From the NCBI GenBank assembly GCA_902619105.1, contig CACNCV010000001.1:2121-66120 (forward strand): a stretch of 64,000 nt of DNA. The letters are read 5' to 3'. Source of the stretch: an uncultured Pelagibacteraceae bacterium (GTDB lineage: Bacteria; Pseudomonadota; Alphaproteobacteria; Pelagibacterales; AG-422-B15). Of the stretch, positions 1 to 64,000 are shown in pieces. The position numbers were made by a program, and so were the translations under genes. Numbering within the stretch: the stretch's first letter is position 1; every line of letters begins with the position of its first letter. The notes below the pieces were generated by a model, which was given only the letters and a program-made list of their open reading frames with translations, had not been told where the DNA came from and searched no databases.

Positions 1-404
1 AAAATCTCAGAAAAAGATTTGATAGAGAAAAAGAGGATCTTAGTAACTATGTAATTTCTGAATTCGCTAAAGAAATACTTTCTGTACTTGATAATCTACA
101 GAGGGCAATGGCAACAGCTAATCTTGAAGAAGTGAGAGAAAAATCGAGTGAAATATCACAATTATTAGAAGGTATAGAACTTACTGAAAAACAAATTATT
201 TCAACTTTTGAGAAATTTAAAATTGAGCAAGTTAAATCTATGGGTGAGCAATTTGACCCCAACATACACCAAGCAATGTTTGAAGTTCAGAAAGATGAGC
301 AAGAACCGGGTACAATAGCAGAGGTAGTTCAAGAAGGTTATAAAATAGGTGAACGACTACTAAGACCAGCGCTGGTTGGGGTTATAAAGAAAAAAAACGA
401 CTAA
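1..404 (+). CDS. grpE: Nucleotide exchange factor GrpE (5' truncated by window)
   Basis: Frame open from window start (NLRKRFDREKEDLSNY...DNLQRA); FDPNIHQAM and GYKIGERLLRPALVGV motifs; upstream of dnaK. Confidence 0.96.
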   Translation, partial: NLRKRFDREKEDLSNYVISEFAKEILSVLDNLQRAMATANLEEVREKSSEISQLLEGIELTEKQIISTFEKFKIEQVKSMGEQFDPNIHQAMFEVQKDEQEPGTIAEVVQEGYKIGERLLRPALVGVIKKKND

Positions 405-465
405 AATCAATAAGATAGCAAAAAAATGATTTTTTAAATCTTTATACACTTTTTTTTTGGAAGGG

Positions 466-493
466 GTTGTATGAGTAAAACAACTACCCATAT
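466..493 (+). promoter_or_regulatory. Putative sigma32 (RpoH) promoter of dnaK
   Basis: GTTG(466-469)-N17-CCCATAT(487-493) resembles the alphaproteobacterial RpoH consensus, upstream of a heat-shock gene. Confidence 0.55.
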
Positions 494-516
494 GTATTTC
501 AAATATTTATTTAAAA

Positions 517-2442
517 ATGGCAAAAGTAATAGGAATAGATCTAGGTACAACAAATAGTTGCATCTCAATAATGGACGGCAAGGACCCTAAGGTTATTGAA
601 AATGCTGAGGGTTCACGCACGACGCCATCTATTATTAGTTTCGGTGGTGATGACGAAAAATTAGTTGGTCAGCCTGCAAAAAGGCAAGGTGTGACAAACC
701 CTGAGAATACGTTCTTTGCGATCAAGCGTTTAATTGGAAGATCTTTTGAGGATCCAATGGTCAAAAAAGATGCTGATATGGTACCATTTAAAATAATTAA
801 ATCTGAAAATGGTGATGCTTGGGTTGAATCTGGCTCTGAAAAATACTCACCATCACAAATTTCTGCGTTTGTATTACAAAAATTAAAGGAAGATGCAGAG
901 CGATATTTAGGAGAAAAAGTTGAGAAGGCTGTTATTACAGTGCCTGCATATTTTAATGACGCCCAAAGACAGGCTACAAAAGATGCTGGTAAAATAGCTG
1001 GTCTTGAAGTTGAGAGAATTGTTAATGAGCCAACAGCTGCAGCACTTGCCTATGGTCTAGATAAAAAAGATGGTAAGACAATTGCTGTTTATGATTTGGG
1101 CGGTGGAACTTTCGATATTTCAATTCTAGAAATTGGCGACGGTGTTTTTGAAGTTAAGTCAACAAATGGAGATACCTTTTTAGGTGGAGAAGATTTCGAT
1201 ACTCGCCTTTTAAATTACCTTGCTGAAGAATTTAAAAAAGAAAATAATATTGATCTTACTCAAGACAAGTTAGCGCTCCAAAGATTAAAAGAGTCAGCTG
1301 AAAAAGCTAAAATTGAATTATCTTCAACCTCTCAAACAGAAATTAATTTACCATTTATTACAGCTGACCAGTCAGGACCGAAACATTTAAATATCAAAGT
1401 AACAAGAGCAAAACTTGAAACACTTGTTGATGATTTAATTGAAAAAACGATTAAACCATGTGATGCGGCTCTCAAGGATGCAGGCTTAAGTGCAGGTGAA
1501 ATTGATGAGGTAGTGTTAGTTGGTGGGATGACAAGAATGCCAAAAGTAATAGAAACTGTAAAAAACTTTTTTGGTAAAGAGCCTAATAAAGGAGTTAACC
1601 CGGATGAGGTTGTTGCGCAAGGAGCAGCGATACAAGCTGGTATTCTCCAAGGAGACGTTAAAGATGTATTATTACTTGATGTTACACCTCTTTCTCTTGG
1701 TATTGAAACGCTCGGAGGAGTCTTCACAAAATTAATTGATAAAAATACAACAATTCCAACAAAGAAAAGTCAGGTATTTTCTACTGCTGATGACAATCAA
1801 ACTGCTGTAACAATACGAGTGTGCCAGGGCGAGAGAGAAATGGCCGCTGATAATAAATTGCTTGGAAACTTTGACTTAATAGGTATTCCACCTGCGCCCA
1901 GAGGTGTTCCTCAAATTGAAGTAACATTTGATATTGACGCTAATGGAATTGTAAATGTATCTGCAAAAGATAAAGGCACAGGCAAAGAACAACAAATTAA
2001 AATACAAGCATCGGGTGGATTGAGTGAAGAAGAGATCGACAAAATGGTCAAGGAAGCTGAAGCTAACGCGGAGGCAGATAAGAAGAAACGAGAAGGTGTT
2101 GATATTAAAAACCAAGCAGACACAATGATACACTCTGCTGAGAAAAATCTAAAAGAATTTGGTGATAAGGTTTCTGAGCAAGAAAAGAATACAATTGAAA
2201 ATGATATCAAGACCTTAAAAGAAGCTGTTACTTCAGATGACACCGATAAGATTAAAATTGGACTTGAAGCATTAACTCAATCATCTATGAAATTAGGTGA
2301 AGCAATGTATAAGGCTCAACAACAGGATGCTCCTAATCCAAATGAGCCATCTGACAAGACAGCTGCTGGATCTGACCAGAATAATGAGAAAGTTGTTGAT
2401 GCTGAATTCGAGGAAGTCAAAGAAGATAATAAGCAATCGTAA
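517..2442 (+). CDS. dnaK: Chaperone DnaK (Hsp70)
   Basis: [25 protein letters not shown] motifs; 641 aa. Confidence 0.99.
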
Positions 2443-2454
2443 GCAGGTAAGCTT

Positions 2455-3591
2455 ATGTCAAAAAGAGACTATTACGAAGTTCTTGGCGTTTCCAAGTCAG
2501 CTGATGACTCCGAAATAAAAAAAGCCTATAGAAAATTAGCAATGAAATATCATCCTGATCGTAACCAGGGTGATGCAGATGCAGAGGTTAAATTCAAAGA
2601 AGCTAGTGAGGCATACGCTATACTTCATGACAAAGAAAAACGTTCAGCTTACGACCAGTTTGGTCATGCAGCAGTCGATGGTAATACAGGCCAGGGTGGT
2701 TTTGGTTTTGATTTTAATTCATCAGCTTTTCAAGATATTTTTGAAGACTTTTTTGGAGACTCATCCTTTTTTGGTGGTGGAGTAAATCGTAGAAGAAAAA
2801 CAAATAATCGTGGCTCAGACTTAAGATATGATATTACTGTTAGTCTTGAAGAAGCGTTTAATGGTAAAAAATTTAAAGTAAAAATTCCAACTCAAGTTCA
2901 ATGTGACTCTTGTTCAGGTTCTGGTGCATCTCAAGGAAGTCAGCCAGTAACTTGTCAGTCATGCGGAGGTAGGGGGCAGATTCGCTCACAACAAGGTTTT
3001 TTTTCAATTCAACAAACTTGTCCAACCTGTCAGGGAAGTGGTTCAACTATTTCAGATCCATGCAGACCATGTAGCGGATCTGGGAGAACACAGAAAACAA
3101 AGAGTTTGATGGTGAAAATACCAAAAGGTGTTGATGACGGTTCTAGAATAAGACTATCTGGAGAAGGCGAAGCTGGTCTTAACGGCGGGCAGAAAGGGGA
3201 CTTGTATATATTTGTAAATGTAAATGAGCATGAAATATTTGCTCGTGAAAATGAAAATTTATTTGCTGAGGTACCAATATCTATGGTCGATGCTGCTGTT
3301 GGCGGCGCCATTGACATACCGACAATAGATGGCGGTAAAGCAAGGCTAAAAATACCTCAAGGTACTCAATCTGGTGATCAATTCAGATTAAAATCAAAAG
3401 GCATGCCTAATGTTCGCAACGGTTATTTAGGTGATTTGTATATTCAGGCAAAAGTTGAAACACCAGTAAATTTAAGTAAGAAGCAAATTGAAATATTGAA
3501 ATCCTTTCAAGAAACCAGTAATCAAAATGAGAGTCCTTTAGCATCGGCATTTTTTAAAAAAGCTAAGGATTTTTGGAAAACAAAAGCTTAA
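2455..3591 (+). CDS. dnaJ: Chaperone DnaJ
   Basis: J domain HPD, G/F region, four CxxCxGxG repeats. Confidence 0.99.
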
Positions 3592-3630
3592 AAAACTTAC
3601 TTTTTCAATTATTTCGATTATCCTAAATTA

Positions 3631-4440
3631 ATGAAAAAAATAAAAATTGTCATAACTGGCGTAACCGGACGCATGGGAATGCAAATTGCTAAAAGAGTTT
3701 TGAAAGATAAATCACTTGTTTTGTATGGTGCAACCGAGAGAAGCGGGCATAAAGCTATTGGCAAAGATTTAGGTCAACTACTCAAAACAAAAAAATTAAA
3801 AATTAAAGTCACAGATAATATAATTCCATTATTTGCTAAAACTGACGCTGTTATTGACTTCACAACTCCTGAAGCAACTATCATGCATACAAAATACGCA
3901 GCTCAAGCAAGAATAGTGCATATAATTGGAACTACAGGTTTTAATAGCTCTCAATTAAAAAAAATTAAACTCGCTGCGCAGCATGCAACAATCATAAAAT
4001 CAGGTAATATGAGTTTAGGTATAAACCTAATAAATAAATTAATTAAAATAAGTTCCTCAAGTTTAAAAAATGATTTTGACACAATAATAAACGAAACGCA
4101 TCATCGACATAAAGTTGATGCACCTTCAGGCACTGCAGTAATGATGGGGCAAGCTGTAGCAGAAGGTAAAAATAAAAAATTTGAAAAAATTAAAAAAATC
4201 TCTCGTCTAAACATAAAGGCTAAAAGTACTAAAGATAAGATTGTAATCTCATCCTTCCGCAAAGGTGAAGTAATTGGTGATCACGAAATTATTTTTTCAA
4301 GTAGGGATGAGGATATTACTATTAAGCATACAGCGAAAGATAGGGGTATTTTTGCTAACGGAGCAATACAAGCTGTGAAATGGGGCATGAACAAAAAACC
4401 TGGCCTATTTGACATGTCGGATGTGCTAAATATAAGTTAG
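3631..4440 (+). CDS. dapB: 4-hydroxy-tetrahydrodipicolinate reductase
   Basis: GxxGRMG, DFT, GTTG, ETHHRHKVDAPSGTA motifs. Confidence 0.97.
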   Translation: MKKIKIVITGVTGRMGMQIAKRVLKDKSLVLYGATERSGHKAIGKDLGQLLKTKKLKIKVTDNIIPLFAKTDAVIDFTTPEATIMHTKYAAQARIVHIIGTTGFNSSQLKKIKLAAQHATIIKSGNMSLGINLINKLIKISSSSLKNDFDTIINETHHRHKVDAPSGTAVMMGQAVAEGKNKKFEKIKKISRLNIKAKSTKDKIVISSFRKGEVIGDHEIIFSSRDEDITIKHTAKDRGIFANGAIQAVKWGMNKKPGLFDMSDVLNIS

Positions 4441-4457
4441 GTTGAAAAAGAACCATA

Positions 4458-5111
4458 ATGTTAAAGGCTGATAAGGCAAAAAAAATTATTAGTATTTTAA
4501 ATAAAATTTATCCCGAAACCCCAATTCCACTAAATCATAAAAATAATTTTGAATTATTAATTTCTGTTCTTCTAAGTGCGCAGTGTACAGATAAAAGGGT
4601 CAATGAAGTAACTCCATTGCTTTTTAAGAAAGCAAATAATCCTGCGAAAATGGAGAAGCTGCCAGTCAAAACCATTTATAATATTGTGAGACCCTGTGGT
4701 CTTGCTCCACAAAAATCGAAAGCTATCTCAAAGCTATCAAAAATATTAATGAAAAATTATAGTGGTAAGGTTCCAGAAACTTTTGAAGATCTAGAGGCGC
4801 TTCCTGGAGTAGGGCATAAAACAGCTAGTGTTGTAATGTCACAAGGTTTTGGTCACCCAGCATTTCCTGTTGATACTCATATTCATCGACTTGCCCAAAG
4901 ATGGGGGTTAACAAATGGTAAGAGTGTAAAACAAACTGAACATGATTTAAAAAAAATATTTCCCGAAAAACTATGGAACAAGTTACATTTACAAATAATA
5001 TTTTATGGAAGGGAATATTGTGAAGCTCGAAGTTGTTTTGGAATAGAGTGTAAAATATGTAAAACTTGTTATCCAACTAGAAAAAAGCCAATTAAAACAA
5101 AAAAAGCATAA
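4458..5111 (+). CDS. nth: Endonuclease III
   Basis: LLSAQCTD, LPGVGHKTA HhH, VDTHIHR, C-terminal Cys cluster. Confidence 0.96.
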   Translation: MLKADKAKKIISILNKIYPETPIPLNHKNNFELLISVLLSAQCTDKRVNEVTPLLFKKANNPAKMEKLPVKTIYNIVRPCGLAPQKSKAISKLSKILMKNYSGKVPETFEDLEALPGVGHKTASVVMSQGFGHPAFPVDTHIHRLAQRWGLTNGKSVKQTEHDLKKIFPEKLWNKLHLQIIFYGREYCEARSCFGIECKICKTCYPTRKKPIKTKKA

Positions 5112-5170
5112 ATGGTTATAAAAATAAAACACCTTTAACTGTCTATTGTTTGCTGATAACTTTATTCATT

Positions 5171-5902
5171 ATGATTAATAAAGAAGTAGCACTCATTATT
5201 GGTGCGGGTGACAGCCTTGGTTCTGCGGTAGCGAGAGTATTTGCACAAAATAACTTCATTACAGTAGTTGCTAGAAGGAACGGGGATCAATTATCACCAC
5301 TTAAAGAAGAGATAGAAAAAAATGGTGGAAAGTGTTTCGCATATAGTTTAGACGCAAGAAAAGAAGAAGATGTAATTAACTTTATTAATAAGATTGAAAC
5401 AGAGATTGGTGAAATTAATGTGGCCGTATACAACATTGGAGCCAACATTCGTTTCAACATTTTAGAAACAACCTCAAAAAAATATTATAAAGTATGGGAA
5501 ATGGCGACTTTTGGAGCATTTCTAATGGGAAGAGAAGTAACAAGAAAAATGATACCAAGAAAAAAAGGGACAATCATATTTACCGGCGCGACAGCAAGTA
5601 TAAGAGGTAAAGAAGGATTTGCTGCATTCTCCGGTGCTAAACAAGCGAAAAGAGCTTTGGCGCAAAGTATGGCGAAAGAATTAGCACCAAAAGGTATTCA
5701 TGTCGCTCATGTTATTGTAGATGGAGCAATTGATACGCCGTGGGTGAATAAGCTTTTTCCTGAGTATGTCAAAGAAAAGAAAAAAATTGATGGTTTGATG
5801 AAGCCAGATGATATTGCGCAAAACTACTTGATGATACATAATCAACCAAAAAATGCGTGGACGTTTGAGTTAGATTTACGTCCTTGGGTGGAAACATGGT
5901 GA
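5171..5902 (+). CDS. SDR-family oxidoreductase
   Basis: Rossmann GAGDSLG, YNIG, FTGATAS, GIHVAHVIVDG; ATG 5171 preferred over TTG 5150. Confidence 0.9.
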   Translation: MINKEVALIIGAGDSLGSAVARVFAQNNFITVVARRNGDQLSPLKEEIEKNGGKCFAYSLDARKEEDVINFINKIETEIGEINVAVYNIGANIRFNILETTSKKYYKVWEMATFGAFLMGREVTRKMIPRKKGTIIFTGATASIRGKEGFAAFSGAKQAKRALAQSMAKELAPKGIHVAHVIVDGAIDTPWVNKLFPEYVKEKKKIDGLMKPDDIAQNYLMIHNQPKNAWTFELDLRPWVETW

Positions 5903-6849
5903 ATCAAGAATTTGACATTGTTGGTATAGGAAATGCAATTGTAGATGTAATCACCGATGTCAATGATGAATTTATAAATCAACAAGAGCTAAGAAAAGGA
6001 CTTATGTCACTTGTAGATTTAGATACTATCAAATCCCTATCAAACAAAATTGAGATAAAAGCTAATGTCTCTGGGGGATCAGTCGCAAACTCAATCGTTG
6101 CATTAGCTCAAAATAATATCAAATCTGCTTTCATCGGCAAAGTAGGTAAAGACGAAGTTGGAAATTCGTTCATTCGAGGTCTTGAAAAAGAAAAAGTTGT
6201 TTTTGCAAATGAAGCCCGATCAGATGAAAGTGAAACTGGAAGATGTCTAGTAATGGTAACGCCAGATGCACAACGAACAATGAGTACATATTTAGGAATT
6301 TCTCAAAAACTAAAATCAAATGATATCAATGAGGATGTTATAGCACAGTCAAAAATTACTTATCTTGAAGGATACCTTTGGGACCTTGATGATGCGCAAG
6401 AAGCAATTAAAAAAGCAATAAAAATTTCTAAAGAGGCAAACAGGTTGGTTGCATTTAGTGTGTCTGATGTTTTTTGTATTGAACGTTTTAGAGAAAGTTT
6501 TTTAAATCTAGTTAATAATGAAGCTGATATAATTTTTGCAAATGAAGAGGAAATTAAATCGCTTTATCAAAAGGATAGTCTTGATGATTGTCTCGAAATT
6601 ATAAGTCAGCATGATAAAATATTTGCTATCACACTTGGTGAAAAAGGTGCGATGATTGCTAATAAAGATCAGCTTATACAAATAAAAGCTCAACAAATTG
6701 TAAATTTGGTCGATACTACTGGAGCAGGAGATCTATTTGCTGCAGGCTTCTTACTTGGATACATAAATGGTGAAAATTTAGAACAGTGTGGGAATGAAGG
6801 TGTAGCATTCGCCTCTAAAATAATTCAAATCTACGGAGCAAGGTTATGA
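5896..6849 (+). CDS. PfkB-family sugar/adenosine kinase
   Basis: GIGNAIVD, GGSVANS, YLEGYLWD, DTTGAGDLFAAGF; start ATG 5896 or GTG 5899. Confidence 0.92.
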   Translation: MVNQEFDIVGIGNAIVDVITDVNDEFINQQELRKGLMSLVDLDTIKSLSNKIEIKANVSGGSVANSIVALAQNNIKSAFIGKVGKDEVGNSFIRGLEKEKVVFANEARSDESETGRCLVMVTPDAQRTMSTYLGISQKLKSNDINEDVIAQSKITYLEGYLWDLDDAQEAIKKAIKISKEANRLVAFSVSDVFCIERFRESFLNLVNNEADIIFANEEEIKSLYQKDSLDDCLEIISQHDKIFAITLGEKGAMIANKDQLIQIKAQQIVNLVDTTGAGDLFAAGFLLGYINGENLEQCGNEGVAFASKIIQIYGARL

Positions 6850-7697
6850 GCAAAAAATCTATTATGATAACAGGTGTCTCTACTGGTATTGGACTAGGAA
6901 CACTTAGTTATTTTGTGAAAAACGGTTTTCACGTTTATGGAAGTATTCGTAATTCAAAAGATGCAAACAGATTAAAAAAAATTTATAAAGATAATTTTAC
7001 ACCTCTAATCTTTGATGTAACAAAAGAAGCTCAGCTAAAAAAGGCTTTCACATTTTTGAAAAAAGATCTCAAGAGTTCAAATCTTCTTGCTTTAGTTAAT
7101 AACGCAGGTGTAGCAATATCTGGCCCCTTATTACATCAAAGGGTGAAAGATTTTGAAAAACAAATTGATATTAATTTAAATGGTGCATTTAGAGTCATAA
7201 GATATTTTGCTCCATTGTGTGGAGCGGAAAAAAATAATAGTTCGAAGAAGGGTGTAATTTTTAATATAAGTTCAATTTCTGGAAAAATTGGAATGCCTGG
7301 CGTTGGAGCCTATACTGCATCTAAATTTGGTTTAGAGGGCTTAAGTCATAGTTTAAGAAGAGAATTGATTAGATACGGAGTTGATGTTGTAGTTATTGGA
7401 CCAGGCCCAATAAAAACTGAAATTTTTGATAAAATTGATAAAAAATTTTTAAACAGCCTCAAAAAAACTGATTATGCAAAGGCAGCCAAAGGAATACCTA
7501 AAAGAATGAAAAATGCCAAAAAGATAGCTTTTCCAGCTGAGGAAGTTGGAAAATTAATATTTAATGCGCTTCATAATCCAAACAGAAAAACACGGTATGC
7601 CATCACGCCAAGTAGAATGATGTATTGGACACTTCCAATGTTATTACCCGACAGAGTCTTAGATCAATTAATCAAAAGACGATCGGGAGAATTGTAA
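6846..7697 (+). CDS. SDR-family oxidoreductase
   Basis: TGVSTGIG, NNAG, YTASK catalytic motif. Confidence 0.92.
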   Translation: MSKKSIMITGVSTGIGLGTLSYFVKNGFHVYGSIRNSKDANRLKKIYKDNFTPLIFDVTKEAQLKKAFTFLKKDLKSSNLLALVNNAGVAISGPLLHQRVKDFEKQIDINLNGAFRVIRYFAPLCGAEKNNSSKKGVIFNISSISGKIGMPGVGAYTASKFGLEGLSHSLRRELIRYGVDVVVIGPGPIKTEIFDKIDKKFLNSLKKTDYAKAAKGIPKRMKNAKKIAFPAEEVGKLIFNALHNPNRKTRYAITPSRMMYWTLPMLLPDRVLDQLIKRRSGEL

Positions 7698-8666
7698 AAT
7701 TTTATTTGATTCTTTTATAACATCATCCGCTGAAATTAAATTAATATTACTACCACCAAATTTGACCGATGAAATAAAATGAATGTTTTCAAATTGATCA
7801 TTTAGAAACTTAACAGCGCTGGTTGGACCACATATTTTCAGCAATGGACATAGATTTGTTGATAGCATTTGCCCAGTGCCACTATCATTAGTAATTGCCA
7901 TACTTAAATATTTTGTAGCACCCATTACTACCTCAAGTCCCGGAAAATTAGATAGTTCCTCCTCAGGAAACATTGGTTTTTTAATTTGATTAATTATATC
8001 TTCCTTTAAATGAGTCTCTTGTGGGCCAAGAAAAAAAACTATTTCGAACCCTTTTGCTTCAAAATATTTAGCCACATCTATGAATTTTTTGTAGTCCCAT
8101 ATCCTCTTTGGCGTATTAGAGCCAAGTGAAATGCCAAAATACTTTTTATCTGCTTGGAAAACTTCTTGTAATTCTTTTAGTATTTCTTTTGGAATTGTTA
8201 TAGATGATGCTTGTTGTTTTTTATAACTTGATACTAAATCAAGCATCTCAATAATATTATTTACATAAAATTCCCTTTTTGATTTTTTGTCCTTGGGTTT
8301 ATAGTTTGAAAATATCCAATTAGCAGAGGCGGAGATGAATTTTGAACATTTAATTCTTCGCAACGCAATGGTGCGTAAAACCGCTTTTTGTGTATCAATG
8401 ATTATATCAAAATTTATATTTCTAAGATCATATTTTGAAGATATTCTTTTCCAAAAAAAAGGGCTTAAATTTACTTGCTCCCAAATTTTGTCAATATATG
8501 GCTCAGTAAATTTTTTTAAACGGGAATTATATTCAGTATAAATAGTATCAGTCATCCAATGGATTTCTGATGTTGGGAATCTTTCTCTTAACTGGTGGAC
8601 AATTTGAAGTTTTAATATTCCATCCCCAATTTGTTCACCATTACTGAAGATAAGAATCTTTTTCAT
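7668..8666 (-). CDS. Glycosyltransferase family 9 (heptosyltransferase-like)
   Basis: IGDxI N-terminal motif, ITNDSG and GPT C-terminal motifs. Confidence 0.8.
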   Translation of the reverse strand: MKKILIFSNGEQIGDGILKLQIVHQLRERFPTSEIHWMTDTIYTEYNSRLKKFTEPYIDKIWEQVNLSPFFWKRISSKYDLRNINFDIIIDTQKAVLRTIALRRIKCSKFISASANWIFSNYKPKDKKSKREFYVNNIIEMLDLVSSYKKQQASSITIPKEILKELQEVFQADKKYFGISLGSNTPKRIWDYKKFIDVAKYFEAKGFEIVFFLGPQETHLKEDIINQIKKPMFPEEELSNFPGLEVVMGATKYLSMAITNDSGTGQMLSTNLCPLLKICGPTSAVKFLNDQFENIHFISSVKFGGSNINLISADDVIKESNKILQFSRSSFD

Positions 8667-8677
8667 GAAATTATGCG

Positions 8678-9685
8678 TTAGCTTTCTTCAGATACTTTTA
8701 TAATTAATTTACCTTCGTTTTCGCCAGAAAATAACTTTTTGATTGCAGTGCCAGCATTTTCAATCCCTGGAATAATATGATTTTTATACTTAATTTTGTC
8801 TTCTTTTAACCATTGTGTAATATCTTGGTAGGCTTCCATATATCTTTTGAAGTAATCAAAAACAATAAAGCCTTTAAGCTTAATTCTCTTTATCAATAAA
8901 TTTCCCCAAGCAGGTCCCGGAACAATTGACTCAGCATTATATCCTGAAATCAAACCACAAAGACTTATTCTTCCATTGATATTCATGCGAGTTAATACTG
9001 CCTCAGTAATGCTACCACCTACATTTTCAAAATATATGTCAACTCCATCAGGACAAGTCTCTTTTAATTTTTGTCTAAGATTTTCAGACTTATAATTAAT
9101 AGCAGAGTCAATACCTAGTTTATCAACAAGCCATTTACATTTTGCGTCTGAACCTGCAATCCCTATTACCCTGCAACCTTTAATTTTTCCTATTTGACAT
9201 ACAATTGATCCAACAGCACCGGCTGCTGCAGAAACAACTAAAGTTTCGCCAGGTTTTGGATCAGTTATATCAAGCAAACCAAAGTAAGCTGTGAGGCCAG
9301 TCATTCCTAAAATACTCATGTAACAATCAAGAGGAAAACCTGTTCCTTGAGGAATTTGCCTTACTCCTTTCCCATCACTTACACAGTATTGCTGCCATCC
9401 GCCCATACAGTTCACAATTTCACCTTTTTTAAATTTTTCATTTTTACTCTCTTCGATTATGCCTATTGTACCACCTCTCATGGTGTCTCCAATTTGCATA
9501 GCATCAACATAAGATTTTTGTCCACTCATCCACCCGCGATTTGCAGGATCCAAAGAGAGATATATGTTTCTTATTAATATTTGACTATCTGAAAGACTGG
9601 GAACTTCATTTTCCTCCAAAACTAAGTCCCCTTCACTAATTTCACCAACTGGAAATTTTTTTAAAATCCATTGTTTATTTTTCAT
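8678..9685 (-). CDS. NADP-dependent oxidoreductase (PTGR/CurA-like MDR)
   Basis: YLSLDP, GMTGLTAYFGL, SAAAGAVGS, YFENVGG; start at MKNKQW preferred. Confidence 0.92.
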   Translation of the reverse strand: MKNKQWILKKFPVGEISEGDLVLEENEVPSLSDSQILIRNIYLSLDPANRGWMSGQKSYVDAMQIGDTMRGGTIGIIEESKNEKFKKGEIVNCMGGWQQYCVSDGKGVRQIPQGTGFPLDCYMSILGMTGLTAYFGLLDITDPKPGETLVVSAAAGAVGSIVCQIGKIKGCRVIGIAGSDAKCKWLVDKLGIDSAINYKSENLRQKLKETCPDGVDIYFENVGGSITEAVLTRMNINGRISLCGLISGYNAESIVPGPAWGNLLIKRIKLKGFIVFDYFKRYMEAYQDITQWLKEDKIKYKNHIIPGIENAGTAIKKLFSGENEGKLIIKVSEES

Positions 9686-10136
9686 TATTATCTCCAATCA
9701 TTTTTTTAAAATTCACCTGAGGCATATCAACACTTACACAAGTTGATGTTGAGGTAACAATAGTCCTATTGTTTTGCTCCAATCTACCTTCCAAGAATAC
9801 AATATTTTTTCCAGATTTCACCACTCGCCCATATCCTGTAACTTTCCCCGGTTTAGTTGGATACAAAAAATTTGTTTTCAGTTCTATTGTTGGCGGTCTT
9901 TTTTTGAAATGATTTTGAAATATAAACGCTAATGCAGATGCATCATCTACCATTCCACTAACAATACCTCCTTGGACGTCACCTGCAGGATTACAATATT
10001 TTTTATCAATATCAAACTCAACTTTGATATCACCAGCTGTAGTATCAACTTCTAAAACAGTCATACTAAAAAGATCGAATAATTTATTCTGATTAAACAG
10101 CTTGATGAGTTCAGAGTCTGAGATTTTTTCACTCAT
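9675..10136 (-). CDS. PaaI-family hotdog thioesterase
   Basis: NPAGDVQGG...D motif. Confidence 0.85.
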   Translation of the reverse strand: MSEKISDSELIKLFNQNKLFDLFSMTVLEVDTTAGDIKVEFDIDKKYCNPAGDVQGGIVSGMVDDASALAFIFQNHFKKRPPTIELKTNFLYPTKPGKVTGYGRVVKSGKNIVFLEGRLEQNNRTIVTSTSTCVSVDMPQVNFKKMIGDNNEK

Positions 10137-10141
10137 ATTGA

Positions 10142-10531
10142 TTATTTGTATTCAGGTTTTTCAGGAAATACCATTGGTCCCAATGGTCTTCCCGCGAGTA
10201 AATGAAAGTGTAAGTGAGGTACTTCTTGATGCGCATCCTTACCAGCATTTGCAATGAGCCTATATCCTCCTCCTCCAGATTTTTCACTTATACCCAACAT
10301 ATCTGCCACGTTTGAAATAGCCCGATTGAAACCAACTATTTCTTCGTCCGAAGCATTCGCACTAAAATCATTTATGTCTATGTATTCCCCTTTTGGAATT
10401 ACTAAGGCATGTGAAGGTGCTTGCGGACGAATATCTTTGAATGACAGGACATATTCATCCTCATAAATTTTATCACAAGGGATTTCACCTCTTAAAATCT
10501 TAGCAAAAATATTTTCTTTATCATATGACAT
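10142..10531 (-). CDS. hinT: Histidine triad (HIT) nucleotide-binding protein
   Basis: NIFAKILRGEIPC, HLHFHL triad; typical after hisE in Alphaproteobacteria. Confidence 0.93.
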   Translation of the reverse strand: MSYDKENIFAKILRGEIPCDKIYEDEYVLSFKDIRPQAPSHALVIPKGEYIDINDFSANASDEEIVGFNRAISNVADMLGISEKSGGGGYRLIANAGKDAHQEVPHLHFHLLAGRPLGPMVFPEKPEYK

Positions 10532-10842
10532 TAATCTCTTAGTCCTGTTTTACCCTCTCTTTTTTCTAACTCTTGATAGACTTGATCAGGAGTAATATCA
10601 AATTTTTTCAACATGACTAACAAATGATAAATAAGATCTGCCGATTCATAAATTATTTGCTCTACATTATCTTCTTCAGCGGCTTCCACAGTTTCAAGTG
10701 ATTCCTCTTTTAACTTTTCTATACATTTACTTTTACCTTCTGATATAAGTTTTGCCGTATAAGATTTTGAAGGGTCTTCATTTGCATGTGAAATAATTGT
10801 ATCAAAGAGCCGAGCTAATACATCAACTTTTTTACTGCTCAT
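10531..10842 (-). CDS. hisE: Phosphoribosyl-ATP diphosphatase
   Basis: SYTAKL, KLKEE, ESADLIYHL. Confidence 0.95.
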   Translation of the reverse strand: MSSKKVDVLARLFDTIISHANEDPSKSYTAKLISEGKSKCIEKLKEESLETVEAAEEDNVEQIIYESADLIYHLLVMLKKFDITPDQVYQELEKREGKTGLRD

Positions 10843-11126
10843 TCCACTCCCTCAACAATTGCAAAAATTCTATCCTTTTCGTCTCCCAAGATTTTTTTTG
10901 CATTTTGATATTCTTCTGAGTTATAAGCCTGTTTAGCTATTTCAATTGTCTCATACTCAACTATGACGTTTCTTTCAAACTCTTTACCTTCCGTGGTTGT
11001 TTGTTCGCCACCCCGTACTAAAAATTTACCATTGTATTTTTTGACTGCCTCAGTTGCATACTCTGCATATAATTTTTGCTTGTCCGGATGTAACACATTG
11101 ACTTTTACTACCCAATAACCTTTCAT
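10839..11126 (-). CDS. DUF1330-family protein
   Basis: GKFLVRGG, YNSEEYQ, IVEG. Confidence 0.85.
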   Translation of the reverse strand: MKGYWVVKVNVLHPDKQKLYAEYATEAVKKYNGKFLVRGGEQTTTEGKEFERNVIVEYETIEIAKQAYNSEEYQNAKKILGDEKDRIFAIVEGVE

Positions 11127-11128
11127 AA

Positions 11129-11887
11129 TTAAATCCTAACTGCTATATTTTGTTCAGCAAGATAAGTTTTTACATCTTTAATACTATATTCTCCGAAATG
11201 AAAAATAGAAGCAGCTAATAGAGCGCTAGCTCCCCCCTTTAATACCCCTTCAACAAAGTGCTCTAGGTTTCCAACGCCACCTGAAGCAATAACAGGAATA
11301 TCAATTGAGGATGAGACAGTACTCAATAATTCAGTGTCAAATCCTATTTTTGTTCCATCTCTGTCCATTGAAGTTAATAATATCTCACCAGCTCCTAAAT
11401 TAGCTACTTCAATGCAATATTCTATTGCATCAATATCTGTGGGCTTTCTTCCACCATGGGTATATATATTCCAACTTTTATCTCCATTTTTTTTTGCGTC
11501 CACTGCTATAACTATTGTTGAGGAACCATATTTCTTTGCCGCTTTTCCAACCAGGTCAATGTTTTCAACTGCAGCTGTATTTATAGACACTTTATCTGCT
11601 CCATGGTGAAGCAAACGAGATATATCATCAATGGTCCTAACACCTCCACCTACAGTGAGTGGTATGAAACAATTTTCAGCAGTTTTTTTAACCACTTCAA
11701 AGAGGGTTTCTCTATCGTCACTTGATGCAGTTATATCTAGAAAGCATAGTTCATCAGCTCCCTCAGAATTATAGATTTTTGCTTGTTCAACAGGATCGCC
11801 AGCATCAATTAAGTCAACAAAATTGACGCCTTTGACAACTCTCCCTCGATCAACATCTAAACAGGGTATGATTCTTTTTTTTAGCAT
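11129..11887 (-). CDS. hisF: Imidazole glycerol phosphate synthase cyclase subunit
   Basis: [29 protein letters not shown]. Confidence 0.99.
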
Positions 11888-11888
11888 T

Positions 11889-12611
11889 CTATCTAACTAT
11901 CTTTAATGCCTCAGCAATATCAATATTTTTGTCATAAATTGCTTTACCTACAATCACACCTTTTATTTGCGAGTAATTTTTTTTCTTTAAGTTCATAAGG
12001 TCCGAGATATTTGATACCCCGCCTGATGCAACACAGTCAATTTTTGTTTGAACCATTACATTTTCTAGCATTTCAAAGTTGATTCCTTGCTTCATACCAT
12101 CCCTCATAACGTCAGTAATTATTATTGAGTTGATATTAAGATCTTCTATACTTTTTAAAAAATCAGAAATTTGTAAATCTTTTACCTCTTTCCAACCTTT
12201 TGTAGCAATTTGGTTGTGCTTAATGTCAAGAGCAATTGAAATTCTATCAGGATAATTGCAAACTGATTTCTCAAAAAAAGTTTTATTTTCAAACGCTGAT
12301 GTTCCAATAATAACATTATTAACACCAATATTAATGAGTCTTTCAACTCTTTTTATATTCCTTACTCCGCCACCGAACTGAATCTTAAGATTTGTATTTT
12401 TTTTTATTTGCTCAATAGATTTAATATTTTCAAAATTGCCCTTAAGGGCACCATCTAAGTCAACGCAATGCAAATATTCCACTCCAGAGTCTTCAAAAAT
12501 TTTAGCCTGTTCTAACGGTGACTCATTATATGTTGTAGATTGTTTAAAATCACCTTGTATTAATCTTACACATTTACCGTCTTTTAAATCAATTGCTGGA
12601 AATAAAATCAT
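11889..12611 (-). CDS. hisA: ProFAR isomerase HisA
   Basis: [17 protein letters not shown]; start at 12611 overlaps hisH stop (ATGA). Confidence 0.96.
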
Positions 12612-13246
12612 GAAGGTTCCCACTCGAGAAAGTTTAAAATTATTTGTTTTCCGTTTATATGACTTTTTTCTGGATGAAATTGTGTACCAAAAATATTTTC
12701 CTTGAGTACTGCTGCAGTAATTGGATTTGGATATTTTGTAGTTGCTATACAATTTTGATTTTTTTGAGTTCTAAAGTAGTAACTGTGCACAAAATAAAAA
12801 TCAGTATTTTGTGAAATATTATTCATTAATTCATGTTTGCGAAAAGTGACTTCATTCCATCCCATGTGTGGAATTTTATAATCAGCTGGAGCCTCGATCT
12901 TGATTACTTCTCCGGGTATCCATCCAAAGCCCTCACATTCACCAAATTCTAAAGATTTTTCTGCTAGTAATTGCATTCCAACACAAATGCCCATAAAAGC
13001 TTTTTTTTCGCCAATTACCACTTGTTCAAGACTTTCAAATAGACCGTCTATTTTGTGAATTGCGTTCTTACAGTCTTGAAAAGCTCCAACTCCAGGAAGA
13101 ACTAATTTATCGGCGTTCAATATTTCAGATGGTGTGTTTGTAACAATAATTTCATATGGATTTTCTAAGTTATTGTTTACGGCTTCAAATGCCTTGTGTA
13201 CTGAATGTAAATTTCCTGAGCCGTAGTTGATAATTACTAACTTCAT
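12608..13246 (-). CDS. hisH: Imidazole glycerol phosphate synthase glutaminase subunit
   Basis: GSGNL, PGVGAF, GICVGMQ, PHMGWN, QFHPEKS. Confidence 0.98.
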   Translation of the reverse strand: MKLVIINYGSGNLHSVHKAFEAVNNNLENPYEIIVTNTPSEILNADKLVLPGVGAFQDCKNAIHKIDGLFESLEQVVIGEKKAFMGICVGMQLLAEKSLEFGECEGFGWIPGEVIKIEAPADYKIPHMGWNEVTFRKHELMNNISQNTDFYFVHSYYFRTQKNQNCIATTKYPNPITAAVLKENIFGTQFHPEKSHINGKQIILNFLEWEPS

Positions 13247-13701
13247 TTATTCATCTGTTTAATAGTATCAATAACTTCCTCTACATGATTATTTACTTTC
13301 ACTTTTCTCCAAACCTTTACGACCTTGCCTTTCATAATAAGAAATGTAGATCTATCTATTCCCTTGTACGTTCTGCCATACATACTTTTTTTAATCCATA
13401 CACCAAATGTTTCACAGATTTTATCAGTCTCATCAGAAAGAAGATCAAATTTTAATTTGTATTTTTCAGCAAATTTATTTTGTTTTTGAACGGTATCTTT
13501 GGATATACCATAAACTCTTACCTTTAGATTGTTAAACTTTCGAAGATTGCTTTGGAAATCACAAGACTCTTTTGTACAACCTGGAGTATCCGCTTTAGGA
13601 TAAAAATAAATTACCGTGTCCTCTTTTGTAGGAAATTTAACTTCTTCATTTTTCTGATTTTTAAGTTTGAATGAAGGTAGTTTTTGGCCTTCTTTTATCA
13701 T
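13243..13701 (-). CDS. bcp: Peroxiredoxin BCP/PrxQ
   Basis: YFYPKADTPGCTKESC, KSMYG, RSTF. Confidence 0.94.
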   Translation of the reverse strand: MIKEGQKLPSFKLKNQKNEEVKFPTKEDTVIYFYPKADTPGCTKESCDFQSNLRKFNNLKVRVYGISKDTVQKQNKFAEKYKLKFDLLSDETDKICETFGVWIKKSMYGRTYKGIDRSTFLIMKGKVVKVWRKVKVNNHVEEVIDTIKQMNK

Positions 13702-13703
13702 TG

Positions 13704-14303
13704 TTAAAGTTGTCCTTTGGTAGAGGGAATGTTCATTCCCTCTCGCTCATTAATCGCAACAGCATTTCTTAAACTTCTTGCCAAAGCCTTAAAGCAAGAT
13801 TCAATTATATGATGGTTGTTTTCTCCATAAATATTTTCCACATGTAATGTTGTTCCACTTGCTTGTGCAAAAGCTTGGAACCATTCTTTAAATAATTCAG
13901 TATCAAAGTCACCTTGAGAAGATGTTATCTTTGGAGCACTAAATTGTACTTTCCAAATTAAATAAGGTCTATTTGATAGATCAAGCGCGACTCTTGATAA
14001 TGTTTCATCCATCGGAATATATGAGTGCGCATAACGTGTAATACCTTGTCGATTACCTAATGCTTTTGATAAACATTCGCCAATTGCAATGCCTGTATCC
14101 TCAGTTGTATGGTGATAATCAATGTGAGTATCTCCTGTTGCTTTTATCTTCATATCAATCAGTGAGTGCTTTGACAATTGTTCAAGCATGTGGTCAAGAA
14201 ATCCAATGCCAGTCTTGATATCGTACTTACCTGTTCCGTCGATATTAATATCGACAGAGATAGAGGTTTCTTTCGTGTCTCTTTTATACTCTGCTGTTCT
14301 CAT
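13704..14303 (-). CDS. hisB: Imidazoleglycerol-phosphate dehydratase
   Basis: [28 protein letters not shown]. Confidence 0.98.
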
Positions 14304-14380
14304 AACAAAATCCAGTCGGTTTCTATCAATAAATCACTGAATTATCTATAAAAAATGTAATTTTTAATGAAAAGTCAGGA

Positions 14381-14409
14381 CTTGAAGTTAATAAATAAAT
14401 AGCCACATA
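14381..14409 (+). promoter_or_regulatory. Putative sigma32 (RpoH) promoter of hslVU
   Basis: CTTGAA(14381-14386)-N16-CCACATA(14403-14409) just upstream of hslV. Confidence 0.6.
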
Positions 14410-14418
14410 ACACTCAGC

Positions 14419-14970
14419 ATGGAAAATCAACAAAGCCAATCATGGCACGGTACAACTATTATTAGTGTAAGAAAAGGCAATCAGGTTGTTGTCGCGGGAG
14501 ACGGTCAAGTGAGTCTTGGAAATACAGTCATTAAAGGCACTGCCCAAAAGGTTAGAAAAATAGGTGATGGTAGTGTTATTGCTGGTTTTGCCGGAGCAAC
14601 TGCAGATGCATTTACTTTATTTGAAAGACTGGAAGCGAAACTAGAAAAGCATCCTAAACAGCTTACCAGAGCATGTGTTGAACTGGCGAAAGATTGGCGC
14701 ACCGACAAATATTTAAGGCGCCTAGAAGCACTTCTTACAGTTGCAGACTCTTCTACATCACTTCTGATTACTGGAATGGGTGATGTGTTAGACCCTGATG
14801 GGTCAATTATTGGAATTGGTAGCGGTGGTAATTATGCACTATCCGCTGCTAAAGCCCTTATTGATACTGATCTTACCGCTGAAGAAATTGCTTTAAAGTC
14901 ACTAAAAATTGCTGGCGAAATTTGTGTTTTCACAAACAACAATGTTACACTTGAAAAAATTGAGTATTAG
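14419..14970 (+). CDS. hslV: ATP-dependent protease subunit HslV
   Basis: [26 protein letters not shown]. Confidence 0.99.
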
Positions 14971-14973
14971 ATA

Positions 14974-16278
14974 ATGCAAGCGTTTTCACCAAGGGAAATT
15001 GTCTCCGAACTTGATAGATATATTATTGGACAGGATGATGCGAAAAAATCTGTTGCTATCGCATTAAGAAATCGTTGGCGACGTCAGCAATTGCCAGAAG
15101 ATATGAGAGAGGAAGTTCTTCCAAAAAATATTTTAATGATTGGCCCTACTGGGATTGGTAAAACTGAAATTTCTAGAAGGCTCTCAAAATTAGCACAAGC
15201 ACCGTTTATAAAAGTTGAAGCAACAAAATTTACAGAAGTCGGATATGTAGGTAGAGATGTGGAGTCGATTGTTCGTGATTTGATTGAAATAGCAATTACA
15301 ATGGTTCGTGAGATAAAAAGAAAAGAAGTCAAAGCAAAAGCACAATTAGCTGCTGAAGAACGCGTACTGGATGCTTTAGTTGGACCAGGTTCTGGGCCTG
15401 CTACGCGAGAAAGCTTTAGAAAAAAACTCAGAAATAACGAACTCAATGAAAAGGAAATCGAAATAGCTGTTCAAGACACTGGATCATTTCCAACAATTGA
15501 TCTTCAAGGTGGACAAGGTGGGGGCGTAGGAATGATAAATCTTAACGACATGCTTGGTAAAGCAATGGGACCAAAAACTAAGAAGAAAAAAACAACAGTT
15601 GCAGACTCCTATGAGATATTGGTTAATGAAGAGTCAGATAAGCTCATTGATACTGACCAAATTGTAAACGAGGCAAAAAAAGCTGTAGAGGATAACGGAA
15701 TTGTATTTATAGACGAAATAGACAAAGTTTGTGCAAGAAGTGAAAGAGTTGGTGGTGACGTTTCAAGAGAGGGGGTGCAAAGAGATCTGTTACCTTTAAT
15801 TGAAGGAACCACTGTTAATACAAAACACGGAACGATCAAAACTGATCATATACTTTTTATAGCTTCTGGAGCATTTCAGCTATCTAAGCCATCAGATCTA
15901 TTACCAGAATTGCAGGGTAGACTTCCAATAAGGGTAAATCTCAAAGCACTTTCACAGGAAGACTTTAAACGTATCTTAACAGAACCCAAGTATAGCTTGA
16001 TAAAACAGTATGAGGCACTGATGGGTACTGAAGATGTAAAAATTAATTTCAGCGAAGATGGAATTGATGCAATAGCAACCTTGGCTGTAGACATTAACTC
16101 AACTATTGAGAATATTGGAGCTCGTCGTTTACATACAATTCTTGAGAGAGTATTAGAAGATATAAGTTTTTCTGCAGCTGATAAAAGTGGAGAAAAAATT
16201 ACAATTGATGCAAACTATGTGAAAGATAATGTAAATGAATTATCAAAAGATACAGATCTTTCTAAATTTATTCTTTAG
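14974..16278 (+). CDS. hslU: ATP-dependent protease ATPase subunit HslU
   Basis: [38 protein letters not shown]. Confidence 0.99.
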
Positions 16279-16283
16279 TTTAT

Positions 16284-16712
16284 ATGTCATTAAAAACTAA
16301 AAAGACTCATTTAAATAAAATAAAAGTACGTTACTCAGAAGTCGATTGTCAAAGAATAGTCTACAACTCTCATTACCTAACATATTTTGATATTTCTTTG
16401 AGTGAAATGCTTGAAGATTGTTTCGATCAAGATGAATATGTAAAAAATACGAACAATGATTTTCATACAGTTGGCGTTCAGATGGATTTTAAAAGTCCTG
16501 CAAGACTAAATGATCAGCTTGAGGTTTACACAGGCGTAAAAAAACTTGGAAACTCAAGCATGACATTCATGCAAGAAATATATAAGGCAGGTTCAGACGA
16601 AGTTTTAAATTCAGCTAATATTACTTGGGTCAACACAAATCAAAAGAGTATGAAGTCCGAGACTATTCCAGATGATATTAAATCAAAATTGAATAAATAT
16701 TTAATTGATTAA
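16284..16712 (+). CDS. YbgC/FadM-family acyl-CoA thioesterase
   Basis: VRYSEVD..IVYNSHYLTYFD, FKSPARLND. Confidence 0.85.
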   Translation: MSLKTKKTHLNKIKVRYSEVDCQRIVYNSHYLTYFDISLSEMLEDCFDQDEYVKNTNNDFHTVGVQMDFKSPARLNDQLEVYTGVKKLGNSSMTFMQEIYKAGSDEVLNSANITWVNTNQKSMKSETIPDDIKSKLNKYLID

Positions 16713-17323
16713 TCGGAAGTCGCTGCTAACAGCCAGTTTGAACTTTTCTTATCTTTTATTTTTTCAAATGTCCAAACATCAGTAATTTTTTGAACCTGAT
16801 TCAAGCTGCCTGAAACAACTTCGTCCTTACTGTTTTTAATACAGGTGATCATTTCAGATATAAATCTAACCGTCACCTCCATTGGATTTTTCTTTAAATC
16901 TTTATGAACAATCTCTGACTTTTCAATTCCTATAAAATTAAATTCTACTGTTTCATTTTTACTATTTCTTTCATCAATAACTGATGAAAAACTAATTAAT
17001 ACATCGTCAGAGAGTAGAGGCTTTAAAGCATCTTTATTGCCATTCTCAAAATTCGTAACAATGGTTTCATAGGCGTTAGCTGCGCCACGCAAGAAGTCGT
17101 CATTATTAAACCAACCTTCCTCGCGCGCACTAGACGAAGTTTTTTGTTCAATTGGGATGACTTTTTCCTCTTTAGAGGTTTGTGGTGTCTCATAATTATA
17201 TGAGGTTTTGTCTGTTTTTTCGTGACCGGTGCGTCTTCCTAGGACACTTCTAAGACGCAGAAGGACGATGCCAGCAATAATTGCTAGAATCAAAATGTCT
17301 ATGTACTGAAATGCTTCACTCAT
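16709..17323 (-). CDS. Tim44/TimA-family protein
   Basis: LRLRSVLGRRTG, FLRGA..AYE.IV, DVWTF, NWLL; divergent from fxsA as in other Alphaproteobacteria. Confidence 0.93.
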   Translation of the reverse strand: MSEAFQYIDILILAIIAGIVLLRLRSVLGRRTGHEKTDKTSYNYETPQTSKEEKVIPIEQKTSSSAREEGWFNNDDFLRGAANAYETIVTNFENGNKDALKPLLSDDVLISFSSVIDERNSKNETVEFNFIGIEKSEIVHKDLKKNPMEVTVRFISEMITCIKNSKDEVVSGSLNQVQKITDVWTFEKIKDKKSSNWLLAATSD

Positions 17324-17388
17324 TTATTTAAATATTATAGAGTCCTTATTTAGGGATTTAAACTAAACTTTCAACATTTACTTATATT

Positions 17389-17826
17389 TTGTTTTTTATA
17401 TTTATTGCAATTTTCATACTTATTCCGATCATTGAAATTAGCTTATTTATTGAAATTGGAAGCATTATTGGTTCCTTTTATACAATTATGCTAATATTTC
17501 TTACAGCTATAGTTGGTGTATTCTTTGTCCGCCAGCAAGGTATTAGTACATTTCAGAAATTAGCCTCACAATTGCAAAACCTTGAGGCACCTGTTCAAAC
17601 AGTTTTTGAAGGGCTTGTTATCCTTATTTCTGGAATTCTGTTAATTACTCCCGGGTTCTTCTCAGACTCTTTAGGTTTTCTAGGTTTAATACCTGTTACG
17701 AGGGTGATTTTTATAAAGTTAGTAGCAAGTTACATTCTTTCTCGATATGGTGTGAAACAAAATCACGAAGATCATACATTAGAGGGTGACTTCGTCGAAT
17801 TGGATGATGAGGACAAAATAAAATAA
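17389..17826 (+). CDS. fxsA: FxsA membrane protein
   Basis: PIIEI, LLITPGFFSD; TTG start; precedes secB. Confidence 0.92.
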   Translation: MFFIFIAIFILIPIIEISLFIEIGSIIGSFYTIMLIFLTAIVGVFFVRQQGISTFQKLASQLQNLEAPVQTVFEGLVILISGILLITPGFFSDSLGFLGLIPVTRVIFIKLVASYILSRYGVKQNHEDHTLEGDFVELDDEDKIK

Positions 17827-18248
17827 TGGATGTAACCGCGAAAATTATTACTCAATTTATTAGAGATTTATCATTTGAAAATCCACATGGACTTGAGTCT
17901 TTTAAGCCGGGTAGTGATCGTCCCATGATCAATGCTAATGTAGATGTAAAAGCAAAAAATAGAAAAGATACTGAAATTTATGAGGTAGAATTAAACATCA
18001 GTGTCAATGCTATTCGAGATGAAAAAAAATTATATATAATTGATCTCAAGTATATAGGAATTTTTGAAATAAAAAATTTGACTGATGATGTTAAGGAGCC
18101 ATATCTTTTAGTTGAATGTCCAAGGCAATTATTTCCATTTGCAAGAAGAATTATTTATGACATGCACTCGGATGGGGGGCTTCCGCCTTTAATGTTGGAT
18201 CCAGTAAATTTTGCTGACTTATATGAAAAAAGAAAAAAACAAAATTAA
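17826..18248 (+). CDS. secB: Protein-export chaperone SecB
   Basis: QFIRDLSFENP, CPRQLFPFAR, GGLPPL.LDPVNF. Confidence 0.96.
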   Translation: MDVTAKIITQFIRDLSFENPHGLESFKPGSDRPMINANVDVKAKNRKDTEIYEVELNISVNAIRDEKKLYIIDLKYIGIFEIKNLTDDVKEPYLLVECPRQLFPFARRIIYDMHSDGGLPPLMLDPVNFADLYEKRKKQN

Positions 18249-19057
18249 TAACTAATTAATTTTGCCTCACCATTTACCATTTCAAATATTGGCTCAACTT
18301 TAGGAATTGCATCTTTTGTTTTATTATTCATATCATCAAGAAGAGCTGATGTGTTTGTATACTCACTTATCATTTCTAGATTTTTAATTGTTGGCATTAT
18401 CATTGGAAACTTTCCATTTTTAGACTTTACTAGAGCATCTTTAGGATTAATCCATTTACTTTCTACACCTTCAGTGCCATCGTGAATTGCTTCTTGTGCT
18501 GTCGTGCGTGCGATAAAAAATCTGGTGCTATATCTTCTTTTCTCAATTTTTGGAGTTATCCAATGAGAGATGTAAGCGAGTTCACTAGTAGCAAGTTCTA
18601 AATTTAATTTATTAATCATTTCGTAAAAAATATTTTCACCTTTATGAATTCTATTTTTGTAATGGTTTATGATTTTAAGGTCCTCGTCGTTAAAAACTGT
18701 ATTTTTCAAATTTTCTCCCTTTTTATTCGCGAGAAGTATTCCACTTTCCTCGAAGCACTCTCTTATACATGCAATCCAATATGACAATCCGTTTTTATCT
18801 ATGCCAAGTCTAGCTGAAGCTAAACAATCATCTAATTGAGGACTATATTTTGAATAATTATTTGAAATATCCTCATTATCTATCTTGCCTCCTGGAAATA
18901 CCCATGCACCCCCAAAGTTAGTTTTCATAGATCTTTTGATCATAAAAACCTCTAATTGATTATTTGTGTCTCTTATAAGTAAAACTGAGGCGGCAGGTGT
19001 TGGAACTTTCTGATAATTGTCGCCATCACTGAGTGTATGATTGATTTGATTACTCAC
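18245..19057 (-). CDS. NUDIX hydrolase (NUDT19-like CoA pyrophosphatase clade)
   Basis: VFPGG, IRECFEESGI, HWITP, RRYSTRFF. Confidence 0.88.
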   Translation of the reverse strand: MSNQINHTLSDGDNYQKVPTPAASVLLIRDTNNQLEVFMIKRSMKTNFGGAWVFPGGKIDNEDISNNYSKYSPQLDDCLASARLGIDKNGLSYWIACIRECFEESGILLANKKGENLKNTVFNDEDLKIINHYKNRIHKGENIFYEMINKLNLELATSELAYISHWITPKIEKRRYSTRFFIARTTAQEAIHDGTEGVESKWINPKDALVKSKNGKFPMIMPTIKNLEMISEYTNTSALLDDMNNKTKDAIPKVEPIFEMVNGEAKLISY

Positions 19058-19745
19058 TAGATTGACTAATTTTATTCCAAATAGAGTTCTTGCCTAGCGT
19101 TTGTATAAACGACCGATGCAACTCTTTTTCTTTTTCTGAAAGTCGAGAAGGTAGATTTCTATTTTTAATTTTTTCAGTATTAAAAGTTACAGGTGAATTT
19201 TTTACTTCAACCGAGTTATTTAGATCTAGACTCAACTCTCTAGCATCCATCAATTCTATGTATACTCGTGCTAAAAGTTCAGTATCTACTGTTGCTGAGT
19301 GTTTTTCTCTTTGTGTATTATCTATTGCAAATCTCTTACAAAGAGCATCTAAAGAGACACTTTGACCAGGAAACTTTTCTCTTGCTATTGAAACAGTGTC
19401 AATTTTCTCATTCTTTAGAGGCTTCTTGCCACATGTGTTGAGTTCGTAATTTAGAAACCCAACATCAAAATCAACATTGTGAGCTATGATAGGGTCATTA
19501 CCCACAAATTCTAAAAATTTATTTATAATATTTTCAAACAAGGGTTTGTCTTTCAAAAATTCATAACTCAAGCCATGAACTTTGAAAGATGCTTCAGGCA
19601 CATCCCTTTGGGGATTAATATATTGCTGATATATATTACCAGTAGGCAAATAATTAACTATTTCAATTGCAGCAATTTCTATGACACGGTGGCCCTCTGA
19701 TGGTCTTAATCCTGTAGTTTCTGTATCAAGAACAATTTGCCTCAT
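19050..19745 (-). CDS. dnaQ: DNA polymerase III epsilon subunit
   Basis: DTETTG, AHNVDFD, SLDALC, HSATVD. Confidence 0.97.
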   Translation of the reverse strand: MRQIVLDTETTGLRPSEGHRVIEIAAIEIVNYLPTGNIYQQYINPQRDVPEASFKVHGLSYEFLKDKPLFENIINKFLEFVGNDPIIAHNVDFDVGFLNYELNTCGKKPLKNEKIDTVSIAREKFPGQSVSLDALCKRFAIDNTQREKHSATVDTELLARVYIELMDARELSLDLNNSVEVKNSPVTFNTEKIKNRNLPSRLSEKEKELHRSFIQTLGKNSIWNKISQSSE

Positions 19746-20365
19746 TTATTAAAAAAGGTATTCCAAGCTTTTGGATTAATCAATTTAATTTTTGCGGCAA
19801 CTTCTTTAACCTCGGATTTTGTTTTCTCAATATCACTCTCTGTGGAGATAATGTAATCAGCTTTCTTCAATTTTTCTCTGTCTGGCATTTGTTGACCCTT
19901 GATTGCATTAAAAATCTCTAAAGGAACTTTTCTTTCCGAAACGACCCTGGACTGCTGAATTTCCTCAGAGGCAGTAACGACAACTGAGACGTCTACATAT
20001 TTTTCTCCACCTGTCTCAAAAAGCAATGGTATATCCAAAACGCAGCCTGTCTTCCCCTCCTCAATTAATTTATTTATATACATAATCTGATAATTCCTTG
20101 TAACAGGATGAACAATTTGCTCTAAGTCTCTAAATTTTTTTGGATCTTTATTTAAAATATCCCTTAATGCAATTCGGTTTACAACCCCATCTTTAATAGA
20201 ACCTGGAAACTTAGCTTCAACTTTTGCAATCACTTCTTTATCTTTTTCATAAATATAATGCACCGTATCGTCTGCGTTATAAACGCCGTAACCGTGCTCT
20301 TGAAACATCTTAGCGACGGTTGATTTTCCCATTCCAATAGACCCCGTTACACCAACCAACAGCAT
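19742..20365 (-). CDS. coaE: Dephospho-CoA kinase
   Basis: GVTGSIGMGKST, LEQIVHP, DIPLLFE. Confidence 0.97.
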   Translation of the reverse strand: MLLVGVTGSIGMGKSTVAKMFQEHGYGVYNADDTVHYIYEKDKEVIAKVEAKFPGSIKDGVVNRIALRDILNKDPKKFRDLEQIVHPVTRNYQIMYINKLIEEGKTGCVLDIPLLFETGGEKYVDVSVVVTASEEIQQSRVVSERKVPLEIFNAIKGQQMPDREKLKKADYIISTESDIEKTKSEVKEVAAKIKLINPKAWNTFFNK

Positions 20366-21189
20366 TATTTTACTCCTAATGCCAGCATTAAGTCTTTATC
20401 TATTGCAGGAGTTTTGTTATGCCACATATTGAAAGATTCTGCAGCTTGATTGACCAGCATTTGTAATCCATTTTGAACCGAACAACCATTTTTTTCAGCG
20501 TGTTGTAGAAAAGTTGTTTTACTTGGATTGTATATAAGATCGTAAACATGTGTGGATGAGTTGAGGTCATCAAAATTTATAAGATTATTCTCTTCGCCTC
20601 TTTGTTGTCCAAGGCTTGTGGTATTAATAACCATACTTGAAGATCTAACAAAGTCCTTTAACGACAGTTCTGTTAAAATTGTTGCCTCCACACCCAGATC
20701 GTCGCACAGAGCTTTTACCTTTTCTTTGGTTCTATTAAATATACCAATTTCACACTTCATTTGTTGTAATGCATAAACAACCGCCCTTGCTGACCCTCCA
20801 GCGCCTAGCACTAGGCACCGTTTATTGGTTAAATTTCTATTTTGAATTGATTTTTGGAAACCGACTGGGTCGGTGTTTTCACCGTAAACACCATCTTCGT
20901 TTACGATTAGTGTGTTCACTGCTTTAAGAGCCCTAGCAACATCAGATGTCTTGTTACAGTATTTGTATGCATCTTCTTTGAGAGGGACGGTCACATTTAA
21001 GCCGCTAAAACCCTCTTCTATTAAACGATCAAGTTCTTTATTAAAGTTTTCTTTCTTTACATTTATTTTTTGATAAGCGTTAGAGTCAATACCTTCTCGT
21101 TCAATCCAGTGATTATGAATTTTAGGAGAAAGACTATGATCTATCGGATCTCCAATTACTGCTGTTTTTTTATGTATCATTTTTTTCAA
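20365..21189 (-). CDS. aroE: Shikimate dehydrogenase
   Basis: HSLSPKIH, NVTVPLK, AVNT, NTD, GAGGSAR, DLIYNP. Confidence 0.97.
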   Translation of the reverse strand: MKKMIHKKTAVIGDPIDHSLSPKIHNHWIEREGIDSNAYQKINVKKENFNKELDRLIEEGFSGLNVTVPLKEDAYKYCNKTSDVARALKAVNTLIVNEDGVYGENTDPVGFQKSIQNRNLTNKRCLVLGAGGSARAVVYALQQMKCEIGIFNRTKEKVKALCDDLGVEATILTELSLKDFVRSSSMVINTTSLGQQRGEENNLINFDDLNSSTHVYDLIYNPSKTTFLQHAEKNGCSVQNGLQMLVNQAAESFNMWHNKTPAIDKDLMLALGVK

Positions 21190-21775
21190 ATAAAAGATTA
21201 TTGTCCCAAAGAAACTGAGTTAATTGAATTAATGATATCCCTTGTATCGAGAAAAGGTCGCTTCCAATACTTTCAAAAAGTTTTATTCCTTCCTCTTCAA
21301 TTGCATAGACTCCTACGAGACCAAGAATATTGTCATCGACATTGTTTAAATATTCATTTATCAATTTCTCGTTTAAGTCTCGCATTTGCATTTTAGACCT
21401 GTCTACATGTTTCCAGATAATGTTGTTGTTTTGGGCAACTACTGTAGCGGTTATAAGTGTGTGAGTAGATCCGCTCATTTCCATTAACTGTTCTTTTGCC
21501 TCATCTCTGTCTCGAGCTTTATTAATCAAAGTACCTTTCAGATCTAAACCTTGGTCTGATCCAATAACAAATGCGTCTTTGTTTGACATGGATGGTTTTA
21601 AGGCTTTCATTTCAGCAAGCTTAACTACGACTTCCTCTGGCGAGTTTTTGCTCATTGATAACTTTACCTCATCTTCATCCACGCCGTGAGCAAATATCTC
21701 AAAGGTAATGCCAGCACTACGCAACAATTTAACCCTTGTTTCACTTTTAGATGCTAAAATTATATCTCTGTTCAT
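21170..21775 (-). CDS. maf: Maf-family nucleotide pyrophosphatase
   Basis: ILASKS..R, KA, GSDQ, GVYAIE; conserved maf-aroE-coaE-dnaQ order. Confidence 0.93.
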   Translation of the reverse strand: MNRDIILASKSETRVKLLRSAGITFEIFAHGVDEDEVKLSMSKNSPEEVVVKLAEMKALKPSMSNKDAFVIGSDQGLDLKGTLINKARDRDEAKEQLMEMSGSTHTLITATVVAQNNNIIWKHVDRSKMQMRDLNEKLINEYLNNVDDNILGLVGVYAIEEEGIKLFESIGSDLFSIQGISLIQLTQFLWDNNLLFEKNDT

Positions 21776-22048
21776 AAATATGTATAAATATCCTGGGGCC
21801 TGTGAGTACTTTTATTGTCTTCTACCATTTTTAATTTTTAACTCATTTTTCTATCTTTATTGAGAAATTTTGCAAACTTTGTTCACCTGTTGACAGTATC
21901 CTGGTTTTCTTTCACTGCGGTGGATAAGGCTAAAACCCATATAATTCAAAGCGATTGTTATGTGTATCGAATTGTGGGCAAAAGGGGACTTTTTATATAT
22001 ACACAATTCCACAAAGACATAAACAACTACAACTATATATATAATATA
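21776..22048. other. Probable chromosomal replication origin (oriC)
   Basis: Longest spacer in the core region, at the maf/hemE position typical of alphaproteobacterial origins; degenerate DnaA boxes GGTGGATAA 21919, TGTGTATCG 21961, TGTGGGCAA 21973, ATATACACA 21997, AATTCCACA 22005; CAA/CTA triplets and an AT run at 22024-22048; gene orientation diverges here. Confidence 0.75.
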
Positions 22049-23035
22049 ATGAGTATATTTATAAATACACTTAAAAGACAAAAAACAAGCCCAACACCAG
22101 TTTGGCTAATGAGACAAGCAGGAAGGCATTTACCTGAATATATAAATATCAGAAAACAGTTTGTAAATCTTATGGATATGTTTCTTGATCCTTTGACAAT
22201 ATTTGAGGTTTCTCTACAGCCCGTAAACAGATACGGCATGGATGCCTGTATTGTGTTTTCAGATATTTTAATAACCCCTTTTGCTGCGGGTTCAAGCGTT
22301 AGTTTTATTGATGGACAGGGTCCCGTAATAAGGTTCAATGAGAACATGAATTATAACCTTGAAAAAACCCTACCCCTTGCAACAGGAATAAAAAAAATAA
22401 AAGAGAATACAGATGTCCCCTTAATAGGATTTGCCGGCGGAGCATGGACGACACTGTTTTATTGTTTATATGAAAAGAATGAACGTCAAAATCTAAAATT
22501 CGAAGATGTTGTAAAAAAAACTTCACGAATAGACAATTTAATCGAGCAAATGACACGTGCGATTATTCAACACGCAGAAATGCAAATTGATTGTGGGATT
22601 GACGCTTTTCAAATATTTGAATCAGCAGCAGAACACTTGAATGATGAACGGTTCAACAAATGGTGTATTCAACCTACAAAAAAAATTATTGATAGTATAA
22701 AAAAAATAAAAGACATTCCTATTATTGGCTTTCCTAGAAATACTAATCTTGCGTGTTATAAAAAATATTCAAATATAGATAAGCTTGACTGTATTACATT
22801 AGACTATAATTTTCCTCTAGATAAAATTAATGAGCTAAACGATAAAATTGTTTTTCAAGGAAACCTGGATCCTAAATACCTATTAAAAGACTCCCCAAAC
22901 CTTAGTCAGAAAATTGAAGAAATATTATTTGCTTTTAGAGAAAGACCACATATTTTCAATTTAGGACACGGGGTTTTACCCGAGACATCAATTGAGAAGG
23001 TTGAGCAAATGCTCTTACAGATAAGGTCAAAATGA
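22049..23035 (+). CDS. hemE: Uroporphyrinogen decarboxylase
   Basis: PVWLMRQAGR, FSDIL, LIGFAG, QGNLDP, IFNLGHG; start at ATG 22049. Confidence 0.96.
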   Translation: MSIFINTLKRQKTSPTPVWLMRQAGRHLPEYINIRKQFVNLMDMFLDPLTIFEVSLQPVNRYGMDACIVFSDILITPFAAGSSVSFIDGQGPVIRFNENMNYNLEKTLPLATGIKKIKENTDVPLIGFAGGAWTTLFYCLYEKNERQNLKFEDVVKKTSRIDNLIEQMTRAIIQHAEMQIDCGIDAFQIFESAAEHLNDERFNKWCIQPTKKIIDSIKKIKDIPIIGFPRNTNLACYKKYSNIDKLDCITLDYNFPLDKINELNDKIVFQGNLDPKYLLKDSPNLSQKIEEILFAFRERPHIFNLGHGVLPETSIEKVEQMLLQIRSK

Positions 23036-24051
23036 AAACAGCGGTCGTTTTATTTAACTTGGGCGGTCCAGATAAACAAGAAAGCATAAAACCTTTTTTG
23101 TTTAATCTCTTTAATGATCCCAATATATTTAGACTTCCAAATCCCCTAAGGTACTTATTGGCAAGGCTTATATCTTCTCGTCGTACCAAAGAGGCTACTG
23201 AAATTTATGCAGAAATAGGCGGTAAATCACCTATTCTTGAAATTACAAACTCCCAAGCAGAGGCCCTTCAGAAAATGTTAAAAAACAAAGGCATCGAGAA
23301 CAAAGTATTTGTTTGCATGAGATATTGGCACCCAATGACAGCCGAGGTTGTTTCAAAAGTCAAAGACTATAACCCGGACAAAATATTTTTGTTGCCCCTG
23401 TATCCACAGTACTCCACCACGACAACAAAATCATCTTTGGATGCTTGGTTTAAAGAAGCCCAAGATCAGAAATTAAATGCAAAAACAAAATATACCTGTT
23501 GTTACCCGTATGATACAAAGTTAATCAAAGCTCATCAAAAACTAATCCAGGATAAAATAAATCACGTAAAAGATAAGAAAGTAAGAGTTCTGTTTTCCGC
23601 CCACAGTTTACCTGTATCAATAATTAAAAAAGGAGACCCTTATCAGTGGCAAGTGGAGCAAACAGTTAAGGCGGTTATGCAGGGCATTCATGGCTATGAA
23701 GATCATGTCTTGGCTTATCAAAGTAAAGTTACCCCAGTTAAATGGCTTGAACCAACAACACCAAGTGAAATTGAAAATGCAATTAACGAAGATAGGGCGC
23801 TGGTTATAGTGCCAATTGCATTTGTCTCGGATCACTCAGAAACACTTGTTGAATTAGATATCGAGTACCAAGAACTCGCGAGTGAGTTGGGTTGTAAGCA
23901 CTATTATAGATCTGAATCTTTAAATATTGATCAATTATTTATAGAGAGCTTATCTGAAATAGTTAGTGAATCAGAAAAAATTGAGAGTGGTAATATAAGG
24001 CAAAAAATATGCCCAGCAACGTTTAAACAATGTGATCAAGAATTAAGATGA
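23032..24051 (+). CDS. hemH: Ferrochelatase
   Basis: NLGGP, MRYWHP, LYPQYS, FSAHSLP, DHSETLVELD. Confidence 0.98.
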   Translation: MKTAVVLFNLGGPDKQESIKPFLFNLFNDPNIFRLPNPLRYLLARLISSRRTKEATEIYAEIGGKSPILEITNSQAEALQKMLKNKGIENKVFVCMRYWHPMTAEVVSKVKDYNPDKIFLLPLYPQYSTTTTKSSLDAWFKEAQDQKLNAKTKYTCCYPYDTKLIKAHQKLIQDKINHVKDKKVRVLFSAHSLPVSIIKKGDPYQWQVEQTVKAVMQGIHGYEDHVLAYQSKVTPVKWLEPTTPSEIENAINEDRALVIVPIAFVSDHSETLVELDIEYQELASELGCKHYYRSESLNIDQLFIESLSEIVSESEKIESGNIRQKICPATFKQCDQELR

Positions 24052-24491
24052 ATTCAATTTTTTTATATAACTTATTTCTTAGTTTACACATCATCAGCGT
24101 GATAGCATGGATGGCGGGCTTATTATATTTGCCAAGATTATTCGTGTATCACTGTAGTAAAGATGTGGGGTCTGATTCATCAGAAACTTTTAAATTAATG
24201 GAACTACGTTTACTTAAAATTATTATGAATCCAGCAATGATATTCTCATGGTTGTTTGGTTTAGCGTTGATATCAAATTTAGGTGTTGATGCGCTGTCTC
24301 AATTATGGCTTCAATTAAAAATCATATTTGTGATCCTTATGTCTGGAGTTCATGGGTATTTCTCAAAACTAACAAGAGAGTTTCAAGAGGATAAAAGGCC
24401 AAAATCAGAGCGTTTTTTTAGAATTATCAATGAATTTCCAACAGTTTTGATGATAATTGTCGTATTTCTCGTTATTTTTAAACCAATATAA
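24048..24491 (+). CDS. hemJ: Protoporphyrinogen oxidase HemJ
   Basis: WMAGLLYLPRLFVYH, IMNPAM, FRIINEFPT. Confidence 0.96.
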   Translation: MNSIFLYNLFLSLHIISVIAWMAGLLYLPRLFVYHCSKDVGSDSSETFKLMELRLLKIIMNPAMIFSWLFGLALISNLGVDALSQLWLQLKIIFVILMSGVHGYFSKLTREFQEDKRPKSERFFRIINEFPTVLMIIVVFLVIFKPI

Positions 24492-24494
24492 AAC

Positions 24495-24523
24495 TTGCTA
24501 AATTTAACAATTACGGTTAGAAA
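24495..24523 (+). promoter_or_regulatory. Putative sigma70 promoter of rho
   Basis: TTGCTA-N17-TAGAAA; same -10 hexamer and spacing as upstream of tRNA-Gly. Confidence 0.5.
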
Positions 24524-24568
24524 GCACCTTCCAAACTATTTTCCACATTATCATCATCATTAAAACTA

Positions 24569-25834
24569 ATGGCTAAAAACTTAAAACTAAGGGACCTTAA
24601 GAAAAAAACTCCACAAGAACTTCTTGTTTATGCAGAGGAACTTGGCGTTGAAAATGCCAGTTCAATGCGTACACAAGATATGCTGTTTGAAATACTCAAA
24701 ACTCTTGCAAGTGACAGCAAAGATATTGACGGTGAAGGAGTCTTAGAAGTTTTACAGGATGGATTTGGTTTTTTAAGATCAATGGAGGCCAATTATCTTC
24801 CAGGTCCTGATGATATTTATGTAAGCCCAAGTCAAATTAAAAGATTTGGATTAAGATCAGGAGACACTGTTGAAGGTCCAATTAGAGCACCAAAGGACGG
24901 TGAACGTTATTTTGCATTATTGAAAATTGATACAATCAACTACGAAGCAACCGAAAAAAGTAGAAACAAAATTAATTTTGATAACCTGACACCTCTTTAT
25001 CCAGATGAGCAAATCAGATTAGAAACTGAAAAACCAGCAAGCGATCAAAGTTCAAGAGTAATTGACCTGGTGGCGCCAATTGGTAAAGGTCAAAGAGCAC
25101 TTATTGTCTCACCACCAAGAACTGGTAAAACAGTCTTACTTCAAAATATTGCACATTCAATTACTGATAATCATCCAGAATGTTATTTAATGGTTCTACT
25201 AATTGATGAGAGACCAGAGGAAGTTACTGACATGCAACGCTCTGTAAAAGGAGAGGTTGTCAGCTCAACATTTGATGAGCCTGCATCACGTCACGTGCAG
25301 GTTGCTGAAATGGTGATCAATAAAGCAAAAAGATTAGTAGAGCATAAAAAAGATGTCGTTATTCTTTTAGACTCCATTACAAGATTGGGTCGTGCTTACA
25401 ATACGGTTGTTCCAAGTTCAGGAAAAGTATTAACAGGTGGTGTTGATGCCAATGCACTTCAAAGACCAAAGAGATTCTTCGGTGCAGCTAGAAACATTGA
25501 AGATGGTGGCTCATTAACTATTATTTCAACTGCTCTGATAGATACAGGAAGTAGAATGGATGAGGTAATTTTTGAGGAATTTAAAGGTACTGGAAACTCA
25601 GAAATTATATTGGATAGAAAAGTTGCTGATAAAAGAATATATCCTGCAATTGATATTACTAAGTCTGGTACTCGAAAAGAAGAGATACTTCTCGATAAAG
25701 ACGAGCTTCAGAAAATGTATGTCCTCAGACGCATTCTCAACCCAATGGGAACAATGGACTCTATCGAGTTTTTATTAGGTAAACTTAAAGAAACGAAGGA
25801 TAACGCAGATTTCTTTCAATCAATGAATAAATAA
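24569..25834 (+). CDS. rho: Transcription termination factor Rho
   Basis: [34 protein letters not shown]. Confidence 0.99.
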
Positions 25835-25873
25835 TATTAAAATTTAGTATTAAAAATTTAGTATTAAAAATTT
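25835..25873. repeat. About 3 tandem copies of a 13-14 bp unit TATTAAAA(A)TTTAG
   Basis: 25835-25847 TATTAAAATTTAG, 25848-25861 TATTAAAAATTTAG, 25862-25873 TATTAAAAATTT. Confidence 0.85.
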
Positions 25874-25901
25874 TTCAGTCCATAATTATTCTGCATAACG
25901 A

Positions 25902-26795
25902 ATGAGACGCGTCCTATTCATTATCACACTTTTTTGTTCATCCATTGCTTTTGGAAGCGAGGTTACAAATACACTTTTGAAAAAAGTGGCTAAAACGGCT
26001 GAGGAAAAAGCTGAATTAGCAGTGAATGATATTTTTAAAAATGTTGATGTTGACCTCTCAGGCTTTTACAAAGGTAAGCCGTCATACGGTATAAGTACCA
26101 TTCTTCCTTTATATGAAAAAAATAATATCAATAATTTCTTTCAAGGTCATTTATCGACGCAAGCGGATATAGAAATATTGAACCTTGGTTTTGTTCAAAG
26201 AAGAAGTCTATTAGAAAATAAACTGATTGTTGGTTATAATTTTTTCTATGATCTTGATTTAGATAATTCTCATGAAAGATTTGGTATTGGAGCAGATATG
26301 CTAACCAGTCTTGGAGATGTACATTTAAATTATTATGACGCAATAACTGACTATGTAGTTGTGAATGGCTTAAAGGAGTATACGCTAGATGGATATGATG
26401 CACAGATTGCATTTCCCCTTCCGTATTTACCCTACTCAAAAATTTATGCTGAAGTATTTTCATGGAATGGCATTAACAGTTCAAGAGATCTTGAAGGCGA
26501 AACATTTAGTATAAAAAATAAACTTCCTTTCGGAATGAGTTTAGAATTTGGAAAAACGAGTTTTGATCAATTGTCTCGTGACGAGGAGTTTGTGATTTTA
26601 AATATTAATCTTTTTGAATTTAAAAAAACTAAACAACCATTATCAAGTGAATTGAGAAAAATGTACTCAACCGTACCATATGAATTGTACAATTTTACTG
26701 ATGTGAGTGACCGTAAGTATGAAAAGGTCAGAAGAGAAAATAAAATAAAAAAACAAACAAACCGAACTGGAACAGTTAGAATTGTAGGATATTAA
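25902..26795 (+). CDS. Inverse autotransporter (intimin/invasin-type) beta-barrel protein, no passenger
   Basis: Signal peptide; NLGFVQR, GYNFFYD, HERFGIG, NYY, DGYD, LPYLP and KVRREN linker typical of IAT_beta; protein ends shortly after the linker. Confidence 0.85.
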   Translation: MRRVLFIITLFCSSIAFGSEVTNTLLKKVAKTAEEKAELAVNDIFKNVDVDLSGFYKGKPSYGISTILPLYEKNNINNFFQGHLSTQADIEILNLGFVQRRSLLENKLIVGYNFFYDLDLDNSHERFGIGADMLTSLGDVHLNYYDAITDYVVVNGLKEYTLDGYDAQIAFPLPYLPYSKIYAEVFSWNGINSSRDLEGETFSIKNKLPFGMSLEFGKTSFDQLSRDEEFVILNINLFEFKKTKQPLSSELRKMYSTVPYELYNFTDVSDRKYEKVRRENKIKKQTNRTGTVRIVGY

Positions 26796-26796
26796 A

Positions 26797-27732
26797 ATGC
26801 AGAAAAAATTATTTTTCATAATATCCTTGTTAATTTTTTCAGGAATGTTTAACGGCAACCTCTTCGCTATAAATGGATATGAAAACTGCCCTATGGTAGA
26901 TGGAAAAATTGATGTATCAGAACTTGTAAATATCGTTCCTTTTTCTGGCAATTCAAGGACCTGCGATGCGCCGGTCACAAATTACATTTTAAATTTCAAC
27001 AAACTTGCTGTGTGTACTTCCGATCCTAATGATTATATTTTAGGCAATTCAACAGCTGACCCGTGCTATTATCTCTGGAATACAGCTGAGGGGAATGAAG
27101 CCATTTCTGTTGGCATAGACAAACTAGGTAATGAATTTAGCTTTCCTGCCACTCTTCCACCATCAGGAACATATACTTCGGGTTATGCTGAAATTTCAGC
27201 CACAATTCCAATTTATGTGGAACTTGAATTTGACGAAGAATTGATGTTTGGTGGCAATAGCGCAGGAACAGGCTGGAGTATACCTTCTCCATCAAAATTT
27301 ATTGGTGGAGGTGATCGCAACATGTCTATGCAGGATGGTATTAATGGAAATTTGTTTGGTTTTACAGAGGCATTTTCAGAATCACAGCCGTCATTTAATG
27401 ATTATAGTTTTACATACAACTCTTTATCAACAACTGAATTTCTTAATACACGTATTAGTTACACTGCCCTATCTCATAACGGTAATTATCGTTCAGTTTT
27501 CTTACTTAATGACAGTGGTAGACTTGCAAGCACATATAGTGATGTCTCGTCATTAATTATTAAAGATGAATTTTCCACACCTATAACGATTACTGACCGA
27601 ACAAGCACAGTTACCTATAAATATTCAACTGATTATGCGGCAAGAATTACAGTTGTGCCTTCAGGATCGGGCGGATGGTTTGTTACATCGATTTTATTTG
27701 GTGATACGCAATTTAGGATGGAATTTGAATAA
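26797..27732 (+). CDS. Secreted beta-rich hypothetical protein
   Basis: Sec signal (MQKKLFF...LFA), four Cys, S/T/G/N-rich; starts 1 nt after barrel gene. Confidence 0.8.
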   Translation: MQKKLFFIISLLIFSGMFNGNLFAINGYENCPMVDGKIDVSELVNIVPFSGNSRTCDAPVTNYILNFNKLAVCTSDPNDYILGNSTADPCYYLWNTAEGNEAISVGIDKLGNEFSFPATLPPSGTYTSGYAEISATIPIYVELEFDEELMFGGNSAGTGWSIPSPSKFIGGGDRNMSMQDGINGNLFGFTEAFSESQPSFNDYSFTYNSLSTTEFLNTRISYTALSHNGNYRSVFLLNDSGRLASTYSDVSSLIIKDEFSTPITITDRTSTVTYKYSTDYAARITVVPSGSGGWFVTSILFGDTQFRMEFE

Positions 27733-28272
27733 TTATCCCTTAGCCTCTACAATTGAAGTAAGTTTATAATTCTTTCCTATTTTCTTTGACCCTCCAATAT
27801 TTTTTAGATCAATTATAAAATAAAACTCAATCGATTTAGCTTTACACTTCCTAACTAATTGTGCTGATGCGAGTGCAGTACCTCCTGTTGCAATCAGATC
27901 ATCAATTATCAGCACTCTATCTTGTTCATTGATAGAGTTTTTATGAATTTGTATTTCATCTATGCCGTACTCTAGTTTATATTTTTGTTTCAAAATTTTT
28001 CCAGGAAGTTTATCTTTTTTTCTGATGGGAACAAATGGGATCTCTGTTTTAAAAGAAACTGCAGAACCAAAAATAAATCCACGCGCTTCAACTGCAGCAA
28101 TTTTCGTAAACTTGTTTTTCTTAACATATTTGGAAATCTCAAGAACAACTTCTTTGAAAAGTTTCTTATTATCTGTAATAGATGTTATATCCTGAAACAG
28201 AATTCCCTTTTTTGGAAAATCAGGAATTACCCTAATTTTCTTCTTGAGTTTATTTTTTAGTTTTTTGTTCAA
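27733..28272 (-). CDS. apt: Adenine phosphoribosyltransferase
   Basis: PDFPKKGILFQDI, EARGF, LEYG, DDLIATGGT. Confidence 0.97.
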   Translation of the reverse strand: MNKKLKNKLKKKIRVIPDFPKKGILFQDITSITDNKKLFKEVVLEISKYVKKNKFTKIAAVEARGFIFGSAVSFKTEIPFVPIRKKDKLPGKILKQKYKLEYGIDEIQIHKNSINEQDRVLIIDDLIATGGTALASAQLVRKCKAKSIEFYFIIDLKNIGGSKKIGKNYKLTSIVEAKG

Positions 28273-28705
28273 TGTTCAGTAAATTTCTTTTGGTACTTAA
28301 CCCGCCCACTGATGTAAATCCAGTGAGTTTGCCATCACTGCCCACGACCCTATGACATGGAACTGTCATCATCAGATTGTTTCTTCCCAATGCGCCCCCA
28401 ACAGCTCGAGGCGAAGTTCTTAATTTCCTTGCAATGTCTCCATAAGTTGTTGTTCTACCATAAGGTATTCTTTGTAAATAATTCCAAACACGGTTTTGAA
28501 ATTTTGTGCCCATTTGTCTAGTTGGAAAATTAAGGGATCGTCTTTTGCGCGCAAGATACATTTTAATTTGAAGCGCAGATCTTTTTAGAAGCTTATTTTC
28601 TGTCTTGTTAGGCTTTTTCCTTGTTCTATGAACTGCAATTATTCTATTTTTGCTTGAGACAAGCTCAATATTGCCAATGATTGATTTGAAAACGTAGCTG
28701 CTCAT
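28250..28705 (-). CDS. ogt: O6-methylguanine-DNA methyltransferase
   Basis: GTKFQ..VW, IPYG, RAVG, PCHRV. Confidence 0.95.
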   Translation of the reverse strand: MSSYVFKSIIGNIELVSSKNRIIAVHRTRKKPNKTENKLLKRSALQIKMYLARKRRSLNFPTRQMGTKFQNRVWNYLQRIPYGRTTTYGDIARKLRTSPRAVGGALGRNNLMMTVPCHRVVGSDGKLTGFTSVGGLSTKRNLLNIEQKTKK

Positions 28706-28735
28706 ATATATAAGATATTATAATTTTTTGACCTT

Positions 28736-29056
28736 ATGACTAACAAATTTTTTGAAAGACACGTATTTTTTTGTACAAACCAAAGACCTGAAGGTCACCC
28801 AAAAGGTTGTTGTGCTTCTAAAAATTCAACAGTGCTTCGAGCCTATATGAAGAAAAAAACAAAAGAATTAGTCTCCGATAAGAAAATAAGAATAAATGCA
28901 TCAGGCTGTTTAGATCATTGTGAATTTGGTCCCACACTTGTTGTTTATCCAGATAATGTTTGGTACTCGTGTAAAACAGAAGGAGAGGTGGACCAAGTAA
29001 TCAATGAACATCTTATTAATGACCGTATCGCTGAAAACCTCCAAATAAAAAAATGA
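28736..29056 (+). CDS. Thioredoxin-like [2Fe-2S] ferredoxin
   Basis: HVFFCTNQR, CC, GCLDHCEFGP.LVVYP..WY. Confidence 0.9.
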   Translation: MTNKFFERHVFFCTNQRPEGHPKGCCASKNSTVLRAYMKKKTKELVSDKKIRINASGCLDHCEFGPTLVVYPDNVWYSCKTEGEVDQVINEHLINDRIAENLQIKK

Positions 29057-30348
29057 CAATTTTTGCACTATCGACTGCCAGTGGTGTTGCGGGGTTAGCG
29101 GTTGTAAGAGTCTCTGGACATCTAGCGCTCACAGCTCTTAAAACCATTTCTAGAAAGAGTCACTTCGATCCAAACGTCTTAACAAAATCAGAATTTTATG
29201 ATCCAGAAAGCGGTAACTTAATTGACAAAGGTCTTGCTGTGTTTTTCTCAAAACCAAAAAGTTTCACAGGTGAAGATGTTGTTGAGTTTCATGTTCATGG
29301 CGGCCATACAACTGTTCAGCTTTTACTTAAATCGCTTTCTAATATTGATCAGTTGAGACTTGCTCAACCCGGTGAATTTTCAAAAAGAGCATTTGTGAAT
29401 AACAAAATGGATCTTACAGCAATTGAAGCTATGGGTGATCTAATTAATGCGCAAACTGAAATCCAACATAATCAAGCACTGTCTCAGATGAATGGCTCAC
29501 TGAATAAATTATATTTGTCATGGAGAAAGTCTCTAATAGAGTTAGTAGCTTATCTTGAAGCGGATATAGATTTTGCAGATGAAGACATTCCTGAAAATGT
29601 TCTTAACAACATCAATTCGAAAATTGAAAAAGTTTTAGACGAAATGAATGAGCACTTAAAACAAAGTAATCAAGGAGAAATATTAAGAGACGGTTATAAA
29701 GTCGCCATCATTGGATCTCCAAATGTTGGCAAATCAAGTTTGATAAATTCACTTGCCAATCGTGATGTTGCAATTGTGTCTGATAGGGAGGGCACGACCA
29801 GAGACGCGATTGAAGTAAGGCTAAATATTGCTGGATTTCCAGTCATTTTAACAGACACTGCGGGTTTAAGAGACACTGAAGACGAGATCGAAAAAAAAGG
29901 AATTGAAATAACTCAAAGTAAAATAAAAGAAGCAAATTTAGTTTTGGAATTATTTGATGATCCAAATGATGTTGAGTTACATCAGGATCGACTTACAGTT
30001 CTAAATAAATGTGACTTGTATAATAATTATAAAAAAGAAGGCTGTATCAATATCTCAGTTTCAAATGGAAGTGGTATTGATAATTTAATCAATAAAATTG
30101 CTGAGCACGTATCAAGCAAATTCATAAGTTATACCGATACAATACCAACAAAGACTCGATACATTCTAGGTGTTCAAAATTCAATACAAAGTTTACTCAG
30201 TGCAAAAAGTATAGATTTAAAAGTTAATTCTGAACTTATGGTTGAAGAGTTAAGATTAGCCATTCAAGAAATCGGAAAAATAACTGGTCATGTTGATGTT
30301 GAAGAATATTTAGAAGTTATTTTTAAAGATTTTTGCATCGGTAAATAA
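29053..30348 (+). CDS. mnmE: tRNA modification GTPase MnmE
   Basis: SFTGED, GSPNVGKS, GTTRD, DTAG, NKCD, FCIGK C-terminus. Confidence 0.98.
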   Translation: MTIFALSTASGVAGLAVVRVSGHLALTALKTISRKSHFDPNVLTKSEFYDPESGNLIDKGLAVFFSKPKSFTGEDVVEFHVHGGHTTVQLLLKSLSNIDQLRLAQPGEFSKRAFVNNKMDLTAIEAMGDLINAQTEIQHNQALSQMNGSLNKLYLSWRKSLIELVAYLEADIDFADEDIPENVLNNINSKIEKVLDEMNEHLKQSNQGEILRDGYKVAIIGSPNVGKSSLINSLANRDVAIVSDREGTTRDAIEVRLNIAGFPVILTDTAGLRDTEDEIEKKGIEITQSKIKEANLVLELFDDPNDVELHQDRLTVLNKCDLYNNYKKEGCINISVSNGSGIDNLINKIAEHVSSKFISYTDTIPTKTRYILGVQNSIQSLLSAKSIDLKVNSELMVEELRLAIQEIGKITGHVDVEEYLEVIFKDFCIGK

Positions 30349-30396
30349 AAAAATAATTGATTGCAATTAGTCTAAGTTAATTTAATTAACTTAATC

Positions 30397-32265
30397 ATGA
30401 CTAGTTATGATGTTGTTGTAGTTGGAGGAGGGCATGCTGGCTGTGAAGCTGCGACTACTTCTGCACGTGTTGGTGCAAAAACCCTCTTAATCAGCCATAA
30501 ATTCTATACCATTGGTGAGATGTCCTGTAACCCTGCAATCGGTGGTCTTGGTAAGGGCCATTTAGTAAGGGAAATCGATGCCCTGGATGGAATAATGGGG
30601 CGTATAGCTGATTTATCAAGTATTCAATATAGATTACTCAATAGAACAAAAGGCCCTGCAGTAAGAGGACCAAGAGCTCAATCGGATAGAAAGCTCTATA
30701 AAAAACACATGCAGGAGGAGATTGAAAATACACAAAATTTAGAACTTTTGTTTGACCCTGTAGAAGATTTAATTTTTGATAATAATAAACAAATTGCTGG
30801 TGTGATTTGCGCAAGTGGTAAAAAAATATCTACCAAAAAAGTTATTATTACAACTGGTACATTTTTGAATGGTTTGATCCACTTAGGTGACAAAACTATT
30901 CCTGCTGGAAGACATGGCGATTCTCCCTCAATAGGACTTGCAGACTCACTCTATAAAACTGGCTTTAATATTGGACGTTTAAAAACCGGGACACCTGCGA
31001 GACTGGATAAAAATACAATAGACTTTTCTAAGCTTGAAAAACAGGAGGCTGACGATGAGCACTCTTACTTTTCGTTCTTAACCACAAAAACTCATAATGA
31101 ACAATTACCGTGCCACATGACGTATACAAATGATGCAGTTCACAATATAATTCAAAAAAATATAACAAAATCAGCTATTTACTCAGGTCAAATCAGCGGT
31201 ACAGGGCCAAGATATTGCCCTTCTGTAGAAGATAAAGTTGTGAAATTTGCAGATAAATTGAGGCATCAAATTTTCTTAGAACCAGAGGGACTTGATAGTG
31301 ATTTAATATATCCAAATGGCATCTCAACTTCACTCCCGCCAGATGTACAGGACGAATTCATAAGTAAAATCAATGGTTTAGAGAATGCTAAAATAGTAAG
31401 GCACGGTTATGCAATTGAATATGATTTTATTGATCCACAAGAACTTTACCAAACATTGGAAACAAAAAGAACAAAAGGTCTTTATCTTGCTGGGCAAATA
31501 AATGGCACAACAGGTTATGAGGAAGCTGCTGCGCAAGGGCTTGTAGCAGGTTTGAATGCTGCAATCTCCCTAAGTAATAAAGAACATGTTTTTTCAAGAA
31601 ACGACTCATACATTGGTGTAATGATTGACGACTTAACTCTAAAAGGGGTTACTGAGCCCTACAGAATGTTTACTTCTAGGGCAGAATATAGATTGTTATT
31701 AAGAGCAGATAATGCAGATTTAAGATTAACAGAGGTTGGGTACAATTTAGGGTTAGTTGAAGCTGGCAGATATGAAAAGTATTCAGCTAAAAAAATTGAA
31801 CTAGAAAAAGTCAATAAAATTGTTAAAAATCAATATGTTACGCCTAATGCACTTTCAAAGATTGGAGTTAAAATTAATCAAGATGGCAAAAAAAGATCAG
31901 CTTTTGACTTATTAGCTTATCCTAATATCGATATTGATAAAATAGATGAGATCTTTGACTTAAATCTAAAGCAATATAGCACTGAAATTCTTGACCAAAT
32001 AACAACAGAGGCTCATTACAAAGGCTATCTTAAGAAGCAAGAAAGTGAGATCATTTCACTTACTAAAGAGGAAAAAGTTGAAATCCCCACTAATCTGAAT
32101 TACGAATTAATTCCCAGTTTATCAACAGAAATCGTTGAAAAATTGACAAAAATTAAGCCTAAAAACTTATCTCAAGCATCAAGAATTGATGGAGTTACGC
32201 CTGCAGCTCTCAGTGTTATTTTATCATATATAAAAACCAAAGCTAAACCACAAAAATTAGCTTAA
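30397..32265 (+). CDS. mnmG: tRNA U34 modification enzyme MnmG (GidA)
   Basis: [48 protein letters not shown]. Confidence 0.99.
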
Positions 32266-32275
32266 TATCAAAATA

Positions 32276-32899
32276 ATGATTGATTCGCCTGATGCTCTAA
32301 AAGAGCTCTTGCCAAATGTTTCACGTGAAACAATAGAGAAATTGGCTGAATTCAGGGAAATGATTTTAGCAGAAGACCAAAACTTAATATCAAAGAATGA
32401 TAAAAATTTTATCTGGATAAGACACTTTTATGATTCTTTAAGATTAGCTCAGTTTATAACTAGCAATGGAAATGATATCATTGATATTGGAAGTGGTGCT
32501 GGCCTTCCAGGTATACCAGTTTCGATAATATTTGGCCCAAAAAATAAGGTTTTTTTATGTGAAAATAGACCTAAAAGAGTATCGTTTCTTAACAAATGTA
32601 TTGTTAACTTAGATCTTAAAAACACTGAAGTGATTCCCATTAAAGCAGAAAAAATTGAAAATAAAAAATTTGATATCATTTTAGCAAGAGCTGTTAGCCA
32701 ATTAAATCACTTATTATCAATTAGTTATAATATATGCAAAAAAAACACTACATTGCTTTTGCATAAAGGTGTACATATAGAAGAAGAGATCGTGCAAGCT
32801 ACTAAATGTTGGGATTTTACTCATATATTGCATGAAAATGAGAGAGAAAAGGGTTCTTTTATTTTGGAAATAAAAAATATAATAAAATCAATAACTTAA
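32276..32899 (+). CDS. rsmG: 16S rRNA m7G527 methyltransferase RsmG (GidB)
   Basis: RHFYDS, DIGSGAGLPG, ARA; between mnmG and parA. Confidence 0.96.
   Translation: MIDSPDALKELLPNVSRETIEKLAEFREMILAEDQNLISKNDKNFIWIRHFYDSLRLAQFITSNGNDIIDIGSGAGLPGIPVSIIFGPKNKVFLCENRPKRVSFLNKCIVNLDLKNTEVIPIKAEKIENKKFDIILARAVSQLNHLLSISYNICKKNTTLLLHKGVHIEEEIVQATKCWDFTHILHENEREKGSFILEIKNIIKSIT
32317..32332. promoter_or_regulatory. parS centromere site
   Basis: Perfect 16-bp palindrome TGTTTCACGTGAAACA (canonical parS), within rsmG codons NVSRET. Confidence 0.93.
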
Positions 32900-33687
32900 T
32901 GAAAAATAAAATAATAGCTATCTCAAATCAGAAAGGTGGAGTGGGAAAAACTACAACAGCAATAAACTTATCCACAGCCTTAGCCGCTATTGGGGAAAAA
33001 GTTTTAATTATTGATCTCGACCCTCAAGGAAATGCTAGCACTGGCTTAGGCATAGATTATCAAAAGAGATCAAACTCAATTTATGAAGTTCTGGCATCTC
33101 AAAGCAATTTATTTGATGCAATTCAAAATACTGAAATAGAAAATTTAAAAATCATTCCATCCACAGTGGATCTATCAGGCATTGAACCTGAACTTGCTGA
33201 AGTAAATGATAGAGCTTTTACACTGAAAAAAATTTTAACAGACCAAAACTCATTAAATGATTTTAGTTTTGTTTTTATTGATTGCCCACCAGCTTTAAGT
33301 CTTCTCACTGTCATGGCAATGACCGCAGCTGATTCTGTCATAGTCCCACTTCAATGTGAATTTTTTGCTTTAGAAGGTCTTAGTCAACTAATAAAAACAA
33401 TTGATAGGGTTAAACAAAATCTAAATCAAAATTTAACAATCGATGGAATAGTGTTAACAATGTTCGATGCAAGAAATAAACTTTCCTCACAAGTTGCTGA
33501 CGATGTTAAAAAACATTTAAGTCAACAAGTATATGAAACCATAATACCCCGTAACGTAAGAGTTTCAGAAGCTCCTTCATTTGGTATGCCTGCATTAATT
33601 TATGATCAAAAGGCTGCCGGTAGTCAGGCATATTTAAGATTAGCGGATGAGATCATAAGACAAAACAAAGAACAGGAAGCAGCTTAA
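32899..33687 (+). CDS. parA: Chromosome partitioning ATPase ParA
   Basis: NQKGGVGKTT, DLDPQGNA, DCPP, QCEFFALEG, IPRNVRVSEAPS. Confidence 0.98.
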   Translation: MKNKIIAISNQKGGVGKTTTAINLSTALAAIGEKVLIIDLDPQGNASTGLGIDYQKRSNSIYEVLASQSNLFDAIQNTEIENLKIIPSTVDLSGIEPELAEVNDRAFTLKKILTDQNSLNDFSFVFIDCPPALSLLTVMAMTAADSVIVPLQCEFFALEGLSQLIKTIDRVKQNLNQNLTIDGIVLTMFDARNKLSSQVADDVKKHLSQQVYETIIPRNVRVSEAPSFGMPALIYDQKAAGSQAYLRLADEIIRQNKEQEAA

Positions 33688-34547
33688 TGAGTTCATCAAT
33701 TTCAAAAAAAGGTTTGGGTCGTGGACTTTCATCACTTATGGGTGATACTAAAGATGTCTCAATTCAAAATGAAACTTCAAATCAAGAAACAAAAATTTCT
33801 ATTTCAAATTTAAAACCAAGCCCGTCACAGCCCCGAAGGCTATTTGATAAAAATAGTATTAATGAACTGGCTGAGTCAATAAAATCAAAAGGACTGGTAC
33901 AACCCATATTAGTTAGACCTTCACCAACAGAGTCTGGAACATATGAAATCATTGCAGGTGAGAGAAGATGGCGAGCGGCCCAAATTGCACAACTTCACGA
34001 AATTCCTGCAGTTGTTAGAAAACTAGATGATGTAGAAGCGTTAGAAATCGCAATTATAGAAAATGTACAACGTTCTGATCTATCACCAATTGAGGAAGCT
34101 GCGGGATATAAAAGATTAATTGAAAACCACGGCCATACTCAAGAAGCACTTGCAGACATCGTTGGTAAAAGCAGAAGTCATATTGCAAATATCATCAGAT
34201 TACTTGGCTTACCTCAGTCCATTCAAGACATGATTTCTGAGGGAAAAATTTCATCAGGGCATGCCCGCGCTATTATGAATAGTGCCTTCCCAGAACAACT
34301 AGCAGAAAAAATTGTTAGCGAAAATTTAAGTGTAAGGGCCGCAGAAGACCTTGCAAAACAAAGAAAGCAAGGTGTAAAGAAAGTTAAATTAAAAGATCCT
34401 GATACGATTGATCTAGAAAATAATTTAACAGCAAAGCTTGGATTAAACGTTTTGATTGATCACAAAGGAAAAAAGGGCGGTTCAATTAAAATAGAATACA
34501 AGTCTCTTGATCAATTAGAATTAGTGACTGCTAAATTAAAAAATTAA
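33687..34547 (+). CDS. parB: Chromosome partitioning protein ParB
   Basis: GLGRGL, QPR, GERRWRA, IENVQR, HTH KSRSHIAN. Confidence 0.98.
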   Translation: MSSSISKKGLGRGLSSLMGDTKDVSIQNETSNQETKISISNLKPSPSQPRRLFDKNSINELAESIKSKGLVQPILVRPSPTESGTYEIIAGERRWRAAQIAQLHEIPAVVRKLDDVEALEIAIIENVQRSDLSPIEEAAGYKRLIENHGHTQEALADIVGKSRSHIANIIRLLGLPQSIQDMISEGKISSGHARAIMNSAFPEQLAEKIVSENLSVRAAEDLAKQRKQGVKKVKLKDPDTIDLENNLTAKLGLNVLIDHKGKKGGSIKIEYKSLDQLELVTAKLKN

Positions 34548-35581
34548 TTTTTAAAATATTGTTTAGCACTGCTTGCAACAAGAAGTATTGTTTTTTCGCA
34601 ATTAAGGATTGCTAGTTTACTATTTAATTTACAAATAATTTCTGCCTCTAATAGTTTATTCAAATTATGTTCGATACTTTTTAAAGGCCATTTAAGACAA
34701 TGTCTTTGAAAACTTTCTTTGTCCTTCCAAAACAAAGGGGGCTTGAGATCTCTCACTGCATTCTCAAAATTGTTACCTTTTTTCATTTCAATTTTTGTTT
34801 TTTGTATTCTAATAATATAATTCATTAAACTTCGTACCAAACTTATTGGATTATTGCCCTCAGATAAAAGTCTACTAATTATTTTAGAGCTTTTAGAGGT
34901 GTTACCATACATAACAGCTTCATTCATTTTATTCAAATTTTGTGAACTGGAGTCATTAAGTAAAAATTTAGCATCATCTAGAGAGAGTGTTTTATCTGTA
35001 TTTCCTATAAAGAGATTAATTTTTTCAAGTTCATTATTGTTAATCATTCGATCATTACTTAAATTTTGCATGAGATAATTTTTAATATCTCGGTCTATAT
35101 TTAAATTATTTTTAGAAATAAAATTTTCCACATGTTGCATTAGGGCTTTCGCATCATCATCATAACATGCAAGCGAAAAACATGATTCATGACTCTCAAA
35201 AAATTTCCTTATTTTAGATGATTTAGTTAGGTTGCCCGCTTTGATTATAAGAACTGAGTTTTGAGGAGCATCATTAATGACAGGTTCAATAAATGTTAAG
35301 TGTTTGTCTTTGGGTGTGTCGACGATCAAAATCCTTCCCTTAAAAAACATTGATACTGTCTTTAAATTACTATCTACAGCATAATTGTCTTCATCCAATT
35401 CTCTACTGCTCAGGGCTAATTCTTCATATTCATTTTTTGAAGTTATGTTATGGATAATTTTTTTTATTTGATCTCTTACTAAGCCCTCATTTGGTCCATA
35501 AACCAGAAAACTTAAAAAGGAGGATTTATCAACATTAATTCTATCCAATTGAAATTCTTTAATCAGCATTTGATTCTGCAA
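34544..35581 (-). CDS. holA: DNA polymerase III delta subunit
   Basis: LVYGPNEGL, CY, ELEK, PPLFWK; leuS-lptE-holA context; start may be an internal Met. Confidence 0.88.
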   Translation of the reverse strand: MQNQMLIKEFQLDRINVDKSSFLSFLVYGPNEGLVRDQIKKIIHNITSKNEYEELALSSRELDEDNYAVDSNLKTVSMFFKGRILIVDTPKDKHLTFIEPVINDAPQNSVLIIKAGNLTKSSKIRKFFESHESCFSLACYDDDAKALMQHVENFISKNNLNIDRDIKNYLMQNLSNDRMINNNELEKINLFIGNTDKTLSLDDAKFLLNDSSSQNLNKMNEAVMYGNTSKSSKIISRLLSEGNNPISLVRSLMNYIIRIQKTKIEMKKGNNFENAVRDLKPPLFWKDKESFQRHCLKWPLKSIEHNLNKLLEAEIICKLNSKLAILNCEKTILLVASSAKQYFKN

Positions 35582-36047
35582 TGCTACTTTCTACTTTTGA
35601 TGTCATAATTTGAAGAGCATTTTTAGTTGCATTTTGGGTCATGCGCTTTTTTATGTCTTCATTGTTGAACTCAGACTCACCAACATCATATTGTGCAAAG
35701 CCTCGACTTATACCTGAGGAAATCATACTGCCGTTATCGGTCTGAATAATCTCGAATTTTATGGATACTTCGATTCTATATTTAGCTACAGTTCCGTTCG
35801 TATTAATAATCAGAGGTGTTTGTTCCTCTTGAACGTTCAATAAAACTTCATAGGGAGGATTATCTTTTGAATAAACAGATTTACTGACTTCATCCTGTAT
35901 TTCTCGTGATACCTGATTAACAATTTTAAAAGTATAGTTTCTTACACCTAAGTCGCCATCTGCAAACTTATACATTGGTTGGAAACCACAACTATTTAAT
36001 AAAAGAAATGCTGTTACAACAAATACTATAGAAATACCTTTACCCAT
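35559..36047 (-). CDS. lptE: LPS assembly lipoprotein LptE
   Basis: Lipobox LNSCGFQPMY; upstream of holA. Confidence 0.82.
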   Translation of the reverse strand: MGKGISIVFVVTAFLLLNSCGFQPMYKFADGDLGVRNYTFKIVNQVSREIQDEVSKSVYSKDNPPYEVLLNVQEEQTPLIINTNGTVAKYRIEVSIKFEIIQTDNGSMISSGISRGFAQYDVGESEFNNEDIKKRMTQNATKNALQIMTSKVESSIAESNAD

Positions 36048-37779
36048 TTTTATCTAATATCTCCATCATTTCTGTCAAATGTGTTTTGTAATTTACCCAA
36101 GCGCCAATTGACTTTTTATTTATTGGTTGCCTTACTTGCTCTAAACTAGCTGTCCTTACCTGTCGTCTGTTTTTGTAAAATTCCATACAACTATCCTCCC
36201 AATCTAAACCACAAAACTTTAGTAATTCAATTGTTATATTTTTTTGATTATTGACTAATTCCTCATTATCAAGAATAAAAATCTCTTGGTTAAACCTTTT
36301 TAACCATACATTCATTAGGTTTTCATGAAATTGATAGTATTTAGCAAGAGTTTTCTGATTATAGCAATAAAGGTGTCTTCCTTCCACAAACCTTTGTGTT
36401 AGTAAAGAAAAACAATTGTCTGCAGGCTGCCTTTTGCAGTAAATTATTTTTGATTCTGGAAAAATATATCTTATCAAATCTATTAATAGAAAATTATGAG
36501 GCATTTTATCACAAATGTATTTTTCACCATGCCTATTTATATTTGTTATTGAGTTAAGATACTCTCTTCTAATATCTACAAGACTTTTACTCGATTCTAA
36601 GCTCTCAAAGTATTTCCTTATATTTTCTGTACTGGGCATGTTTATTACATCCTGTAATTTTGTTAAATGTAATAAATAGCGTAGTTCACCAGCTCCATAT
36701 ACCTCGGAATGAGCTGACAAAATTTGTTCACATAAAGTTGTGCCTGACCTAGGCATACCGCAAATAAATATTGGAATTACGGAATTTTTTTTTATTTGGA
36801 TTTTGGGATAACTTCTGTTTTCTGCAAGCTTTTCAAATAAAACCTCATCTTTTTTGATATCAAAATCTACAATTTGAAAACATAATTCATTCATTATTTC
36901 TAAGTATTTATATGACTCATCAAAATTTTCTATATTTCTAAAGTACTCAAAGAATCCTCTAGCTATAGTTATTTTTTGATCAATATTTAGATCAGAGCTA
37001 GCCAACCTATCTGAAAAAAATTTTATTTCTTGAGCACTCAATAAATTTTTTTTGTCACTTGCGTACTGAGCAAAAAATTGAATGAGATTTTTGACTGGTT
37101 CATTATTCAAGCGTTTTTTGAATAGGTTTTTAAATCCAACATCAATAATTTCTTTTGATTTTTTGAAATCCCCAATTTCTTTGTAAGCAGTACCTAAATT
37201 AATTTGAAACTCTTCATTATTTGGATGTTTTTTTACAAGTCTTTTCATCAAATCAAGAGCTTTATCAATTTCATGATTAAGAACAAGTGCTTTAGCATGA
37301 GTACTAATTGTATTTGGATTATCAGGATCAATTGCAAGTAGTGTGTTTGAATACTTTAGGGAACTTTCGCCATCACCTCTTCGCGCATATAATTCAGCAA
37401 GATTCTTTACTGCGGGATAATAATTATCTGATATTGATAATGCTTTATTAAAACATTTTACAGCAAGCTCATATTCCTTAGCAATAATATAAGATGTACC
37501 CATATTGTTATAAGCTTCAAAACCATTTGGATTTTTTTTTAAACACTTAACAAAGAAATTAAATGAGTCTTCCACTCTACCGGTGTCCTGATAAAGAATA
37601 CCTATATGTCTATTTAATTCATAACTTTCAGGGTATGAAATGAGAAGTTTCTTATATAATTTTTCAGTTTCAGTAAAATTTTTTGATTTATGAATATCTA
37701 TTGCTTTAGCTAATTTATTATAAAATGTTGCATCCTCTAACCCTTTAGACTTATTCTTTCTTCTTTCGTGTCTATTCAT
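36040..37779 (-). CDS. TPR-repeat sulfotransferase
   Basis: N-terminal TPRs (AYNNMG, INLGTAY); [14 protein letters not shown] 5'-PSB, DKMPHNF, TASxxQVRQPI. Confidence 0.92.
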
Positions 37780-40348
37780 TTTTTTCTATTACGATATTCA
37801 AAATTTTATTAGGCACATAAATCCTCTTTATAATTTTAGAATCTTCAACATGTTCACTAACATTTTTAATATTTTTTATTTTTTCTATAACCTCTGCCTC
37901 TGTAGCCCCTAAATTTGTTTCTATTTCCGCTCTTCTTTTTCCATTTACTTGAATTACAATTGTTGCTTTTTCTCTAACAATAAATTTTTTATCTGTTTTA
38001 GGCCATGGCTCAGAAGTAAGCGAATTTGTATTGCCACATAAATTCCAACATTCTTCAGCTAAATGCGGAACCATTGGTTCAATTATGCGGATTAATATCT
38101 TTAGTGATATCTTTAAGGCATGTTTTTCACTGGACTGGGTTGGTTGAAATTTTGATATGTGGTTGATGAGTTCATAGATTTTTGCAACACCGACATTCAT
38201 TTGAAATTTTTCTATACTATTTGTAACAGCATCAAGAGATTGATGTGTTTTTTGAAGTAGTAATTTGGCACTTGTTGAGTACTCATTTGTGTCATTCTCC
38301 GTATCATTTTCTCTTAATAAGTGGATATTTGAAGTAATTGTGGTCCATATTTTTTGACAGAATCGCCATGAGCCATGAATACCAGAGTCTGACCAATTTA
38401 TATCTCTTTCTGGTGGACTATCAGATAACATAAACCATCGTGCGGAGTCTGAGCCGTAGTTTTTTATAATTTCTTCAGGGTCTATTACATTTTTTTTTGA
38501 TTTAGACATTGATTCGTTTGGACCCATCGTTACTTCTAAACCATTTGAAGCTTGATACAGCTTTCCATCTCTATGTTCAACATCACTTGGAAATACCCAT
38601 GCGCCCTCTTCGTTCTTAAATGTCGCATGACATACCATTCCTTGAGTGAAAAGAGATTTAAATGGCTCTTTAATGGCCTCTATGTTTAATGCCTTAGAGA
38701 AAAATCTTGAGTACAACAAATGTAAAATAGCGTGTTCAATACCTCCCACATATTGATCAACCGGCATCCAATAATTTATTTCATTTTTATCAAATGGGTT
38801 TTCGCATTTCGGAGAACAAAATCTTAGAAAATACCATGCGGAGTCAACAAAAGTATCGAGTGTGTCAGTTTCCCTTATGGCTTTCATTCCAGTCTCAGGG
38901 CAAGTGGTATATTTCCATGTAGGGTGATTTGCTAGTGGATTTCCAGATTTAGATAAATCAACTTCACTTGGTAACTCAATGGGTAAATCCTTTTCAGGTA
39001 CAGGAATTATTTCTCCATCTTCTCGATACAATATGGGTATCGGGCAACCCCAATAGCGTTGTCTTGAAATGCCCCAGTCCCGAAGTCGATAGTTTATTGT
39101 TTTTTTTCCAATTTTCTTTTTTTCTAATTCATTAATCACTGTTTCTTTTGCTTCTTCAATTGTTTGCCCATTGAGAAAAGAGGAATTAATTATTGAACCT
39201 TCACCGGTATACGCTTCATCAACATCAGTGTTATTGATACCATCGGGTTTTATAACTTGAATTATTTCAAGGTTATATTTTTTCGCAAAATCCATATCTC
39301 TTTGATCATGTGCAGGACAGCCATAAATTGCTCCTGTCCCATAATCCATTAATATGAAGTTTGCAATAAACAAGGGAAGTTTCTTGTTTTTTAAAAAGGG
39401 ATGAGGCACTTCGAGTCTAGTTGAAATACCAATTTTTTCATTTTTGGAAATACTCTCCTCGTTTAATTTTTGTGATTGTAATTTTTTTACTTCATTAGAA
39501 ATATCTTGATCATTCTCTAAAATATCCTCAACAAGGGGGTGAAAAGGAGAAATTGCAATAAATGTTGCCCCAAAAATAGTATCCGGCCTCGTTGTAAAAA
39601 TTTTTAATTGCTTTGTATTAAAGTTTTTATAATTTGAGTGAATATCAAAATTTATCTCGCAACCAAGAGATCTTCCAATCCAGTTTTTTTGCATTAACTT
39701 TACCTTTTCAGGCCAATCTGGCATTTCCTCTAAGCACTCTAGTAGTTCGTTTGCGTGAGAGGTAATATTAAAAAACCACTGCGATAGTTTTTTTTGTTCC
39801 ACTTCGACTCCCGATCTCCAGCCTCTACCGTCAATCACCTGTTCATTGGCCAGCACAGTGTTTTCAACTGGATCCCAATTTACCATTGACTCTTTCTTGT
39901 AAATTAAATTTTTTTTATAAAACATCAGAAATAGTTTTTGTTGCTGGTGGTAATATTCTTTATCACATGTTGCGATTTCTCTTTCCCAGTCTATTGATAA
40001 ACCCATAGACTTAAGTTGCGATCGCATTGTGCTGATATTTTCATATGTCCACTTACTAGGAGAAATGTTGTTTTCAATTGCTGCATTTTCAGCTGGTAAG
40101 CCAAACGCATCCCAACCCATCGGATGCATTACATTATAGCCTTTTGCTCTTTTGTATCGTGCAATGACATCTCCAAGAGTATAATTTCTAACATGGCCCA
40201 TGTGAATTTTTCCAGACGGATATGGAAACATTTCCAAAATATAATATTTCTTTTTTTTAGGATCTAGTTCACTGTGAAATGTTTTATTCTCACTCCAATA
40301 CGACTGCCACTTAGTTTCAATTGTTCTCGGATTATACTTTTCTGACAT
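37772..40348 (-). CDS. leuS: Leucine--tRNA ligase
   Basis: [25 protein letters not shown]. Confidence 0.99.
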
Positions 40349-40369
40349 AAAAATAAACTAAGTTATTTA

Positions 40370-40933
40370 CTATGATAAGTCGACAGCGGTTTTCAGTGAA
40401 CGAGCTTTAGTTAAAATACTTTCTTTTATTTTATTTGCCTTTTCATTATCTTGGCCTTGATCGATCCAATTTGAACCATCAAATTTTTGAGTAAACATTT
40501 GAACAGAGATCGAATTGTCGTTAAGTTCATTGTCTAATAATCTGACATTAATCTTAATTCTTAATTCATTTTTATTGATTGTATGCCAGTCGGTTATAAT
40601 GATGCCTGATGATGAATCAACAGAGGCCAACGGCATAAAACTTAATTTATCTAAAATGACATTAAAAGTTAGACTGTCCAATGAAGCTTGATAATTTGAG
40701 CTATCCTCGCCTAATACTAATTCTCTAAGCGTTGGAGTTTTTCTATCTTCGTCGAAAAGCGTCGTATGATTTGCTTGACCATCTCTCATGTTATCTTTCA
40801 CTAAATCTTCATGAGTGGTTCTATTTGGTTCAATATCGAGTTGGCTGCAACCTGTCAAAATTAACAAAGCTAACGTTAATAAAGATGGTATGGTGAAAAT
40901 GAGATTAATTTTGTCAAAAACAATGGTTTTCAT
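40370..40933 (-). CDS. DUF3576-family lipoprotein
   Basis: LTGC lipobox, LSFMPLASVD..GIIITDW; typical next to alphaproteobacterial leuS; start at ATG 40933. Confidence 0.82.
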   Translation of the reverse strand: MKTIVFDKINLIFTIPSLLTLALLILTGCSQLDIEPNRTTHEDLVKDNMRDGQANHTTLFDEDRKTPTLRELVLGEDSSNYQASLDSLTFNVILDKLSFMPLASVDSSSGIIITDWHTINKNELRIKINVRLLDNELNDNSISVQMFTQKFDGSNWIDQGQDNEKANKIKESILTKARSLKTAVDLS

Positions 40934-41160
40934 AGAATTTTTAATGATATTTAGCATTAATATATTGAAAAAGAATAATAATTCAAATTTACTGAAAAAT
41001 AATGATTTTTGAGAGATTATCTTATGTGATATAAATGCAACATATATAATTAAAAATAGTGTCATTTATACAAAATCGTTAATTTTTTGAGCTTTTTTGG
41101 TTATATTACTGTCAGTTAAATTTAACTATGATCAACTATCATAATGAAAGGAAAAAATTT

Positions 41161-42126
41161 ATGAATAGATCAAAAATCTTAGGCGCATCTGCGTTGGCAT
41201 CTTTGATGGCCGCTGGTGCAGCACAAGCAGAAATGTCCGTGAGTGGATATTTGCTAGGTGCTTTTGCTGATAGTGATGGTGGTGGATTAGCGGTTTCTAA
41301 TACATCAGAAACAGTTACAGTATCATACTCAGACTCATTAGATAATGGTATGGGACTTGCTGTTGGAATGGATATCACTGACTCATTAGGCACTGTAGTA
41401 ACAATCGACACTGGCATGGGATCAGTAACTTTTAGTGCAGATGGAAAAGGAGACTCAGCTCTTGATAAAGTTGACGGGTCTACTGTTTGCTTCAGCATGT
41501 ATTACTGTGGAGCTGCTTACAATGCGTCATATAACGATGGTGATACTGTATCAGGTAATTCAATCAGATATGTATCTCCAGCAATCAACGGCTTTACTAT
41601 CCAAGCATCAATGGGTCTAGAGGGTACTTACGATAACTCTGGCAAAACTGGTGCTGGTGGAACAGCTGCATCTCCTGCTAACGGATCTGCGACTGAAAAA
41701 GTTCTAGGAACTGATTCAATCGGTATTACTGGTTCAATCATGGGTGTAACTGTAAAAGCTGGTATGGCTGACATTAACTATGACCAAGGTGGAGGAAGTA
41801 CATCAGTTGACCAAACTCCATCTATGTACGGCTTGGGTTATTCTATAGCTGGATTAGATCTTGGTTATAATGTCTATGACTCTGATGACACTGCAAGTTC
41901 TGAGGAAACTCAGTACGGTGTAGGTACATCGATGATGGGAGTGTATCTAGGTGCACAGTTTGCTACACACGATACTACTGGAAACGACACAGATTACATG
42001 ACTTTGAGTGCAATCAAAAGCATGGGAGCTGCATCGTTCTCATATGAGTATGTTGAAGTAGATGAAGCTGGTGGTACGAGCAATGACTCTGATGCTCACT
42101 ACCTCGGTTACTCAATCGGTTTCTAA
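41161..42126 (+). CDS. Major outer-membrane porin
   Basis: SD AAAGGA before ATG 41161, signal AAQA, G/S/D-rich beta strands, terminal Phe, TTC/TAC/AAC/GAC codons suggesting high expression. Confidence 0.88.
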   Translation: MNRSKILGASALASLMAAGAAQAEMSVSGYLLGAFADSDGGGLAVSNTSETVTVSYSDSLDNGMGLAVGMDITDSLGTVVTIDTGMGSVTFSADGKGDSALDKVDGSTVCFSMYYCGAAYNASYNDGDTVSGNSIRYVSPAINGFTIQASMGLEGTYDNSGKTGAGGTAASPANGSATEKVLGTDSIGITGSIMGVTVKAGMADINYDQGGGSTSVDQTPSMYGLGYSIAGLDLGYNVYDSDDTASSEETQYGVGTSMMGVYLGAQFATHDTTGNDTDYMTLSAIKSMGAASFSYEYVEVDEAGGTSNDSDAHYLGYSIGF

Positions 42127-42153
42127 GTTAATTTAATTTAACTTAAGCCTATT

Positions 42154-42189
42154 AAACACCCTACGCATTGTTGCGTAGGGTGTTTTTTT
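42154..42189 (+). terminator. Intrinsic terminator of porin gene
   Basis: 14-bp stem AAACACCCTACGCA / TGCGTAGGGTGTTT, TTGT loop, T tract. Confidence 0.93.
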
Positions 42190-42206
42190 ATGTATAGACT
42201 AAAATT

Positions 42207-42854
42207 ATGTATAAAAGTTTCTTAGTTCAATTTAACAAAGCCGTATTAGAAGCTGGGCGTGATATTGATGAAATTGAGTTGATTGCAGTAAGTAAAAAAA
42301 AGCCACTCAATGATATCGAAAAAGTATTTAATGAGGGGCAACTGTCTTTTGGTGAAAACCAAATTCAAGAGATTGAAACTAAATGGACTAATTTTAAAAA
42401 AGAAAATAAAAATATTTCTCTTCATTATGTTGGATCAATACAAAGTCGTAAAACAAACTCCATACTTAAGCATTGTGATGTAATTCACTCTGTAGACAGA
42501 ATAAAGATTGTAAAACTTATTAGACAATTTGAAGAAGAAACAGGTATCAAAAGAAAATATTTTCTTCAAATCAATACAGGAGATGAACCACAAAAATCAG
42601 GAGTACTATTAAAAGAATCGGATAGCTTTATTGAAGAGTGTAAAAATATTCATAATTTTAATATTTCTGGTTTAATGTGCCTTCCTCCAATTGATGAAGA
42701 TCCTGCTAAGCACTTTAATATTTTGAAGAGTCTTGCTAACAATCACAAAATATCTTCACTCAGCATGGGCATGTCCCATGATTTTAAAACTGCTATTAAG
42801 TGTGGTGCAACGCACATTCGAATAGGAACCTCAATATTTGGTGAGAGGACTTAG
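42207..42854 (+). CDS. yggS: PLP homeostasis protein YggS
   Basis: AVSK, FGEN, IHSVD, GLMC, SMGMS.D, RIGT.IFG. Confidence 0.95.
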   Translation: MYKSFLVQFNKAVLEAGRDIDEIELIAVSKKKPLNDIEKVFNEGQLSFGENQIQEIETKWTNFKKENKNISLHYVGSIQSRKTNSILKHCDVIHSVDRIKIVKLIRQFEEETGIKRKYFLQINTGDEPQKSGVLLKESDSFIEECKNIHNFNISGLMCLPPIDEDPAKHFNILKSLANNHKISSLSMGMSHDFKTAIKCGATHIRIGTSIFGERT

Positions 42855-43345
42855 TTTTTGATATCAATAATCGTATCTTTATTTATTTGAGGGGCAATTT
42901 CTAGCAAATCATTTTTAGATACTGCGACACAGCCCTGAGTACCCCTATAATCTTTATGAGCGACGTGTAAAAATATCGCGCTTCCTTTACCAGGTAAAGT
43001 AGGATTTAAGTTATAGTCAATAACACAGATGATGTCGTATAAATCATCATCTCGAAATAGTTTTTCTGCACTTTGCGTAAATGGAAATTTTACGAATTTA
43101 TTATAAAACTTGCTTTCTGGGTCATCACACCAGCCGTCATCTGGTTGGATTTTTATTGATTTATTAAAAAAATTGATTTCACCTAACTTATCTGCTCTAT
43201 AGTAAATTTCTTTAAATTTAAACTTCCCATATGGTGTACAGCCGTCACCTTCCACTTTACTATTTGTAATACCATTACTTCCAATCGCGCAGGTAAATCT
43301 CTTTCCATTTATATTTAAGAAGTTTTTTTGTACTAAGAGTTTCAT
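42851..43345 (-). CDS. L,D-transpeptidase-family protein
   Basis: EGDGCTP.G, GSAIFLH, TQGCVA catalytic motif. Confidence 0.9.
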   Translation of the reverse strand: MKLLVQKNFLNINGKRFTCAIGSNGITNSKVEGDGCTPYGKFKFKEIYYRADKLGEINFFNKSIKIQPDDGWCDDPESKFYNKFVKFPFTQSAEKLFRDDDLYDIICVIDYNLNPTLPGKGSAIFLHVAHKDYRGTQGCVAVSKNDLLEIAPQINKDTIIDIKN

Positions 43346-43368
43346 TCAATGTTATATTATTAAGTTAA

Positions 43369-44016
43369 ATGCAAAATGTACCAATAATTATTTCTGAAAA
43401 GGTATTAAAAAGAATATTTTTTGAAGTAATTGATGAAATAAATAATTTATATACTCATAAATATGAAATTATTGATCAATATACAAAACAAATTCAAAGC
43501 TCATCTACTTTAATTATGGATACCGAAGCTTTTGAGAAAGTCGGGATATCAGAAATAAAAAATCAACAATTATTCATTATCAATGATAATTCTAAGAATA
43601 TGTCTGTCAATCAAAGCAATCAAATCTTGATTAATACACCATTTAAAATTCATGACCTATTTCTCGTTGTTGATAATAATATTGTTCAATCAAAAAAGAG
43701 GGAGCAAAAAAAAATTAAATTTAAACAACATATTTTTGATCCTTTGGGAAGAATATTATATCGAGGTCAAAAATTTATTCGACTGACAGAAAAAGAATGT
43801 GAAATATTTATAAGTTTAGTGGAGAATGAAAAAAATTATCTGAGCAAAAAATTTTTACTCGAGAAAGTATGGCAATATAATCAAGAAATAGATACCCATA
43901 CCTTAGAGACTCATTTGTACTCACTTAGAAAAAAAATTGATAAAAATCTTGGTACTAAAAATTTGATAATTTATGAAGAGAAAAAAGGTTATTTAATTAA
44001 CCGAGAATTATTATAA
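43369..44016 (+). CDS. OmpR-type winged-helix regulator with degenerate receiver
   Basis: LTEKE, LLEKVW.Y, THTLETHLY.LR.K C-terminal domain. Confidence 0.85.
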   Translation: MQNVPIIISEKVLKRIFFEVIDEINNLYTHKYEIIDQYTKQIQSSSTLIMDTEAFEKVGISEIKNQQLFIINDNSKNMSVNQSNQILINTPFKIHDLFLVVDNNIVQSKKREQKKIKFKQHIFDPLGRILYRGQKFIRLTEKECEIFISLVENEKNYLSKKFLLEKVWQYNQEIDTHTLETHLYSLRKKIDKNLGTKNLIIYEEKKGYLINRELL

Positions 44017-44020
44017 TTTC

Positions 44021-45379
44021 TTATACATTCAATAACAAATGTTCACGTTCCCATGCGCTTATAACGTTTTGATAAGCATCATGTTCTGTTTGCTTCACTT
44101 CAGTAAAGAGTGTAACAAATTCCTTTCCAAGTGTTTCAGAAAGTTCATTACTAACTTTTAGTCTTTTCAAAGCATCGGGAAGATATTTTGGAATATTATG
44201 TCTTCTTTCAAAGGCATCTCCTGCAATAGGTTTTTCTGGTTCTAGTTTTTCCTTAATGCCTAGCATACCGCATGCAAGTGAAGCAGCGATTGCCAGATAT
44301 GGATTAGTATCAGCGCCAGGGATTCTATTTTCAATTCTTCTGGCATTACTTTGGGAAGTAGGAACACGAAATGCAACTGTTCTGTTTTCAATACCCCAGT
44401 GGGTGTTTATTGGTGCCGATGCATCAATTACAAACCTCCGATAAGAATTGACATATGGCGCAAACAATAGCATTGCATCTGGAAGGTAATTTTGAAGCCC
44501 ACCAATAAAGTGTAAAAATTCTTTTGTATTATTCCCACCTTCATCTGAAAAAAGATTTATGTCTTTTTTTGTGCATACAAGGTTTTGGTGAATATGCATA
44601 GAGCTACCTGGTTGCCCCTGATATGGTTTTGCCATGAAAGTTGCGTGTATTCCATGTTTCAAAGCAACTTGTCTAACAGCACGTTTAAACATAAATGCCT
44701 GGTCAGCTAATGCAAGTGGATCGCCATGATTTAAATTAATTTCTATTTGAGATGGACCTGACTCATGGACTAAGGTATCAACACCAATATCCATTAATTC
44801 GCAGTAATCATAAATATCATCAGTAAGAGCGTCAAATTCATTAACAGCATCAATGCCAAAAACTCTACTGCCAGTTTCACGTCTCCCAGATTTTCCAACT
44901 GGTGTTTTTAACGGCAGGTCTGGATCTAAACTCTGTTCACATAAATAAAACTCTAATTCGGGAGCAACTACTGCCCTTAGATTTTCCTCTTTTAATTGAT
45001 TGATAATATTATTTAAGACTTGTCGAGGTGCAATTTCAGATGGTTCTCCTGTACCATAATTTAAATCACATATAATTTGCGCAGTAGGTTCTTTGTTCCA
45101 TGGAATTTTTCTTATAGTAGACAAGTCGGGTGTCATGAAAAGATCTTCCTCTACATAATTAATTACTTCACTTTCGTAAACCCACTTACCAGAAACTGTT
45201 TGACCAAATACTGAGTCAGCAAGCTTCAAACTTTGGTCTTCAATTGATTTGATAAAACGCTGTACTGGTAAAATTTTTCCTTTAGAAGAGCCTGCCATAT
45301 CTGGAAATATACACTCGACTTCTGATATTTTATTTGACACAAGCCATTGCTTGAGCTCGTTAATTGAACTAACAGTCAT
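44021..45379 (-). CDS. Glutamine synthetase-like gamma-glutamyl ligase (PuuA-like)
   Basis: APELEFY, HESGPSQIE, ATFMAKP, GSSMHIH, NSYRR, ENRIPGAD.NPYL, ISAWEREHLL. Confidence 0.9.
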   Translation of the reverse strand: MTVSSINELKQWLVSNKISEVECIFPDMAGSSKGKILPVQRFIKSIEDQSLKLADSVFGQTVSGKWVYESEVINYVEEDLFMTPDLSTIRKIPWNKEPTAQIICDLNYGTGEPSEIAPRQVLNNIINQLKEENLRAVVAPELEFYLCEQSLDPDLPLKTPVGKSGRRETGSRVFGIDAVNEFDALTDDIYDYCELMDIGVDTLVHESGPSQIEINLNHGDPLALADQAFMFKRAVRQVALKHGIHATFMAKPYQGQPGSSMHIHQNLVCTKKDINLFSDEGGNNTKEFLHFIGGLQNYLPDAMLLFAPYVNSYRRFVIDASAPINTHWGIENRTVAFRVPTSQSNARRIENRIPGADTNPYLAIAASLACGMLGIKEKLEPEKPIAGDAFERRHNIPKYLPDALKRLKVSNELSETLGKEFVTLFTEVKQTEHDAYQNVISAWEREHLLLNV

Positions 45380-45416
45380 ATTTTTGTGAAGTTTTTTTTA
45401 TTAACCTGCCTGTGGC

Positions 45417-45992
45417 TTAATTTTGTTTGTATTTAACCACGAATAATTTCTCGCTTATAAATATATTTTTTTTAATCTTTGTAAACTCTAAAACTGTTTT
45501 ATTTTCAAATTCATCTATTAATTCCCATTTTTTTAAGTCAAGCGTATTCTTATCAAAGTATAATATTGCACGACCAGTCTCATCTTCCCTATCAATGAAC
45601 AAGTCGAGTTCATAAAATTCACTATTCTCCCTGATATCCCTGATATCAAACACTTCATTGATATTAATCTCATGAGATAAGATTTTTTTTATTATATTGT
45701 TGCCAATTGGATAGCTATCAATTTGGTAGCCTTCGCTATCAACAATTCTGAGTAAACTCTCATTAGTAATGATATTTTCTGGTTGATTATCATATTCAAA
45801 CTTTGACTGATAAGGTTTTAAAAAATAAAATTTACCTGATACAACATTTCCTTCAAGGTCAGTTTGTTGAAATGTACCAGACATCGTTTTTATCTGGTTC
45901 CAATTTTTTGAAATCTCAAAAGTTATTTCATCAGTTAACGCATGACTTAGCAGAATAAAAAATAAAAATAAGCCAATATAAATGTTTTTCAT
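45417..45992 (-). CDS. lolA: Outer-membrane lipoprotein carrier LolA
   Basis: Signal peptide, SGTFQQ, GKFY..KP; downstream of ftsK. Confidence 0.8.
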   Translation of the reverse strand: MKNIYIGLFLFFILLSHALTDEITFEISKNWNQIKTMSGTFQQTDLEGNVVSGKFYFLKPYQSKFEYDNQPENIITNESLLRIVDSEGYQIDSYPIGNNIIKKILSHEININEVFDIRDIRENSEFYELDLFIDREDETGRAILYFDKNTLDLKKWELIDEFENKTVLEFTKIKKNIFISEKLFVVKYKQN

Positions 45993-48268
45993 TATTTATT
46001 GAACTTTTCAAAATTAATCTCTCGTTTCCCTACATGGTTTGCTTGACTAATGTAATCTTGCTCCTCTAGTTGATCCATAATTCTTGCAGCTCGGTTGTAT
46101 CCAATTTGTAGTTTTCTTTGAAGCAAGCTCGTAGATGCTTTGCCTTCTCTTTTTATTATTTCTAAGCACTCTTGAAATAACTCATCTTTTTCAGCATCAG
46201 AAATTAAGTTATTTTCACTTTCTAAGTTTTCTTCTCTTAAAATATCATCATCGTATTCTGGGTGACCTTGCTTTCTTAGTGATTTAACAATATCTTCAAT
46301 TTCTTTATCTGAAATAAAAGGCCCGTGAATTCTTGTAGTCATACCTCCAGCAGTCATCATCAACATATCACCTTTACCTAAAAGTCTCTCCGCTCCTTCG
46401 TCGCCCAAAATAGTTCTACTATCAAATTTTGAACTTACCTGAAAACTTATTCTACTTGGAAAATTCGCCTTAATGGTTCCAGTAATTACATCAACGCTTG
46501 GTCTTTGTGTGGCCATCAGCAGGTGAATGCCAGCAGCTCTTGCCATTTGAGATAATCTTTGAATTGCATGTTCTATTTCTTTTCCAGCCACCATCATCAA
46601 GTCAGCCATTTCATCAACGACCACAACAATGAAAGGCATTTTTTTATTCTCAATTTCCACGTCCTTTGATTGAGGTTGACCAGTTTCAGGATTAATCCCG
46701 GCCGGGATAGATCTGACTATTTTTTCAGATTTATTAATAGCTTCCGTTATTCTCTGGTTGTAATTTTCAATATTTCTGACCCCTAATAAAGACATTTTTT
46801 TATAACGAGCCTCCATCTCTCTGACTACCCATTTAAGTGCAACGATTGCTTTTTTAGGGTCAGTTACTACGGGAGTTATAAGATGCGGTACACCTTCATA
46901 GACTGATAACTCAAGCATTTTTGGATCAATGAGAATAAATTTACAGTCCTCTGGTGAATGCTTGTATAAAATTGAGGTAATCATCACATTTATTCCAACT
47001 GATTTTCCTGAACCTGTTGTACCTGCGATTAATAAATGAGGCATATTTTCTAAATTTGCAAAAATAGCATTTCCACTGATATCTTTTCCAAGTGCAAGAA
47101 TAAGATTTTTGTCATTATTAATAAATTCTTGATTTTTAAAGAGTTCGCTTAAGTAGACGGGATTTTTTATTTTATTAGGTATCTCAATCCCAATTACATT
47201 TTTTCCAGGAATAATCGCCACACGTGCTGACATTGCACTCATATTCCTTGCTATATCATCAGAAAGAGAAATAATTTTAGAAGCCTTGATACCAGGCGCT
47301 GGCTGCAATTCATACATAGTAACAATTGGACCAGGTGAAACTTTTATAATTTCTCCTTCTATTTTAAAGTCAGTTAATACACTCTTAAGTTGCTCAGCAT
47401 TTAAATTTAATTCATCTTGGTCAACTATACTTTCTTTACTCATTTCAGGTTTTGATAAAAAATTTATGTCAGGAGCTCTATAAGAATTATCTTCAAAATA
47501 TATCTCATCTTGAAGATCTACTTTTTTACTAATCTCATTTTTCTCAATAAATGACGATACAGTTTGATTTTTCAAATTATCAAAATCAATTTTAGGTTCT
47601 AGGTTTTTAGAATTTATTGTTTCTTTTAAATTAGATTTTTTATTTAATATTTTGCCTAAATAAAACTTTATTAAATATGTTAATTTGAAAATAAATAAAA
47701 TACAGATTTTAGTAAGTTTCTTTATAAATTGAAAAATATTATTCCACTCATTTAACTTTAATCCTACTGTGAAATAAAATGAGATAAGAAATAAAATAAA
47801 AATTAAAAAAACAAACAAATAATTAATATAACTATTTGAGATTAAATTTAATTCACTAATAAATATAAGAGATTGGGATGCGAGAAAGCCATTTGATAAA
47901 GGAACATTTAATGTCCCAAAAAAAAGAGCAAGTAAATAAATAGTTAATGGCATTAATAAAAAATTCAGTCCAAAAAGCTCTAAATTTTTCGAAAAAAATA
48001 ATTTATAAGACCAACTGGTTAAAATAAAAAAAATTAAAATACTACTGTATCCAAAAAATTGTATCAGAATTTCAGAAATATTTGCTCCAAGACGACCACC
48101 TAAGTTTTTAGGTTCATAATTGTTTAAATTGAAAACATTTGGATCATAACTTGAATGGCTTACTACCGATATAAGAATGAATAAACCCAACAAAACTAAG
48201 CTAATACCAATTATTTCAAGTAATCGATTAACTATAAAAAGTCTGATGGAGTCGGGTACAATCTTCAT
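45992..48268 (-). CDS. ftsK: DNA translocase FtsK
   Basis: N-terminal TMs, PHLLIAGTTGSGKS, IDPKMLEL, TQRPSVD, gamma domain QIGYNRAAR. Confidence 0.98.
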   Translation of the reverse strand: MKIVPDSIRLFIVNRLLEIIGISLVLLGLFILISVVSHSSYDPNVFNLNNYEPKNLGGRLGANISEILIQFFGYSSILIFFILTSWSYKLFFSKNLELFGLNFLLMPLTIYLLALFFGTLNVPLSNGFLASQSLIFISELNLISNSYINYLFVFLIFILFLISFYFTVGLKLNEWNNIFQFIKKLTKICILFIFKLTYLIKFYLGKILNKKSNLKETINSKNLEPKIDFDNLKNQTVSSFIEKNEISKKVDLQDEIYFEDNSYRAPDINFLSKPEMSKESIVDQDELNLNAEQLKSVLTDFKIEGEIIKVSPGPIVTMYELQPAPGIKASKIISLSDDIARNMSAMSARVAIIPGKNVIGIEIPNKIKNPVYLSELFKNQEFINNDKNLILALGKDISGNAIFANLENMPHLLIAGTTGSGKSVGINVMITSILYKHSPEDCKFILIDPKMLELSVYEGVPHLITPVVTDPKKAIVALKWVVREMEARYKKMSLLGVRNIENYNQRITEAINKSEKIVRSIPAGINPETGQPQSKDVEIENKKMPFIVVVVDEMADLMMVAGKEIEHAIQRLSQMARAAGIHLLMATQRPSVDVITGTIKANFPSRISFQVSSKFDSRTILGDEGAERLLGKGDMLMMTAGGMTTRIHGPFISDKEIEDIVKSLRKQGHPEYDDDILREENLESENNLISDAEKDELFQECLEIIKREGKASTSLLQRKLQIGYNRAARIMDQLEEQDYISQANHVGKREINFEKFNK

Positions 48269-48372
48269 TATCTATCAAAAAAAATAAAATTTTCAGATTC
48301 TATTAGTATTTGATTCATCATGTATTATATAGCTTCTTATAAAATTAACTGACTAAATTATTGAGTTAGCAT

Positions 48373-49548
48373 ATGAAATATGAATTTACTATATTTGGGT
48401 CTGGTATTTCAGCCAAAATAACATCTTACCTTTTAGCAAGTGAAGGCTATGAGGTATGTTTAGTTCTAGATAAAGAAAAAAACCAGGGTACGCCAAGTAC
48501 AAATCTAGTTACTTTTTTATCTAACGGATCACTAAATTATTTATACTCAAAATTTCCAAAGATGAGTTCTTTATTTGCTAAATACTCAGATATTGAAACA
48601 ATTAATTGTCAACTAATCAGTGTAAATAAAAATAAAAGTGAGTCGATTTATTTTGAGGATGATAAAAAAGAAACTTTAGGAAAAATTGTTAAAAATATAG
48701 AGTTGGAAGATATTCTTAATGAATACATTAACCAATCAGTCAATTTAACTATTATAAATTCTAACCCACTCAGTTTAATTGAAAATACTACTGATGGTGT
48801 TACTTTAAAACTTCAAAATAGTGATCGTATATACTCTGATCTATTTATTCTATCATCCTCACAAGCAAATATTACAAAACAGCTGAAAATTAAATTTATT
48901 AATAAAGATTTAGAACAACACGCATTATCCATAGATGTAAAAGGTAATATTAAAAATAAATTTTCTGCATTTCAAAAATTTACATCTGATGGCCCGTTGG
49001 CATTATTGCCCTACTCTGATGATGAGGCTTCAGTTGTGTGGTCACTTAGAAATAATTCTCAGATATTACAAAAAGATAATGATGAGCTTGCTAAGATTAT
49101 AAGCAATCATCTAAATGAACATGTTGCTTCATTACAGCTAATAAATATCGAAAAACACAGACTGCAATTTACTTTTGCAAAAAATCTGTTTTATAAAAAC
49201 ACTGTATTGATTGGAAACATTGCCCATAATATCCATCCTATTGCTGGGCAAGGACTCAATCTAACTATTAAAGATATTGCTGAATTTATGAACCAAACAT
49301 CAAAATATACATCTCTGGGATATAAATTTAATGATCAAATGGTTTTGAAAGAATTCGAAATGAAAAGAAAAATAGATAACACCGCTTTTTCTTTTGGAAC
49401 TATTTTACTTGATGATATTTTATCGAGTAATAACAAGTTTATAAATTATTCGACACGCAAAGGTTTTGGCTTGATTAAAAAAAGTGGAGCCTTTAAAAAG
49501 TTTTTTACTAGAAGAGCTACAGGAGAAAATTTTTTTCGATCATTTTAA
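48373..49548 (+). CDS. UbiH/UbiL-family flavin monooxygenase (divergent)
   Basis: F...GPLALLP, SVVWS, HPIAGQGLNL; divergent from ftsK as in other Alphaproteobacteria. Confidence 0.8.
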   Translation: MKYEFTIFGSGISAKITSYLLASEGYEVCLVLDKEKNQGTPSTNLVTFLSNGSLNYLYSKFPKMSSLFAKYSDIETINCQLISVNKNKSESIYFEDDKKETLGKIVKNIELEDILNEYINQSVNLTIINSNPLSLIENTTDGVTLKLQNSDRIYSDLFILSSSQANITKQLKIKFINKDLEQHALSIDVKGNIKNKFSAFQKFTSDGPLALLPYSDDEASVVWSLRNNSQILQKDNDELAKIISNHLNEHVASLQLINIEKHRLQFTFAKNLFYKNTVLIGNIAHNIHPIAGQGLNLTIKDIAEFMNQTSKYTSLGYKFNDQMVLKEFEMKRKIDNTAFSFGTILLDDILSSNNKFINYSTRKGFGLIKKSGAFKKFFTRRATGENFFRSF

Positions 49549-50201
49549 TGAAGCTGATCGCTTTTTTCTCCAGAAAGATCAAAAATGTATGATTGATAGA
49601 GCGCTTCAAGTGCATGACCTCTTGTAATTAGTGTTTTTGCTTCAAGAAGAAGTTGTTTTTCTTCTGGAGTAAAAGGAACCAATATTCCTGAATAATTTAT
49701 CAACTGCTCAGTTGGAGTTTGTTTAATAATTTCCCAGTCAGCTAGGATCTTTCTATGTTCTAGATATCTTTTAACCAAAGCCAAAAGTTTTGATCTATCG
49801 ATACTGTCACTGTTTTGATTTTCAGTATCTGTCTTGTAGTTATCGTAATTGGCTAGAACTTGCCTGTAAGGCGTGGTTACATCTAACTCCTCATCAACTT
49901 CAAATCGTACAACACCAGATAATGTAATTAAATATCTGTTGTCTTCAGCTTCATTAAATGACGAGATACGACCAACACACCCAACTTTTTTTAGAGATTT
50001 ATTACCAGCTTCTTGACTTTGCGAAGCGGGCTGTATCATACCTAAAAGGCGGCCTGGGCTTGCAAGTGCATCATCTATCATTTGAACATAACGTGGCTCA
50101 AAGATATTTAGGGGCAGCTGCGTGCCTGGAAAAAGAACTGCTCCAGTAAGAGGAAATATTGGGATTTTTCTTGATAGTTCCTGAATATTGATGTTTTTCA
50201 T
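49545..50201 (-). CDS. Stand-alone LON substrate-binding domain protein
   Basis: PIFPL..AVLFP..LPLNIFEPRY, VGCVGRI, EKQ.LLEA. Confidence 0.92.
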   Translation of the reverse strand: MKNINIQELSRKIPIFPLTGAVLFPGTQLPLNIFEPRYVQMIDDALASPGRLLGMIQPASQSQEAGNKSLKKVGCVGRISSFNEAEDNRYLITLSGVVRFEVDEELDVTTPYRQVLANYDNYKTDTENQNSDSIDRSKLLALVKRYLEHRKILADWEIIKQTPTEQLINYSGILVPFTPEEKQLLLEAKTLITRGHALEALYQSYIFDLSGEKSDQLH

Positions 50202-50253
50202 ATTATTTTTGATAGTACATTACTTATTAAGATAATGAAATAATCCGCTTATC

Positions 50254-50282
50254 TTGAAAAACAAGGGATTTTCTATTAGAAA
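50254..50282 (+). promoter_or_regulatory. Putative sigma70 promoter of tRNA-Gly
   Basis: TTGAAA-N17-TAGAAA, 12 nt before the tRNA. Confidence 0.55.
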
Positions 50283-50294
50283 CTTGTCTATTAC

Positions 50295-50369
50295 GCGAGT
50301 GTAGCTCAGTGGTAGAGCGAAACGTTGCCAACGTTTAGGTCGAGGGTTCGACTCCCTTCACTCGCTCCA
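50295..50369 (+). tRNA. tRNA-Gly(GCC)
   Basis: Acceptor GCGAGTG/CACTCGC, D arm GCTC..GAGC, anticodon arm AAACG-TTGCCAA-CGTTT, TTCGA loop, encoded CCA. Confidence 0.98.
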
Positions 50370-50382
50370 TGAGTCAAATTTT

Positions 50383-51153
50383 GTGAGAATTCATCAACAG
50401 AAAAAATTAGAATTTCTATTTAAAAAGCTATTCGGCTTTTCAGAGCCTTATTTATTAAAGCGAAGAGCAAAAAGATTTTTAAGAAAAAATACTGAAAAAG
50501 AAATAAAACTTTTAGAGAAATTAGTAGATCATTCAAAAGCTTCTATTGATATAGGTGTTTATAGAGGAGTATATTCTTATTTTTTATCACACTTATCTGA
50601 ATACGTTTATGCTTTTGAGGCAAATCCACTTTTACATTCAAAATTAGTGAAAGGTTTTCAAAATAAAAAAAATATCAAAATAGAAAATATGGCAGTTTCT
50701 TCAGAAAGTGGTGAAACCGAACTCAGAGTACCTATTAGGGACATAAAAGCCAATTTCGATTATGAAGAGAAGTATAAGTTAGGCACTGCTACAATTCATA
50801 AAACCAATAATTTAAATAATGAAAAATTTGAGACTATAAAATCTATAAATAAAATTTCATTGGATGAGTATAACTTTAAACATCAAATTGGTTTTTTAAA
50901 AATCGATGTTGAGGGACATGAATTGGATATTTTACGTGGCGCAAAAAAATTTATCTCAAAAAATATGCCAACAATGTTAATTGAAATTGAGGAGCGCCAC
51001 TCTGGTGTTCGGCCTGATATTGCAATTAATGAAATAAAACAATTTGGATACGATTGCTTTTTTGTTGATGATAATTTTGGTCTACAGCTTGTTCAAAACC
51101 CTGTAGAACTAATAAATAACAACTTTATTTTTATTCCATACAAAAAAAATTAA
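50383..51153 (+). CDS. FkbM-family methyltransferase
   Basis: IDIGVYRG, AFEANP, KIDVEGHE, LIEIE. Confidence 0.92.
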   Translation: MRIHQQKKLEFLFKKLFGFSEPYLLKRRAKRFLRKNTEKEIKLLEKLVDHSKASIDIGVYRGVYSYFLSHLSEYVYAFEANPLLHSKLVKGFQNKKNIKIENMAVSSESGETELRVPIRDIKANFDYEEKYKLGTATIHKTNNLNNEKFETIKSINKISLDEYNFKHQIGFLKIDVEGHELDILRGAKKFISKNMPTMLIEIEERHSGVRPDIAINEIKQFGYDCFFVDDNFGLQLVQNPVELINNNFIFIPYKKN

Positions 51154-51189
51154 CATACAGAATTACTTTAATTGTGTATCTTATAAATT

Positions 51190-52533
51190 ATGAGAGCCTC
51201 AAAACTAGGACGATATTCATGGACCATGTTTGATTGGGCAAATCAGCCTTTCTATACATTGATCATGACATTCGTTTTCTCTGTCTACTTTACAGATGTC
51301 TTTATTACTGGTGATGACGGTGCTCAAAAATTAACACTCACGCAAACAATTTCAGGTCTGGCTATTGCTCTTTTAAGTCCCGTTCTTGGGTCAATTACGG
51401 ATATAAAAGGAAACCGAAAACTATTAATGGGAATAACATCTGCACTGTTTGTGCTTGGTATGGCGTTGCTTTGGTACTCACCTCCAGGCGCTCCTGACGG
51501 TATTTGGCTTGTTATGTTTGGATTAATACTTGCGTCTGCAATGGTTGGATTTTCAGAAGTCTTTAATAACTCAGTTCTAGCAACGATTGAAACTCCTGAG
51601 AATTCTGGTTGGTTAAGCGGTATGGGTTATGGAGTTGGTTATATTGCAGGTCTTATCGCATTAATTTTATTTTTAATAATACTTGTTTGGCCTGGTGGTG
51701 AAACTGAAAATTTATATGGTTTGAATACGAGTGAATATGAACACATAAGAATTGTAGGACCACTATGCGCAATATGGTATGCTGTTTTCATTATTCCTTT
51801 GTTTTTATTTACCCCAGATCTTAAAAAAAATGACGTTACTGTTATCAATTCAGTAAAGATTGGTCTTACAAATTTTATTAATACTTTTAAAGAAGCTAGA
51901 AAGTATAGAAATATATTCACGTTCTTAATAACAAGAATGTTTTATCAGGATGCTTTGAATGCCCTGTTTGTAGTGGGTGGGGTTTACGCAAGCCTTGTTG
52001 TTGGAATGTCGCTCACACAGGTTTTAATACTTGGTATCATCTTAAACATATTGTCGGGACCTAGCTCAATTTACGGAGGCTATTTGAATGATTTGATTGG
52101 TTCAAAAAATGTAATAATTCTATCGCTATGGGGGTTATTGGTCTCGGGACTTTTGGGGCTATCAATTGATAAAGATACAATATTTTATTTCTTTGCAGTA
52201 AGTGAATACTCAGCGGGTGTAGAAGAATTAACATTTGGTATCTTTAATTCTGTAAGTCAGATTACATACATTTGTGTTGTTATTGGTATTTCAATTTTCT
52301 ACGGCCCTGCACAAACCGCTTCACGGGCATTAATGGTAAAACTTTCCCCCCAAGAAAAGATGACTGAATTTTTTGGTCTTTACGCCTTTGCCGGAAAGTC
52401 AACAGCTTGGCTGGTACCAGGATTAATGTCACTAATACTCGCTTTCACTGATAGTCTTCAATATGCAATGATCTCAATAGTATTTTTTAATTTGATTGGC
52501 ATAATTGGCATGTATTTTGTGTCAGAAAAATGA
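51190..52533 (+). CDS. MFS transporter (ATG22/UMF1-like)
   Basis: WTMFDWAN, SG.GYG.GY, SRALM, EFFGLY; about 12 TMs. Confidence 0.9.
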   Translation: MRASKLGRYSWTMFDWANQPFYTLIMTFVFSVYFTDVFITGDDGAQKLTLTQTISGLAIALLSPVLGSITDIKGNRKLLMGITSALFVLGMALLWYSPPGAPDGIWLVMFGLILASAMVGFSEVFNNSVLATIETPENSGWLSGMGYGVGYIAGLIALILFLIILVWPGGETENLYGLNTSEYEHIRIVGPLCAIWYAVFIIPLFLFTPDLKKNDVTVINSVKIGLTNFINTFKEARKYRNIFTFLITRMFYQDALNALFVVGGVYASLVVGMSLTQVLILGIILNILSGPSSIYGGYLNDLIGSKNVIILSLWGLLVSGLLGLSIDKDTIFYFFAVSEYSAGVEELTFGIFNSVSQITYICVVIGISIFYGPAQTASRALMVKLSPQEKMTEFFGLYAFAGKSTAWLVPGLMSLILAFTDSLQYAMISIVFFNLIGIIGMYFVSEK

Positions 52534-53024
52534 TCAAAAAATATCTTCACCTAGTTTCTTCCTCTAAATCCCAAATTATCATATTTTTACTACTTAATAT
52601 CTGTGGTCTAGTTTTTCTTTTTCTTCCACACAACATTTTTGCAAATATGCTCGATCTTGAGCTTTATTACGGAAAAGAGAATGTTGTCAGAAATTTCAAT
52701 GCAATAGGTTCTAATGGTCGAAGTGTCTATGTTCTCTCCTCACTTATACTGGATACACTTTATCCTATTTTATATACTTCATTAATTCTTGGGGCTTACG
52801 TCAAATTATTCAAAAGTCCAGGAGTAATTTTATATATACCATTAATAGCTTTTAGCTTTGATATCTTAGAAAACCTTCAGATTACGAGATTAATTTTAAA
52901 CTTTCCAAATGTAAACGAAACACACGTGTCTCTGGCTAGCACAGCTACTTCATTTAAGTGGATTGCTATTTTAGTAACTATTTCAGTTTTAATTTATGGA
53001 ATAATAAAAAAAAGAAAGAAATAG
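52530..53024 (+). CDS. Hypothetical membrane protein
   Basis: Several hydrophobic segments, DTLYP and DILEN motifs; ATGA overlap with MFS gene. Confidence 0.75.
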   Translation: MIKKYLHLVSSSKSQIIIFLLLNICGLVFLFLPHNIFANMLDLELYYGKENVVRNFNAIGSNGRSVYVLSSLILDTLYPILYTSLILGAYVKLFKSPGVILYIPLIAFSFDILENLQITRLILNFPNVNETHVSLASTATSFKWIAILVTISVLIYGIIKKRKK

Positions 53025-53032
53025 ATTTCTCA

Positions 53033-53782
53033 ATGTTTAAAAAACAAATCCAGAAGTTACGAAAAAGTTTTTTAAGACGATTTTTATTTTTAACAAATAA
53101 AGAGAAATTGTTATTTAAACTAAATGATATTAAACTTAACCTTGATATAAGAGACTCAATCGACCGTGAAATTTATTTTACTAATCGCTATGAGGAAGAA
53201 CAAATAAAACTCTTAATAGATAGTATTAAAAAATTTAAAATTACACATTTTATTGATGTTGGTGCAAATATTGGAATTTATGCATTAAACATTGCAAAGA
53301 ATTTTCCAAATATAAAAATAGATGCTTTTGAGCCGCACAAAGGGGCCTTTGAGAGAATGAAAGCAAACATTCATCAAAATGGTTTTTCTCAAATTATTCA
53401 ATCTCATAATTTGGCTTTATCAGTCGAGAACAAAAATGGTTATTTGCAAGCTAGTACAAGATTTGGCACTTATCAGTCTGGTGGTGCCAGCATTTCTCCT
53501 GAAGGGGAGATGAAAATTTCACAAGTGCGAGGGGATGATTTAATTAAAGATGTAGATAGTTTCATTGCTATAAAAATAGATGTTGAGGGTTTTGAATTGT
53601 CTGTACTGCAAGGTATTGAAAACTTAATTAAAAATAATAAAATCTTCTTACAAATAGAAATTTTTGATGAAAAGCTGAGTGAGACTTCAAAATTTCTAGA
53701 AGACTTTAATTTCAAATTAATTGAGAAGGGTACGTTCACTCATCAGGATACAGTAAAGGATTACTTCTATATTAATTTTTAA
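53033..53782 (+). CDS. FkbM-family methyltransferase
   Basis: FIDVGANIG.Y, AFEP, KIDVEGFE, QIEI; start at ATG 53033. Confidence 0.92.
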   Translation: MFKKQIQKLRKSFLRRFLFLTNKEKLLFKLNDIKLNLDIRDSIDREIYFTNRYEEEQIKLLIDSIKKFKITHFIDVGANIGIYALNIAKNFPNIKIDAFEPHKGAFERMKANIHQNGFSQIIQSHNLALSVENKNGYLQASTRFGTYQSGGASISPEGEMKISQVRGDDLIKDVDSFIAIKIDVEGFELSVLQGIENLIKNNKIFLQIEIFDEKLSETSKFLEDFNFKLIEKGTFTHQDTVKDYFYINF

Positions 53783-53797
53783 AGTAATAACTATACA

Positions 53798-54391
53798 TTG
53801 AACAAAATTATACCTCAGTTTGTTTTTTTTATTCCTGTATTAACAGTTATTATTTCATATTTTATTTCTTCTTTTGGGGGATTTGTTGATTGGTGTATGC
53901 CGTTACTAGATGGCTGCACATCAATCAGTAAGGTTGGTAGATATGGTATTTCTTTCTATCTATATAAAATATTTATTATTCCATCAGTCATCTTAATGAT
54001 AATTTTTTGGTATCAAGTAAATAAGTATATTTATAAAAGTAACTTACTTTTATTTCTAGGCATCACTTCTTGTATTTTTTTAATTATATATCTTTTTGCT
54101 TTAGGATTTGATGGAAAAATTTACCGGTTTATGAGAGAAATTGGAATATTTATATATTTTATACTCACACCGATGTGTCAAACTTTTTTAGCATTTTCAA
54201 TTTCTAATAACAAAATAAGATCAAAGTTTTATCTTTACACACTCCTTTCTATGTATCTTGTTTGTGTTGGAGGCTATTTATTTATTTTACCTCTTGATAA
54301 CTCTAATTATGAAAATGTGATTGAGTGGAACTTCGCACTTTTAATATTTTTATTCTTCCCTTTATTTTCAGGTTTATTAAAGAAAAACTAA
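53798..54391 (+). CDS. Hypothetical multi-pass membrane protein (possibly Frag1/DRAM-like)
   Basis: About 5-6 TMs, C.P..DGC.SIS..GR loop, terminal EW motif; TTG start. Confidence 0.7.
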   Translation: MNKIIPQFVFFIPVLTVIISYFISSFGGFVDWCMPLLDGCTSISKVGRYGISFYLYKIFIIPSVILMIIFWYQVNKYIYKSNLLLFLGITSCIFLIIYLFALGFDGKIYRFMREIGIFIYFILTPMCQTFLAFSISNNKIRSKFYLYTLLSMYLVCVGGYLFILPLDNSNYENVIEWNFALLIFLFFPLFSGLLKKN

Positions 54392-55953
54392 TGTCTGAAG
54401 TGACGAGTTCCTGTAAACACCATTGAAATACCAGCTTTATTCGCAGCTTCAATCACTTCATCATCTTTCACAGAGCCCCCAGGCTGAATAACTGCTTTAG
54501 CTCCAGATGAAATTGTAACCAGCAATCCATCGGCAAATGGAAAAAACGCATCTGATGCAACTACTGAATTTTCAAGCGAGTTTTCTTCAGACTTTTCCAT
54601 TTCGCTATTTTTTTGCGAGGCAATTTTAGCACTATCAACTCTGCTCATTTGTCCGGCACCAATACCAATTGTTTTTTTGTTTTTGACATAAATAATCGCA
54701 TTTGATTTAACGTGTTTACAAACTTTAAAAGCAAATAACATATCTTCAATTTCACTATCACTTGGTTTTTTTTCTGTAACAACTTTTAAGTCGGATTTGT
54801 TTGTATCCTTATCATCGTTTGATTGGATTAGAATCCCCCCTTCAATACTTTTAAAATTTTGCGAGCTATTTTTTTCGTGTAATGAAGACAAAAGTAAAAC
54901 ACGCAAATTATTTTTTGTTTTGAGAATTGCTTTAGCTTCATCTGTAATACCTGGCGCTATAATAACTTCGGTAAATATTTTTATGATTTGTTCAGCGGAG
55001 TCTTTATCAATTTTTTGATTGAGTGCTATGATGCCACCAAATGCACTCGTCGTATCACATGAAAACGCTTTTGTGTACGCCTCATGCAAAGTCGATCCAC
55101 TAGCAACGCCACATGGATTTGCGTGTTTGATAATAGCGACAGTTGGAGTTGCTTTCTCAAATTCTTTAATTAATTGTAAAGCAGCATCAGCATCATTAAT
55201 ATTGTTATAACTTAATTCTTTTCCTTGCAGCAATGTTGCTTGAGGAATACCCGAATTTTGCATTGATGACTTGTAGAGACTTGCAGATTGATGCGGATTT
55301 TCACCATATCGAAGCGTAGATGATAATTTTCCTGCAGCTGAAAATTTTCCTACCTCTTCATTTCTATCTTGATAAAACCAATTACTAATAAGAGAGTCGT
55401 AGTAAGCTGTAGTTGAAAAAGTTTTCGCTGCAAGTTTTTTTCTAAATTCTAAAGTTGTCGATCCTTTATTTTTCTTTATTTCATCAATTAGTTCGTCGTA
55501 ATCGTAAGTATCAGTTACTACTGTGACAAATTTATGGTTTTTAGCAGCTGATCTCAACATAGCTGGGCCACCAATATCAATATTTTCTATACAAATTTCA
55601 TCATTTTTCTCTGATTTTATCGTTTCTTCAAATGGGTAAAGATTTACAATTATTAAGTCAATATCTCCTATCCCATGTTCCTCTTGAGACTGTACATGGT
55701 TCTTGTTATCTCTTATTGAAAGCAAACCACCATGCACATTTGGGTGTAAAGTTTTAACACGCCCATCCATCATCTCAGGGAAATTGGTTAAAGAAGATAT
55801 ATCCGTCACATCAGCATCCATGGCTGCAATTGCTTTTGCGGTACCGCCTGTTGAAACTATTTTAATATTATGCTCTTTGAGAGATTGAACAACTTTATCT
55901 AAACCTGATTTATCTGAAACAGAAATCAGTGCAGTTTTAATTTTTATGTCCAA
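54388..55953 (-). CDS. purH: Bifunctional AICAR transformylase/IMP cyclohydrolase
   Basis: ALISVSDK, GRVKTLHP, RYGENPHQ, KHANPCG, SDAFFPF, RHFRH. Confidence 0.99.
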   Translation of the reverse strand: MDIKIKTALISVSDKSGLDKVVQSLKEHNIKIVSTGGTAKAIAAMDADVTDISSLTNFPEMMDGRVKTLHPNVHGGLLSIRDNKNHVQSQEEHGIGDIDLIIVNLYPFEETIKSEKNDEICIENIDIGGPAMLRSAAKNHKFVTVVTDTYDYDELIDEIKKNKGSTTLEFRKKLAAKTFSTTAYYDSLISNWFYQDRNEEVGKFSAAGKLSSTLRYGENPHQSASLYKSSMQNSGIPQATLLQGKELSYNNINDADAALQLIKEFEKATPTVAIIKHANPCGVASGSTLHEAYTKAFSCDTTSAFGGIIALNQKIDKDSAEQIIKIFTEVIIAPGITDEAKAILKTKNNLRVLLLSSLHEKNSSQNFKSIEGGILIQSNDDKDTNKSDLKVVTEKKPSDSEIEDMLFAFKVCKHVKSNAIIYVKNKKTIGIGAGQMSRVDSAKIASQKNSEMEKSEENSLENSVVASDAFFPFADGLLVTISSGAKAVIQPGGSVKDDEVIEAANKAGISMVFTGTRHFRH

Positions 55954-55954
55954 T

Positions 55955-56611
55955 TTAATGGCCTCTTAGTTTTTCAATGTTATTTGCATACTCACTTGGG
56001 CCACCTTTAAAAGTTGTGGTACCTGCCACAATCATATTGGCTCCTGCATCAATTACGGATTGCACATTATCAAAGTTAATGCCGCCATCAATTTCTAAAT
56101 CAATTTCTCTACCAGACTTATTAATTTCTTCTCTAAGTCTTGATAATTTATCCAAAGCAGTTGGAATAAATTTTTGACCGCCAAAACCTGGATGAACACT
56201 CATGACTAAGATGAGATCAAGTTTGTCCATAAAAGGTTTAACAACTTCCCATTCTGTATCCGGATTAATGGCCAGTCCCGCTTTCACATTTAAAGATTTA
56301 ATTTTACTTAAACATGCCTCCGTATCATCATTTGCTTCTGGATGAACTGAAACAATGTCCGCTCCAGCTTCGATAAATTTTTCAATATAGGGTTGTACAG
56401 GATCGATCATTAAATGAACATCGAAAGGCAATGAAGATTTATCTCTTATAGACTTAACAACATCTGGACCTATTGTGAGGTTAGGAACAAAGTGTCCATC
56501 CATTACATCTACGTGAATGTAGTCAGCTCCAGCTTGAGTGATATTAATGACCTCATCTCCTAATGATGAAAAGTCTGATGCTAGTATAGAAGGTGATATT
56601 TTAACCGACAT
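55955..56611 (-). CDS. rpe: Ribulose-phosphate 3-epimerase
   Basis: HVDVMDGHFVPNLT, DVHLM, MSVHPGFGGQ, IDGG. Confidence 0.99.
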   Translation of the reverse strand: MSVKISPSILASDFSSLGDEVINITQAGADYIHVDVMDGHFVPNLTIGPDVVKSIRDKSSLPFDVHLMIDPVQPYIEKFIEAGADIVSVHPEANDDTEACLSKIKSLNVKAGLAINPDTEWEVVKPFMDKLDLILVMSVHPGFGGQKFIPTALDKLSRLREEINKSGREIDLEIDGGINFDNVQSVIDAGANMIVAGTTTFKGGPSEYANNIEKLRGH

Positions 56612-56708
56612 TATTGTGAAGCATTATTTCCTTGTATAACAGAAAGGTTTGTTGTTTCCCACTTTTTTCATACTTTGATTAGCGATAAATAGAGATTACA
56701 TTATATAT

Positions 56709-56864
56709 ATGAAAGATGAAAAAACAGAGGTCGTCGAAGACAAAGAAGGCAAGAAAACTGACTCAAAACTGCCTAAAAAGAAAAAAGAAATAGGTGGCGC
56801 AGATGGTCCAGAACCGACCCGTTTCGGAGATTGGGAAAAAAAGGGAATTACCTCAGACTTTTAG
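56709..56864 (+). CDS. DUF1674 small protein (SDHAF4/Sdh8-like), 51 aa; absent from ORF track
   Basis: Manual translation MKDEK...KEIGGADGPEPTRFGDWEKKGITSDF matches the family signature GG..GPEPTRxGDWE.KG..SDF. Confidence 0.92.
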   Translation: MKDEKTEVVEDKEGKKTDSKLPKKKKEIGGADGPEPTRFGDWEKKGITSDF

Positions 56865-56870
56865 AATATC

Positions 56871-57287
56871 TTAGAGCTCTTGATCAAATTTTGATGGTTT
56901 CCAATCCTTTGGAGCCAGTTCTAAATCTTCAAATTCAAAAGCGGGTGCAACGCTGCATCCAATTAAGCTATATGCTCCAGTAGATTTCAAAGCAAACCAA
57001 GTTCCTTTTTCTACAGTGTACATAAAATTATTATTAGATCCTATCTGATCAATTTGGAATCCTACGCCGTCCTTTGATGTATATACGTTTAATGGACTGC
57101 CTGAGTAAAAATGTAAAGTTTCAGTTTTTGTTATTCTGTGCCAGTGAGAGTTTTCGTGTTCTTCAAGTAAGAAATATATATGAGTGACATCACCATTTCT
57201 AAAAATTTCAACGTAATGACCACCCTCAGGATGTGGAGTCATTTTGTGTTCTTCAATTAAACTTTTAATAAGATTTTTATCACTCAC
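56871..57287 (-). CDS. Cupin, DUF985 (Cupin_5) family
   Basis: PHPEGG.Y.E, IYFLL, SHWHR, CSVAPAFEF.D. Confidence 0.9.
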   Translation of the reverse strand: MSDKNLIKSLIEEHKMTPHPEGGHYVEIFRNGDVTHIYFLLEEHENSHWHRITKTETLHFYSGSPLNVYTSKDGVGFQIDQIGSNNNFMYTVEKGTWFALKSTGAYSLIGCSVAPAFEFEDLELAPKDWKPSKFDQEL

Positions 57288-57427
57288 GGTTAGTAAGCTT
57301 ACACAAGAGATATGATTTATCCAACCACCTTTTCTATAATTAATTTAATGAACATAAAGAAACCATATTCTCAACAAAATAAAGGCGGGTATATCACTTA
57401 GAATTTCTCTAACTGAAAGGAATCATA

Positions 57428-58051
57428 ATGAATCAAAAAAACAAATCTAATCATCCAAAAATAGTTTTCAGTTTCTTTATTGTTCTTATTTTCTTTTTGC
57501 TCATGTTGAGTTTTACAGCAATTGCTGAAACAAAATCTAAAGGGTGGGAAGTATGGAATGATGATAAAAATGAATACATATACATAGATAAGTTTGGATC
57601 TATTTCACAAGCAGATTTAATGGCTTTAACATTGAAGCGTGACGATTGTGATACGATAAAAGCAAATATTTACATTACAAGTTTTGGCCTTCCAATTGCT
57701 GAAAACGGAAGAAGATTTAATGTAGAAATTACAGAGACGGACTATGAAGATAATTCGGAAGAATATAAAAACGAAGTTTATATAAGCTACTCTGAAATGC
57801 ATCATGGCAATATTGTCTATGTTTTATCCTTTGATGATGAATGGAAAACTCAAGATTGGATTAATCGACTTGATGAATTTGGACCCTACTACTTCCACTT
57901 AGAACTCTCTGAGCATACTGAAGAAGAATTAGAACCATCTATATATTTTGAACATACTGCAAACCTATGGGATATGGGTGACCTTCAAAAAATATTGGTT
58001 AATGAGTATCGAAATTGCCGATTTAAAGTTAACGAAAACGAATCTGTTTGA
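57428..58051 (+). CDS. Secreted acidic hypothetical protein
   Basis: SD GAAAGGA, signal ending AIA, D/E-rich. Confidence 0.75.
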   Translation: MNQKNKSNHPKIVFSFFIVLIFFLLMLSFTAIAETKSKGWEVWNDDKNEYIYIDKFGSISQADLMALTLKRDDCDTIKANIYITSFGLPIAENGRRFNVEITETDYEDNSEEYKNEVYISYSEMHHGNIVYVLSFDDEWKTQDWINRLDEFGPYYFHLELSEHTEEELEPSIYFEHTANLWDMGDLQKILVNEYRNCRFKVNENESV

Positions 58052-58125
58052 AATTTATAATATGTCCGAAATTATAGAGCTACTAAATATTGTTTTTATT
58101 ATTTCATTATGGAGCAACTGATTAA

Positions 58126-58704
58126 ATGATAAATAAAAATCCCATTAGTTTTCTACTTCTCTTTGCTTTACTTTTATTTTTTAATACTACAATATTAATT
58201 GCCCAAGATAAAAATGACTTTCCATATTTTTGTGATCTTTATATCAGTTACTATCCTGGATTTGATGGACAATCACACGAAGAATTTCATAAAATCAGCA
58301 ATTCGGTAAGAGCTAAGACTGTAATCTTTCATGGAGAACATCCATCGCACGGCCCGTTTGAGCAACTGGGAGTAAAACTCATGGCTGATGTTTGTTATAA
58401 AAATGAAAACACAGGTCAGGTATATGTTGAGGATCCCGATGATATATGGATAAAGCACTCAAATATAAATGTTAAAAAACATCAATACTCCCTTACAGAT
58501 TTTATTTTAATATTCCTTGATGATAATAAAACAAATGAAGAAAATGATGAATGTAAAGATAAATGGTGGACTTCTTTTGAAGAAGATAAAAGAGTCATAA
58601 TTAAAGTTGCAGATATTTGGCAAGGAACGACCGCCCATTACTCCACAGCTTATGCTATCTCACCCGAGGACATCATGATCAATGGAAAGTGGATTTGTTC
58701 TTAA
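58126..58704 (+). CDS. Secreted hypothetical protein
   Basis: SD GGAG, signal ending LIA, four Cys. Confidence 0.75.
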   Translation: MINKNPISFLLLFALLLFFNTTILIAQDKNDFPYFCDLYISYYPGFDGQSHEEFHKISNSVRAKTVIFHGEHPSHGPFEQLGVKLMADVCYKNENTGQVYVEDPDDIWIKHSNINVKKHQYSLTDFILIFLDDNKTNEENDECKDKWWTSFEEDKRVIIKVADIWQGTTAHYSTAYAISPEDIMINGKWICS

Positions 58705-58831
58705 CATGGAAGAATTAGATGCTGTTTTAAACTTAGTATTTTTTATAATGACAATTTTTGATCTAGTAGATGTCAATATTTATACAGTTCTAGTATAGAA
58801 ACATACGGGAATAAGATAATCTATGTCCAAA

Positions 58832-60622
58832 CTAATTATTAAAGTGATTTTTAATATAAGTATAAATTTCTTGTCCTTTTAGTTCGTCTGTAGCTACACT
58901 CTCTCTGACATAAAACTTATCTTCAGTGAATATTGGTTCTTTAGATTTTTCACACTCAATCAATATGATGTCTTTTCCATCAATATTAATAATCCGAGTA
59001 CTGTATAAGTCATAATTGCCAGCTCCTAATTTTGCTTTAAATTTATTTTTCATATGATTTAAGAACTTATCATTACTCTTCTTGTGCAGCTTTTCTACTT
59101 CTTGTTCAATACCTAAGATTTCCCCATTATCATTAACACCTATTAAAAGTTTCCCACCTTCACTGTTAAAAAAGCCGGCAAGAGTTTTTATGCATCCTTG
59201 CTGAAGATATTCACCTTGTTCCTTTTTAGCTACATCCCAGCCAAATGTTTCTTTAAATTCTAAAGTTTGGCTCTCACCCCATTTCCTTATGAGGCTTTTA
59301 ATTTTGTCAGCTTCAGTTAATTTTCCTAAAGCATCAATTATTGAGTCTAGTCTATCTATGTCTTCTTTTGATGTTGGATTCAACAGTAAATTTTTCTGAA
59401 ATAATCCAAACTCTGAATATGCTTGAGAGATTTTCTTAACCGTTTCTAATATTTTAATTTGTTCATTTATATTAGGTAGTGGTACTTGAATTTTTGTTAG
59501 ATTAGATTTGATAATTTTTGAAATCAGAGAGCCAGTCTTTATTGAATTAAGAAGGATTTTGCCTGTTTCACTATTAAGATAAGCTACTAAGTATTCAGGC
59601 TCGACTTTCTCCTGAATAACATTAACTTGAAAAATATTTTGTGATTTAAGTATTTCTTTATCAAATGGCAAGCTTCTACAATCTTGAGTTCCTAAAGCTG
59701 GTATATAAATTGAGTTTTCTTTATGAATAAATTCCTTTTCGAATACACCTTGTCTAATTTCATTACTTATTTCATCAAGAAAGACGTGATCATACTTATT
59801 GTAACTCGTTTCAATGCTTTTCATGTCATATAAACCGTTTATTAACTCAAACGATTGGAACTCACTAAGTTCCTTGTGAATTCCATGCCGTAAATCATAT
59901 TCTATATTTTCTCCTAATCTTTTATTATTAGTTTCACTACTTTGACTCTTCGATATTCTAAAACTAGATACATTCTGATTTACTATCTCTTGCGAAACAT
60001 GTTGCATTTGATCGTCATGTGGGTAAATTTCACTAAATTCTGCAAAATAAGACTGATTGTGTATTTTTTTATCTACAAAAATTATAACTCCATCTATTCC
60101 GGTAATTGGCTCTCCAAATCCTTTAGGTAATTTAATGATTGAATTTATTGAGTATCCTTTCTCTCCAATCATATTTTGCAAGTTGTCGATTTTATTTTTA
60201 TAAAAATTTGGGTAGTAAAATATACCCAATCCTGAATCGTTTATTAAGTCTACGCTGTCAAAGATAAAATTATTATCTGACTGAATACCATTTTTTTTTA
60301 ATCCCCAAGGAAAAAACTTTATTAAAAGATCCCATTTCGTTTTTCTGTAGAGTTCTAAATCATCTTCAACTTCAATCAAATCAAAATCTATATTATGAAG
60401 AAGAACTTCAGGTATGAATAAATGGGCATAATTTAATAATAGTTTTGATTTGGGTTTCTTTATTTCAATTAGTTTTTTAAAAAATTGATAGAGTAATCTG
60501 TGTGCATCAAATCCATATTTATAGGTATGATAAAATAGTTCCTTAGGATCCGAATATTGTTTTTGTTTATCAATTATATTTTCTTTTAATCTTTCTAAGT
60601 AAAATAAATTTAATTCTTTCAT
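58832..60622 (-). CDS. Fusion: degenerate HsdM-like MTase domain + HsdS-like TRD + Schlafen/AlbA_2 domain
   Basis: KWDLLIKFFPWG, LINDSGLGIFYYP and IIKLPKGF..ITGI (HsdM-like); PEYLVAYLNS...IQVPLPNINEQIKI (HsdS-like); GESQTLEFK...AGFFNSEGGKLLIGVNDNG (AlbA_2). Confidence 0.8.
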   Translation of the reverse strand: MKELNLFYLERLKENIIDKQKQYSDPKELFYHTYKYGFDAHRLLYQFFKKLIEIKKPKSKLLLNYAHLFIPEVLLHNIDFDLIEVEDDLELYRKTKWDLLIKFFPWGLKKNGIQSDNNFIFDSVDLINDSGLGIFYYPNFYKNKIDNLQNMIGEKGYSINSIIKLPKGFGEPITGIDGVIIFVDKKIHNQSYFAEFSEIYPHDDQMQHVSQEIVNQNVSSFRISKSQSSETNNKRLGENIEYDLRHGIHKELSEFQSFELINGLYDMKSIETSYNKYDHVFLDEISNEIRQGVFEKEFIHKENSIYIPALGTQDCRSLPFDKEILKSQNIFQVNVIQEKVEPEYLVAYLNSETGKILLNSIKTGSLISKIIKSNLTKIQVPLPNINEQIKILETVKKISQAYSEFGLFQKNLLLNPTSKEDIDRLDSIIDALGKLTEADKIKSLIRKWGESQTLEFKETFGWDVAKKEQGEYLQQGCIKTLAGFFNSEGGKLLIGVNDNGEILGIEQEVEKLHKKSNDKFLNHMKNKFKAKLGAGNYDLYSTRIINIDGKDIILIECEKSKEPIFTEDKFYVRESVATDELKGQEIYTYIKNHFNN

Positions 60623-60642
60623 AGTTACTAAAAGTTTATAAT

Positions 60643-62979
60643 TTAATATAAATACCTCTGAAAATTTATAAAACTTTCCTTTATGTCTTCAGCATTCCCC
60701 ATTTGAACTTGAGCGTCATGGATACTTTTATATTTAATTATCAATAATTCACTCAAACGGTCCAGATCAAGCTCTTCAATACCTGACTCAACATATTTGC
60801 CTAAGACAAAATCAATGAACTCTTTGTGTTCAGGATTTAAATTATCTTTCATTAATTCTTCTGATTGTTCAACTCTCTGTGTTCTTGAAATAGGTTTCTT
60901 TGTGTAGGCAATATACTCTAATACATCATATATATCACTGTCTTCTGCTTCTATAAGAGATTGTATAGACCTCAAATCACTCAGAGTGAAGCCGTTCTCC
61001 TTAAGTTTCTTTAAAAGTTCATTTCTGGTAATTGGGGAGCGCCATAGTTCTCTTAATTCTTCTTCACTTTTAAGTATGTTCGGTAATGTAATAGTATTAA
61101 ATAATTTTTTAATAAACTCTTCAGCTGTTACTGGTTGGCCTTGAAAATAAAAAAGAGATGTGGACATAGATTTAATTGTAAGTTCTTTTCCTTCAGCCAG
61201 TTTGATTACTATTTTTTCTTTAGGCTCTTGGGGTTCTGGATCTTCTCCTGGATCATCAATTAGTCCTTGATCTGGTTCTCGATCATCGCCAGGTTTTGTG
61301 CCAGTCTCGTCTTCTGGAATTGGATCTCCATCCCACTCAGGATCGGAAAAATTAGCTGAAGCACCTACAAAATCAACAACTGTGAAATAGAATTTATCCT
61401 CAAATAGCCTTGTGCCTCTGCCTATGATTTGTTTGAATTCAATCATATTGTTAACAGGTCTCATTAATACGATGTTGCGAATATTAAGCGCGTCCACACC
61501 TGTGCTTAGTTTTTGACTGGTTGTTAAGATTGTTGGTAAAGTTTTTTCATTATCTTGGAACTGTCTAAGATGTGTATCACCTGTTTCAGTATCTTTAGAA
61601 GTTACTCTGACACAATAATCAGCAGGAGGATTAACTGATAATTGATTAATTAAATCTCTAACCATTCCTGCATGGGCAATACTTGCACAAAAAACGAGTG
61701 TTTTTTCTTTTGTATTTATACTGTCCAACATTAGTTGAACCCGTTTTTTTTCTCTCTCTTCAATAACAATTTTTTTATTAAAATCCTTCTCTTTAAATAC
61801 TTCGCCTTCTTCAAGTTGTTCCTCACCCGATAAGACTTCATCATCACCTGTATATACATACTCATCCATTGTTGTTTGAATTCTTTTGACTTTAAATGGC
61901 GTTAAGAAACCATCCTTGATTCCATCTTTAAGTGAATAAGTGTAAACAGGTTCTCCGAAATAAGAGTAAGTATCAGCATTAAATTTTCTCTTTGGAGTTG
62001 CGGTTAATCCAATTTGAACAGCCGAAGCAAAATAATCTAATATTCCTCGCCAACGACTTTCATCTTTAGCCCCACCTCTGTGACACTCATCAACAATAAC
62101 CAAATCGAAAAAATCTGCAGGATATTGTCCAAAATAAGGTTTGTTTTCAGGACCTGACATGAAGCTCTGGAAAATTGTGAAGAATACAGATCCATTCGTT
62201 GGGACACGGCCTTTATCTTTTACATCTTTAGGAGTAATCCTAACCAAAGCATTTTCATCAAAAGCACTAAATGAATTAAAAGCCTGATTAGCAAGTATGT
62301 TTCTATCTGCAAGAAATAGAATACGCGGGATTCTCTTACCATCTCTTTGCATATTCCATCGTGCTTGAAATAATTTCCATGCAATATGAAATGCTATGAC
62401 TGTTTTTCCAGTTCCTGTGGCTAAGGTGAGTAATATCCGTTGTTGTTTGTCAGCTATAGCATCTAGCGCGTTATTTATTGCAATTTCTTGGTAATAACGT
62501 GGTTCTCTCGTTCCCTTGAAAGGTTCAAATGGTATTGCATCAAATTTACTGGACCATTCATTTTTATCTTTAAATGTCTTATCCCATAACTCATCAGGTG
62601 TTGGATATTTATCTATTTCACCCTCAGAGGTAATGAACATTTCACCTTGCTCATTTTTAGAATAATTTATGCAATAAATTTTCTTACCATTTGAAGAATA
62701 TGTCGTAAGAATTTTTAACTTTTGAGCGTAGTCTTTTGCTTGTTGAACTCCATCACTCACAGGCAATTCATCGCTTTTAGCTTCAATGACTGCTAATTTT
62801 CTATTTTTGTAAATTAATACGTAATCGGCTCTGATAATTCCTGCGCGAATGCCGCCTGGCTTAATCTCACCATTTGTAATTTTAAACTCTCTTCGGACCA
62901 AACTACCTTCAACAACTCCCCATCCTGCATCTTTTATCTTAGGGTCAATCAGCTCTGCACGGGTATCTGCTTCGTTCAT
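60643..62979 (-). CDS. hsdR: Type I restriction enzyme R subunit (EcoAI/EcoEI-like)
   Basis: ADYVL..VIEAK nuclease, LATGTGKT, DECHRG, GLTATP, QIIGRGTR. Confidence 0.96.
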   Translation of the reverse strand: MNEADTRAELIDPKIKDAGWGVVEGSLVRREFKITNGEIKPGGIRAGIIRADYVLIYKNRKLAVIEAKSDELPVSDGVQQAKDYAQKLKILTTYSSNGKKIYCINYSKNEQGEMFITSEGEIDKYPTPDELWDKTFKDKNEWSSKFDAIPFEPFKGTREPRYYQEIAINNALDAIADKQQRILLTLATGTGKTVIAFHIAWKLFQARWNMQRDGKRIPRILFLADRNILANQAFNSFSAFDENALVRITPKDVKDKGRVPTNGSVFFTIFQSFMSGPENKPYFGQYPADFFDLVIVDECHRGGAKDESRWRGILDYFASAVQIGLTATPKRKFNADTYSYFGEPVYTYSLKDGIKDGFLTPFKVKRIQTTMDEYVYTGDDEVLSGEEQLEEGEVFKEKDFNKKIVIEEREKKRVQLMLDSINTKEKTLVFCASIAHAGMVRDLINQLSVNPPADYCVRVTSKDTETGDTHLRQFQDNEKTLPTILTTSQKLSTGVDALNIRNIVLMRPVNNMIEFKQIIGRGTRLFEDKFYFTVVDFVGASANFSDPEWDGDPIPEDETGTKPGDDREPDQGLIDDPGEDPEPQEPKEKIVIKLAEGKELTIKSMSTSLFYFQGQPVTAEEFIKKLFNTITLPNILKSEEELRELWRSPITRNELLKKLKENGFTLSDLRSIQSLIEAEDSDIYDVLEYIAYTKKPISRTQRVEQSEELMKDNLNPEHKEFIDFVLGKYVESGIEELDLDRLSELLIIKYKSIHDAQVQMGNAEDIKESFINFQRYLY

Positions 62980-64000
62980 GCTGCCTCGCTTTGTAATTCT
63001 TTTGCGAGGATAGCTGACTTTAATTTTTGGAGGTTGTCTATTTTTTTGGCCTTATTGGCAATAAGCTTTTCTGTCTCTGTATTAAGCTCTCTTAATTGCT
63101 GTCTAATTTTGATCTGCTCATCTTTAGATTGGGGTAAAAAAATAGATAGGTTTTGCCATTTTGATTTATTTATTATTGGCAAAGTTGCCTGTCCTGCTTT
63201 GTAAAGTACATCACTTTGAAAGCGCCTCCCCCGCATTTGCCAATAAATTAACTCCACATCAAATTCTTCTGATGGTGTTAGAGAGTTTATTTGCTGGTTA
63301 AAGCAAGCATCGACGTCATTAACCCCAACTTTGCCAATTGTTGCGCCAATACAGACCATTAGTACTGAGTTAGCTGCTGCGATGCGAGATTGTTTAGAAC
63401 CTTTAGGGGTTAGGCCATCATCAACAATTGTAATTGTACCATCTGAGTTAAAATGTGGTGGTTTAATAAATGGAAATCCTTCACCATAATTATCCTTTTG
63501 AGAAGTTTTTGGCGTACTGCCCGTTTGAATAACACCTAAATCCATAACTTTAAACTCTGTCCAATTACTATCACCTGCGGTCTTAGCATCAATGAAATTG
63601 GATAAATTAGTTTCAGATAGTGTAATTGTTTTTTTTGCAGTTTGAATTTGTAATTCAATCTCAGCAAATGCTGCATCAATTTTGGCTACGATGCGTTTCT
63701 GCTCTACAAGTGGAGGGAGTTTTATTTCTGCTGAAAGAATATCTTTTTTGCTGATATTTATTTGTAACCCACCAGCTCCCAAGCTCTTATAATAATCTTT
63801 AAGGGACGTAAGATAGTAACTTATAAAAGGCACAAAAACTTTTTCTGAAAAACTATGCAGTTTGCCAACCCGCTGATTGAGTAGAAATGTCCTTTCTCTT
63901 ACTCCTTCTACCAATGTCGGTTTGCCCAAAATCTTTGGATCCCCAGCCATATCGGTCATAGCGATTATTAAATCGCCATCAAATAATCTATAACTCGCAT
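62976..64000 (-). CDS. hsdS: Type I R-M specificity subunit (5' truncated by window)
   Basis: LPPLVEQKRIVAKID, TGSTP, IGATIGK, FNQQI, LKSAIL; frame stays open from 63959 to window end. Confidence 0.93.
   Translation of the reverse strand, partial: ASYRLFDGDLIIAMTDMAGDPKILGKPTLVEGVRERTFLLNQRVGKLHSFSEKVFVPFISYYLTSLKDYYKSLGAGGLQINISKKDILSAEIKLPPLVEQKRIVAKIDAAFAEIELQIQTAKKTITLSETNLSNFIDAKTAGDSNWTEFKVMDLGVIQTGSTPKTSQKDNYGEGFPFIKPPHFNSDGTITIVDDGLTPKGSKQSRIAAANSVLMVCIGATIGKVGVNDVDACFNQQINSLTPSEEFDVELIYWQMRGRRFQSDVLYKAGQATLPIINKSKWQNLSIFLPQSKDEQIKIRQQLRELNTETEKLIANKAKKIDNLQKLKSAILAKELQSEAA

What the first reader, a model, noticed from the sequence alone, without database searches (positions are those of the whole stretch)
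58832..64000. Type I R-M locus carrying a pseudo-MTase/TRD decoy fused to a Schlafen (AlbA_2) nuclease: candidate R-M guard or abortive-infection system
Seen: a 596-aa gene starts 20 nt after the hsdR stop, co-directional. Residues ~96-185 follow HsdM motif order: KWDLLIKFFPWG where F-D-x-x-x-x-NPPF/Y-G is expected, then LINDSGLGIFYYP, then IIKLPKGF...TGI. The catalytic NPPF/Y is replaced by FFPW and no SAM-binding motif I is visible. Residues ~280-395 resemble one HsdS TRD plus its conserved PLP..EQ..I helix. After a helical linker, ~450-585 is an AlbA_2/Schlafen domain with intact E-x4-EFK and AxxNxxGGxLxIGVxDxG. Established: Schlafen domains are tRNA/rRNA endonucleases; PrrC is an anticodon nuclease embedded in a type I R-M operon and activated by a phage anti-restriction peptide; Ocr and ArdA are DNA mimics that bind the HsdM/HsdS core. 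Inference: the protein mimics an M-S half-complex, acting as bait for anti-restriction proteins or docking onto the cognate enzyme, and releases an RNase when R-M is attacked.
Basis: partly seen in the sequence, partly recalled or inferred. Interest (0 to 1): 0.85.

Follow-up and report, generated by a model that had tools for sequence, protein, structure and literature searches.

The report
Dead methylase-TRD sensor fused to Schlafen nuclease
The last gene of this type I restriction-modification island encodes a likely anti-phage protein in which a catalytically dead copy of the restriction system's own DNA-recognition module is fused to an intact Schlafen-type RNA-cutting domain, a combination that has been noticed in surveys but never studied.

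Summary
Window 58832-60622 (-) encodes a 596-aa protein that starts 20 nt after the stop of an EcoAI-family (type IB) hsdR, at the end of an hsdM-hsdS-hsdR operon.

A confident AlphaFold model (pLDDT 88.7) and profile searches show three parts:
- A gamma-class adenine-methyltransferase fold with no SAM loop and no (D/N/S)PP(F/Y/W) motif.
- One HsdS-type TRD with its conserved helices.
- A Schlafen/AlbA_2 nuclease domain with invariant Ex4ExK and Asp.

It belongs to a large, uncharacterised family: 349 representative clusters at E<=1e-30. The common ~550-aa forms all lack methylase motifs. Rarer ~800-aa forms carry a full HsdM and sit at the head of type I operons.

The 339-residue TRD-to-C-terminus part is predicted to homodimerise through its HsdS-like helices, which would give an M2S1-like clamp. 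R-M genes lie next to 7 of 18 well-flanked short-form loci; other copies stand alone.

Best reading: a sensor-effector prokaryotic Schlafen defence protein (tRNase, abortive infection) whose sensor is a dead M.S module. The trigger is unknown.

Two 2026 papers mention Schlafen fusions to methyltransferases or S subunits in R-M systems but do not characterise them. I rate it a new variant of a known kind.

The parts
58832..60622 (-). 596-aa gene (P0001): pseudo-methylase, TRD, Schlafen fusion; last gene of the hsdM-hsdS-hsdR-X operon
   Evidence: ORF list and translation; Pfam; AlphaFold model with pLDDT 88.7 and pTM 0.75 from a 130-row alignment
59825..60598 (-). Residues ~9-266: degenerate gamma-class N6-adenine methyltransferase catalytic fold (HsdM-like), without the HsdM N-terminal domain
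   Evidence: VIA: 7bto_A HsdM Z 13.9 (model 9-266 against chain 182-475); 3lkd_B Z 13.8; 2okc_B Z 13.6. No Pfam N6_Mtase hit at E<=1
60302..60334 (-). Residues 97-107, WDLLIKFFPWG: relic of methylase motif IV (FFPW in place of NPPF/Y)
   Evidence: hhalign places it on the long-form FD...PPF motif; 0 of 130 family members have canonical [DNS]PP[FYW] here
59471..59812 (-). Residues ~271-384: a single HsdS-type target recognition domain
   Evidence: Pfam Methylase_S E 5.6e-6; PADLOC Specificity_I and mad5 models; VIA 1yf2_A HsdS Z 11.5, rmsd 2.5, model 271-415
59279..59470 (-). Residues 385-448: conserved helices (H385-414, H419-431, H437-448); predicted homodimer interface, equivalent to the HsdS conserved-region coiled coil
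   Evidence: Secondary structure of the model; predicted interface residues 387-434 plus 270-274 and 351-353
58835..59278 (-). Residues 449-596: Schlafen/AlbA_2 nuclease domain
   Evidence: Pfam PF04326 E 4.5e-20; VIA 3lmm_C Z 13.3, SAMD9 7ksp_A Z 12.7, rSAMD9 tRNase domain 9o0d_C Z 12.2
59252..59275 (-). E450-x4-E455-F-K457: catalytic Ex4ExK motif (D498 is at 59129-59131)
   Evidence: E450, E455 and K457 are invariant in 130 of 130; D498 in 127 of 130. The motif is defined in PMC13056530, section 6
60643..62979 (-). hsdR, EcoAI/type IB family, 778 aa
   Evidence: NCBIfam NF046051 786.6 bits; PADLOC REase_I E 6.5e-138; Pfam ResIII, EcoEI_R_C, HSDR_N
62976..64000 (-). hsdS (402 aa; runs past the window end to window-equivalent 64184); hsdM follows at window-equivalent 64181-65635
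   Evidence: Pfam Methylase_S, two stretches; L002 ORFs 5097-6305 and 6302-7756; N6_Mtase and HsdM_N
57288..64000 (.). In-window part of an ~8.4-kb strain-specific island (window-equivalent 57288-65662): two unknown ORFs, X, hsdR, hsdS, hsdM
   Evidence: blastn against three same-genus genomes. Window 57287 joins 65663 with a gap of about 10 nt in L114, L115 and L116

Best explanation
The gene encodes a single-chain sensor-effector defence protein of the prokaryotic Schlafen (pSlfn) class. It arrived in this genome together with a type IB R-M system.

The effector is the C-terminal Schlafen/AlbA_2 domain (Ex4ExK plus Asp). By analogy with the characterised bacterial Schlafens, it most likely cuts tRNA and arrests translation, giving abortive infection.

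The sensor is an HsdM catalytic domain that has lost SAM binding and catalysis, fused to one HsdS TRD with its conserved helices. Two chains are predicted to pair through those helices. That would rebuild an M2S1-like DNA clamp that carries two nuclease domains.

Inferred mechanism. At rest the two Schlafen domains are held apart or mis-oriented. When a ligand fills and closes the clamp, they pair into the two-lobed active nuclease. The ligand could be foreign DNA or a DNA-mimicking anti-restriction protein. The protein would thus act as a second layer behind restriction.

Shown here: the domain anatomy, the loss of methylase motifs across the family, conservation of the nuclease triad, the partial link to R-M and defence genes, and the island nature of the locus.

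Inferred: RNase (not DNase) activity, dimer-gated activation, the identity of the trigger, and the anti-phage phenotype.

My odds: a defence Schlafen effector with an M.S-derived sensor, about 0.7. The whole mechanism as stated, about 0.5. Within it, a DNA ligand about 0.3 and a DNA-mimic ligand about 0.15-0.2.
For: Nuclease. AlbA_2 scores above the Pfam cut-off. E450, E455 and K457 are invariant and D498 is 127 of 130. The fold matches the SAMD9 tRNase domain at Z 12.2 and 3lmm at Z 13.3.

Sensor. The methylase and TRD folds are confirmed. Canonical motif IV is present in 0 of 130 and GxG in 2 of 130.

Descent from HsdM fusions. hhalign of short against long forms gives probability 100. Seven of 8 long forms tested carry HsdM_N and N6_Mtase. 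Among 17 long forms, motif IV grades from NPPF/Y (6) and SPPF (3) to H/I/T/C/V-PPF (7), with 1 gapped.

Dimer. For residues 258-596 in two copies, the score was 0.60 against a best of 3 controls of 0.00. That mark was reached by 20 of 30 proteins solved as pairs of one chain and by 1 of 23 solved as single chains. The runs share at least 63% of contacts and the partner pLDDT is at least 81. My own alignment was used, so the calibration counts hold only roughly. The interface is residues 387-434. A like arrangement, the two conserved helices of HsdS, is solved, so the pass may come from likeness.

Context. R-M genes lie beside 7 of 18 short-form loci that have at least 3 kb of flank. Type I operons lie within 10 kb of 4 of 5 long-form loci. 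Other neighbours include AbiLi, type IV Mrr and GmrSD. In this genome the gene lies in an 8.4-kb island absent from 3 same-genus genomes. The full-length protein is found in 1 of 60 genomes of the taxonomic family.

Rate pattern. In the closest pair (P0001 and P0004), the sensor differs at 13% of sites, the helices at 1.6% and the nuclease at 4%.

Precedent. Bacterial Schlafens are phage-triggered tRNases with fused sensors (PMC13056530, section 6 and passages). A DNA-sensing Argonaute gates a Schlafen tRNase through oligomerisation (preprint 10.64898/2026.05.29.728809, abstract and passages). Cash is a cA4-gated Schlafen tRNase (PMC13462974, sections 11 and 12).
Against: No activity, toxicity or phage phenotype has been measured for any member of this family.

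The predicted dimer interface holds no residue of the nuclease domain, so gated pairing of the Schlafen domains is pure inference.

Eleven of the 18 well-flanked short-form loci have no R-M neighbour. Seven of those 11 sit beside housekeeping-type genes such as dnaX, sucC, ApbE, STT3 and cell-wall enzymes. A DNA sensor with no cognate methylase nearby would have to avoid self-DNA in some unexplained way.

PADLOC has no model that covers the whole protein; its hits are TRD only.

The second close pair (P0013 and P0014) does not show a faster-evolving sensor.

Schlafen/AlbA_2 domains also bind DNA: 7ksp is a SAMD9 domain solved with DNA. RNA as the substrate is therefore not proven.
Confidence: 0.5

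Rival explanations
1. Anti-restriction decoy or guard. The dead M.S clamp is bait for DNA-mimic proteins such as Ocr or ArdA. Capturing one switches on the Schlafen RNase, as PARIS and PrrC respond to anti-restriction.
For: It explains why methylase chemistry is dispensable (0 of 130 with motif IV).

It explains why the TRD is about twice as conserved as the neighbouring true HsdS TRDs in the same nine loci: 0.33 against 0.15 and 0.18 mean pairwise identity.

It explains why stand-alone copies need no cognate methylase.

The predicted dimer rebuilds the M2S1 shape that Ocr and ArdA bind in solved complexes (7eew, 7bst and 7bto appear among the fold matches).

PARIS is cited as an anti-restriction-induced tRNase system in PMC13056530.
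Against: There is no direct evidence. No complex with a DNA mimic was modelled or measured. The fold matches to Ocr- or ArdA-bound structures arise from the methylase chains alone. How such a clamp would ignore the cell's own DNA is unexplained. Only 8 of 30 short-form loci have R-M genes to guard nearby.
Confidence: 0.15
2. DNA-cutting restriction enzyme. This would be a type IIG/ISP-like derivative in which the dead methylase+TRD reads a DNA site and the AlbA_2 domain cleaves DNA. Self-protection would come from the adjacent type I methylase or from targeting modified DNA only.
For: The closest whole-chain folds are methylase+TRD enzymes, including the type IIG enzyme BpuSI. Long forms have an apparently active methylase fused to the same TRD and nuclease, which is the layout of a type IIG enzyme. 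In L103 and L104 the gene lies 11 nt from a Mrr-helicase protein that matches the nuclease-motor half of type IIG/ISP enzymes (PADLOC E 5.2e-146). An AlbA_2 domain has been solved bound to DNA (7ksp).
Against: Every prokaryotic Schlafen characterised in the papers I read is a tRNase. The X TRD does not resemble either TRD of the neighbouring HsdS, so shared methyl-protection is not indicated. Stand-alone copies would lack protection.
Confidence: 0.12
3. Accessory subunit of the motor enzyme. The M2S1-like dimer docks HsdR (or an ISP-like Mrr-helicase), either as an alternative specificity core or to attach an RNase arm to the restriction complex.
For: The gene sits 20 nt after hsdR here. In L095 it sits 698 nt after hsdR, with a 193-aa ORF between them. 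In L103 and L104 it lies 11 nt before a motor-nuclease that lacks its own methylase-TRD half. Long forms head complete type I operons.
Against: Short forms lack the HsdM N-terminal domain (one search compared). Many copies have no motor gene nearby. All five genomes with stand-alone copies do hold HsdM-type genes elsewhere, but so do 12 of 14 control genomes, so that test says nothing. No interaction was modelled.
Confidence: 0.1
4. Non-defence DNA-binding regulator. The AlbA_2 domain would serve as a nucleic-acid-binding module and the TRD as a site reader, for example as a controller of the R-M operon.
For: About 30% of prokaryotic Schlafen genes are not near defence genes (PMC13056530, section 6). 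Several homologues sit among housekeeping genes.
Against: The catalytic Ex4ExK motif and Asp are invariant or nearly so across 130 members, which is not expected of a mere binding module. The gene is in an accessory island and is present in 1 of 60 related genomes.
Confidence: 0.05

Closest known systems
Prokaryotic Schlafen defence proteins (pSlfn; e.g. RorSlfn5 and EcoSlfn7, PMC13056530; Cash, PMC13462974; SLFN-pAgo, preprint 10.64898/2026.05.29.728809)
   Same: A Schlafen/AlbA_2 nuclease with Ex4(E/D)xK fused to a variable sensor, defence-island context, and activity controlled by oligomerisation. EcoSlfn7 likewise borrows a restriction-system DNA-sensing domain (DUF262).
   Different: Here the sensor is a catalytically dead HsdM-like domain plus one HsdS TRD. 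None of the characterised members has this sensor. No ATPase, Ig-like, CARF-like or Argonaute part is present.
'Cluster 3' Schlafen-methyltransferase fusions in R-M systems (PMC13462974, section 11), and the Schlafen-ATPase module fused to a type I S subunit in Poribacteria (preprint 10.64898/2026.05.29.728809, section 5)
   Same: A Schlafen domain fused directly to R-M methyltransferase or specificity parts, and associated with R-M operons. The long forms found here (HsdM_N-N6_Mtase-TRD-AlbA_2) probably are that cluster.
   Different: Those mentions are one sentence each and have no function attached. In the text I read, neither says that the methylase is dead or that a shortened ~550-aa form predominates. 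The Poribacteria fusion carries a GHKL ATPase, which is absent here. The supplementary tables that could settle identity are closed.
PrrC / RloC anticodon nucleases in type I R-M loci, and PARIS (AriA/AriB)
   Same: A latent tRNase genetically tied to restriction and acting as a back-up when restriction is countered. It may work like these.
   Different: There is no ABC/AAA ATPase, HEPN or Toprim domain. The nuclease fold and the sensor are both unrelated. It is not a member.
Type I M2S1 methyltransferase core (HsdM2-HsdS), M-S fusions and single-chain methylase+TRD enzymes (M.TaqI, CamA, BpuSI, 7eew)
   Same: The same methylase fold packed on an HsdS-type TRD, with conserved helices predicted to pair two chains as half-size S subunits do.
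   Different: Motifs I and IV are lost. The HsdM N-terminal domain is absent. There is only one TRD per chain. A nuclease is attached at the C-terminus.

Membership tests
Schlafen / AlbA_2 nuclease (PF04326; pSlfn) | Profile match above the curated cut-off | tested here: met
   72.8 bits against a cut-off of 25.3, residues 450-575
Schlafen / AlbA_2 nuclease (PF04326; pSlfn) | Catalytic Ex4(E/D)xK motif plus a downstream acidic residue | tested here: met
   E450, E455 and K457 in 130 of 130; D498 in 127 of 130. The motif is as given in PMC13056530, section 6. Equating D498 with the third catalytic acid of mammalian SLFN13 is recalled, not tested
Schlafen / AlbA_2 nuclease (PF04326; pSlfn) | Fold of the nuclease lobe | tested here: met
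   3lmm_C Z 13.3 (141 aligned, rmsd 3.3); 9o0d_C rSAMD9 tRNase domain Z 12.2
Schlafen / AlbA_2 nuclease (PF04326; pSlfn) | tRNA cleavage and phage defence phenotype | not testable with these tools
   Needs expression and RNA assays
Gamma-class N6-adenine DNA methyltransferase (HsdM, PF02384) | Rossmann-type methylase fold | tested here: met
   HsdM chains Z 12.3-13.9 over model residues ~9-270
Gamma-class N6-adenine DNA methyltransferase (HsdM, PF02384) | Motif IV (D/N/S)PP(Y/F/W) | tested here: not met
   FFPW in this protein; 0 of 130 short forms are canonical
Gamma-class N6-adenine DNA methyltransferase (HsdM, PF02384) | Motif I glycine-rich SAM loop | tested here: not met
   GxG in the equivalent loop in 2 of 130, not in this protein. 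Long forms keep YDPxCGxGG
Gamma-class N6-adenine DNA methyltransferase (HsdM, PF02384) | Sequence-profile membership | tested here: not met
   No N6_Mtase hit at E<=1. One relative (P0005) has a precomputed PF02384 hit
Type I specificity subunit HsdS (PF01420) | TRD profile match and fold | tested here: met
   27.1 bits against a cut-off of 22; 1yf2_A Z 11.5, rmsd 2.5
Type I specificity subunit HsdS (PF01420) | Two TRDs alternating with two conserved helical regions in one chain | tested here: not met
   One TRD (271-384) and one helical region (385-448). A two-chain equivalent is predicted
PrrC / RloC anticodon nucleases | ABC-type ATPase head plus HEPN-type nuclease | tested here: not met
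   No such domains in the Pfam, NCBIfam or PADLOC scans
PARIS (AriA/AriB) | AriA ATPase and AriB Toprim nuclease | tested here: not met
   No AriA or AriB model hit for this protein. An AbiLi/AriA-like ATPase is merely a neighbour in L096
Type IIG / ISP restriction-modification enzymes | Active methylase plus a PD-(D/E)xK or Mrr nuclease (with or without a helicase) in one chain with the TRD | tested here: not met
   The methylase motifs are lost and no PD-(D/E)xK or Mrr domain is found. Only the methylase+TRD fold is shared (BpuSI Z 11.0)

The most novel reading that the evidence does not exclude
The protein is a molecular decoy built from the guarded enzyme's own fold. A catalytically dead (HsdM-TRD)2 clamp no longer reads DNA sequence but captures phage DNA-mimic anti-restriction proteins (Ocr/ArdA-like). 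Capture pairs its two Schlafen domains into an active tRNase. This would be a self-contained integrated-decoy guard of type I restriction, widespread across bacterial and archaeal phyla.
Probability: 0.15. Interest if true: 0.85.

Novelty: new variant of a known kind. Interest (0 to 1): 0.6.

Why it matters
Prokaryotic Schlafens have only just been shown to be phage-triggered tRNases. The open question is what their many fused sensor domains detect.

This family offers a sensor of known ancestry: the type I R-M methylase core. Its chemistry has been discarded while its shape was kept. The family also shows a visible series from apparently active HsdM fusions to dead short forms.

That makes a concrete question testable: does a dead restriction-enzyme core sense foreign DNA, or the phage proteins that attack restriction?

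The family is large (349 representative clusters at E<=1e-30) and spans many phyla, including an archaeon. It has no name in PADLOC v2. If the decoy reading held, it would be a bacterial counterpart of the integrated decoys of plant immune receptors.

Tried and rejected
Single-sequence AlphaFold gave an unusable model (pLDDT 33.9). The 130-row alignment was needed.

phmmer against PDB sequences gave only weak TRD and SLFN12 hits.

I asked whether the X TRD copies a TRD of the adjacent HsdS, which would imply shared specificity. Only generic similarity was found (29% over 87 aa, E 6e-4), so I dropped the idea.

I asked whether stand-alone copies depend on a type I system elsewhere. N6_Mtase genes were present in 5 of 5 such genomes but also in 12 of 14 control genomes, so the test is uninformative.

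A phage origin was checked. A scan of viral contigs with two TRD-region patterns found 203 pattern matches, none a relative. That was one pattern set only, so it is not proof of absence.

PADLOC, Pfam and NCBIfam give no system name for the protein.

The two small ORFs in the island have no Pfam or PADLOC hits.

The promoter and terminator scans were at background level: 23 promoter-like sites against 27.8 expected, and 3 terminator-like sites against 2.4 expected. I did not use them.

Literature. Five searches found no paper characterising a methylase-TRD-Schlafen protein. 'Schlafen' together with 'HsdM' occur in 2 papers, and neither concerns this architecture. Supplementary Table 2 of PMC13056530 (pSlfn1-55) and Supplementary Data 3 of PMC13462974 may list this architecture. 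Supplements are closed, so I could not check.

Rows dropped:
- P0010 (N-terminally truncated) was left out of A2.
- From I used 119 of the 150 listed proteins (lengths about 520-641 aa) and left out fragments and the 13 long forms.
- L105 (601 aa, still SNPPFG) was set aside from the short-form counts.
- L086 and L087 are duplicates but are counted separately.
- The other 68 loci share only the AlbA_2 domain and were not analysed.

Full report
WHAT IS THERE

On the minus strand the window ends with an operon, hsdM-hsdS-hsdR-X. hsdM lies just beyond the window (L002 6302-7756; HsdM_N plus N6_Mtase, E 6.7e-64). hsdS is 402 aa, from window 62976 to past the window end. hsdR is 778 aa at 60643-62979 and belongs to the EcoAI/type IB family (NCBIfam NF046051, 786.6 bits against a cut-off of 550). 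X is 596 aa at 58832-60622. The gap between the hsdR stop and the X start is 20 nt.

DOMAINS OF X

Pfam finds SLFN_AlbA_2 at residues 450-575 (E 4.5e-20) and Methylase_S at 258-400 (E 5.6e-6). There is a weak TaqI_C hit and nothing for the first 250 residues. PADLOC and NCBIfam hit only the TRD.

A single-sequence fold failed. With a 130-row family alignment (A2) the model reached pLDDT 88.7 and pTM 0.75.

Foldseek against the PDB returned 118 matches at E<=0.001. The list was led by single-chain methylase+TRD enzymes (7eew_A at E 1.5e-13, CamA, BpuSI, M.TaqI, M.BseCI, BrxX) and type I HsdM chains, together with the AlbA_2 protein 3lmm.

The VIA second look gives ranges for each domain:
- Model 9-266 on EcoR124I HsdM 182-475: Z 13.9, rmsd 3.4, 200 aligned.
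- Model 36-386 on M.TaqI: Z 14.1, rmsd 4.5, 284 aligned.
- Model 271-415 on the HsdS structure 1yf2: Z 11.5, rmsd 2.5.
- Model 437-596 on 3lmm: Z 13.3.
- Model 436-596 on the SAMD9 DNA-binding/tRNase domain: 7ksp Z 12.7, 9o0d Z 12.2.

The three-domain reading (methylase fold, TRD plus helix, Schlafen) is confirmed by structure prediction and fold comparison.

THE METHYLASE IS DEAD, FAMILY-WIDE

A search of 1.84 billion representatives found 5698 proteins at E<=0.001 and 349 at E<=1e-30. Most of the best 150 are about 520-640 aa, like X. Thirteen are 728-904 aa.

Seven of 8 long forms tested carry HsdM_N plus N6_Mtase, followed by the same TRD and AlbA_2. Profile-profile alignment of the short forms (A2) with 17 long forms (A5) gives probability 100 and E 6.5e-131. 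It lays the short-form 'DlI.gd.P.g' on the long-form 'fD.vvs.PPF'.

At that site none of the 130 short forms has [DNS]PP[FYW]. The commonest tetrads are DLPL, DFPF and DLPI; X has FFPW. Only 2 of 130 have GxG in the loop that replaces motif I.

Long forms keep YDPxCGxGG, but their motif IV already varies: NPPF/Y 6, SPPF 3, HPPF 2, I/T/C/C/V-PPF 5, and one gapped, of 17. One 601-aa protein (L105) still has SNPPFG. The family thus shows a graded loss of methylase chemistry.

The nuclease site, by contrast, is fixed. E450, E455 and K457 are 130 of 130 and D498 is 127 of 130. This matches the Ex4(E/D)xK motif reported for prokaryotic Schlafens (PMC13056530, section 6).

OLIGOMER

Two copies of residues 258-596 are predicted to bind each other. 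The score was 0.60 against a best of three controls of 0.00. That mark was reached by 20 of 30 proteins solved as pairs of one chain and by 1 of 23 solved as single chains. The runs share at least 63% of contacts and the partner pLDDT is at least 81. My own alignment was used, so the calibration counts hold only roughly.

The confident interface is residues 387-434, plus 270-274 and 351-353. These are the helices that follow the TRD, and they correspond to the conserved regions that form the coiled coil of HsdS. Because HsdS structures are solved, the pass may reflect that likeness. No residue of the Schlafen domain lies in the confident interface. If the prediction is right, two chains rebuild an M2S1-shaped clamp with two nuclease domains attached.

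CONTEXT

In this genome the segment from window 57288 to window-equivalent 65662 is missing from three same-genus genomes. It holds two unknown ORFs, X, hsdR, hsdS and hsdM. In those genomes the cupin gene abuts acs with a gap of about 10 nt. The full-length protein is found in 1 of 60 genomes of the taxonomic family. The one other match (G025, E 2.1e-4) covers only the TRD. X therefore arrived with the R-M system in an 8.4-kb accessory island.

Elsewhere, I examined 30 short-form loci: the window, 7 from genomes and 22 from metagenomes.
- Five have HsdM, HsdS or HsdR homologues within 5 kb: the window, L005, L095, L096 and L099.
- L004 has a type IV Mrr enzyme (PADLOC mREase_IV, E 1.8e-58) and an HsdM-like fragment.
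- L103 and L104 have, 11 nt away, a Mrr-helicase protein that matches the motor-nuclease half of type IIG/ISP enzymes (E 5.2e-146).

That makes 8 of 30 loci, or 7 of the 18 that have at least 3 kb of flank on one side.

L096 also carries AbiLi. L090 has a NERD protein and L093 a Cas4-like PD-(D/E)xK protein. The remaining well-flanked loci mostly sit beside housekeeping-type genes: M23 peptidase and amidase, sucC, STT3, surface repeat proteins, dnaX (three related contigs) and ApbE. L009's neighbours were not annotated.

Of 5 long-form loci, 4 have a complete type I system within 10 kb. Three have it 6-160 nt downstream, with GmrSD or an AAA_15 ATPase inserted.

The link to R-M and defence genes is real but not obligatory. 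It resembles the figures reported for prokaryotic Schlafens in general, where 69.6% lie within 10 kb of a defence gene (PMC13056530, section 6).

WHAT THE SENSOR MAY READ

The X TRD is not specifically like either TRD of its neighbouring HsdS. Across the nine loci that have both genes, X TRDs share 0.33 mean pairwise identity. The neighbouring HsdS TRDs share 0.15 and 0.18. The sample is small and some members are close kin.

Within the 130-member family, mean pairwise identity is 0.21 for the methylase-like part, 0.30 for the TRD, 0.30 for the helices and 0.47 for the nuclease.

X's TRD therefore does not diversify the way true specificity subunits do, which points to a common ligand rather than strain-specific DNA sites. 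In the closest pair (P0001 and P0004, 90% identical), changes concentrate in the sensor: 13% there, against 1.6% in the helices and 4% in the nuclease. A second close pair does not show this.

MECHANISM

In the papers I read, the characterised prokaryotic Schlafens are tRNases held inactive until a fused or partner sensor changes their oligomeric state:
- An Ig-like domain senses a T5 tail chaperone (PMC13056530, passages and section 6).
- cA4 drives Cash from dodecamer to filament (PMC13462974, section 12).
- DNA-target recognition by an Argonaute core releases the SLFN tRNase, and dimerisation rebuilds the two-lobed mammalian architecture (preprint 10.64898/2026.05.29.728809, abstract).

By analogy, I propose that X is a latent tRNase. 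Its dead M.S clamp is the sensor, and ligand-driven closure of the clamp pairs the two Schlafen domains. This is inference; only the anatomy is shown.

The trigger is open. Foreign DNA fits the long forms with an intact methylase, which could mark self. It fits the stand-alone dead forms poorly. It has no direct support. The rivals are a DNA-cutting enzyme, a subunit docking onto HsdR-type motors, and a regulator. They are listed with their tests.

COMPARISON WITH THE KNOWN

The protein is a member of the Schlafen/AlbA_2 nuclease family by profile, motif and fold. It is not a functional member of the N6-methylase family, because motifs I and IV were tested and not met. It is not a canonical HsdS, because it has one TRD. 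It is not PrrC/RloC or PARIS, because it has no ATPase, HEPN or Toprim domain. It may nevertheless work like the last two.

[quoted passage not shown] The SLFN-pAgo preprint (section 5 passage) notes a Schlafen-ATPase module fused to a type I S subunit. Neither passage describes a dead methylase or the short form.

My five literature searches found no characterisation. The supplementary tables that list the architectures are closed, so prior listing cannot be excluded.

VERDICT

This is a new variant of a known kind: a prokaryotic Schlafen defence effector with a pseudo-M.S sensor. It is widespread and unnamed, and the question it raises about its trigger can be tested directly. Interest 0.6.

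Noticed in passing
window 57428-58051 (+) and 58126-58704 (+): Two ORFs of 207 and 192 aa, convergent with X, lie inside the same 8.4-kb island that is absent from three same-genus genomes. Neither has a Pfam or PADLOC hit.
   Followed up: partly
L103 3005-8084 and L104 230-3236: A short-form X lies 11 nt upstream of a 1151-aa Mrr_cat_2-ResIII-helicase-HA protein. That protein matches only the nuclease-motor half of type IIG/ISP enzyme models (PADLOC E 5.2e-146), as if X supplied the missing methylase-TRD half in trans. Two unknown proteins (497 and 229 aa) precede X in L103.
   Followed up: partly
L021 15000-16838; L011 9726-11066; L096 3504-4790: Other defence genes are inserted inside or beside the type I operons that carry X homologues: GmrSD between hsdS and hsdR (L021), an AAA_15/AAA_21 ATPase (L011), and AbiLi (E 2.5e-90) next to X (L096).
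   Followed up: partly
L009 9878-11512: The X homologue of a cyanobacterial MAG is interrupted by an in-frame stop inside the conserved AFLN...GG stretch of the Schlafen domain, giving 433- and 93-aa pieces. This is either a pseudogene or an assembly error.
   Followed up: partly
L105 633-2438: A 601-aa relative keeps a canonical SNPPFG motif IV and matches HsdM at E 6.8e-40 while being as short as the dead forms. It may be an intermediate between long and short forms.
   Followed up: partly
L116 8671-11925 (G022): A related genome has a different ~3.2-kb insertion at the rpe/cupin junction, a few hundred bases from where G000 carries the R-M island. This stretch may be a hot spot for insertions.
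   Followed up: no
L002 9733-10149 (-), just beyond the window end: An EVE-domain protein (PUA-like fold, E 2.6e-47) is encoded between gpsA and acs, outside the island. Its role here is unknown.
   Followed up: no
(P0016-P0021, L014-L082): The AlbA_2 domain of X is 33-46% identical to those of many other architectures. These include fusions with PF09997 (~377 aa, also in Pacearchaeota) and with DUF262/GmrSD_N and HNH domains. 461 of 600 pattern matches in genomes were relatives.
   Followed up: no
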